A model generated the notes under the pieces. That model had not been told where the DNA came from, did not search any database, and saw only the letters and a program-made list of their open reading frames with translations. Of a DNA stretch of 32,000 bases, positions 1 to 32,000 are shown in pieces. The stretch lies in assembly GCF_000013905.1 (NCBI RefSeq), contig NC_007969.1, forward strand, positions 450,001-482,000. The letters run 5' to 3'. The translations under genes were made by a program, and so were the position numbers. Source of the stretch: Psychrobacter cryohalolentis K5 (GTDB lineage Bacteria > Pseudomonadota > Gammaproteobacteria > Pseudomonadales > Moraxellaceae). Position 1 is the stretch's first letter, and each line of letters begins with the position of its first letter.

Positions 1-610
1 TCCTTCGAGCATATTGAAAGTGTTCTATATGGTATAGCCATAATGGACTGCCACCTGTATGAAAGGGATAACTAAGATGGTTTCAAATGTTCATTGTATT
101 TTTAAATCTATTGTTCGTGTCACCATTTGTTTTATCAAGTTGCATTACTAATATAATGAATAGCAAAAAAAGCCATTAATCAAAATAAGTAGAATATTGT
201 TTGTTTATATAATCGTAAATATAAACCAAATATATGTCTACTGTCAAAGAATGTTTCAATTCGTGAATAGAGGCTTTTAATAATAGAGAAAATTAACTAC
301 TTGTATTAAAATGAGTTGCAACAATAGGTAGGAATCGTTTCATCATCTATTGCGACCTAACATACAAAAGATAAAGAGTGTAAAGTGTGTTAGCTCTCAG
401 TAAGTTAAGCGGGCTAATGTGTTTTAGTTATGACATTATCGTGTAATAATGTGTAGCTGGTTTACGAAAAAAGTTGTAAACTGAATTGATAATCGCTAAG
501 CTACGTCTTAATTGGTTTTGCTTTGTAATTTTAAGTTCGTAAATGATGTTTGTTTTTGAGCAATAGTTTTGCTTAATGCACTACTAAAATTATCCTTTGG
601 AGGAAGTTTC

Positions 611-1789
611 ATGAAATTAAATAAAATTGCTTTGGCTTTGTTTGCCATCACAGCAGCCCCACTAGCAGCTAACGCTGGCGTAACTATCAGCCCATTATTA
701 CTTGGTTATCATTACAGCGAAGGTGCTGACGATGAGCAAGCTGAAATCATGGGTGATGGTAATGGAAATGGCTTCTATCAAGAGAACGGTCTATATACTG
801 GTGCTGCACTAGGTATTGAAATTACTCCTTCTACTCAGTTCCAAGTAGAATATGGTGTATCAAATACTGATGCCGTTCGTCAAGATGGAAATACTGACTT
901 TGATGCAGAACAAGAAACTATCTCTGGTAACTTCTTGATCGGTACTGAGCAATTCACTGGTTATACTGATAGTGCATTAAAGCCATATGTATTAGTTGGT
1001 GCTGGTCGCTCTAAGATTGAAGTTGAAGATGCTGCTGGTAACTTCGTTACTGGTTCTAAAGATACTATCGGTAACCTAGGTCTAGGTGCTATGTACCGTA
1101 TTAACGACGCTTTAAGCCTACGTGGTGAAGCTCGTGCGATTCATAACTTTGATAACAACTGGTGGGAAGGCATGGCTTTGGCCGGTCTAGAAGTAGTACT
1201 AGGTGGTCACTTAGCACCAGCAGTAGCTGTTCCACCGATGCAAGAGCCTAACGTTCAGACTCCACCAATCGTTGTTGTTGAATCTGATCTTGATTCAGAC
1301 GGCGATGGCGTACCTGATAGCATCGATGCTTGCCCAGGCACTCCAATGAATGTTGTTGTAGATGAGCGCGGTTGCCCAGTACCAGTAGATATTACTGATG
1401 AATTGAAAATGGAACTACGTGTATTCTTTGATAACGATAAATCAGCTATCAAAACTCAGTACAAACCTGAAATCGCTAAAGTAGCAGAGAAGATGCGCGA
1501 GTATCCTAACTCTACCGCTCGTGTTGAAGGTCATGCTTCTAAAACTGGTCCATCAGCACGTTATAACCAACGTTTGTCTGAAGCCCGTGCTGTTGCTGTG
1601 AAATCTATGTTGACTAACGAATTTGGTATTGCTCCAAACCGTCTATCAACCGTTGGTTATGGTTATGATCAACCAATCGCTGACAACAACACTGAAGAAG
1701 GTCGTGCTATGAACCGTCGTGTTTATGCCATCATCACTGGTGACAAAACAATGACTGTTGAACAAACTAAAGATATGGTTGTTCAATAA
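611..1789 (+). CDS. ompA: OmpA-family outer-membrane protein (beta-barrel N-domain, Pro-rich hinge, thrombospondin-type-3-like Asp-rich motif, C-terminal OmpA peptidoglycan-binding domain)
   Basis: The ORF opens at 569, but the ATG at 611 follows GGAGG (599-603) and gives a classic signal peptide, MKLNKIALALFAITAAPLAANA. The C-terminus has OmpA_C-type motifs (VFFDNDKSAIK...RVEGHAS...YNQRLSEARA...GYGYDQPIADNNTEEGRAMNRRV). Confidence 0.88.
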   Translation: MKLNKIALALFAITAAPLAANAGVTISPLLLGYHYSEGADDEQAEIMGDGNGNGFYQENGLYTGAALGIEITPSTQFQVEYGVSNTDAVRQDGNTDFDAEQETISGNFLIGTEQFTGYTDSALKPYVLVGAGRSKIEVEDAAGNFVTGSKDTIGNLGLGAMYRINDALSLRGEARAIHNFDNNWWEGMALAGLEVVLGGHLAPAVAVPPMQEPNVQTPPIVVVESDLDSDGDGVPDSIDACPGTPMNVVVDERGCPVPVDITDELKMELRVFFDNDKSAIKTQYKPEIAKVAEKMREYPNSTARVEGHASKTGPSARYNQRLSEARAVAVKSMLTNEFGIAPNRLSTVGYGYDQPIADNNTEEGRAMNRRVYAIITGDKTMTVEQTKDMVVQ

Positions 1790-1826
1790 GTACTAGCTAC
1801 TAATTGTGTAATAAGCTAATTAGTTA

Positions 1827-1859
1827 CAAAAAAAGTCATCCAATGGGTGGCTTTTTTTT
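1827..1859 (+). terminator. Rho-independent terminator after ompA
   Basis: AGTCATCC-AAT-GGGTGGCT forms an 8-bp stem (two G.U pairs) followed by a T-run. A preceding A-run can extend the stem. Confidence 0.65.
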
Positions 1860-2143
1860 ATTTATGTATCGAGAAAAGTAAGTTATTACATAAATTTATG
1901 ATTTAATAATGCTATACTAGCCACCCAAACACTTTGTAAATTGACAAAGTGTACATTAGCATAGCTATCTGTACGATGGATTCATCACCATAAGTCTATG
2001 TTTTACTTCTATTAATTATCTAGCTGTACCTATTGTATGGTTACTTAATCATAGCGTAATACTACTTATCTGGTTAATGGCAAAAGTTTATCCAGCGGTG
2101 CTTACTGCTACTGCATTTTTTTAAGACGAAACGAGCATTTTAT

Positions 2144-3991
2144 ATGGCGAACGATATCAAACACCTGCGTAACATTGCAATTATTGCCCACGTTGATCAC
2201 GGTAAAACAACTTTGGTTGATAAGCTATTACATCAGTCTGGTACTTTTGGCGACCGTGCAAATATTGCTGAGCGTGCAATGGATTCAGGTGATATTGAGC
2301 AAGAACGTGGTATTACTATTTTGGCGAAAAATACAGCCATTCGTTGGACAGATAACACTGACGGTACTGAGTATCGTATTAATATTGTGGATACCCCTGG
2401 TCACGCCGATTTCGGTGGTGAAGTTGAACGTGTAATGTCTATGGTTGACTGCGTACTTCTAGTAGTTGATGCTGTTGATGGTCCAATGCCACAAACTCGT
2501 TTCGTAACGCAAAAAGCGTTCGAGCAAGGTCTAAAGCCTATTGTTGTTATCAACAAAATTGACCGTCCTGGTTCACGTCCTGATTGGGTAATGGATCAAA
2601 TTTTTGATTTGTTCGATAACCTAGGTGCGACTGATGAGCAGCTTGATTTCCCAGTTGTTTATGCCTCAGCATTGAATGGTATTGCAGGTTTAGAAGCTGA
2701 TGATTTAGCTGATGACATGACGCCACTGTTCAAAACTATCGTTGATGTTGTACAGGCTCCACAGGTTGATGCAGATGCACCATTCCGTATGCAAATCTCA
2801 AGTCTTGACTACAATAGTTTCGTTGGTGTTATCGGTATTGGTCGTATTCAGCGTGGTAAAGTAAAAACCAATACACAAGTAACTGTCATTGATAAAAATG
2901 GCAATACCCGCAATGGCCGTATTTTGAAAATTATGGGTTATCATGGTCTTGACCGTATTGATGTTGAAGATGCACAAGCTGGTGACATCGTTTGTATTAC
3001 TGGTATTGATTCGCTTAATATCTCAGATACGATTTGTGATCCTAGTGCTGTCGAAGCATTACCAGCATTAACAGTTGATGAACCTACCGTTTCTATGAAC
3101 TTCCAAGTAAATAACTCACCTTTTGCTGGTCGTGATGGTAAGTTTGTGACCTCACGTAATATTCGCGAGCGTCTTGAGCGTGAATTGATTCATAACGTAG
3201 CATTACGTGTCGAAGATACAGAATCTCCTGATAAATTTAAAGTGTCAGGTCGTGGTGAGCTGCATTTATCTGTATTAATCGAAAACATGCGCCGTGAAGG
3301 TTTCGAGATGGGCGTTTCGGGTCCAGAAGTTATCGTCAAAGAAGTGGATGGTAAGCTACAAGAGCCGTATGAAAACGTTGTCTTCGATATCGAAGATGCG
3401 CATCAAGGCCCTATCATGGAGCAGGTTGGCTTGCGTAAAGGCGAGATGACCAATATGGAGCTTGATGGTAAAGGTCGTATGCGTATCGAAGCGACAATGC
3501 CTGCCCGTGGTTTGATTGGTTTCCGCTCTGAGTTCTTAACCCTGACTTCAGGTACAGGTATCATGACTTCAAGCTTTTCACATTATGGTCCACAGAAAGT
3601 TGGTGAGGTTGGTGCTCGCTCAAACGGTGTCTTGGTTTCCATGGCGAAAGGTGTTTGCTTAGGTTTTGCTTTATTTAACCTACAAAAACGCGGTAAATTA
3701 TTTGCTGAGCCACAGCTTGAAGTTTACGAAGGTATGATTATTGGTCTTAATTCACGTAATGATGACATGGCAGTGAACCCGACGACTGGTAAGCAGTTAA
3801 CCAACGTTCGCGCTAGTGGTACTGATGAAGCATTGACACTGACTCCAGCAGTTAAGTTTACGCTTGAGCAAGCACTTGAATTCATTCAAGATGATGAATT
3901 GGTAGAAGTAACGCCAAAAGCGATACGTATTCGTAAACGCTACTTGACTGAAAGTGAGCGTAAACGTTATGGTCGTAAGAAAGGTGCGTAA
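2144..3991 (+). CDS. typA: Translational GTPase TypA/BipA
   Basis: 615 aa with G1 [17 protein letters not shown] and NKID motifs. The EF-G-like domain order and the basic C-terminal tail are typical of BipA. Confidence 0.95.
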
Positions 3992-4049
3992 TATTGAACA
4001 ATAAATAGTGGTTATCCATTATTTGGTTCCGCATTAAAGATATCTAGTG

Positions 4050-4097
4050 AGCAGCATAGAATAGTTGGTATACCACTATTCTATGCTGCTTTTTTTT
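4050..4097 (+). terminator. Rho-independent terminator after typA
   Basis: Perfect 16-bp inverted repeat AGCAGCATAGAATAGT / ACTATTCTATGCTGCT followed by T8. Confidence 0.9.
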
Positions 4098-4247
4098 ATG
4101 TTGCATTTTACATAGAATAAAAAGACAATAGTCGGATATCACTTACTAAAAAAACGAGTAATCTTACGGTTATTATTAAAATCCCAAGTTGGATGCATCA
4201 TTTATACGCTTATCTTATGGTCAATAAGATTTTTGAGGAGATAAATC

Positions 4248-4697
4248 ATGAGTATGGTATCTGAGTTTAAAGAATTTGCTTTAAAAGGTAATGTGATGGA
4301 TCTGGCCGTCGGTGTGATCATCGGTGGAGCATTCGCTACGATCACAAAGTCTTTAGTAGAAGACGTGATCATGCCCATTGTTGCTTTTATCGTCGGCGGC
4401 GAAATTAATTTCAAGAATATGTTTTTGATATTGGGCGATGCGCCAGAAGGTGTGGCACGAACCAATGATGCCCTCAAAGCTGCTGGCATTCCTGTATTGG
4501 CTTATGGTAGTTTCATTACGGTGCTAATTAACTTTCTAATCTTGGCGTTTATTATTTTTATGATGGTAAAAATGGTCAATAGATTGCGCCGTGCAGATGA
4601 GGTAGAAGAAGCAATAGAAGAAGCAATAGAAGAGCCGTCAGAAGAAGTGCAATTGCTTCGTGAAATTAGCGCTAAGCTTGGCAATATTAATAAGTAA
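4248..4697 (+). CDS. mscL: Large-conductance mechanosensitive channel MscL
   Basis: The N-terminus [24 protein letters not shown] is the MscL signature. There are two TM helices, GAGGAG lies upstream of the ATG, and the C-terminal tail is acidic. Confidence 0.93.
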
Positions 4698-4732
4698 ACA
4701 CATTTTACTGACCGTCAGATTAAAAAATAAAA

Positions 4733-4762
4733 AAAGCTAACGTAATGTTAGCCTCTTTTTAT
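4733..4762. terminator. Bidirectional intrinsic terminator between convergent mscL and the 4797-5237 gene
   Basis: GCTAAC-GTAAT-GTTAGC hairpin flanked by an A-run on the left and a T-rich tract on the right. Confidence 0.6.
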
Positions 4763-4796
4763 TGGATTTCTTATAATTACTTAATGGTAGTTATGT

Positions 4797-5237
4797 TTAG
4801 GGTCTAACGACAACATAGTCATTGGTATTAATAATAATTTCTGATGGTTGATCAACGACGATACGCACAACGTTACTATCAACGATTTGCGATTTGTAAT
4901 AGTTGTCTTCAGCAACCGTACAGCCTAAACAGCGACTCATGGCATTCCATGGTTCAACAAAGAGCTTCTGCTGTGCTTGGTCAGCATTACCGCCGATCAA
5001 AGAGAAGGGCAAACTGACGATGTAAGCGGCTGTACCTGCGACAGCTGCTATCAACTGTAATGGCTTGCCGACAACGGTATCTACAGCCATAGTCTCATAA
5101 GAGGGACCAAAATCTGTTTCATCAATTTCTATCGCTGCCAAAGCAGGTTGCATACTTGCAAAAGTTAAGCTGGCACTTATCAATACAGTTAATAGCTTAT
5201 ACTTTGCGGTGCATTTGGTGTTAGCTTGAGCAGTCAT
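4797..5237 (-). CDS. Hypothetical exported/membrane-associated protein
   Basis: 146 aa with an N-terminal signal-like segment (KLLTVLISASLTFASMQPALA/A), one further hydrophobic helix and a CLGC motif. I recognise no family. Confidence 0.55.
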   Translation of the reverse strand: MTAQANTKCTAKYKLLTVLISASLTFASMQPALAAIEIDETDFGPSYETMAVDTVVGKPLQLIAAVAGTAAYIVSLPFSLIGGNADQAQQKLFVEPWNAMSRCLGCTVAEDNYYKSQIVDSNVVRIVVDQPSEIIINTNDYVVVRP

Positions 5238-5537
5238 AATGATATCCTAAAACTCATAAATAGAATGATAAATGGCTGTTGCTATTTCTCCACAGAAATA
5301 GAGATATCGCGGCAACGAGAAATAGCCTATATATTACAGGTAAATAAATGGTTTGCATTATTTATGTAAGTGCAAGCACTATTAAAGCAATATGTGGATC
5401 AATAAGCAACAAAAATGCGCAGCATATAAGGATATGTTTATTAATTGCTCTATTTTAATGACAAGTAGTTAAAGAGTGGCGAACTGGTCTATTTAAGTGA
5501 ATATTGAATAAAAAAATTAATATTGGGAAATCCAGAT

Positions 5538-6461
5538 CTAATTAATTGGCTGACAAACAGGGCAGTAGACACTGGCACGTCCATTGAGCTTGATATTCTC
5601 TAAAACTGAATCACAGTGCGGACAAGTTTCACCTTGTCTACCATAGACATTCAAGGTTTGCTGGAAATAACCTGTTTGACCATCAGCAACCGTAAAGTCA
5701 CGTAGTGTTGAACCACCTAGCTTGATAGCTTTCTGTAAAATAGTTTTGATATGGGCGACTAAAATTACTATTTGATCATATGATATCTTATTTGCTGGAG
5801 TAGCAGGATGGATGCCTGAGAGGTATAAGCTCTCAGTGGCATAAATATTACCAACGCCGACCACAGCTTGCTGCTCCATAATGACTGACTTGATGGCTCG
5901 TTTGATAGGCTGCTTTTTAATCACTTTGCTGCTTTGAGTCTGGATGGACTGTTCGCTACGTTGGATAAGATAATACAAATAGTCTGCCGTAAAATCATCT
6001 GATAGTGGCTCAGGTCCTAAATGGTTTAGTAGTTTATCCCCGTAATCCTCAAGCCATAAGATAGAGCCGAAACGTCTAGGGTCATAATAATGTAGCTGAG
6101 TTTGAGTGTCGTCAGCGCCGATAAAACTCATGATCAAATGATCATGTTTGCGCTTATCGCTAGTATGATGATGTTGTTGCAAGCTACCTGACATCCCAAG
6201 ATGAATCAGAAGCTGTTTCGGCTGTAAATTCCTAGGTTCAACAGAAGATGAAATGCCATCATCAGCTAGCGGTATAAAATTGAGGATTAAATACTTTGCC
6301 CGTCGCTCAACGCTGTCCAATGTATAATCAATCAAATCTGATAAATTATCAGGCATCGACCAACGAAGCTTTGGTTGAAAGACTTGTACGTTGGTGACTT
6401 TTTGTCCTAATAAAGGCGTCAGACTGGTTTTTGTCGTTTCTACTTCTGGTAACTCAGGCAT
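5538..6461 (-). CDS. mutM: Formamidopyrimidine-DNA glycosylase (Fpg/MutM)
   Basis: The N-terminus MPELPEVET carries the catalytic Pro2/Glu3. An H2TH region is present, and the C-terminal zinc finger reads CPHC...CPVC. At 307 aa it is longer than typical Fpg, with apparent internal insertions. Confidence 0.92.
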   Translation of the reverse strand: MPELPEVETTKTSLTPLLGQKVTNVQVFQPKLRWSMPDNLSDLIDYTLDSVERRAKYLILNFIPLADDGISSSVEPRNLQPKQLLIHLGMSGSLQQHHHTSDKRKHDHLIMSFIGADDTQTQLHYYDPRRFGSILWLEDYGDKLLNHLGPEPLSDDFTADYLYYLIQRSEQSIQTQSSKVIKKQPIKRAIKSVIMEQQAVVGVGNIYATESLYLSGIHPATPANKISYDQIVILVAHIKTILQKAIKLGGSTLRDFTVADGQTGYFQQTLNVYGRQGETCPHCDSVLENIKLNGRASVYCPVCQPIN

Positions 6462-6500
6462 AGTATTTTATAAAATCTCTATTAAGAATTAAAGGTATTA

Positions 6501-9041
6501 TCAGGCAACAGCGCGGCGAGCATGTAAGATACCATGCTGTTGTTCAAGCTTAGCAAGTAACTTGGATAAATGTGCTAGCCCCGACACTTCAATATGAAAC
6601 TTTAAAAAGGCAATATTATCATCATTGCTCAGGGTTTGAACTTGACGAATATTGACGTTTTCTTTATCAATGATTTGGGTTAAATCGCGCAATAAACCAC
6701 GTCTATCATAAGCTTCTATATGAATATCAACTGGCTGATAGCGACCAGATTTAATCTTCCAAGCAGCCTTGATTTCGCGTTCAGGATCACGTTCAATCAG
6801 GCGCAGATATTCAGGGCAACCACGATTGTGAACACTGACACCGCGCGATAAAGTAATGTAGCCCGCGATAGGCTCACCGTGCACAGGGTGACAGCAGCCT
6901 GCCAAACCAACTTCAATGTTATCTAAGCCATCGATTTGGATTTTGTAAGCATCAAGCTTACCTGAATCTCTTTTATCGATAATAGGGGCAAAATCTTCTT
7001 CAGATCTTTCAGGCTCTAAATGCAGCTGACGAGAGATATGACTGGTAAGCTGATTTAGACCAATTTCACCCGTCACCAAACCAACCACAATATCGTCGGT
7101 ATTGTTGACATTAAAATGTTGCGTATAATCGTTTAAATCGATGCTATTCGGATGCACCGATAGACGTTCAAGCTCTTTACTGAGCATCTGACGCCCGATT
7201 TCGATATTCTTATCACGATCTTGTTTGTTAAACCATTGACGCAGTTTTGAGCGGGCACGATTGGTATGAATATAGCCTAGTGAAGCCACTAGCCAGTCGC
7301 GATTGGGCTCACGTGAAGATTTGGTAATAATCTCAACTTGCTCGCCCGTTTTGAGCTGATAAGTTAATGGTACATAACGCTGATTGACACGCGCTGCTTG
7401 GGCGCGGTTACCGACCTGCGTATGAACATAATAGGCAAAATCCAGCACAGTCGCGCCTTTTGGCAACTCCGTAATATCGCCATCACGACTAAATATGTAA
7501 ATGCGTTCGAGTTCATCAAAATCAACCAATTGCTCTTCATCATCATATTCAACTTCCTCTAATTCATCACCAGTTGATAAAGATGAGCGCGGCTGATTAT
7601 TGATAGACAGCAGTTGACGTAAAGAACTGATTCGCTGATTAAGGTAATTGTCCTTTTTGTTTTTGAGCCCTTCTTTGTAGTTGACATGGGCACACATGCC
7701 AAGCTCAGCTTCAAAGTGCATCTCTTGAGTACGAATCTGTACTTCAAGCGATTTGTTTTCAGCGATGACCGCAGTATGGAGTGAGCGATAACCGTTAGAT
7801 TTTGGATTGGTAATATAATCGTCAAATTGCTCAGGAATATAACGCCATAACCCGTGTACCAATCCTAGCACGTGGTAACAGTCTGAAGGAGTGGTCACCA
7901 ATACTCGCAGCGCACGGATATCGTACAGCTGATCAAAAGACAATCCTTTAAGCTTCATTTTTCGATAAATAGAATAAATGTGCTTTACGCGTCCTGAAAC
8001 TTCGCCCTCAATACCAGATTCTGCTAAAGACTCGTTCAGTCTATCTTGTACACGCTGGATATAAGACTCACGCTCGCTACGCTTTTCTGATAATAGTTTG
8101 GCAATTTCTTTATAACGATCAGGGGCAAGGTAGCGAAAGGCTAAATCTTCAAGCTCCCATTTCAGCTGGGCAATACCCAAGCGATGTGCCAATGGGGCAT
8201 AAATAGTCATGACTTCACGCGCCACGCGAGCTTGTCGAACTTCATTGGAAAAGGTCAGCTCGCGCATAGCAAAAGTGCGTTCAGCAAGTTTAATCAGTAC
8301 TACTCGGACATCGTTGGTGACTGAGATCAGCATGCTATAAATATTTGATAATTGATCCCGCTGATTATTTACGAAGTGATCTTCTAAGCGCTTATTGCTT
8401 TCGATAATCTCAGACAGTTGTCCCATCGCCAAGGTATCTTTAACCAAGGTTGAGATATCGGTGCCAAACTTTTTTTCGATTTCACTAAGACTAATAATCG
8501 ATTTGCGAGCACTACGATAGAGCATGGCAGCGACAAGGGCATCTTCATCCTGATAAAGGTAAGTTAAGATATCAGTCATGCCGATACCAGTCACGTAAGC
8601 GCCCGAACGCTCCGATTCACTGGTATTCATGTGATTACGGACGAATGTACAGGCAGCGCTAAGATTGGGTACTGAATCTTGCCCAATACGCTTTGCAACA
8701 TTATCAAGCCAAGTAGGTACATCAATATTGATTTGATTTAAATCTAACGCTTCAAGCTCTTGCTGTGAAAACGCCTCGGATTCATCAAGGATGTTATCCC
8801 TTAAATAGTCATTTTCAAGATTTGAGTCATGACTGTAGTAGGCGTAATTAACAGAGCGATCAAAGGTAGTATGGAGTTTATGAGTGGCAAGTTGATACTT
8901 GATATCTAGTGGGATTTGAGCATAGCTATTGGCAGACTGGTGCGAGCGTTGACTCGCGACCAGTTGCGCTGCCAAAGTTGCACTGTCGGCTTGCGTGGTT
9001 TGTCCATCTACCAGCGGTAATCCTTCACGAATTTTTACCAT
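6501..9041 (-). CDS. relA: GTP pyrophosphokinase RelA ((p)ppGpp synthetase I)
   Basis: 846 aa. The hydrolase-like region lacks the H..HD motif, as in RelA. The synthetase core (HRLGIAQLKWELEDLAFRY, YRSLHT), TGS domain and C-terminal ACT-like domain are present. It lies directly downstream of rlmD, as in E. coli and Pseudomonas. Confidence 0.88.
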   Translation of the reverse strand: MVKIREGLPLVDGQTTQADSATLAAQLVASQRSHQSANSYAQIPLDIKYQLATHKLHTTFDRSVNYAYYSHDSNLENDYLRDNILDESEAFSQQELEALDLNQINIDVPTWLDNVAKRIGQDSVPNLSAACTFVRNHMNTSESERSGAYVTGIGMTDILTYLYQDEDALVAAMLYRSARKSIISLSEIEKKFGTDISTLVKDTLAMGQLSEIIESNKRLEDHFVNNQRDQLSNIYSMLISVTNDVRVVLIKLAERTFAMRELTFSNEVRQARVAREVMTIYAPLAHRLGIAQLKWELEDLAFRYLAPDRYKEIAKLLSEKRSERESYIQRVQDRLNESLAESGIEGEVSGRVKHIYSIYRKMKLKGLSFDQLYDIRALRVLVTTPSDCYHVLGLVHGLWRYIPEQFDDYITNPKSNGYRSLHTAVIAENKSLEVQIRTQEMHFEAELGMCAHVNYKEGLKNKKDNYLNQRISSLRQLLSINNQPRSSLSTGDELEEVEYDDEEQLVDFDELERIYIFSRDGDITELPKGATVLDFAYYVHTQVGNRAQAARVNQRYVPLTYQLKTGEQVEIITKSSREPNRDWLVASLGYIHTNRARSKLRQWFNKQDRDKNIEIGRQMLSKELERLSVHPNSIDLNDYTQHFNVNNTDDIVVGLVTGEIGLNQLTSHISRQLHLEPERSEEDFAPIIDKRDSGKLDAYKIQIDGLDNIEVGLAGCCHPVHGEPIAGYITLSRGVSVHNRGCPEYLRLIERDPEREIKAAWKIKSGRYQPVDIHIEAYDRRGLLRDLTQIIDKENVNIRQVQTLSNDDNIAFLKFHIEVSGLAHLSKLLAKLEQQHGILHARRAVA

Positions 9042-9409
9042 TGCCCACTCCTCTTAGCTATTTTGACTTGATAATAACGCCATCTACAATGCTAGAGCTA
9101 AACATGAGCTTGCTATCGATAAATGGTCAGTTATAAATCAATACAGCCGCTAAAAAATCCATTTTTTAGCAGCTATAAAATCAATTATAGGGATCTTGCA
9201 TAGAATTATGAGCGCTTAGACTCACTATGTTTTATAAATAATAAAAACAGTGACTATTATTATCGCATGTTGCGATGACAAATCAAGCAAGGCTCTGTAA
9301 TGATAGCGTTAGCCGCATATGCGAGTAACGCAGATATCATTCTTAAATTGCAGCTATTAACGCCTCTAAAAATCATAGGTTAATACCATACTCTGCCATT
9401 ACATACGGT

Positions 9410-10951
9410 TTAAGCAGATATTTTTTCAAAGCGCGCGATGGATTCAACGTGACCAGTATGACAAAACATATCCATGACGCCAGCGTGAGTCAAACGATAA
9501 CCTTGTTCAAGCAATGCTTTGGTATCGCGAGCAAGTGTAGCAGGATTACAGGAGACATAGACAATCCGCTCGGCGTTAAACTTAGGCAAATATTGCATAA
9601 TCTCCCACGCGCCAGAACGCGGTGGATCGATAAGCAGCGCATCAAACCCTTGGTTAGCCCACGGTTTGTCCGTACAGTCATGCGTCAAATCTTGGCTATA
9701 AAACTCAGTGTTATTAATGCCATTGCGGCGCGCGTTATCAGCGGCGCGTGCAGTCATAGCTTCACTGCCTTCAACACCAACGACCGAGCCGGTTTCACCA
9801 ACCAAACGCGCGAGAGGCAGGCTAAAATTGCCTAAACCGCTAAATAAATCTAGAACGCGTTCACCTGCTTTTAAATCAAGCAAGTCACAAGCCAGCTTGG
9901 TCATCTGACGATTCACCGACAGATTAACTTGGGTAAAATCGGTAGGAATAAATTCAAACGTCAAATCATACTCTGGTAATTGATAATACAAACGTCCAAA
10001 CTGCTCGCTTAAATCATCTGTATCCCTCAAGGCAATACGTTGGATGCTATCGGCACCCTTTGATTGTAGATACAGCTGCCAATTACGTGCTGCAAAAAAT
10101 ACTTTTAGCTTATCAATATCGCCATCTGATAACGGTTCAAGATTACGCACAATTAGCGCGACTGGCTGATCGCCATCAGGCAGCTCTGGTAAATGCTCGC
10201 CCATTGCCAACTCAAGCTGAGCAATCTTGTCACGGCTATCTAAAGTACTAATAAGGGTTTTTAAGTTTTCAATCTCAAAGCCAATACGCGGATCTAAGAT
10301 ATGACACTCATTTAACTCTGCTAAGAAATTACTTGAACGCTCGCGAAAGCCGACCAAAGCCGTTTCTTTTTTGACCACATAACGTACGCCCAGTCGGGCT
10401 TTGGTACGATAGCCAAGGCGATCACCGACTACCGGCTCAAGCCAGTGATCAGGTGCCACATTGGCTTGATGGACCAACATCTCAGCAAGGACAGATTGCT
10501 TAAATGTAATTTGTGCATCTGGCTGCCAATGCTGCAAATTACAGCCACCGCAAACACCAAAATGTGGGCAGGGTGGTACCACGCGCTCAGGGTTTGGATT
10601 GGCAGTGATTCTAACGGCATCACCCTCTTCAAAGCTGGTGCGGCTATTGGTAATTTTGACCAACGCACTTTCACCTGGCAGGGCAAAGCTGACAAAGATT
10701 TTTTTGCCATGCTTGTCTGTGATATGACCATCAGTTTCACCAAAGCCATTACCGTATACCGCAACGCCGCGCCCATCATGTGACAAGCCATCGATGGTAA
10801 AGGGGAGTGGCTCAGCATCTTTTAGACGACGACGCGTCTTTGATGATGGCTTAGATTTTTTCTTATTAGGCGGAATCGTAATGGTTTGCGTCTCATTTGC
10901 CTGTTCGGTTGCATCTACGTTGGTAAGCGTCTTTGAATCGGTGGGTTGCAT
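9410..10951 (-). CDS. rlmD: 23S rRNA (uracil1939-C5)-methyltransferase RlmD (RumA)
   Basis: Has a TRAM-like N-domain, the Fe-S cluster motif [14 protein letters not shown] plus a downstream Cys, the SAM motif [16 protein letters not shown], and the catalytic region [14 protein letters not shown] Lys/Arg-rich N-terminal extension makes the start uncertain. Confidence 0.9.
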
Positions 10952-11032
10952 AAACCTGCCTATAAAATGAAGGTGTTAAAAATAATAGCAATTTTAACAT
11001 ATAAAGCGACTAAGGTATTAGGCGCTCACAAA

Positions 11033-11070
11033 GTAAAAAAAGCGGTGATTATAAAACTATAATCACCGCT
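11033..11070 (-). terminator. Rho-independent terminator after the exonuclease-like gene
   Basis: Perfect 13-bp inverted repeat AGCGGTGATTATA / TATAATCACCGCT. A plus-strand A7 immediately to its left is a U-tract on the minus-strand transcript. Confidence 0.85.
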
Positions 11071-11110
11071 TACATGTATCGTTCATCAATATATCAACTG
11101 GCTAAAATTG

Positions 11111-11926
11111 CTAGCTGATAAGCCAGTCATTCAAAAACGCCTGATGACGTGGCGTGCCATCTACTTGGGAAAATTTGGTTAAATAATCACGGCTTTGCTG
11201 CTGCCAAATGGCAAAATCTGACAAGGATAGCTGACCGGTCAGGCGCAGCCAACGCAGATATATTAGCCAAGTATTCATCACATCAGACTCGCAATATATT
11301 GACAGCGTTTGCCAGTCATTATTGCTGACAAGCTCGCCGACCATACTGCCATCAACATCTGTTTTACCGGGTAAACCATATAGACTAGCAACGACATCCA
11401 TAGCCTCGCGGCGGCTGGCACCGTATTGGCTAAATCGATCCATCAAGTCAATATGGCGGGTATGAAAGCGATTGACATAATTATCAAAACGCATGTTTTT
11501 GATACGCTCACCTTCTTCAAATAACCAAGGCGCTGCCAAGTCATATTGCATGGCACGATAAATAAGTACAGGAATGTCAAAACCTGAACCATTCCAGCTA
11601 ATCAATTTAGGCAGTTTTGCAATATCATTAAAGGCGCGAAAAAACTTGGCAAGAATCTCTTCTTCGCTAAATTTGTCTGCAGTAAGGGAAAATAATGAAA
11701 ATGTGCCATCTTTAATATATAGAGCAGAGATACAGACAATGCGCTGTAATGGCAAACGCATAAAATCATGCCCGGCTTCTTGTATACGAATGGCAGTTAA
11801 CGCACTGAGTGTATCTGCATCGTTGAGCTTAGCCAATTGCGGATAGATACGGCGGGCAGCATCGGTATCTGCAACCGTTTCAATATCAAAGACCAAAATA
11901 GGGTCAGACGAAAAAGCTTGTGACAT
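11111..11926 (-). CDS. Predicted 3'-5' exonuclease related to the PolB exonuclease domain (DEDD fold)
   Basis: 271 aa. The ExoI-like motif ILVFDIETV lies near the N-terminus, with later acidic motifs (NGSGFDIPVL, ESDVMNT). The pattern matches the conserved proteobacterial PolB-exo-like family. Confidence 0.7.
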   Translation of the reverse strand: MSQAFSSDPILVFDIETVADTDAARRIYPQLAKLNDADTLSALTAIRIQEAGHDFMRLPLQRIVCISALYIKDGTFSLFSLTADKFSEEEILAKFFRAFNDIAKLPKLISWNGSGFDIPVLIYRAMQYDLAAPWLFEEGERIKNMRFDNYVNRFHTRHIDLMDRFSQYGASRREAMDVVASLYGLPGKTDVDGSMVGELVSNNDWQTLSIYCESDVMNTWLIYLRWLRLTGQLSLSDFAIWQQQSRDYLTKFSQVDGTPRHQAFLNDWLIS

Positions 11927-12013
11927 AGAGGTTTCTACCTGATTATTGTCTTACTACACTGCATTAAACGCACTGACCGCATAAACGGCATTGTCAGCGA
12001 TTTATAAATTATC

Positions 12014-12970
12014 TTAGTTTACATTATCTAAGCTATCATCAACATTATATAAGCCGGTCGATAAATAACGATCCCCACGGTCACAGACGATAAAGGCAAT
12101 GACGGCATCAGGATTTGCCTTAGCAACTTGTGTAGCCGCCCATGCTGCTGCACCTGATGAGACACCCGCAAAAATCCCTTCGGTTTTAGCAAGCTTACGC
12201 ATATAAACCTCAGCGACGCGCTGATCAATATCCATAATCTCATCGACTAAGTCGGCATCAAAAATCCCTGGCATATAAGCGGCAGGCCAGCGGCGGATAC
12301 CAGCGATAGCTGCATCCTCATCAGGCTGTAAACCGATGATTTGTATATCAGGGTTTTGCTCTTTTAAATATTGTGCCACGCCGGTAATGGTGCCTGTGGT
12401 ACCCATAGAGCTGATAAAATGGGTAATTTTACCGTCTGTTTGCGCCCACAGCTCAGGACCTGTAGTCAGATAATGCGCCTGTTTATTATCAGGGTTATTA
12501 AACTGATCTAAGACAATACCTTTACCGTCCGTTTGCATTTGTAGCGCCATGTCGCGCGCGGCTTCTATCCCTTCTTCTACCTCAATCAGCGTCGCACCAT
12601 AAGCCGTCATGGCGTCTTTACGCTCTTGGGTTGAGTTGCTTGGCATAAACAAGGTAATCGGATAGCCACGCATCGCCGCTACCATGGCTAGTGCAATACC
12701 AGTATTGCCACTGGTTGCCTCAATCAACATGTCACCTGGCTTAATATCACCGCGTAGCTCCGCTTGATAAATCATATTAAAAGCAGGGCGGTCTTTGACA
12801 GAACCAGCAGGATTATTACCTTCAAGCTTGGCAAGCATGATAGCACCATTGTCAATCTGCTCTTGTTCAGGTAAGCGCTGCAATTTGACTAACGGCGTTT
12901 GACCGACGCAATCAGCAAGGTCAGTAATTTGAGTAATAAAATTGGTGTTTGACTGAGCTGTAGCGGACAT
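12014..12970 (-). CDS. cysM: Cysteine synthase B (O-acetylserine sulfhydrylase B)
   Basis: Matches my recollection of E. coli CysM along most of its length: TPLVKLQRL, LEGNNPAGSVKDR (PLP Lys), EATSGNTGIALA, SSMGTTGTITG and CDRGDRYLSTG. Confidence 0.9.
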   Translation of the reverse strand: MSATAQSNTNFITQITDLADCVGQTPLVKLQRLPEQEQIDNGAIMLAKLEGNNPAGSVKDRPAFNMIYQAELRGDIKPGDMLIEATSGNTGIALAMVAAMRGYPITLFMPSNSTQERKDAMTAYGATLIEVEEGIEAARDMALQMQTDGKGIVLDQFNNPDNKQAHYLTTGPELWAQTDGKITHFISSMGTTGTITGVAQYLKEQNPDIQIIGLQPDEDAAIAGIRRWPAAYMPGIFDADLVDEIMDIDQRVAEVYMRKLAKTEGIFAGVSSGAAAWAATQVAKANPDAVIAFIVCDRGDRYLSTGLYNVDDSLDNVN

Positions 12971-13324
12971 AAAGTATCCTTAATAGTATCTATTTTTAAA
13001 GTAGTTTAACGCTATAGTAAAGTGCTATATATTCGGCAATACTTTGAGGTAACAGCAGCGTTTTTATTATTTGATAAGATTATGGTATTAAATAACCATG
13101 TCTTTATAAATGCGTCAATAATAAGTCAATACATCGTGACTGTCAGGTATTTATTATGGAAAATAAAATTTGCGACATTGTATCATCTTGTTTTTGATGG
13201 CGCTTAACGCAGATAGCTTTATCGATGATTGTCTAACAGCGGCTAATGGAATCCTGTTAAGATAATCATAAGCTATATAGTCGTTAATAGATGATACCTA
13301 AGCGGTCAGTCAAAGCATTGTAAA

Positions 13325-16300
13325 ATGCCAGTAACAAAAACAGTAGTGGAGATGGTGCCCAGTATGGCTCACAAAAAACGTTTTGATACCAGTAGTGCTT
13401 ATGGTCAGCTGGTCATATTGGTATTTTTGCCCATCTGTTTACTCGCAGCAGTGGGCGGTATCTTGGTGTTTTATGAAACCATGCGTGCCAGTAATTCAGA
13501 GCAAGCAGTGTTGGCTGAGGCGGTACTTATCCGCTATTCACCTACGATTGCAGAGATAATACCTGAGCTATTAGAGCAAGATGCTGCCAAGATACAGATT
13601 TCAGAAAATAATAATGAAAACGCTGATGACAATAATAATAAAGTCTCGCAAGCTGCGATTGCAAAGTTAGAAGGCATCCAAGATAAACTCAGGCGTATGC
13701 GGGCAGAGCAACATGTTCAGCGTATCGCTATTATCAATCAGAGCAACGACATACTTGCGACAGTTGGCTATGGTACGGAAGAGGCGTGGCCTGTAATCGA
13801 TCCATCAGAGCGTTTTTTAGCGCAAAAATCCACTCCTATCGGTACCGCTTACGGCAGTATATTAGGTGAATTTGAGGGTCAAACACTGTGGTTATTAGTC
13901 GATATGGATAGTGAGCCGCTTTATATTGCGCGCTATCGTATCGCTATGGCATTGGTGATTACCGGTTTGTTTACATTATTAATTCTACTACTAAGTTTAA
14001 ACATTTATTCAAAACGTTGGATTGCGCCGATTTATGAGCTGCGGCTGCAATTACAGCGTACTCACGTAGATAATCTTTATCAGCCTATCCCCGTTGAATC
14101 GAATGGTGAGCTAAATCTATTACAACAAGACTTGGTGAGAACATTACGTCGTTTGTATGTCAGTTTTCAAGAGCTGAAAGAACATGCGGAGCAGACCGAA
14201 GATGATTTGCGTCTTGCTTTTGATGAAATGGAGATGCAAAACATCTCTATTCGTAATGCGCGTGATGCGGCAATCTCAACCAGCCAAGCCAAATCAGCGT
14301 TTTTAGCCAATATCAGTCATGAGCTGCGTACACCGCTCAATAGTATTGATGGTTTTATTAATTTGCTCGCGCGTCACGGTGAGCTCAATCCTGAGCAAGA
14401 CTTGTATGTACAAACCATTCGCAAATCGTCTGCGCACTTATTGGCATTAGTCAATGATGTGCTTGATTTCTCTAAAATCGAAGCGGGCAAGTTGGTACTA
14501 GATCGCCATGAGTTTGATCTTTATGACACTATCTATGATGTGGTCGATATGCTGTCGCCAGTGTCTGCAGAAAAAGGTCTGCGCATGGCGGTACTGTTTT
14601 ACAACGATGTGCCAATGCGTATCAATGGTGATGCGCTACGCCTCAAACAAGTACTAACCAATATTGTTGGCAATGCGATTAAATTTACTGATAGCGGTGA
14701 CGTGGTGGTGCGCGTCAGTTTAGATGACTATCAAGACAATTATTTGATGATTAGCGTGCAAGACAGTGGTAAAGGCATCTCGCTGTCTGATCAAAAAATG
14801 CTCTTTCAAAGCTTTAGTCAAGGAGACCCATCCATCACGCGTCAGTATGGTGGTACAGGACTGGGACTGGTCATCTCTAAACAATTAACACGGCTGATGG
14901 GCGGCGATATTGGTTTTTATGACAATATGCAAGAGAATATTTCCAATCAAGGCGCGACGTTTTGGTTTCGTATGCCAGCCCATGTTGATGTGGTAGAGGC
15001 AGCGACAGGACAAACCATTGAGCTGCCTGTATTGGCACCATTGGCAAGTGCGACTGATGAATTTAACGTTCTTATTTGGATTAATCATACCGCGTCTATA
15101 CAAGTACTGAAAGCTAGTCTGCATCATTTGCCTATTAAGCTAACCCAAGCCAATTCTTTGCCAGGTTTGCTTGAATCGTTAAAAGAGCGTGGTAATTATT
15201 GGGACTGGGTCATCGTTGATGATGATACCCAAGACGATATGATGGCGCTGCTTAAGCAAATCCGTTTACATTATCAAGGTAAACTGGCCGTCTTTGGTTA
15301 TCAAGTTGCCGCCGATCAAGCACTACTCAATCGTTACCATGCCAATATCTTGTATGAGCCATTAGACAAGAGACAGTTATATGCCATGCTAGATACGCAA
15401 AAGCGTAGTGTACCTACTGGTATTGCAGAACCACGTTGGAAAGGCGTTACCGTATTGGCAGTTGACGATCATTTGCCAAACTTACTGGTGCTTGATGCGC
15501 TGCTGAGCGAGCTTGGTATTCATGTTATTACGGCCAGTAATGGATTTGATGCGATAGAGCTAATCAGTAAACAACAAGCGAAAAATATCAAAGCTACCAA
15601 AACTGAAAAACAAAGCCTGTCGAAAAAAACTCAAATCTCAAAAGCGGTCACGCGAGATGATGTCAGTAAATCAGTGGTTAGCACGTTACATATCGAAGAC
15701 GTAACGACAGAAGAAAAGGGTAACGCACAACCTAAAGATAGGATCGATCTTATCTTTATGGATATTCAAATGCCACGTATGTCAGGGCATGAGGCGGCGA
15801 GACAAATCCGTAAGATTGAAGCCGCAGATAGTCATATTCCCATTATTGCACTGACTGCACATGGGCTAGCAGACGAGCGGGATAAATTAGTCGCTAGTGG
15901 TATCAATGATTATGTTGGTAAGCCTATTAGCCAGCCGCAGCTGCTACAAGTATTACAAAAATGGCTTGGACGTAATGCCTCGTCATCACCATTAACGGCA
16001 GAAAATGATGAGCATCCACAAGGTCTTGGCATAGCAGGTGACTTACAAGTATTAGACTCAAAAACCATTGACGCTCAAAATTCTGATGTACCAAATATGA
16101 TGCTACAACCTTCATCATCTGCGCCTAAAAATGCAGCGCCGCCTACCTATCAAATGATTCGAAGCGAGCAGGTTCAGAGTTATAAACCTACCAAGATGAG
16201 CAATGAGAAAAGAGTGAAGCGACCTCTGTCACTGAAAAAAATCCGTGATGACTACCTGCGTGACAGTCAACCACGTGAAGACTATCGGCGTGAAAACCTG

Positions 16301-16873
16301 CGCGAAACGCAGCCACGCTATGAAAATTTGCGTTTTCAAGAACAAGGGCAAGCAGCATTTGGCACGCGTTCTATTCAAACGCTCGATGATAATAAAGATG
16401 AACTATCAGTCAGTACTGTTTATTTGCAAAACGACAATAACTTAAATGCCTCTGTATTTAATACCTTGGATATTCTAGATTGGCAAGATGCATTGACGCG
16501 ATCAGCCAATAAGCCAGATCTTGCTGCCAAGCTAATCATTATGATGCTTGATACAATTAATGAGGAAAAACAAGCATTGACGCAAGCATGGGAGGCACAC
16601 AATCGCAGTATGCTCGCGCAAATCGCTCATCGGATATTGGGTGGCAGTCGTTATACGGGCGTGCCACAACTGCGCCAAGCCAGCCAAGATTTAGAAGATA
16701 AGTGCCTATTAAATATCCAACATACCACGCCTGCACAGTTTGCGATGTTAGAGCCTTATTATGAGGCTTTATTAACCGCTTTGAATAATTTGCAAACGCT
16801 TGATTTGTCTGCTTATCCGCAGCTTAATTACCATCGTCTAAGTGAAAACGATATGACTTGGAAAATGATTTAA
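13325..16873 (+). CDS. gacS: Hybrid sensor histidine kinase of the GacS/BarA type (2 TM + HAMP-like, HisKA, HATPase, receiver, C-terminal HPt)
   Basis: The H-box SHELRTPLN places His at 14318-14320. The N/G boxes read NAIKFT, DSGKGI and GGTGLGL. The receiver has VDD...FMDIQMP (Asp at 15761-15763)...KPI. The HPt motif is IAHRILGGS (His at 16628-16630). It is divergent from cysM, as gacS is in Pseudomonas. The start could instead be 13355 or 13367. Confidence 0.85.
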   Translation: MPVTKTVVEMVPSMAHKKRFDTSSAYGQLVILVFLPICLLAAVGGILVFYETMRASNSEQAVLAEAVLIRYSPTIAEIIPELLEQDAAKIQISENNNENADDNNNKVSQAAIAKLEGIQDKLRRMRAEQHVQRIAIINQSNDILATVGYGTEEAWPVIDPSERFLAQKSTPIGTAYGSILGEFEGQTLWLLVDMDSEPLYIARYRIAMALVITGLFTLLILLLSLNIYSKRWIAPIYELRLQLQRTHVDNLYQPIPVESNGELNLLQQDLVRTLRRLYVSFQELKEHAEQTEDDLRLAFDEMEMQNISIRNARDAAISTSQAKSAFLANISHELRTPLNSIDGFINLLARHGELNPEQDLYVQTIRKSSAHLLALVNDVLDFSKIEAGKLVLDRHEFDLYDTIYDVVDMLSPVSAEKGLRMAVLFYNDVPMRINGDALRLKQVLTNIVGNAIKFTDSGDVVVRVSLDDYQDNYLMISVQDSGKGISLSDQKMLFQSFSQGDPSITRQYGGTGLGLVISKQLTRLMGGDIGFYDNMQENISNQGATFWFRMPAHVDVVEAATGQTIELPVLAPLASATDEFNVLIWINHTASIQVLKASLHHLPIKLTQANSLPGLLESLKERGNYWDWVIVDDDTQDDMMALLKQIRLHYQGKLAVFGYQVAADQALLNRYHANILYEPLDKRQLYAMLDTQKRSVPTGIAEPRWKGVTVLAVDDHLPNLLVLDALLSELGIHVITASNGFDAIELISKQQAKNIKATKTEKQSLSKKTQISKAVTRDDVSKSVVSTLHIEDVTTEEKGNAQPKDRIDLIFMDIQMPRMSGHEAARQIRKIEAADSHIPIIALTAHGLADERDKLVASGINDYVGKPISQPQLLQVLQKWLGRNASSSPLTAENDEHPQGLGIAGDLQVLDSKTIDAQNSDVPNMMLQPSSSAPKNAAPPTYQMIRSEQVQSYKPTKMSNEKRVKRPLSLKKIRDDYLRDSQPREDYRRENLRETQPRYENLRFQEQGQAAFGTRSIQTLDDNKDELSVSTVYLQNDNNLNASVFNTLDILDWQDALTRSANKPDLAAKLIIMMLDTINEEKQALTQAWEAHNRSMLAQIAHRILGGSRYTGVPQLRQASQDLEDKCLLNIQHTTPAQFAMLEPYYEALLTALNNLQTLDLSAYPQLNYHRLSENDMTWKMI

Positions 16874-16999
16874 GGAAAAGTTTTATGATACTAAGAGCTA
16901 ACGATATCGTGGCAGTCAGTTATTGATAAGGTAGGAGATAGGCAAGGCTGTTAATATCACTCTATATATAAGCTATTATTTCAATTATTAAGGATGATT

Positions 17000-17812
17000 A
17001 TGCACACTATCGCCACCTACCAATATGAAACACTGCAAGTTAGCGCGACCGACGATATTTTAACCGTGACAATCAATCGACCTGAGAAAAAAAATGCCAT
17101 GAGCTTTAAAGTGGTCGAAGAGTTGATTGCGGTAGCCGGTCGCATCAGTAAAGACAAAACAATACGTGCGGTGATTTTAAATGGCGCTGAAGGAACCTTC
17201 TGCGCAGGGATTGACTTGGGCGACTTAAATCACCCCAAAAACCAAGTTTTTGCGCTATGGGAGTTGATCAAACCTTGGCAAAGCTCATTTCAGCGCGTGT
17301 GCTTAGTATGGCGTGATGTCCCAGTACCTGTCATTGCAGTACTGGAAGGATATTGTATCGGTGCAGGCTTACAGCTAGCGCTAGCATGTGATATTCGTAT
17401 CAGCCATCCTGATTGTAAATTGGCTATTATGGAGGCCAAATGGGGACTAGTACCAGATATGGGCTTGACGCAATCTGGTTTTGGCGTGGTACGCGCTGAT
17501 ATCCTAAAAGAGCTGGCAATGACAGCCCGTATCGTTAGTGCAGAGCAGGGCAAAGAGCTAGGATTGGTCAGTCATTGCAGTGAGACGCCACTTGAGCAAG
17601 CGCAGCAACTTGCTGCTGAATTTGCTGAACGGTCACCAGATGCCGTGCTGGCAAGTAAACGCGTTATCAATGCCATGTTTGAACAATCTGCAACTACTTT
17701 ATATATAGAAAAAGTCTGGCAATTAAAGATGATGTTCGGGCGCAATCGTAAACTTGCCCTTAGAAAAGCGAAGCAAGCCAGTACTGTATTTGGCAAGCGC
17801 CAGTTCCGTTAA
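17000..17812 (+). CDS. Enoyl-CoA hydratase/isomerase (crotonase) family protein
   Basis: Crotonase signatures: ITINRPEKKNAM, FCAGIDL, GYCIGAGLQLALACDIR and WGLVPD. The ORF opens at 16994, but AGGA (16991-16994) is better spaced for the ATG at 17000. Confidence 0.85.
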   Translation: MHTIATYQYETLQVSATDDILTVTINRPEKKNAMSFKVVEELIAVAGRISKDKTIRAVILNGAEGTFCAGIDLGDLNHPKNQVFALWELIKPWQSSFQRVCLVWRDVPVPVIAVLEGYCIGAGLQLALACDIRISHPDCKLAIMEAKWGLVPDMGLTQSGFGVVRADILKELAMTARIVSAEQGKELGLVSHCSETPLEQAQQLAAEFAERSPDAVLASKRVINAMFEQSATTLYIEKVWQLKMMFGRNRKLALRKAKQASTVFGKRQFR

Positions 17813-17922
17813 TACAGTTTAGATAGCTTATTGTTTTAAATGACTTCATCTTATTTCAAACGAACCATTGTTTTATTGATTAAAGTTTGTTTTATTAACG
17901 TGATACCTCTATTGAAATATAG

Positions 17923-17950
17923 GCAGACAGTGCGATATAAGACTGTCTGC
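17923..17950 (+). terminator. Possible terminator hairpin after the crotonase gene
   Basis: 9-bp inverted repeat GCAGACAGT / ACTGTCTGC with a 10-nt loop. Only a weak T tract (TTGCG) follows. Confidence 0.35.
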
Positions 17951-18009
17951 TTGCGTAGCGGTTCGTCGATAAAAATAAAATAACAATCACTAGATCAAAT
18001 GGTTTAACT

Positions 18010-19269
18010 ATGTCTGCTCCAAAATCCCCCCTTCCTAATAAACCGCTTGCTGCTGACCGCGTGCGCTCTGCCGATTTACCTGTCGCATGGATTATGATGC
18101 TGGGTCTTATCGTTGCGGTAGGACCTTTATCTATTGATATGTATCTGCCAGCATTACCATCGATGGCGGATGACTTTGGTGTCTCGACTGCCTTTATGGC
18201 AAACTCCGTACCTGCTTACTTTGTCGGATTGGTATTTGGTCAATTGTTTTATGGTCCCTTTAGTGACCGCGTTGGCCGCGTCAAGCCTTTATATATAGGC
18301 ATGGTCTTATATGTGATTGCCTCTATTATTTGTGCAACCACCAACAATGAATACGTATTGTTCGCTGGTCGTACCTTGCAAGCGCTCGGTGCTTGCGTAG
18401 GGGCAGTGGTTACCCGTGCTGCGATTCGAGACCGTCTAACCGCTAAGCAAACGGCAAAAGCGTTTTCTATCATGATTTTGGTAATGGGCTTAGCGCCGAT
18501 ATTAGCGCCATCACTTGGCGCAGTGTTTTTGCAGTATTTTAGCTGGCATTCTATCTTTTGGTTTTTGGCGGCTTTTGGCACGTTAAATTTATTACTGACC
18601 AAATTTTTCTTTTTTGAGACCCTTAGCGAAGAAAACCGCAATGTGCGTCCTGCCAAAGAGATACTCAGTCAATATTGGGATTTGCTGAGAGATCCCACCT
18701 TTAACTATCCGGCGATTGGCGGCGGGTTATTGATGGGCGCAATGTTCGTTTATATCAGCTCAGCCTCTGAACTTATCATGGATACCTATGGTATGTCAGC
18801 CACACATTTTGGCTGGCTCTTTGGTATGAATGCCGCAGGCTTTGTGGCATTGACGCAGCTTAACCAATGGCTGACCAATCGCTTCCGTATTTTGAGTATT
18901 TTACGTTTTGGTGCGATGATGCAGGTCATCTCAGCAGGGGCTCTATTTATCCTCGGTATTGTATTTGGCACTGATGCTTGGTTGCCATTGGTCTTAGTCT
19001 GTATTTTCTTTTGTATCTCAGGTCTAGGTTTGACACAGCCCAACGCTTCAGCGATTGCGCTTGCTTTTCAAAAGCGCCGTGCTGGTATGGCCAGTGCGCT
19101 ACAAGGCTCGCTTATGTTCTCAGTAGGTATCTTTGGTGGATTGTTATTAAACTTATTCCCCGTCAATCCAGTACTGAAAATCGGTATCGCAATGTTTGCA
19201 CTGATGAGTCTTGGTTGCTATTTAATTTGGCAGATAGACCGTAATTTGGATTTAGATAATGCAGATTAA
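18010..19269 (+). CDS. MFS transporter, Bcr/CflA-type drug efflux family
   Basis: 419 aa with about 12 predicted TM helices. An MFS motif-A-like GPFSDRVGR follows TM2, and the overall pattern resembles Bcr/CflA. Confidence 0.8.
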   Translation: MSAPKSPLPNKPLAADRVRSADLPVAWIMMLGLIVAVGPLSIDMYLPALPSMADDFGVSTAFMANSVPAYFVGLVFGQLFYGPFSDRVGRVKPLYIGMVLYVIASIICATTNNEYVLFAGRTLQALGACVGAVVTRAAIRDRLTAKQTAKAFSIMILVMGLAPILAPSLGAVFLQYFSWHSIFWFLAAFGTLNLLLTKFFFFETLSEENRNVRPAKEILSQYWDLLRDPTFNYPAIGGGLLMGAMFVYISSASELIMDTYGMSATHFGWLFGMNAAGFVALTQLNQWLTNRFRILSILRFGAMMQVISAGALFILGIVFGTDAWLPLVLVCIFFCISGLGLTQPNASAIALAFQKRRAGMASALQGSLMFSVGIFGGLLLNLFPVNPVLKIGIAMFALMSLGCYLIWQIDRNLDLDNAD

Positions 19270-19310
19270 TTAACTGACAAATTCTATTTATTAATATTCA
19301 TCAGTAAAAA

Positions 19311-19349
19311 AGCATTCAGTACGTATTCATCGTCTGAATGCTTTTTTTT
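19311..19349 (+). terminator. Rho-independent terminator after the MFS gene
   Basis: AGCATTCAG...CTGAATGCT is a 9-bp stem followed by T8, with an A-run upstream. Confidence 0.85.
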
Positions 19350-19636
19350 ATGCTTTTTTTATTCATTGTTAATAATATCTATTTTTGGTACAAGCCTCAG
19401 TACGCTTAGCTTTATAAATAAAAATCTCGAACCTGCTTTATATATTGTATATACATTTCTAGTTATATATAAACAATTGTTTGCCTTGATAAAACAAAGT
19501 GATTGCAATGACTGAGTTGCTCAATTATTATCTAAGGTAATTTTCTGTAATTAAGTGTTTTTTATACCTTTCTTAAACTTACAGAATTGTTTTTAAAATT
19601 GATTTTTTGAATAAAATTGAGGCTTAAGGATAAGAG

Positions 19637-20509
19637 ATGAAACTATTATATCGAGCGTTACCGATTATATTGAGTGTAGGCTTATTTGGGTGTGGAAATT
19701 CTTCTACCCAAGACAACGCTAATGCAGCTGGCGCAACAGTAACGGAACATAAAGACAATTTTGTCAGTAAACTTCCTGCTACAGCACCGACATTAAAGGT
19801 GGCAATGACTGGTGATTTACCGCCTTTCTCATTTCAAGATGATTATGGCAACATGCAAGGCACTGATGTCGATTCGATTAGAGCCATTGGGGAAGAGCAA
19901 GGCTTTAAAGTCGAATTCTACAAAGAGTCATGGCAGGATATGTTCGATAGTGTGGAATCGGGAAAGCGTGATTTAGCTATTTCTGGTATTTCTTATAAAG
20001 ATGATCGTGCAATTAGATATGGTCTATCAACGCCTTACTTTTTTAATCCAGCTACTATTATGTATTTGGAAGGAAAGTTTGATATCAAAGATTTAAACGA
20101 TATCAAAGGTCTAAAAACAGGTACTTTAGAGGGTTCTAAAGAAGAAGACACTCTAAAAGAGATGGGCAGCTCAGTTGAGCTGGTTTCAAGATCTACTGCA
20201 TTTTTGGCTTATCAGGACTTAGTTCAAGGTAATACTGATGTGTTCTTATATGATATGCCAGTTTTGCAATACATTATAAAAGGTTATCCAGAACATAAAG
20301 TTAAGATTGTCCCTTATGAAGCAGCGGATGCGCCTTCAGCACAGCAAGTCGTGTTGATGGCAAAAGAAAATACCAAGCTGATCAAGAGTGTAAATGAAGG
20401 CATTACCAAGCTAAAAGCAAAAGGCACATTTAAAGAGATTGAAGAGAAATGGCTGGGTGCGACTGAGCCTGCGACCAAAAGTACTTCAAATAATCAGCAA
20501 TCGAGCTAA
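19637..20509 (+). CDS. Periplasmic solute-binding lipoprotein (family-3 / amino-acid-type SBP fold)
   Basis: Lipobox LSVGLFG-C follows a signal peptide, and AGGA lies upstream. The two-lobed PBPb pattern is present (LKVAMTGDLPPFSF, DLAISGISYKDDR, YDMPVLQY). No ABC permease or ATPase gene is adjacent. Confidence 0.8.
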   Translation: MKLLYRALPIILSVGLFGCGNSSTQDNANAAGATVTEHKDNFVSKLPATAPTLKVAMTGDLPPFSFQDDYGNMQGTDVDSIRAIGEEQGFKVEFYKESWQDMFDSVESGKRDLAISGISYKDDRAIRYGLSTPYFFNPATIMYLEGKFDIKDLNDIKGLKTGTLEGSKEEDTLKEMGSSVELVSRSTAFLAYQDLVQGNTDVFLYDMPVLQYIIKGYPEHKVKIVPYEAADAPSAQQVVLMAKENTKLIKSVNEGITKLKAKGTFKEIEEKWLGATEPATKSTSNNQQSS

Positions 20510-20521
20510 GGGACTATAAAG

Positions 20522-22723
20522 ATGGCAACCACACACAATGTCGATAATAAGCGCTATCGCAGTCTGATTATTTCGATTGCATTATTTTTATCTTTGATTG
20601 GCGCCTTGCTAGCGTTTACTTTTTATACCTCAAGCTTGCTTGAAAGAAATACAGTTTTAATTGATAAAACCAACCAAGTTGCTAATAGCGCCCAAGCGGT
20701 AATTAAAGACTTATTCGACTTGGACAGCAGTTACGGTGAAGACACCAACTCGCCGCATATACAACGAGTATTAGAGCGTTTGGAGCAAAATACAGCGCTT
20801 ATTACTAGCTCTATCACTGCTATTGAACAGGGTGGTGAAATTACCGATGTCGATGGTAAAAGCTATGACTTACCGAAGATTAATAATAACTCTCAAACCA
20901 AAGTCGCTGCGGCGAATGAGCAGTGGTTACTTTTAGAGCCTAAGATTCAGACTTACCTTAAAGACGCTGACAACATCATGGTCGATTCATCTGATGAATT
21001 GATTCAAGCGGTTGAACAGGCAAAAACATCGAGTCTACTAATTAACGATTCGTTAGACCAGCTCACCGATGAAGTGTTTATCAACGCTGAACGCCAAGCA
21101 GACACTATCCGCCTAATTCAGATATTAGGGGTTGCAGCTATTTTTGCTTACTTCCTAATCTTCGTATTTTTCTTTGTACGTCGTCTGCGTGATACCGATG
21201 CTGAAGCGTTGGCCGCTCGTCGTGAAACGCAAGAAATTATGGAAACGGTTAATACCGGCCTGTTCTTGTTGGATAAGGACTTGAATATTGGTCAGCAGCA
21301 TTCTCGCGCGCTTAACGGCATTATTGGTGAGGATAGGTTGGCAGGAGAAAACTTTGCTGATGTACTGCGTGGCCGTATTTCAGACAAGGATTTGAGAACC
21401 ACCCGTCAGTTTATCGAGCAGTTATACAATCCACGTGTCAAAGAAAAGCTGGTTGATTCTTTGAATCCTTTGCATAAAGTCATGCTACACAATGCGTCTG
21501 GAGAGGAGAGTACGACCAGTCGCTTCTTAGACTTTAAGTTTTCACGTGTTTATGAAGATAAAGACATTGCCCGTATTTTGGTCAACGTCAATGACGTCTC
21601 AGATGCAGTATATTTAGAGCAGCGCCTAGAAAAAGAACGCTCGCAAAATGATATGCAGATTGAGATGTTGACGACCATCTTAAACGTGAATCCAAAAATT
21701 ATTAATGAGTTTATTAGTAATACCAAAGCTCACATCGATAAGATGAACAATATCTTGAAAAATCCTGGTAGCTCGCAATTTGAATTAGAAGGGAAGCTAA
21801 AAGCGATTTATCGTGAAATGCATAGCCTAAAAGGTGAGGCATCTGCGCTTAAACTGCATAGCTTTACCAAAATCGCATCAGACGCTGAAGACAAGCTTGA
21901 TGCGCTGCAAAATCAAGGCAAGCTGTCGGGTAATAACTTCTTACCGCTCGCCGTGCATTTGGATGACTTATTGAGCCTATCGAATACCATTGAAACGCTA
22001 GGTGAACGTATCAATCAGGCAGCGCCAAAAGCTAACAATAATGCAAAACCTGTAATGTCAGTAAAGACTGCAACACAACCAAGTGTTGTCCAAGCTCAAG
22101 TAGCAGACGTTGCTACCATTAACATAAATGTCGATGGCGGTAATGAAATCGATTTGAGCGATGAGTCAGATGACGAGCATCTATCTTATTACCAAGATTT
22201 TGCTAAAGATATTGCTATTAGACAGGGCAAGAAAATACAGCTTAACGGTCATAATTTAGCACATATAAACATCCCTGAACGCCTCAAACAACCGATCAAA
22301 GAAATCAGTATTCAGTTGCTACGTAATGCAGTGGTACATGGTATCGAATCACCTGAAGCGCGTCAGTCAGCGGGCAAGTCTGCCATCGGTAGTATCGACT
22401 TAGAAATGCAACGTGACAGTCAAAACTTAATCATCGCACTGCAAGATGATGGTCAAGGTATTGATTATGAAGGCATTCGTTATAAGCTGATTGCTGATGG
22501 TCGTTTCACGCAAGAAGAGGCGAGTCAGATGACTCATGGTGATCTGCTCAAAACCTTGTTTGCTTCTGGTTTCTCGACCAAAGAACATGCCGATGAAGAT
22601 GGTGGTCGCGGTGTGGGCTTAGACGTTATCAAGGCGTTGGTCAAAGAGCACAACGGTAAGCTGAATGTAAATACTGAGCTTGGAAAAATGACCCGTTTTG
22701 TCATCACCTTGCCTGCTGCGTAA
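20522..22723 (+). CDS. Membrane-anchored CheA-class (HPt-type) histidine kinase: TM1, helical periplasmic domain, TM2, PAS-like region, HPt, CheA-type HATPase; no recognisable P3 dimerisation or P5/CheW domain
   Basis: TM segments lie at about aa 15-35 and 196-219. The HPt motif is EMHSLKGEASALKL (His codon 21821-21823). The CheA-P4-like block is GKKIQLNGH...LLRNAVVHGIESPEARQSAGKSAIGSIDL, with DDGQGID and GRGVGLDV. The protein ends right after the ATPase domain. Confidence 0.8.
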   Translation: MATTHNVDNKRYRSLIISIALFLSLIGALLAFTFYTSSLLERNTVLIDKTNQVANSAQAVIKDLFDLDSSYGEDTNSPHIQRVLERLEQNTALITSSITAIEQGGEITDVDGKSYDLPKINNNSQTKVAAANEQWLLLEPKIQTYLKDADNIMVDSSDELIQAVEQAKTSSLLINDSLDQLTDEVFINAERQADTIRLIQILGVAAIFAYFLIFVFFFVRRLRDTDAEALAARRETQEIMETVNTGLFLLDKDLNIGQQHSRALNGIIGEDRLAGENFADVLRGRISDKDLRTTRQFIEQLYNPRVKEKLVDSLNPLHKVMLHNASGEESTTSRFLDFKFSRVYEDKDIARILVNVNDVSDAVYLEQRLEKERSQNDMQIEMLTTILNVNPKIINEFISNTKAHIDKMNNILKNPGSSQFELEGKLKAIYREMHSLKGEASALKLHSFTKIASDAEDKLDALQNQGKLSGNNFLPLAVHLDDLLSLSNTIETLGERINQAAPKANNNAKPVMSVKTATQPSVVQAQVADVATININVDGGNEIDLSDESDDEHLSYYQDFAKDIAIRQGKKIQLNGHNLAHINIPERLKQPIKEISIQLLRNAVVHGIESPEARQSAGKSAIGSIDLEMQRDSQNLIIALQDDGQGIDYEGIRYKLIADGRFTQEEASQMTHGDLLKTLFASGFSTKEHADEDGGRGVGLDVIKALVKEHNGKLNVNTELGKMTRFVITLPAA

Positions 22724-22743
22724 TTAAGGACAATAAAAAATCT

Positions 22744-23106
22744 ATGTATAAATTAATGATCGTCGATGATTCAAATATCATTCGAAACCGTATTCAGCGC
22801 GCTTATGACTCGGGTCAATTCATGTTGGTTGCTACAGCAACCAGTGGGGTTCAAGCGCTTGAAAAGTTCAATATTCATCGTCCAGATGTGGTGACCATGG
22901 ATTTGACCATGCCGCAAATGGACGGTCTTGAGTGTATTGAAAAAATCATTGCTATCGACCCTGACGTTCGTATCTTGGTTGTCTCAGCCTTGTCTGACAA
23001 ATCTACTGGCATTGAAGCGTTATCATTGGGCGCGAGTGGGTTCTTGTGCAAGCCTTTTTCAGAAGAAGAGCTGGTAGAGTCTTTGTATGAGTTGGTACAA
23101 GACTAA
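22744..23106 (+). CDS. Stand-alone CheY-like response-regulator receiver
   Basis: 120 aa with D8-D9, phospho-acceptor D53 (22900-22902, TMDLTMP), S81 and K103 (CKPF). There is no output domain. Confidence 0.9.
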   Translation: MYKLMIVDDSNIIRNRIQRAYDSGQFMLVATATSGVQALEKFNIHRPDVVTMDLTMPQMDGLECIEKIIAIDPDVRILVVSALSDKSTGIEALSLGASGFLCKPFSEEELVESLYELVQD

Positions 23107-23152
23107 TATTGTCCAATAATTTTAATAAATACCTTATTAAAGAACACACATT

Positions 23153-23602
23153 ATGAAAGAGCAAAATTTACAAATTTTTGTGAGTATTATTACCAACTAT
23201 TTTACTCAGTTTGGTAATGATGAGTTGGTGGTCGATACGCCTTACTTGTTAGAAAACCAACAGCCAAAAGTCCATGATTATACGGGCGTCATCGGTATAT
23301 CAGGGGTGCAAAAAGGGGTGGTTTATTTTACGGCGACCACGGCGCTATTGAGCAGTATTCTAGACAGTATGGGCGAGATAGATAAAAGTGAGGACAATCT
23401 AGTCGATTTAGCAGGCGAGGTTGCCAATACGGTTTCGGGTAATGCCCGTCACGAGTTTGGTCCAGAATTTCATATCTCTGTCCCGTTTGTCTTTAAAGGC
23501 TCGCCGCAAAGTATCATTTTGCCTAAAAGTGGACGTTCTTTTATCATTCCAGTGAGTTGGCGCAGTCAAATCGGAGAGATTGTGGTTTGTTTGCAAGATT
23601 GA
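23153..23602 (+). CDS. CheX-like CheY-P phosphatase (CheC/CheX/FliY superfamily), paralogue 1
   Basis: 149 aa. The motif GEVANTVSGNA contains the ExxN catalytic pair (E 23417-23419, N 23426-23428). Length and pattern match CheX. Confidence 0.75.
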   Translation: MKEQNLQIFVSIITNYFTQFGNDELVVDTPYLLENQQPKVHDYTGVIGISGVQKGVVYFTATTALLSSILDSMGEIDKSEDNLVDLAGEVANTVSGNARHEFGPEFHISVPFVFKGSPQSIILPKSGRSFIIPVSWRSQIGEIVVCLQD

Positions 23603-23643
23603 TTACACAACCCCGTGATGATAACTATGGACGATGAACAATT

Positions 23644-24093
23644 ATGGTTAATGTAGAAAAGTTAGGCGTCTTTTTAAGTTCAATCAGTGCATTTTTTGCG
23701 CAGATTGATGCTGAGGCAGTGGTCATTGATACGCCTTACCTAAACAGTAATAAAAATGCTGTTGGTTATGATTATAGTGGCATGATTAAAATATCTGGAC
23801 CGCTTGAAGGCTGTGTCTATGTCAGTGCTCCAAGCACTATGTTGCGTGAAGTTATCAAAGTGATGGGCGAGCCTGACTCCTCTATGACGATGATGAAAGA
23901 CTTGCTTGGTGAGATGGCAAATACCATCTCTGGCAACGCTCGTACCGAGTTTGGTGCCGATTTTATTATCTCACCGCCCAAGATTATTGAAGGGGTACCC
24001 AGTATTCCTTATCTGCCAAAAGACCGCCAAAGCTATGTCACGCCATTTACGTGGCGAGGCTATAAAGCAGTTATCGGTATCAGTATTGCTTAA
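23644..24093 (+). CDS. CheX-like CheY-P phosphatase, paralogue 2
   Basis: 149 aa and colinear with paralogue 1 without gaps. The motif GEMANTISGNA contains ExxN (E 23911-23913, N 23920-23922). Confidence 0.75.
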   Translation: MVNVEKLGVFLSSISAFFAQIDAEAVVIDTPYLNSNKNAVGYDYSGMIKISGPLEGCVYVSAPSTMLREVIKVMGEPDSSMTMMKDLLGEMANTISGNARTEFGADFIISPPKIIEGVPSIPYLPKDRQSYVTPFTWRGYKAVIGISIA

Positions 24094-24111
24094 TCTTATT
24101 CTAAATTGATT

Positions 24112-24141
24112 AAAAAAACGACGTTTCACCGTCGTTTTTTT
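24112..24141 (+). terminator. Rho-independent terminator closing the SBP-kinase-CheY-CheX-CheX operon
   Basis: A7-CGACG-TTTCAC-CGTCG-T7. The A and T runs extend the stem. Confidence 0.85.
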
Positions 24142-24450
24142 ATGCATTATCATCCACTTAAACCTTATAATAGCGCTAGCAGTCGCTAAGCGTTATATGA
24201 TAAAATACAGCCCAGCTATTTTTTATCATATAGTATTCTGTACGTTCAAATCGTAGCTCAGTTTTTTCAACCAACCCATCAACCAATGACACACACATCA
24301 TGGCAAAGAATTGCTGGGTGTTTGGCGACTTGATTAATTTGCTTCACGGCTAGGTACTTTATTGATATACCTAACTCATAGCAGATGCGTGTCGCTAGAT
24401 AGGCAGTTTTTGTGATGTGGAGGCATAACCCAACCAACAGGACATTTAAC

Positions 24451-25245
24451 ATGGCTACAAAGAATCCAACCAAAATCGAAATGCGCGACTTATTACAAGC
24501 CGGCGCTCACTTTGGTCACCAAACACGTTTTTGGAATCCAAAAATGGGTCCATATATTTTTGGTGCCCGTAACAAGATTCACATCATCAACTTAGAGCAC
24601 ACGGTAAAAGCGTTTAACGAAGCATTGACTTACGTTAACGGCTTAGCTGCTAAGAAAAACAAAGTATTATTTGTTGGTACTAAGCGCGCAGCTAGCGGCG
24701 TTATCGCTGAGCAAGCAGCACGTGCTGGCATGCCATACGTTGACCATCGCTGGTTAGGTGGTATGTTGACTAACTGGAAAACACTACGCCAATCAATCAA
24801 TCGTCTAAAAGAGCTAGAAAAACAAGCTGAAGACGGTACTTTCGCTAAGCTTACTAAGCGTGAAGCGTTAGAGCGTACTCGCGATATGGAAAAACTTGAG
24901 CGTTCATTGGGCGGTATCAAAGACATGGGCGGTCTACCTGACGCAATCTTCGTTGTAGACGTAGATCATGAAGCAATCGCTATCAAAGAAGCTAAGAACC
25001 TAGGTATCCCAGTCATCGGTATCGTTGATACTAACTCTAATCCTGATAACGTTGATTACATCATCCCAGCAAACGATGATGCTATCCGTGCTGTAACTTT
25101 GTACGTAACTTCTATGGCTGATGCAATCATCGCTGGTAAAGAATACGCACAAACTCAAGCTGGTGGTAAAGCTGAGCAAGAAGCACCTGCTACTGAAGAA
25201 GCGGCTGATGCTCAAACTGAAGAAGCTGCTACTCCAGCAGAATAA
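24451..25245 (+). CDS. rpsB: 30S ribosomal protein S2
   Basis: [32 protein letters not shown] aligns with the E. coli S2 N-terminus. AGGA lies 8 nt upstream. The ORF-track start at 24412 is an upstream extension. The C-terminal tail is acidic and Ala-rich. Confidence 0.95.
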
Positions 25246-25501
25246 ATCGCTGAGTGATATGGTTTAATGTTGTAAGGCTGCCTTGATAGTTTGTCTATTG
25301 GCAGCCATATAACATGACTTATAGTATAGACAGCATAAAGACAAACAATAGGCATGATGTAGTATTACTCGTCATGCCTTATTGTTAAAGCGGATTTGTT
25401 AAAGTGGCGTTGTTAAGCCGCTATACAGAATTCAAGTGCGTTTAGATATTGTGCACTCCTATATATAATAATGCTCACCTACATAATAAAAGGTAACTCT
25501 T

Positions 25502-26386
25502 ATGTCAGAAGTAAAAGTATCTGCCAAAATGGTAAAAGAATTGCGTGACCGTACTGGTCTTGGCATGATGGAATGTAAAAAAGCGTTAGAAGAATCAAAC
25601 GGTGATGTCGAAACTGCCATTGATAACCTACGTAAATCTGGTCAAGCAAAAGCGGCTAAAAAAGCGGGTAACATCGCAGCTGACGGCGCTATCATCATCG
25701 CTCAAGGCGACAGCAAAGCATTCTTGCTAGAAGTGAACTGCCAAACTGACTTCGTTGCAAAAGATGAAAACTTCGCAGCCTTTGCAGAAACAGTTGCAAA
25801 CCTTGCATTAGAAAACAATGTGACTGACGTAGCTGCTATCGCTGAATTGCCATATGGCAATGGTCAAACAGTTGAAGAAGCACGTGTATCTCTAGTACAA
25901 AAAATCGGTGAGAATATCCAAATCCGCCGTGTTGAAGTACTTGAAGGCGCTAACATTGCTGCATACCGCCATGGTCTACGTATCGGCGTAGTGGTATCTT
26001 ATGAAGGCGGCAGTGCAGAAACTGGTAAAAATCTTGCTATGCACATCGCTGCGTTCAACCCAGTTGCTGTTGCTGATGAAGACGTCGCTGCTGATCTATT
26101 AGCGCGCGAAAAAGACATCATTGAAGCAAAAGCACGTGAGTCTGGCAAGCCTGACAACATCGTTGAAAAAATGATCGAAGGTGGTCTACGTAAGTACCTA
26201 GAAGAAGTTACTTTATTACGTCAGCCATACGTTATGGACAATGAGAAAAAAGTTGGTGACGTACTAAAAGCTGAAGGCGTAAAAGTACTTGGTTTCAAAC
26301 GTCTAGAAGTCGGTGAAGGCATTGAGAAAAAGCAAGAAGACTTCGCTGCTGAAGTTGCTGCTACTCAAGCACTAGCTAACAAGTAA
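25502..26386 (+). CDS. tsf: Elongation factor Ts
   Basis: Has the UBA-like N-terminus VKELRDRTGLGMMECKKALEESNGDVETAIDNLRK and the canonical rpsB-tsf order. Confidence 0.95.
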   Translation: MSEVKVSAKMVKELRDRTGLGMMECKKALEESNGDVETAIDNLRKSGQAKAAKKAGNIAADGAIIIAQGDSKAFLLEVNCQTDFVAKDENFAAFAETVANLALENNVTDVAAIAELPYGNGQTVEEARVSLVQKIGENIQIRRVEVLEGANIAAYRHGLRIGVVVSYEGGSAETGKNLAMHIAAFNPVAVADEDVAADLLAREKDIIEAKARESGKPDNIVEKMIEGGLRKYLEEVTLLRQPYVMDNEKKVGDVLKAEGVKVLGFKRLEVGEGIEKKQEDFAAEVAATQALANK

Positions 26387-26464
26387 GTTTTAAAATGCAG
26401 TAAGTACTGAGTTTGTTTTTGCTCAGTACTTATAGATTGTTTGACATAAGAAGCAATCAAGCAT

Positions 26465-26484
26465 AAAAAAGCCCGTTATTTATT
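26465..26484. terminator. Left arm of a bidirectional terminator split by the IS insertion
   Basis: AAAAAAGCCCGTTA + TTTATT. Its partner TAACGGGTTTTTTT lies at 27910-27923, immediately beyond the IS. Confidence 0.75.
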
Positions 26485-26509
26485 TGAACTGACCCCCATA
26501 AGTTGGACA
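26485..26509 (+). repeat. IS3-family left terminal inverted repeat (IRL)
   Basis: See the element entry; it starts with TG. Confidence 0.85.
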
Positions 26510-26529
26510 CAACTTTTGGGGGTTATTTT

Positions 26530-27048
26530 ATGAAGTATGACATCGACTTTAAACTAGGGGTGATAGCCTATTATCAACAAGGACATTCAGGCCTTGCTAC
26601 CGCAAAGCATTTTAATATTAATGATAAAGATGTTTTTAAGTGGGTAAACCAGTATTTAAAAGACGGTATACTTGCAATCAAACCTAAAACTAGCAAAGCC
26701 ATCTACAGTAGCGAGTTCAAGCTTCAAGTCCTGACTACAATGGCAGGTGAAGGTTTAAGTCAATCGCAAGCCGCCTTGAGGTTTAACATTAGCTCACCTG
26801 TGCTGATTAGTGTATGGCGCACAGCCTATGCCCGTCATGGTATGCTAGGCTTAACTGCCAAAGCTAAAGGACGACCCACTGTGAAGCACCCTTATCTCAC
26901 TGACAAACCTGATCATGAAAAGAGTATAGAAGAGATCAAACGCGAGAATGAGTATCTACGCGCGGAGAACGCCTATTTAAAAAAGCTCGATGCCTTGCTC
27001 AAAGAGAGGAAAGCCAATCAGACAAAGCAAGGCTCGTCAAAGGACTAA
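26530..27048 (+). CDS. IS3-family transposase OrfA (HTH plus leucine-zipper-like C-terminus)
   Basis: The likely start is MKYDIDF at 26530; the ORF opens at 26503, inside the IR region. HTH-like segments are followed by a heptad-like EIKRENEYLRAENAYLKKLDALL. Confidence 0.85.
   Translation: MKYDIDFKLGVIAYYQQGHSGLATAKHFNINDKDVFKWVNQYLKDGILAIKPKTSKAIYSSEFKLQVLTTMAGEGLSQSQAALRFNISSPVLISVWRTAYARHGMLGLTAKAKGRPTVKHPYLTDKPDHEKSIEEIKRENEYLRAENAYLKKLDALLKERKANQTKQGSSKD
26979..26985 (+). promoter_or_regulatory. Programmed -1 ribosomal frameshift heptamer A_AAA_AAG (orfA to orfB)
   Basis: In the orfA frame the codons read TTA AAA AAG (L-K-K). The -1 frame is open from here into orfB (KKARCLAQREES...IARSSFYYHVHALK). 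An 8-bp stem, GCCTTGCT 26992-26999 / AGCAAGGC 27026-27033, begins 6 nt downstream. Confidence 0.8.
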
Positions 27049-27875
27049 GAGATCAGCATCCGCTAGCTTTACTATTACTCATTGCAGATATAGCAAGAAG
27101 CAGCTTTTACTATCATGTGCATGCATTAAAAGCTGATGATAAGTATGCCGATCTTAAACAGCGTATCAGTGACATCTATCATTACCATAAAGGTCGATAT
27201 GGCTATCGTAGAATCACTCAAACGCTTAAGAACGAAGGAATAAGATACAACCACAAGCTCATCGCACGGCTTATGAACGAGCTTAAACTTACCGCGAGAA
27301 TCAGACGACAGAAGTATCGATCCTATAAAGGTCAGTGTGGCGTCATTGCCAAGAATAGAGTCAAACGCAGGTTCAGAGCGAAAGCGCCCAATCGCAGGTG
27401 GTTTACTGACATCACAGAGTTTAAAGTCGGTGATGAGAAGTTGTATCTGTCTCCTATACTAGACTGCTTCAACAATGAGATCATCAGTTATACGCTCTCA
27501 AGACGACCCGTATATGACTTGGTGAAACAGATGCTAGATAGTGCACTTAAGGGCATACCTACAAAGCGCAAGGAGACACTGACGCTGCATTCAGATCAAG
27601 GGTGGCACTATCAGATAAAACCGTTTGCGACAACGCTTGAAACGCATAAAATTAAACAGAGTATGAGTAGAAAAGGCAACTGCTTAGACAATGCGCTGAT
27701 GGAGAGCTTCTTCGGTACGCTAAAATGTGAAACTATTTATATTGAAAAGCCATCGAGTATTGAGGCTTTAGAGAAACAGATTCATAACTTTATGCTCTAC
27801 TACAATCATGAGAGAATTCAGATGAAACTAAAAGGACTAAGCCCTGTACAATACAGAACTCAGTCCTTGATTTAA
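26979..27875 (+). CDS. IS3-family transposase OrfB (DDE/RNase-H-like catalytic domain), expressed as an OrfAB fusion (26530..27875) by -1 frameshifting
   Basis: The frame is -1 relative to orfA. DDE-region motifs are present: WFTDITEF, LHSDQGWHY and NALMESFFGTLKCE. The ORF-track start at 27117 is an internal GTG. Confidence 0.85.
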   Translation, partial: KKARCLAQREESQSDKARLVKGLRDQHPLALLLLIADIARSSFYYHVHALKADDKYADLKQRISDIYHYHKGRYGYRRITQTLKNEGIRYNHKLIARLMNELKLTARIRRQKYRSYKGQCGVIAKNRVKRRFRAKAPNRRWFTDITEFKVGDEKLYLSPILDCFNNEIISYTLSRRPVYDLVKQMLDSALKGIPTKRKETLTLHSDQGWHYQIKPFATTLETHKIKQSMSRKGNCLDNALMESFFGTLKCETIYIEKPSSIEALEKQIHNFMLYYNHERIQMKLKGLSPVQYRTQSLI

Positions 27876-27881
27876 TTAAAC

Positions 27882-27906
27882 TGTCCAAGTTTAGGGGGTC
27901 AGTTCA
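27882..27906 (-). repeat. IS3-family right terminal inverted repeat (IRR)
   Basis: See the element entry; it ends with CA. Confidence 0.85.
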
Positions 27907-27923
27907 ATTTAACGGGTTTTTTT
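27907..27923. terminator. Right arm of the IS-split bidirectional terminator
   Basis: The duplicated ATT is followed by TAACGGG and T7, complementary to 26465-26478. Confidence 0.75.
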
Positions 27924-27946
27924 ATGTCTGTGATTTCTATTTTGGA

Positions 27947-28768
27947 TTAACGCAATGCCAAATAAGCAGAGTTGGCATAGCTTGCGCTATTACTGTTGCT
28001 ACTCGTGCCATAACTAACGTTTTGCATGCCACCGCCATTACTGGTATTGGCAGTATTGCTATTATTAGCATTCATCGTATTACCAGATAGCCCTGAATCG
28101 TTTTTATACAGGCTATGATATCGGCTCATCACACTTTTGACATAGTTACGCGTTTCTTTAAACGGTGGAATGCCATTATATTTATCGACGTTACCTTCAC
28201 CTGCATTATAACCCGCGACCGCAAACTCGACGTTGTTGTTAAAGCGGCGCATCAGCCAAGCGATATATTTGGCAGAACCTTCAATATTATCAGCAGGATT
28301 CCAAGGATTGCTCACTTTAAATCGACGTGCTGTAGCTGGCATCAGCTGCATTAAACCCTGCGCACCGACTGGTGAGCGAGCATTGGGATTAAAGGCTGAC
28401 TCAGTATGCATCATGGCTTTCATAAGTCCTGGATCGACACCGTGGCGCTGCGCTGAAGCCAGAATATAGCTATCATAAGAGTTACGAGTACCGCTGCTGC
28501 TTGCAGAGCTGCTCCCATAGTCATTGCTATTACTGCTGCTACCACCATCATACAGACTAGAATCTTTATAATAAGTGACTTTTACTTTTTTAGTAAATTT
28601 ATCAAAATTACCACTGGGATTGACGTTGGTGAGAAGTACTTGTCCGCCTTTGTCTTTATAGATATACATATTGCCTGCTTGAGCAGCGATAGGTAGGCTA
28701 GATAGGGCAACGGCGGTGAGTAAAACGGGAGACAAGCAGCGGGTTATGAAAGGTGCAACATTTATCAT
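27947..28768 (-). CDS. Lytic transglycosylase (SLT domain) with an N-terminal DUF4124-like segment and Ser/Asn-rich low-complexity regions
   Basis: The SLT catalytic block is MMHTESAFNPNARSPVGAQGLMQLMPATA...AGYNAGEGNV. The likely start is Met35 of the ORF (28768), giving the signal peptide MINVAPFITRCLSPVLLTAVALSSLPIAAQA. The N-terminal YIYKDKGGQVLLTN resembles DUF4124. Confidence 0.82.
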   Translation of the reverse strand: MINVAPFITRCLSPVLLTAVALSSLPIAAQAGNMYIYKDKGGQVLLTNVNPSGNFDKFTKKVKVTYYKDSSLYDGGSSSNSNDYGSSSASSSGTRNSYDSYILASAQRHGVDPGLMKAMMHTESAFNPNARSPVGAQGLMQLMPATARRFKVSNPWNPADNIEGSAKYIAWLMRRFNNNVEFAVAGYNAGEGNVDKYNGIPPFKETRNYVKSVMSRYHSLYKNDSGLSGNTMNANNSNTANTSNGGGMQNVSYGTSSNSNSASYANSAYLALR

Positions 28769-29364
28769 AGGGTTATCACTTTTTATCGAGTAGTAGCAAA
28801 TTGCCTTGCTTATGGACGCATTGGTTTGCGCAATAAAGCGGTTATCCTGTCTGCAATATTTCATAGTCACTAAGCTTAAGTACTACAACGCAGAACCACG
28901 GTTAACAAAACCAATTGCAATAGATACAAAAAATAATAGTTGCTTACTATAACATATAATAACTTTTTACTACATCTGATTGACCTGACAAGCTGGTCAA
29001 ACAAACATTTAAATTGTAAAAATTTTTAATAAAATCAATATGGTATTGCAGTGTACCTTATTAAGTACGAGGTCAGAAGTAGCCACAGACCATTTACAGT
29101 AAAGGCAAAATAGAGGAGGGCTATTATCACTAATATTTGCCAAAAAGCATTGAAATGCACGATGAATCTAAATATTCGCAGCTGTACTATAGTGAATTCA
29201 GTATTAAAGCGATACAGCAAGCAGGACTGGGATGAATTTTACGCAGCCTCTGTCGGCGTAGGCACAGCACGCCAGAAAAATTTATACCAGTACTGCGTTG
29301 GAACATAACGTATCTGTTTTATTTGGAATTGACTATAGAATAGCAGTGCTATATTAAAGGACAA

Positions 29365-30054
29365 TTAAGCAGACAGTGCTGTGATAAATATAGGTACCCA
29401 GACAGCAGTGACCAAACCATTCACTGCCAAGCCAAACGCGGCATATCTGCCCGCTGTATGACTGATTTGCCATGCTTCTACGGTGCCGAACGCATGAGCA
29501 ACTAAGCCAAGCGCTAAGCCTTTAGCACGGTCATCTTCAATGCCAATAAATAAGAAACGCGCTAATGTCCCGCCAATGAGGCCTGAAACGATAATAATCA
29601 GGTTTGCCATCGCTAGAGGTGCTTTGATTAAATCTGCGATGCTCAGACCAATCGGCGTGGTCACTGAACGACTGGCAAATGCTAATATCGTATCGTGACT
29701 GAGTGAAAATAGATAGGCTAATGACATCGGTAATAATGCGCCAATCAAACTCGCCATCGCCACAATTAAGACAAGTTTCTTGATAGGTAAACCTTTGAAA
29801 TTCATGGCAGCCAAAGGTATTGCCAATAAGACAGTGACATAACCTAATAGATGGTCAAAAACGGGTTTGGCTACGGCATAATAATGATTGTAATCCCATT
29901 GGAAAATGAATAGAAATATAACGACCAATACTAGTGCGGTAATGACCATCGGTAACCATGAAAGTTTGCGTGCCAATATGCGAGCAATTACATGGGCTGC
30001 TAAAGTCAGTAATATCGCGGTAAAGGTTGCCACAAACACATTATCAAAACTCAT
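29365..30054 (-). CDS. lrgB: LrgB/CidB (YohK) family membrane protein
   Basis: 229 aa and polytopic, with LrgB-like motifs (ASRSVTTPIGLSIA, GLVAHAFGT). It lies 31 nt downstream of an LrgA-like gene. Confidence 0.8.
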   Translation of the reverse strand: MSFDNVFVATFTAILLTLAAHVIARILARKLSWLPMVITALVLVVIFLFIFQWDYNHYYAVAKPVFDHLLGYVTVLLAIPLAAMNFKGLPIKKLVLIVAMASLIGALLPMSLAYLFSLSHDTILAFASRSVTTPIGLSIADLIKAPLAMANLIIIVSGLIGGTLARFLFIGIEDDRAKGLALGLVAHAFGTVEAWQISHTAGRYAAFGLAVNGLVTAVWVPIFITALSA

Positions 30055-30085
30055 AAAATTCCTTTATCCATACCGCTCAAGGCTG

Positions 30086-30529
30086 TCATTTTTGCTCATT
30101 AATGGTAGTGTTGCCGTTCATATCATTATTACGGTTCAGCCAACGATTGGATAACACGGCAAATCCCCAAATCGGTATCAGCGTACTAATCAGTATGGTA
30201 AGCATAAAGCCCCATAGCTCATCTCCTAAAGCAAATAACAGCAAGCCTGCACCGGCTGAAACTGGCAAAAAAGCAAAGCCACTATCGACAAGTAAAGTAT
30301 TACTCGCTTGGGTAAGCCAGCCTGGAATACCTTTGATAAATCGCCAAATCATCAGAATAAAAAACATGGTCAGTAAGCCGACGATATTGGCCGCTTTTTC
30401 AATACCCGCCAACTGACAGACAAATACTGCCGACTCACGCACAGTAACGACAATGGTGAGCGTCAGGAGTAATGCCATCCATAAGGGCATTTTTGAAGAA
30501 TGGGTAGACTTCATAAGCAAGTGGACCAC
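30086..30529 (-). CDS. lrgA: LrgA/CidA (YohJ) family holin-like membrane protein
   Basis: Four predicted TM helices, a size typical of the family, and pairing with lrgB. The start is uncertain: GTG 30529, ATG 30514 or ATG 30490. Confidence 0.72.
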   Translation of the reverse strand: MVHLLMKSTHSSKMPLWMALLLTLTIVVTVRESAVFVCQLAGIEKAANIVGLLTMFFILMIWRFIKGIPGWLTQASNTLLVDSGFAFLPVSAGAGLLLFALGDELWGFMLTILISTLIPIWGFAVLSNRWLNRNNDMNGNTTINEQK

Positions 30530-30731
30530 GTCAGGGATAGATAAAAGAGTAAAAAGATGAGTGAGAGGAGATTCACGAGTGCAGTATATAAAAGATTATA
30601 TATATAGTATCGCAACTAATAAAGCGTATCGGTCAATAGTGACCATATAGTCTGTAAGTAATAAAATCGATACATCGATATATAGCTGTTGCTAATACGA
30701 GTTTCTCTTGTACGCTATGTTGATTCAGCAT

Positions 30732-30767
30732 TAAAAAGGACACTATTAATAAATAGCGTCCTTTTTA
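30732..30767 (-). terminator. Intrinsic terminator after hflX
   Basis: AGGACACTATT-AATAA-AATAGCGTCCT has 11-bp arms with one mismatch. A plus-strand A-run to the left forms the U-tract on the minus transcript, and a T-run lies to the right. Confidence 0.75.
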
Positions 30768-30797
30768 ATTTTATTCAAAGTATGTTAAGTAAATGAC

Positions 30798-32000
30798 TTA
30801 TTTTTGCAAGTCGGATGTTTGAGTATCTTCTATCAGCAAGTCTTCCGCTACTCTCTCAGCTTCAGCATTTAACGCCTCAAATTCAGCAAACGCTTTTTCT
30901 TCAGCATCCGTCATCGTTTGTTCTTCCACATCATCAGGCTGCTCAAACTCTTCAAGTATCGGCATCAGCAATGTTGCTTGCGCTAATGGCAATACATCTA
31001 GAGGCTCTAAGTTGGCTTGACCAAGTAACTGTCTCAGTCTATCGCTTGGCAAGCGAATCGTTAAGCACTCATGACCACTGTCATCATAGCTTTCTTCTTG
31101 AATAACGCCGAGCTCATACAAAGCATTTTTTAACTGCCCTGCGCTATAAGGTAGGGTCAAATCAAAGGTGGTCAGTGTGCCAGTTAGTAATTGCTGCACG
31201 GCCAATGACAACTCTTCCATGCCTAAGTTTTCTCTAGAAGAAACATAGACGCGGTTGGGTTGACCTTCGCTAGCATAACCGATACGTGCAGGCTCATCGG
31301 TCACATCAATCTTGTTGTAGACATTAAGCACAGGCACATCATTATCAATTTCAGCCAGTACATCTTTCACCGCCTGAATTTGCTCATGCATGTCTTCGCT
31401 CGAAGAATCGATGACATGGAGCAATAGGTCTGCTTCAAGTGTCTCTTCTAAGGTCGCATGGAAAGATTCAACCAATTCATGTGGAAGATGACGGACAAAA
31501 CCTACTGTGTCGACCAGTACCACACGTCCTACACCTTGCCAATCTAAGCGGCGTAACGTCGGATCGAGTGTCGCAAACAGTTTGTCGGCCGCATAAATGT
31601 TTTCATCGACCAAGCGATTAAACAAAGTAGACTTACCAGCATTGGTATAACCCACAAGCGAAATAGTCGGTACATCTGATTTTTGACGGCGAGCTCGACC
31701 TTGCGCACGCGTCTGTCTGACTTTTTCGATTCTACTTTTGAGCTGCATGACTCGCACTTGTAGCAAGCGACGATCCGTCTCAAGCTGGGTTTCACCGGGT
31801 CCACGTAGACCAATACCCCCTTTTTGACGTTCCAAATGCGTCCAACCACGTACCAAACGTGTCGACAAATGGTTAAGCTGTGCCAGCTCTACTTGTAGCT
31901 TACCTTCGTAAGTACGTGCACGCTGCGCGAAAATGTCCAAAATCAGACCCGTGCGATCAAGTACGCGGCATTGTACCAAGGCTTCAATGTTACGCTCTTG
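30798..32000 (-). CDS. hflX: GTPase HflX (3' portion; N-terminus lies beyond the window edge)
   Basis: DRTGLILDIFAQRARTYEGKLQVELAQL is the conserved HflX N-domain helix, about 100 aa into E. coli HflX. G motifs are GYTNAGKST, DTVGF and NKID. The frame stays open to position 32000, so the Met at 31979 is not the true start. The C-terminal tail is acidic. Confidence 0.9.
   Translation of the reverse strand, partial: QERNIEALVQCRVLDRTGLILDIFAQRARTYEGKLQVELAQLNHLSTRLVRGWTHLERQKGGIGLRGPGETQLETDRRLLQVRVMQLKSRIEKVRQTRAQGRARRQKSDVPTISLVGYTNAGKSTLFNRLVDENIYAADKLFATLDPTLRRLDWQGVGRVVLVDTVGFVRHLPHELVESFHATLEETLEADLLLHVIDSSSEDMHEQIQAVKDVLAEIDNDVPVLNVYNKIDVTDEPARIGYASEGQPNRVYVSSRENLGMEELSLAVQQLLTGTLTTFDLTLPYSAGQLKNALYELGVIQEESYDDSGHECLTIRLPSDRLRQLLGQANLEPLDVLPLAQATLLMPILEEFEQPDDVEEQTMTDAEEKAFAEFEALNAEAERVAEDLLIEDTQTSDLQK

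Follow-up and report, generated by a model that had tools for sequence, protein, structure and literature searches.

The five-gene cluster at positions 19,637–24,093 of the window, that is, the whole 32,000-nucleotide stretch of Psychrobacter cryohalolentis K5 DNA that was analysed, probably encodes a self-contained His-to-Asp pathway that is gated by an amino acid, built on a chemotaxis-style chassis, rapidly reset by CheX and directed at a target encoded elsewhere (we put the probability of this reading at roughly 0.6). Its kinase–receiver–CheX core is, as judged from sequence, a widespread signalling module, and the solute-binding protein and a second CheX are the only lineage-specific additions to this core. 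To our knowledge, class II (CheA-type) kinases have been understood only as soluble enzymes that are run through MCP–CheW arrays; a large family whose CheA-type catalytic core is fused to a membrane sensor would represent a second way to control such kinases.

The ORF check recovered the five genes, all on the plus strand, exactly where an earlier note on this DNA had placed them, with the intergenic gaps of 12, 20, 46 and 41 nt that it had given (Table 1). The two strong terminators it had proposed at 19311–19349 and 24112–24141 were also confirmed by folding. The upstream one has a 9-bp core stem, lengthened by A/U pairs and followed by T8, and its fold of −19.5 kcal/mol (z −7.6) was equalled by none of 200 shuffles; the downstream one has an A7-stem-loop-stem-T7 arrangement (−14.2 kcal/mol, z −4.9) and was detected on the minus strand too. 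The tight gaps and the bracketing terminators support the assignment of the five genes to one transcription unit. A candidate sigma-70 promoter sits in the 367-nt AT-rich leader 5′ of the binding-protein gene, and we regard it as weak, since such matches are no commoner in this region than in shuffles.

Table 1. Features of the five-gene cluster and its borders (positions counted from the first letter of the window).
Feature	Position	Strand	Evidence or remark
Terminator of the upstream MFS transporter gene	19306..19349	+	5′ limit of the five-gene unit
Candidate sigma-70 promoter, TTGCAA-17-TATTAT	19503..19531	+	9/12 consensus match only
Solute-binding lipoprotein, 290 aa	19637..20509	+	SBP_bac_3 Pfam match 4e-33, polar-amino-acid type
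Receptor-type class II (CheA-like) histidine kinase, 733 aa	20522..22723	+	Pfam Hpt and HATPase_c
Codon for His434, predicted phospho-acceptor, motif H-S-L-K-G	21821..21823	+	Translation check
Single-domain CheY-like response regulator, 120 aa	22744..23106	+	Response_reg 2e-28
Codon for receiver Asp53, phospho-acceptor	22900-22902	+	
CheX1, 149 aa	23153..23602	+	PF13690 3e-18, 66 bits (cutoff 27)
CheX2, 149 aa	23644..24093	+	PF13690 4e-20, 72 bits (cutoff 27)
Bidirectional intrinsic terminator	24111..24142	both	Ends the five-gene operon, before rpsB

Profile searches of the five proteins bore out the gene content proposed earlier (a solute-binding protein, a kinase made of an HPt domain and a CheA-type ATPase, a CheY and two CheX proteins); every domain call was verified, the CheX and CheA-class assignments included, and all matches were above the gathering score. 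The kinase matches Hpt with an E-value of 1.9e-6 (28.5 bits, cutoff 24.6) and HATPase_c with 6e-15. Its hydropathy profile shows two membrane segments, and its layout comprises TM1 (aa 12–40), a periplasmic helical bundle (~41–193), TM2 (194–223), a PAS-like domain (246–358), the HPt domain (391–500), a linker (502–550) that is disordered in the AF2 model (mean pLDDT 80), and the P4 ATPase domain (552–733). The P4 region matches the T. maritima CheA P4 domain both in sequence (7e-29, 104 bits) and in fold (TM-score 0.84), and its N, G1, F and G2 boxes do not vary across the family. His434, Lys437 and Gly438 are each either invariant or shared by at least 90% of 27 family members. The P1-type HPt and the CheA-type P4 domains are thus both present, and the P2, P3 and P5/CheW domains are missing: PF01584 (P5/CheW-like) gave no match in the kinase at E up to 0.1, with P4 ending the protein at residue 733, and PF02895 (P3) gave none either, the T. 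maritima P3P4 construct aligning over P4 only. The Pfam search of the five proteins also returned no CheW, H-kinase_dim, HisKA or MCPsignal match, and the kinase gave no HisKA-family match of the kind that defines a class I kinase. One receptor-kinase polypeptide would stand in for the MCP–CheW–CheA array, and it presumably dimerizes via its membrane, bundle and PAS helices, not via a P3 domain.

A P. cryohalolentis protein matches the kinase with 100% identity, and the earlier guess of a Psychrobacter-like Moraxellaceae host was correct. A scan covered the 20 other window ORFs of 100 aa or more that resembled real genes, and none of them encodes an MCP, CheW, CheR, CheB, CheZ, flagellar, pilus or GGDEF/EAL protein, which upholds the claim that receptor-coupling, adaptation and output genes are lacking from the 32 kb. 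The only other signalling gene in the window encodes a GacS/BarA-like hybrid kinase (13325–16873). Two genome papers agree independently on this point: Psychrobacter has been reported to carry cheY and cheX yet no further chemotaxis or flagellar genes (PMC4754876), and the RAST ‘Motility and chemotaxis’ subsystem stands at 0% in strain K5 (PMC5833320), the exception to the missing che genes being a cheR reported in K5 (PMC4754876, PMC5833320). The earlier description of the cluster as a phosphorelay needs correcting: the pathway is a plain His-to-Asp one and not a His-Asp-His-Asp phosphorelay.

The receiver shares 34% identity with E. coli CheY and consists of a receiver domain alone, with the acidic pocket, Ser, aromatic switch residue and Lys expected of a CheY-like single-domain protein. 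All 74 family receivers compared share its residues D8, D9, D53, S81, F100 and K103, and its dN/dS is ~0.015. CheX proteins have a single D/S-x3-E-x2-N active site, whereas CheC has two. Each of the two CheX proteins encoded here has one intact motif (D85-x3-E89-x2-N92 in CheX1 and D86-x3-E90-x2-N93 in CheX2), and all 75 family CheX sequences compared share this D-x3-E-x2-N motif. CheX1, the only query used in the structure comparison, matched solved CheX/CheC-like structures (3iic 8e-10, 3hm4 1e-7). It also lies nearer than its paralogue to the CheX of lineages that have one copy, and is the orthologue of the single CheX present in almost all relatives. CheX2 is 40% identical to CheX1, has orthologues, among the loci compared, only in Psychrobacter loci and in L095–L098, and is an old paralogue confined to Psychrobacter and its nearest relatives.

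Among solved structures, the binding protein comes closest to the GlnPQ binding domain and to AncQR, and it retains the Arg and Asp responsible for holding α-carboxylate and α-amino groups; the L-F-G-C lipobox of its signal peptide is kept in all alleles. No ABC permease or ATPase gene was found near it among the scanned window ORFs of at least 100 aa, and an exported binding protein that adjoins a kinase without ABC transporter genes fits a binding-protein-dependent sensor kinase. In LuxP–LuxQ, TorT–TorS, ChvE–VirA and MBP docked on the four-helix bundle of Tar, a periplasmic binding protein is likewise encoded beside a membrane sensor with a helical-bundle domain, without transporter genes. 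These sensors are class I (HisKA) kinases or chemoreceptors, whereas the Psychrobacter transmitter is an HPt plus P4. We propose that the orphan binding protein is a periplasmic co-sensor of the kinase. That it is instead no sensor partner, being either a transport protein that lies upstream by chance or a target expressed under the control of the system, is very unlikely. Most family members do lack an adjacent SBP_bac_3 gene, which in L100–L102 lies 3′ of CheX, but transporter genes are absent nearby, 12 nt separate the stop codon of the binding-protein gene from the kinase start, and unrelated binding-protein families take the same position in relatives, the kinase being paired there with other periplasmic partners (Peripla_BP_4, TonB_C/TPR proteins). 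Furthermore, the loss of the binding protein in one Psychrobacter locus, described below, coincides with a replaced kinase periplasmic domain.

Synteny of the cassette is kept in nearly all of the 80 Psychrobacter loci compared, and purifying selection acts on each of the five genes, with dN/dS values of 0.01–0.14 in comparisons within one sensor class. In some strains the binding protein is only ~24–39% identical, and there the identity of the kinase periplasmic domain falls to ~50% and that of the PAS-like domain is 81–90%. In locus L070, the binding protein is gone and the kinase periplasmic domain cannot be aligned, with a breakpoint at about codon 225, beyond which the cytoplasmic kinase is ~98% identical (catalytic domain 98%, HPt 96%). 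The binding-protein gene and the kinase periplasmic domain are exchanged as cassettes in Psychrobacter, with a single breakpoint at the second membrane helix. Class C binding proteins and the strain with none co-vary with the kinase periplasmic domain, whereas classes A and B (88% versus 65% identity) show no difference in that domain, and linkage is a confounder: the co-variation may stem from one recombination tract that covers both and not from physical contact, since the binding-protein gene adjoins the 5′ end of the kinase gene.

The same selection data bear on the idea that the cassette has no current function and is what decay has left of an ancestral chemotaxis operon in a lineage that lost its flagella. 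Such decay would agree with the reported lack of flagellar and other che genes in the genus (PMC4754876, PMC5833320), and with one metagenomic strain in which the kinase is interrupted and the binding protein frameshifted, but it is effectively refuted by the low dN/dS values and by catalytic residues that are all intact. The architecture without P5/CheW is an ancestral design and not a truncation, because it is kept across ~1,184 clusters, including those of flagellated Cellvibrio.

These clusters, defined at 50% identity, make up the kinase family, and their number and the Cellvibrio members rule out an oddity peculiar to Psychrobacter or to aflagellate hosts. In a sample of 76 diverse non-redundant loci (GC 0.33–0.72), the kinase–receiver–CheX order is nearly invariant, with a receiver in 69 of the 70 loci long enough to include one, and a CheX in 59 of 64. 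The input genes upstream of the triad are variable, the genes downstream of CheX are unrelated between loci, and no MCP or CheW gene lies beside the triad in the loci examined. The earlier note had pointed to a missing FliM; the host is indeed reported to have no flagellar genes, but the absence of FliM is not the crux, because the core belongs to a large family, found also in Cellvibrio, without adjacent MCP/CheW genes. Since the family nearly always brings its own CheY and CheX, also in flagella-less bacteria, a CheY-like target outside motility is suggested. A full-text literature search found no characterised orthologue of the cassette and no study of the three-gene core, in line with the earlier statement that no characterised system of this exact composition was known. 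We tentatively suggest that the triad may constitute an unrecognised, widespread pathway class, in which a transmembrane-receptor class II kinase is combined with CheY/CheX fast kinetics and a non-motility output, and that its input in Psychrobacter may be re-tuned by recombinational exchange of binding-protein/sensor-domain cassettes.

In the mechanism we favour for the Psychrobacter cassette, the binding protein would trap a periplasmic ligand that resembles an amino acid and then dock on the helical bundle on the periplasmic side of the kinase. From there the signal would travel along the second membrane helix, cross the highly conserved PAS-like domain and reach the HPt and P4 domains. P4 with ATP would phosphorylate His434 of the HPt, as expected from an intact H-x-x-K-G motif and intact catalytic boxes of the CheA type, and the phosphoryl group would then move to Asp53 of the receiver. 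CheX1 and CheX2 would hydrolyse the phospho-receiver, so that its level would follow kinase activity on a short time scale. The phospho-receiver, having no output domain, would presumably act by binding a protein encoded elsewhere, and not the flagellar switch.

A different wiring is found in the Dif system of Myxococcus xanthus, where DifE phosphorylates DifD, a phosphate sink, the CheC homologue DifG accelerates the loss of phosphate from DifD, and the actual downstream regulator is EpsW (PMC4671073). The two systems are alike in their CheA-type kinase, single-domain receiver, CheC-family phosphatase and presumed non-taxis output, and may be alike in an adjacent receiver that is a phosphate sink, with the output regulator unlinked (PMC4671073); Dif differs in having an MCP (DifA), a CheW (DifC) and a full-length CheA, and its phosphatase is CheC-like rather than CheX. 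With Dif as a precedent, the receiver and CheX could drain phosphoryl groups from the HPt, the true output being another response regulator elsewhere. Several receivers per HPt-type kinase are common, and a receiver–Ser/Thr-kinase fusion is encoded in the same cluster, just upstream and in the same orientation, in 20 of 65 relatives (~30%), with the receiver and CheX still there, which fits a branched pathway whose output is not the small receiver. Nevertheless, we consider such a sink unlikely: no second receiver gene adjoins the cassette in Psychrobacter or Cellvibrio, and the Ser81/Phe100 switch pair and the α4 region are kept in 74 of 74 receivers, as would be expected of signalling receivers, although neither feature settles the matter.

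We also give little credence to control of type IV pili (twitching, DNA uptake) by the receiver in a PilG/PilH-like manner, with the cassette as a motility-type circuit. Fast-reset CheY/CheX circuits are typical of behavioural control, and type IV pili are used by Acinetobacter and other Moraxellaceae, but pil genes are absent from the window and from the 10-kb flanks of 80 loci, and the core triad shows no conserved pilus-gene linkage in the 76 diverse loci. The Psychrobacter version consists of five genes in a culturable organism, in which strains with swapped sensors and one knockout occur naturally, so that the input amino acid, the wiring (output versus sink) and the target are directly testable.

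Among known systems, the CheA–CheY–CheX set of Thermotoga and spirochaete chemotaxis likewise combines a class II kinase (HPt phospho-His, P4) with a single-domain CheY and a one-site CheX. The Psychrobacter kinase differs in being a transmembrane receptor with a PAS-like domain and without P2, P3 and P5, and the cassette lacks a flagellar target as well as genes for MCP, CheW, CheR and CheB. Many distant family kinases carry, at the same position, a PilJ domain of the PilJ/NarX-type sensors (PF13675) with the motif G-R-Q-R-M-L-S-Q-R, whereas the Psychrobacter kinase has lost the motif and gives no PF13675 match. Sampled loci with the PilJ motif never have an adjacent binding protein, in numbers too small for significance. 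CheX1 shows weak sequence similarity (E 4e-6) to the Vibrio vulnificus CheX, whose structure is probably PDB 6vpw. The latter is a gammaproteobacterial CheY-P phosphatase that differs in its zur-cheX-yjbQ context and acts on a flagellar chemotaxis CheY in a motile host (PMC12887009).

The cassette is a decorated member of a widespread kinase-receiver-CheX triad, and this triad is a more interesting object than the five-gene operon itself. The earlier note, which saw an orphan chemotaxis-like operon without receptor-coupling, adaptation or output genes, described a real finding and read it essentially correctly. The five ORFs lie on the forward strand exactly where it had placed them, with gaps of 12, 20, 46 and 41 nt, and the domain content claimed for them was recovered with Pfam matches that all exceed the gathering score: SBP_bac_3 in the binding protein, Hpt and HATPase_c in the kinase, Response_reg in the receiver, and CheX in both CheX1 and CheX2. 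NCBIfam gave sub-threshold matches only (the kinase to CheA, both phosphatases to Thermotogales CheX), and the cassette proteins are covered by no curated family.

Cassette genes and flanking signals (window positions), parts of the kinase in its AlphaFold model (residues), and genes found upstream of the kinase across loci
Feature	Location	Remark
Binding protein	19637-20509 (+)	290 aa
Kinase	20522-22723 (+)	733 aa
Receiver	22744-23106 (+)	120 aa
CheX1	23153-23602 (+)	149 aa
CheX2	23644-24093 (+)	149 aa
5′ hairpin and T-run	~19306-19349	-19.5 kcal/mol, z -7.6
3′ hairpin and T-run	~24111-24142	-14.2 kcal/mol, z -4.9
Promoter-like site	19503-19531	weak
Kinase periplasmic part		helical bundle and small hairpin
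Kinase long helix		passes through second membrane segment
Kinase PAS-like domain	aa 246-358	alpha/beta
Kinase HPt bundle	aa 391-500	four helices
Kinase linker	aa 502-550	disordered
Kinase ATPase domain	aa 552-733	C-terminal
TonB_C/TPR protein, ~700 aa	upstream of kinase	35/65 loci
Ser/Thr kinase, ~440 aa, receiver-fused where tested	upstream of kinase	20/65 loci; two copies in L086
SBP_bac_3	upstream of kinase	4 loci
Peripla_BP_4	upstream of kinase	3-4 loci, these without CheX

The kinase, which the protein search matched to a protein of Psychrobacter cryohalolentis at 100% identity, contains two hydrophobic stretches (aa 12-40 and 194-223) and was modelled from an alignment of 27 family members (mean pLDDT 80). 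Its ATPase domain resembles the CheA-type ATPase domain P4 of T. maritima CheA both in sequence (7e-29) and in fold (TM-score 0.84), and the match to the T. maritima P3P4 construct is confined to P4. His434 is found within an H-S-L-K-G motif, and the family shows no variation in its N, G1, F and G2 boxes. Together with the modelled domain layout, these features give the kinase a CheA-class (class II) transmitter that lacks P2, P3 and P5 domains, and make it a membrane receptor in its own right.

The receiver shares 34% identity with CheY of E. coli and retains D8, D9, D53, S81, F100 and K103. It is strikingly conserved family-wide, with the stretches LMIVDDSNIIR, PDVVTMD, SAL-DKAT and GFL-KPF. 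CheX1 and CheX2 share 40% identity, and each contains one D-x3-E-x2-N motif, which is reportedly the active-site signature of CheC, CheX and FliY (Park et al. 2004, cited in PMC4671073) and is invariant in 75 CheX sequences of the family. The binding protein starts with a signal of lipoprotein type (L-F-G-C). Among solved structures, binding domains of glutamine/arginine type are nearest to it, and it retains the Arg and Asp residues that hold the carboxylate and amino groups of an amino acid.

We have searched for relatives of the kinase exhaustively and without a profile, obtaining 35,696 proteins at E ≤0.001; at E ≤1e-30 there were 1,184 cluster representatives. Of the 150 top-ranking relatives, most are ~700 aa long and 30-55% identical, with alignments that span most or all of the protein. 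A genome-collection scan gave matches in Psychrobacter only, and two of three word-indexed protein searches returned near-identical Psychrobacter proteins only; the more distant gene context comes from the representative search, contig look-ups and a metagenome scan. The family's taxonomic range, as far as it was seen, comprises Psychrobacter, one Moraxella MAG, Cellvibrio and metagenome lineages with GC of 0.33-0.72. In the contig look-ups, all five distant members, including two of Cellvibrio type (one of them P0311, from Cellvibrio fontiphilus) and the Moraxella MAG, have the order kinase, receiver (120-127 aa) and CheX (~150 aa). The metagenome scan added 80 loci, and over 76 non-redundant loci the receiver follows the kinase in 69 of the 70 with room for one, with CheX downstream in 59/64. 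Since the genes past CheX are unrelated between loci, CheX ends the unit. A tblastn search of plasmids detected no plasmid-borne family member; all its matches lay in the P4 domain and were to ordinary CheA genes.

Two CheX genes are limited, among the 76 loci, to Psychrobacter and its nearest relatives (metagenome loci L096 and L097); CheX1 is orthologous to the universal copy, and CheX2 is a lineage paralogue. Two further loci, L095 and L098 (~8815-9270; kinase 57-58% identical), have a single CheX, which follows a 230-nt gap and resembles CheX2 more closely than CheX1; CheX1 may have been lost there.

The genes 5′ of the kinase differ by lineage. Many high-GC metagenome lineages have a same-strand ~700-aa TPR/TonB_C protein and a ~440-aa Ser/Thr kinase preceding the triad, as in L086 (4560-7088), L113, L116, L120, L128, L132, L137-L146, L154, L158, L159 and L162. 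Wherever the N-terminus of the Ser/Thr kinase could be scored, it is a receiver domain, and this domain may be a second phospho-acceptor for the triad kinase. Loci L085 (3272-7176), L110, L155 and L103 show a different arrangement, in which a sugar-type Peripla_BP_4 protein is followed by a related HPt-P4 kinase and a receiver, without CheX directly downstream; the Moraxella MAG has this sub-variant in tandem with a full triad. In many distant kinases the sensor domain is of the PilJ type (PF13675) and contains the motif G-R-Q-R-M-L-S-Q-R, which is lost in Psychrobacter. The association of motif loss with gain of an adjacent binding protein was not significant (motif loci with a binding protein 0/9, the converse 0/9, neither 58).

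As judged from the sequences and the kinase model, the catalytic equipment is intact for phosphotransfer from ATP to His434 and on to Asp53 of the receiver, followed by CheX-assisted hydrolysis. The liganded binding protein would dock on the periplasmic bundle of the kinase, which would dimerize via helices of its membrane and PAS regions. CheX1 and CheX2, perhaps joined as a heterodimer, would keep the phospho-receiver short-lived, and the phospho-receiver would act on a protein encoded at an unlinked site. The main rival, drawn by analogy with the Dif pathway (PMC4671073), is that receiver and CheX drain the kinase while another regulator serves as the output. Such a sink is credible for the many relatives in which receiver-Ser/Thr-kinase fusions adjoin the triad; in Psychrobacter and Cellvibrio there is no second receiver nearby.

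Within Psychrobacter, the same five genes occupy the same place between an MFS gene and rpsB in almost all of the 80 loci with enough sequence (L001-L080), the exceptions being L072 and L080, with different flanks, and L070, from which the binding protein is missing. The receiver is the most conserved gene, with 92-100% identity (83-85% for the two most divergent Psychrobacter loci). Among computable pairs, all five genes have dN/dS values of 0.01-0.14, with ~0.015 for the receiver; the values are approximate and, if anything, too high, as synonymous sites are saturated. Only the binding protein departs from this range, in comparisons between different sensor classes. A decaying chemotaxis remnant is therefore excluded. 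The absence of flagellar and partner chemotaxis genes at whole-genome level is backed by two genome papers: 16 Psychrobacter genomes have cheY and cheX without other chemotaxis or flagellar genes, except cheR in K5 (PMC4754876), and for K5, as for three further species, RAST assigns 0% to its 'Motility and chemotaxis' subsystem (PMC5833320).

By identity of the binding protein to the window copy, the Psychrobacter loci form three classes: ~82-95% (31 loci), ~58-76% (39) and ~24-39% (7), or allele classes of ~88%, 65% and 37%. In the third class the periplasmic domain of the kinase is ~50% identical and the PAS-like domain 81-90%. Two strains are ~95% DNA-identical over the region, but within the binding-protein gene there is a stretch of ~400-600 bp where they reach 60-64% only. 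In L070 the flanks are ~92% identical and the receiver is identical, and the locus is unalignable from upstream of the absent binding-protein gene down to about kinase codon 225, where the second membrane helix borders on the PAS-like domain; its periplasmic kinase domain is a different one. The breakpoints lie within the binding-protein gene and at this helix/PAS-like border, and the operon outside the exchanged part keeps ~92-95% DNA identity. These three comparisons show that the input module has been swapped by recombination on a constant signalling chassis, mainly in L011, L017 and L069-L080, including L070, over a part matching window 19350-21200. The L070 case suggests that binding protein and periplasmic domain travel together; as the two are adjacent, part of this could be due to linkage alone.

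In the metagenomic Psychrobacter contig L093 (5100-10130), the kinase is interrupted by ~1.8 kb bearing a 435-aa ORF on the opposite strand, presumably a transposase, and the binding-protein gene is in two ORFs. With the receiver and both CheX genes intact, this locus is a natural knockout that affects the input half alone.

Judged by its defining features, the cassette falls outside the chemosensory pathway family, because it has no MCP, CheW/P5 or P3, although it works like the CheA-CheY-CheX core; this core, the Dif pathway and binding-protein-dependent sensor kinases are its closest analogies. V. vulnificus CheX was rejected as a characterised counterpart, since its gene context is different. 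A full-text literature search covering few subscription journals, so that a study may exist, turned up no study of an orthologue or of the triad, the sole mention being a passing remark in PMC4754876.

As for transcription, both hairpins claimed as bracketing terminators fold strongly ahead of their T-runs, and no shuffled sequence equals either one. The 5′ hairpin was not picked up by a consensus terminator scan because its loop is long; the 3′ hairpin was picked up on the reverse strand and fits a bidirectional A7/T7 shape. With the exact, tight ORF layout, these hairpins make it plausible that the cassette is a single operon, flanked by the MFS transporter gene and rpsB.

None of the window ORFs of at least 100 aa scanned encodes an MCP, CheW, CheR, CheB, CheZ, flagellar, pilus or GGDEF/EAL protein, as had been claimed. 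The remaining real-looking ones are housekeeping genes (OmpA, BipA, MscL, Fpg, RelA, RlmD, CysK, rpsB, tsf, HflX and others), apart from an IS3-type transposase and a hybrid kinase that resembles GacS, and an Rfam scan of the window gave no RNA family match. The hybrid kinase (1,182 aa, 13325-16873, forward strand, GacS/BarA-like) contains HisKA, HATPase_c, receiver and Hpt domains, precedes the cassette by 2.8 kb and is syntenic across Psychrobacter metagenome loci. Directly downstream of tsf, two successive forward-strand ORFs (26503-27875) with HTH_28/HTH_Tnp_1 and rve integrase domains are an IS3-family insertion sequence. The longest rpsB ORF opens at GTG 24412 and the conserved S2 sequence at ATG 24451 (MATKNPT...), which is probably the true start. 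Between mscL and fpg lies a reverse-strand ORF of 146 aa (4797-5237) that belongs to no Pfam family.

Follow-up and report, generated by a model that had tools for sequence, protein, structure and literature searches.

A transmembrane histidine kinase of the HKIII type and its probable operon in Psychrobacter cryohalolentis

The gene at positions 20522..22723 of the window--that is, of the entire 32,000-nucleotide stretch of Psychrobacter cryohalolentis DNA analyzed here--encodes, from an ATG start codon, a 733-residue transmembrane histidine kinase of the HKIII type, in which a membrane sensor is combined with the phosphorylation parts of CheA, but without the CheA dimerization or receptor-coupling domains. 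This layout is confirmed, and it is both real and conserved: from the N-terminus, the kinase consists of a first transmembrane (TM) helix, a periplasmic four-helix bundle, a second TM helix, a PAS domain, the HPt that carries His434, a disordered linker and a CheA-P4-type ATPase. The original prediction that receptor and kinase are united in one polypeptide held in all of its structural parts (TM sensor, PAS, HPt and CheA-type P4). With a probability of roughly 0.8, the kinase gene and four neighbors, which encode a solute-binding protein (SBP), a response regulator and two CheX-family phosphatases, form an operon for an HKIII signaling module in a non-flagellated bacterium. All five genes lie on the + strand.

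What this arrangement implies is that CheA chemistry (P1 plus P4, as predicted here) can be coupled to a membrane sensor of the ordinary kind, outside of chemoreceptor arrays. HKIII is a sizeable family that, as far as was found in the literature, is known from comparative genomics alone, and the Psychrobacter/Moraxella version carries a candidate ligand-binding partner, the SBP, and would thereby offer biochemical work a convenient starting point. The databases name the kinase 'chemotaxis protein CheA' or 'ATP-binding protein', labels that are misleading for a non-flagellated organism.

Domain architecture of the kinase

Residue, linker and domain counts are based on an alignment of 40 diverse relatives, and gene context on 80 genomic loci. 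A direct homolog search returned almost exclusively Psychrobacter sequences, even with a family profile; the diversity came from a clustered representative library.

Hydropathy identifies just two hydrophobic segments, at about residues 13-35 (TM helix 1; 20558..20626; AF2 helix 9-69) and 196-219 (TM helix 2; 21107..21178), the second of which runs unbroken in the AF2 model from periplasmic helix 4 into a cytoplasmic helix ending at residue 242 (helix 157-242). Between them lies an acidic stretch of about 160 residues (approximately 36-195; 20627..21106; net charge -16), modeled as four long helices plus a small beta-hairpin, which comes after a conserved GG (residues 104-105); W135 is likewise conserved. 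Hydropathy and AF2 thus agree with the initial description of two TM helices flanking a helical periplasmic domain of this size. The domain is assigned to the PilJ/chemoreceptor type of four-helix-bundle sensor, a possibility that had been raised for checking (PilJ/NIT/TorS-like): a fold search returns the four-helix-bundle ligand-binding domains of the chemoreceptors PcaY (TMt 0.70), Vc1313, Tar and Tsr, and the family profile matches, at the sequence level, the PilJ domain of McpN (6gcv; E 0.004). Pfam PilJ is found in 14 of the 40 relatives, with scores that reach 86 bits, and gives no match in the Psychrobacter kinase itself.

The cytoplasmic region that had been read as PAS-like (approximately residues 243-359; 21248..21598) has PAS topology in the AF2 model and, by Foldseek, matches the PAS domains of FixL, Rv1364c and PA0861 as well as LOV domains. 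It is followed by a connector helix (360-388, AF2). PAS and HPt are the two best-conserved parts of the kinase, PAS being 88-99% identical within Psychrobacter where P4 is 62-70% identical.

The HPt domain (residues 391-500; 21692..22021) is a P1-like four-helix bundle, with AF2 helices at 391-413, 419-442, 446-463 and 470-500. Pfam Hpt matches residues 393-470 at 28.5 bits, above the cut-off of 24.6, and the family profile matches the CheA P1 structures 1tqg and 2ld6 at E 1e-7. The predicted phospho-accepting histidine, His434, lies within the motif MHSLKGEA and is encoded at 21821..21823, where the codon was verified as CAT, in agreement with the original assignment of both domain and residue. 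A histidine occupies this position in 39 of 40 relatives, K437 is invariant, and no other histidine outside of P4 is conserved across the 40 aligned sequences. On these motifs, His434 is the predicted site of autophosphorylation.

Beyond the HPt, a disordered low-complexity tether (approximately residues 501-544; 22022..22153) leads to P4. Its AF2 pLDDT is below 50 at residues 503-548, its identity is 10-50% in most loci, and its length varies from 6 to 74 residues among the 40 relatives. The presence of such a linker had been recognized correctly; its length had been overestimated, at about 70 residues as opposed to the 45-55 or so measured here, with residues 503-544 as the part that AF2 leaves disordered.

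The CheA-P4-type ATP-binding kinase domain (residues 545-733; 22154..22720) had been proposed to form the C-terminal end of the protein, and sequence, fold and motifs concur. It matches Thermotoga maritima CheA P4 at E 7e-29 as a single sequence and at E 5e-53 with a profile; the AF2 model superimposes on the T. maritima P4 fold with a TMt of 0.85 and an rmsd of 2.2-2.6 A (Foldseek), at 30-36% identity. The best NCBIfam matches are to CheA models, on P4 only (144 and 95 bits), with classical kinases reaching at most 37 bits. The nucleotide-binding boxes are intact (N box LLRNAVVHGIE at 599, G1 DDGQGID at 642, F box FASGFST at 680 and G2 GRGVGLD at 695) and the P4 ATP-binding boxes are conserved in 40 of 40 relatives, with N-box Asn602 and His606 and the G1 and G2 glycines invariant. 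The last P4 strand is the C-terminus of the kinase, and at most 11 residues follow P4 in the 40 relatives.

The stated lack of P2, P3, P5 and HisKA domains withstood sensitive profile searches, which detected neither H-kinase_dim nor CheW: H-kinase_dim, CheW, P2 and HisKA give no match in the kinase at E<=1, and none in any of the 40 diverse relatives (0/40) at E<=0.01. No histidine in the connector helix (360-388) is conserved among these 40. Given linkers of 6-74 residues and no more than 11 residues past P4, there is no room within the family for a dimerization or CheW domain.

An HMM alignment to CheA P3P4 structures does extend back into P3 helix 1. The segment concerned, however, comprises HPt helix 4 (470-500) and the disordered linker after it; when hhalign compares the family profile with P3 of T. 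maritima alone, the probability is 0.07%; and the linker is as short as 6 residues in relatives. For these reasons a P3 remnant is rejected.

The operon and the conserved cassette

Upstream of the kinase, an orphan SBP of the amino-acid-binding type (19637..20509; Pfam SBP_bac_3 4e-33), the proposed periplasmic co-sensor, ends 12 nt ahead of the kinase start codon. It is a probable lipoprotein (signal peptide ...GLFGC) and matches the NCBIfam models for Lys/Arg/Orn and cystine SBPs; no ABC permease or ATPase gene occurs near it in the window. Downstream, 20 nt past the kinase stop codon, begins the gene for a 120-residue CheY-like single-domain response regulator (22744..23106; Pfam Response_reg 2e-28) with D8, D9, D53, S81 and K103 in place. 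Two CheX-family phosphatases of 149 residues each follow, the first at 23153..23602 (Pfam CheX 3e-18; motif D85-x3-E-x2-N) and the second at 23644..24093 (Pfam CheX 4e-20; motif D86-x3-E-x2-N), which are about 45% identical to each other. Since a promoter and terminator scan found sites no more numerous than in shuffled sequence, it was not used to set the limits of the operon.

A kinase/CheY/CheX cassette is kept in Moraxellaceae, Neisseriaceae, Suttonella, Cellvibrio and metagenomic relatives (31-35% identity); the host taxa are mostly non-flagellated, piliated lineages. All intact loci examined contain the regulator, adjoining the kinase in nearly all of them and lying about 850 bp downstream in L077. 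CheX, whose place beside the regulator is conserved, is encoded in all of these loci but L068 and L077. There are two cheX copies in most Moraxellaceae and one in Neisseriaceae, Cellvibrio and others. In ten diverse loci and on two metagenomic contigs, there are no other conserved neighbors of the cassette (the flanking genes are unrelated and mostly housekeeping), and no output partner is encoded in or near it in any lineage examined. Within the window, 3.6 kb upstream of the kinase, there is also a GacS/BarA-type hybrid kinase (13325-16873) that has its own C-terminal Hpt and that is syntenic in most Psychrobacter.

Signal input, mechanism and competing readings

Across 51 loci, pairwise SBP identity tracks that of the kinase periplasmic domain (Spearman 0.82), a correlation confounded by linkage in that the two coding stretches are contiguous. 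Once cytoplasmic identity is controlled for, a partial correlation of 0.75 is obtained (permutation p<=5e-4), as compared with 0.06 for the reverse partial correlation (same 51 loci). In loci that lack the SBP the periplasmic domain is only 12-23% identical, yet PAS is 69-85% identical. This covariation suggests that sensing may be SBP-assisted, and the stimulation by an SBP of kinases that have four-helix-bundle sensors has precedents in LytS-XylFII and TorS-TorT (PMC8050422).

At this input step it is also quite conceivable, if somewhat short of probable, that the bundle senses its ligand directly, as does the nitrate-binding PilJ domain of McpN, and that the SBP gene simply lies next to the 5' end of the kinase gene and is transferred along with it. 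The covariation might then stem from linkage alone, inasmuch as contiguous DNA can be replaced together by recombination; most family members outside of the Moraxellaceae have no adjacent SBP; and relatives such as Cellvibrio retain, along with the PilJ matches noted above, a PilJ/NarX-like 'AGRQRMLSQR' motif. In Psychrobacter, however, this motif is degenerate ('TNQVANSAQAVIKD'), no transporter partner for the SBP is encoded in the window, and loss of the SBP coincides with a swapped periplasmic domain. In three Kingella/Neisseriaceae loci, moreover, an SBP gene sits on the other side of the cassette, downstream of cheX.

If sensing is SBP-assisted, a ligand that is probably an amino acid or a similar compound would bind to the SBP lipoprotein, which, once loaded, would dock on the periplasmic bundle. 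The predicted anatomy offers a path by which the signal might then travel through TM2 and the continuous helix 157-242 to PAS, and from there through the connector helix to the HPt. The sensor plus PAS module stands where classical kinases have their DHp; and because there is neither a P3 hairpin nor control by P5, CheW or a receptor array, regulation of the kinase would have to come from its own sensor and PAS. P4, held solely by a flexible linker of variable length, would bind ATP and, judging from its motifs, phosphorylate His434.

A further proposal, which extends this scheme and is advanced tentatively because the odds are against it, is that the SBP gene and the bundle-coding region constitute an exchangeable input cassette on a constant PAS-HPt-P4 core, with PAS directly gating a monomeric HPt and a loosely tethered P4. 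If true, this would amount to regulation of a CheA-type kinase, without P3, P5, CheW or arrays, in an SBP-dependent receptor-kinase.

HPt domains commonly serve as relay modules, and this one might instead be a phosphorelay station fed by another kinase, such as the hybrid kinase 3.6 kb upstream that accompanies it in most Psychrobacter, with P4 not being the enzyme for His434. This is very unlikely, in that the hybrid kinase carries an Hpt of its own and is missing at the cassette loci of Moraxella, Neisseriaceae, Cellvibrio and metagenomic relatives, whereas the ATP-binding boxes of P4 are conserved throughout the 40 relatives and P1 and P4 are a cognate substrate-enzyme pair in CheA.

With P4 as the enzyme for His434, the phosphoryl group would pass from there to Asp53 of the adjoining CheY-like regulator, and one or both CheX proteins, from what is known of their family, may dephosphorylate the regulator and so provide a fast reset. 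Lacking an output domain, the regulator would have to act by binding to a target. A literature proposal for HKIII points to type IV pilus-based behavior as its possible output. Passages of PMC6501615 that cite Adebali et al. 2017 place type III kinases also in genomes lacking chemotaxis genes and report that they co-occur with a marker of type IV pili. For such a genomic setting here there is indirect support, in that a description of the genus Psychrobacter has it non-motile and carrying type IV pilin genes (PMC11851457) and that the host taxa of the family are of the mostly non-flagellated, piliated kind noted above.

The non-motility ascribed to the genus weighs against another reading, in which the kinase is a genuine chemotaxis CheA recruited to receptor arrays by separately encoded CheW and MCP proteins. 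This reading would fit the database name 'chemotaxis protein CheA' and the MiST2 rule by which any protein with a CheA-type catalytic domain is classed as CheA (PMC2808908). It is exceedingly improbable: among thousands of CheA sequences surveyed, P3 and P5 occur in all (PMC10782961), and both are missing here; the kinase has its own membrane sensor; and neither the window nor any of the related loci examined contains a cheW or mcp gene.

Conservation argues that the kinase is a member of a real, selected gene family and no artefact. At E<=1e-30 it matches 1,184 clusters (50% identity), of which the top 150 are nearly all full-length, at about 700 residues; a protein 100% identical to it, from P. 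cryohalolentis, is present in identical copies on 5 contigs, and hundreds of full-length orthologs are 86-99% identical to it. Nor are there orthologs split at the linker: the best 150 clusters and the 80 loci nearly all have single full-length genes, and the few exceptions are fragmentary or frameshifted copies from draft assemblies. The three of the 80 loci where a frameshift or a break into two pieces affects the gene (L042, L052 and L070, of which L052 contains many broken genes, a sign of its assembly quality) might hint at a decaying or mis-assembled gene, in which a shortened CheA is joined to part of a sensor, but this hardly credible reading is effectively refuted by the conservation just described, including that of the motifs and of the P4 terminus in all 40 aligned relatives.

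Comparison with known systems

Adebali, Petukh, Reznik, Tishkov, Upadhyay and Zhulin (Adebali et al. 2017, J Bacteriol 199:e00218-17) are said to have defined 'class III histidine kinases (HKIII)' as a sensor plus HPt plus CheA-like ATPase without a dimerization domain, reportedly with genes for a single-domain response regulator and CheX alongside. On this reported definition, the Psychrobacter kinase fits the class in each of its defining features: its catalytic domain is of the CheA (HKII) rather than the classical type (NCBIfam, PDB, Foldseek); an HPt with a predicted phosphoacceptor histidine replaces HisKA/DHp (Pfam, profile, conservation); it has its own N-terminal sensory domains (two TM helices, four-helix bundle, PAS); the dimerization domain is absent (H-kinase_dim 0/40); and its gene is accompanied by those for a single-domain response regulator and for CheX. 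Because of this match the architecture, whose novelty the original prediction had implied, is not new but already known, having reportedly been described in 2017. Many HKIII systems reportedly include a gene for a soluble chemoreceptor, unlike the Psychrobacter locus, where it is absent. Features of this locus that possibly go beyond the HKIII description are the PilJ-type bundle, the covarying orphan SBP and the duplicated CheX. No experimental study of the kinase or of any family member was found in the literature.

CheA (class II) shares with the kinase a P1-like HPt with H-x-x-K-G and a P4, as well as having a substrate of the CheY type and a phosphatase of the CheX type. It differs in that the kinase lacks P2, P3 and P5 and possesses two TM helices, a periplasmic sensor and PAS. 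Of the four core domains by which PMC10782961 defines CheA, Hpt (P1) and HATPase_c (P4) are present, and H-kinase_dim (P3) and the C-terminal CheW-like P5 are absent; hence the kinase is not a CheA. Nor does it have the HisKA/DHp with H-box that marks classical (class I) kinases. The split kinase CheA3/CheA4 of Cereibacter sphaeroides shows that P4 can phosphorylate a P1/HPt outside of the canonical P1-P2-P3-P4 layout, but both proteins keep CheW domains, CheA4 keeps P3, and they work inside a chemoreceptor array (PMC10782961).

On the input side, the periplasmic domain resembles PilJ-type domains (McpN 6gcv, NarX/NarQ-like) in fold and, weakly, in sequence; its first helix, however, lacks the AGRQRMLSQR-type motif kept in the Cellvibrio relatives, and it is attached to a kinase rather than to an MCP signaling domain. 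LytS-XylFII, TorS-TorT and LuxQ-LuxP (PMC8050422) similarly pair a TM/helical sensor/TM unit with an SBP that is encoded next door and acts independently of transport, and LytS shares the four-helix-bundle sensor. These SBP-stimulated kinases are classical, with DHp/HisKA and a classical CA, whereas the Psychrobacter kinase has an HPt at the DHp position and a CheA-type CA, and its interaction with the SBP, in contrast to theirs, is a prediction.

Domain architecture of the kinase

The gene at 20522-22723 (+) begins with an ATG and encodes a 733-residue protein with 100% identity to a database entry from Psychrobacter cryohalolentis that is variously termed 'ATP-binding protein', 'Hpt domain-containing protein' and 'chemotaxis protein CheA'. 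It contains two Pfam domains and no others: Hpt at residues 393-470 (28.5 bits; cut-off 24.6) and HATPase_c at residues 597-732; a Pfam scan yields no match at E<=1 to H-kinase_dim, CheW, P2/CheY-binding or HisKA domains. The top NCBIfam matches are CheA models, limited to the P4 (i.e., HATPase_c) part, with residues 555-732 corresponding to positions 350-522 of the E. coli CheA model; the closest solved structures are those of T. maritima CheA P4 (E 7e-29), and the family profile matches the CheA P1 (HPt) structures 1tqg and 2ld6 (E 1e-7). Hydropathy reveals exactly two hydrophobic segments (at about residues 13-35 and 196-219), which enclose an acidic region some 160 residues long. P4 retains its N, G1, F and G2 boxes in intact form; the Asn and His of the N box, like the glycines of G1 and G2, do not vary across the family. 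The codon originally assigned to the predicted phosphoacceptor His434, at 21821-21823, is indeed a CAT; this residue is retained in 39 of 40 diverse relatives and is, outside the N box, the family's sole conserved histidine. The one exception (P0136, 751 aa, from a metagenomic cluster of four) has a Thr instead ('SDITSLKWS'); this protein may be degenerate or unable to be phosphorylated.

An AF2 model based on an alignment of the 40 relatives (mean pLDDT 83.8) begins with a helix (9-69) comprising TM1 and the first periplasmic helix, followed by a helix (78-103), a β-hairpin (105-117), another helix (122-148) and an unbroken helix (157-242) spanning the fourth periplasmic helix, TM2 and a cytoplasmic extension. 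Next come a unit with PAS topology--that is, two strands, four helices and three strands (246-358)--a connector helix (360-388), the four HPt helices (391-500), the second of which bears His434, a disordered stretch (503-544; pLDDT <50), and an α/β domain (545-731) that Foldseek matches to CheA P4 (TMt up to 0.85, rmsd 2.2-2.6 Å). Residues 30-395, modelled separately, matched both PAS domains (FixL, Rv1364c (TMt 0.69), PA0861 and LOV) and the four-helix-bundle ligand-binding domains of chemoreceptors (PcaY (TMt 0.70), Vc1313, Tar and Tsr). The family profile likewise matches McpN's PilJ-type domain (6gcv; E 0.004), and Pfam PilJ is present in 14 of the 40 relatives. In two Cellvibrio relatives (loci L076 and L078) the first periplasmic helix bears, at about residues 50-65, 'NLAGRQRMLSQRMAK', which is similar to the P-box with which PilJ domains of the NarX/McpN type bind nitrate; its counterpart in the Psychrobacter kinase is degenerate. 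Pfam and NCBIfam, hydropathy, the AF2 model and the 40 relatives thus confirm the domain layout of the original prediction, including its low-complexity linker, though this measures about 45-55 rather than about 70 residues.

The absence of P3 (H-kinase_dim) and P5 (CheW-like) is a property of the family: neither was found by profile search in the kinase or in any of the 40 relatives, each scanned singly. Because the connector between HPt and P4 is unconserved and only 6-74 residues long, and because P4 is followed by at most 11 residues (0-11), neither a hairpin of about 60 residues nor a CheW fold can fit. A profile alignment to P3P4 structures does reach back into the first P3 helix; the residues aligned there, however, belong to the fourth HPt helix and the disordered linker after it, so that they are no P3 remnant, and hhalign gives the family a probability of 0.07% against T. 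maritima P3 alone.

A widespread family within a conserved cassette

Among 1.84 billion cluster representatives searched, 1,184 match the kinase at E<=1e-30, and the best 150 of these are nearly all about 690-875 residues long, aligning over their whole length at 30-55% identity. Judging from these full-length relatives, the gene is neither a fusion artefact nor a pseudogene, the alternative raised at the outset. In longer members the extra length is due to a second PilJ stretch or an extended linker, never to an added CheW or dimerisation domain; among such variants--P0222 (Psychrobacter sp. I-STPA10, 836 aa), P0211, P0214 and P0235 (847-875 aa)--one has about 250 residues between Hpt and HATPase_c, and others, including that of a Wenzhouxiangellaceae MAG, have two periplasmic PilJ stretches. 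At three loci (L070:6001-8102 of Moraxella macacae, L042 and L052) tblastn recovers the kinase as two overlapping pieces, which indicates a frameshift; for L052 an assembly error is likely because many of its genes are broken, whereas the L070 kinase could be a genuine pseudogene.

The kinase gene is the second in a tight, same-strand cluster. It is preceded, 12 nt upstream, by the gene for an SBP_bac_3 protein (SBP), a probable lipoprotein (19637-20509, +) and followed after 20 nt by a gene for a 120-residue CheY-like regulator (22744-23106, +; D8, D9, D53, S81, K103), after a further 46 nt by cheX (23153-23602, +) and after another 41 nt by a second cheX (23644-24093, +), both encoding the DxxxExxN motif. 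Upstream lies a 367-bp AT-rich region that starts, just past the preceding MFS gene, with a hairpin and T-run; downstream lie rpsB and tsf, directly after which is an IS3-family insertion sequence (26503-27875, +) with two adjacent ORFs, orfA (HTH; 26503-27048, +) and orfB (integrase core; 27117-27875, +). The 32-kb window contains no cheW, mcp, cheR or cheB; two of its ORFs, of 146-147 residues (4797-5237, -, and 30086-30529, -), give no hit to Pfam at E<=1e-5.

When one genome was scanned for each species, 598 related loci emerged. The best 80, which were examined, come from Psychrobacter, Moraxella, Faucicola, Enhydrobacter, an Acinetobacter MAG, Conchiformibius, Kingella, Neisseria, Suttonella, Cellvibrio and a MAG labelled Francisella, most of these hosts being non-flagellated, piliated lineages. 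Nearly all retain the kinase/regulator/CheX order, as do two metagenomic relatives of about 31% identity, and most Moraxellaceae loci have two CheX copies. No other gene is conserved in the surroundings compared across loci. A GacS/BarA-type unorthodox hybrid kinase (1182 aa; 13325-16873, +; HisKA, HATPase_c, receiver and Hpt), 3.6 kb upstream, lies in synteny with the cassette at most Psychrobacter loci and is missing at the cassette locus in other genera. In two Moraxella genomes (L047:1031-3550, -, and L053:12022-14032, -) a divergent second kinase (34-37% identity) paired with a CheY adjoins the cassette, which suggests that the system has expanded by paralogy.

Sensory input and a proposed signaling route

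Domain-by-domain comparison across loci reveals a mosaic of identities, with conservation highest in PAS and HPt. In most Psychrobacter loci the whole kinase is about 77% identical, PAS and HPt 88-92% and P4 62-70% (in L009-L036, PAS 88-90%, HPt 89-92% and P4 62-70% relative to the window kinase); by this measure the catalytic P4 is evolving faster than PAS and HPt within the genus, which is unusual for a kinase. Periplasmic domain classes parallel SBP classes: SBP identities of 87-97%, 61-69% and 35-37% accompany periplasmic identities of 77-99%, 75-90% and 48-55%, respectively, and where there is no SBP gene the periplasmic domain is 12-23% identical while PAS is still 69-85%. Over 51 loci the pairwise identities of SBP and periplasmic domain correlate (Spearman 0.82), also when the cytoplasmic part is given (partial correlation 0.75, permutation p<=5e-4); the SBP-cytoplasmic partial correlation given the periplasmic part is 0.06. 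No transporter genes adjoin the SBP gene; in three Kingella/Neisseriaceae loci an SBP gene instead follows cheX. The SBP gene directly adjoins the 5' end of the kinase gene, which encodes the sensor, so the two could be exchanged as one stretch even without functional coupling. SBP-stimulated sensor kinases with helical-bundle sensors, such as LytS-XylFII and TorS-TorT, are established (PMC8050422), and by analogy with these we therefore propose SBP-assisted sensing by the kinase.

The analysis demonstrates the domain order, the intactness of the catalytic and acceptor motifs, the flexible and variably long tether, and the conservation of the cassette; the route that follows is proposed. SBP and its ligand would act upon the four-helix bundle, and the signal would pass through TM2 and the continuous helix to PAS, and thence by way of the connector helix to HPt; P4, on its tether, would phosphorylate His434, which would pass the phosphoryl group on to Asp53 in the regulator, itself to be reset by CheX. 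Because HPt occupies the place of DHp in classical kinases, and because PAS and HPt are best conserved, control would most likely be exerted through PAS, on which the exposure of His434 or the P4 docking surface would depend.

Relationship to CheA and class III histidine kinases

In a survey of CheA proteins, Hpt, H-kinase_dim, HATPase_c and CheW are core domains of every CheA, and CheA lacks a sensor domain (PMC10782961). The kinase shares Hpt and HATPase_c with CheA, but lacks the other two core domains and has its own sensor; hence, by its predicted domains, it is not a CheA in the sense of that survey. Its 'CheA' database label is probably due to rules keyed on the CheA-type catalytic domain, like those of MiST2 (PMC2808908). 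Kinases of the class III (HKIII) type, according to PMC6501615, which cites Adebali et al. 2017 on them, also occur in genomes without any chemotaxis genes and are always accompanied by a marker of type IV pilus motility. Psychrobacter is described as non-motile and as having type IV pilin genes (PMC11851457).

The initial interpretation, a receptor-kinase fusion built upon HPt and CheA-P4 parts without P2, P3 and P5, is supported. Its novelty is low, because the architecture falls within a class already described from genomes; the remaining interest lies in the apparent lack of experimental study of HKIII and in a candidate ligand-binding partner, the SBP, for this kinase subtype. Adebali et al. 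are said to have defined this class in 2017 (J Bacteriol 199:e00218-17); its members reportedly have a sensor domain, an HPt domain and a CheA-like ATPase but no dimerisation domain, are encoded near a single-domain regulator and CheX, and occur in non-chemotactic organisms. With the class so described, the kinase shares the sensor, the HPt domain, the CheA-like ATPase, the lack of a dimerisation domain, and the nearby regulator and CheX.
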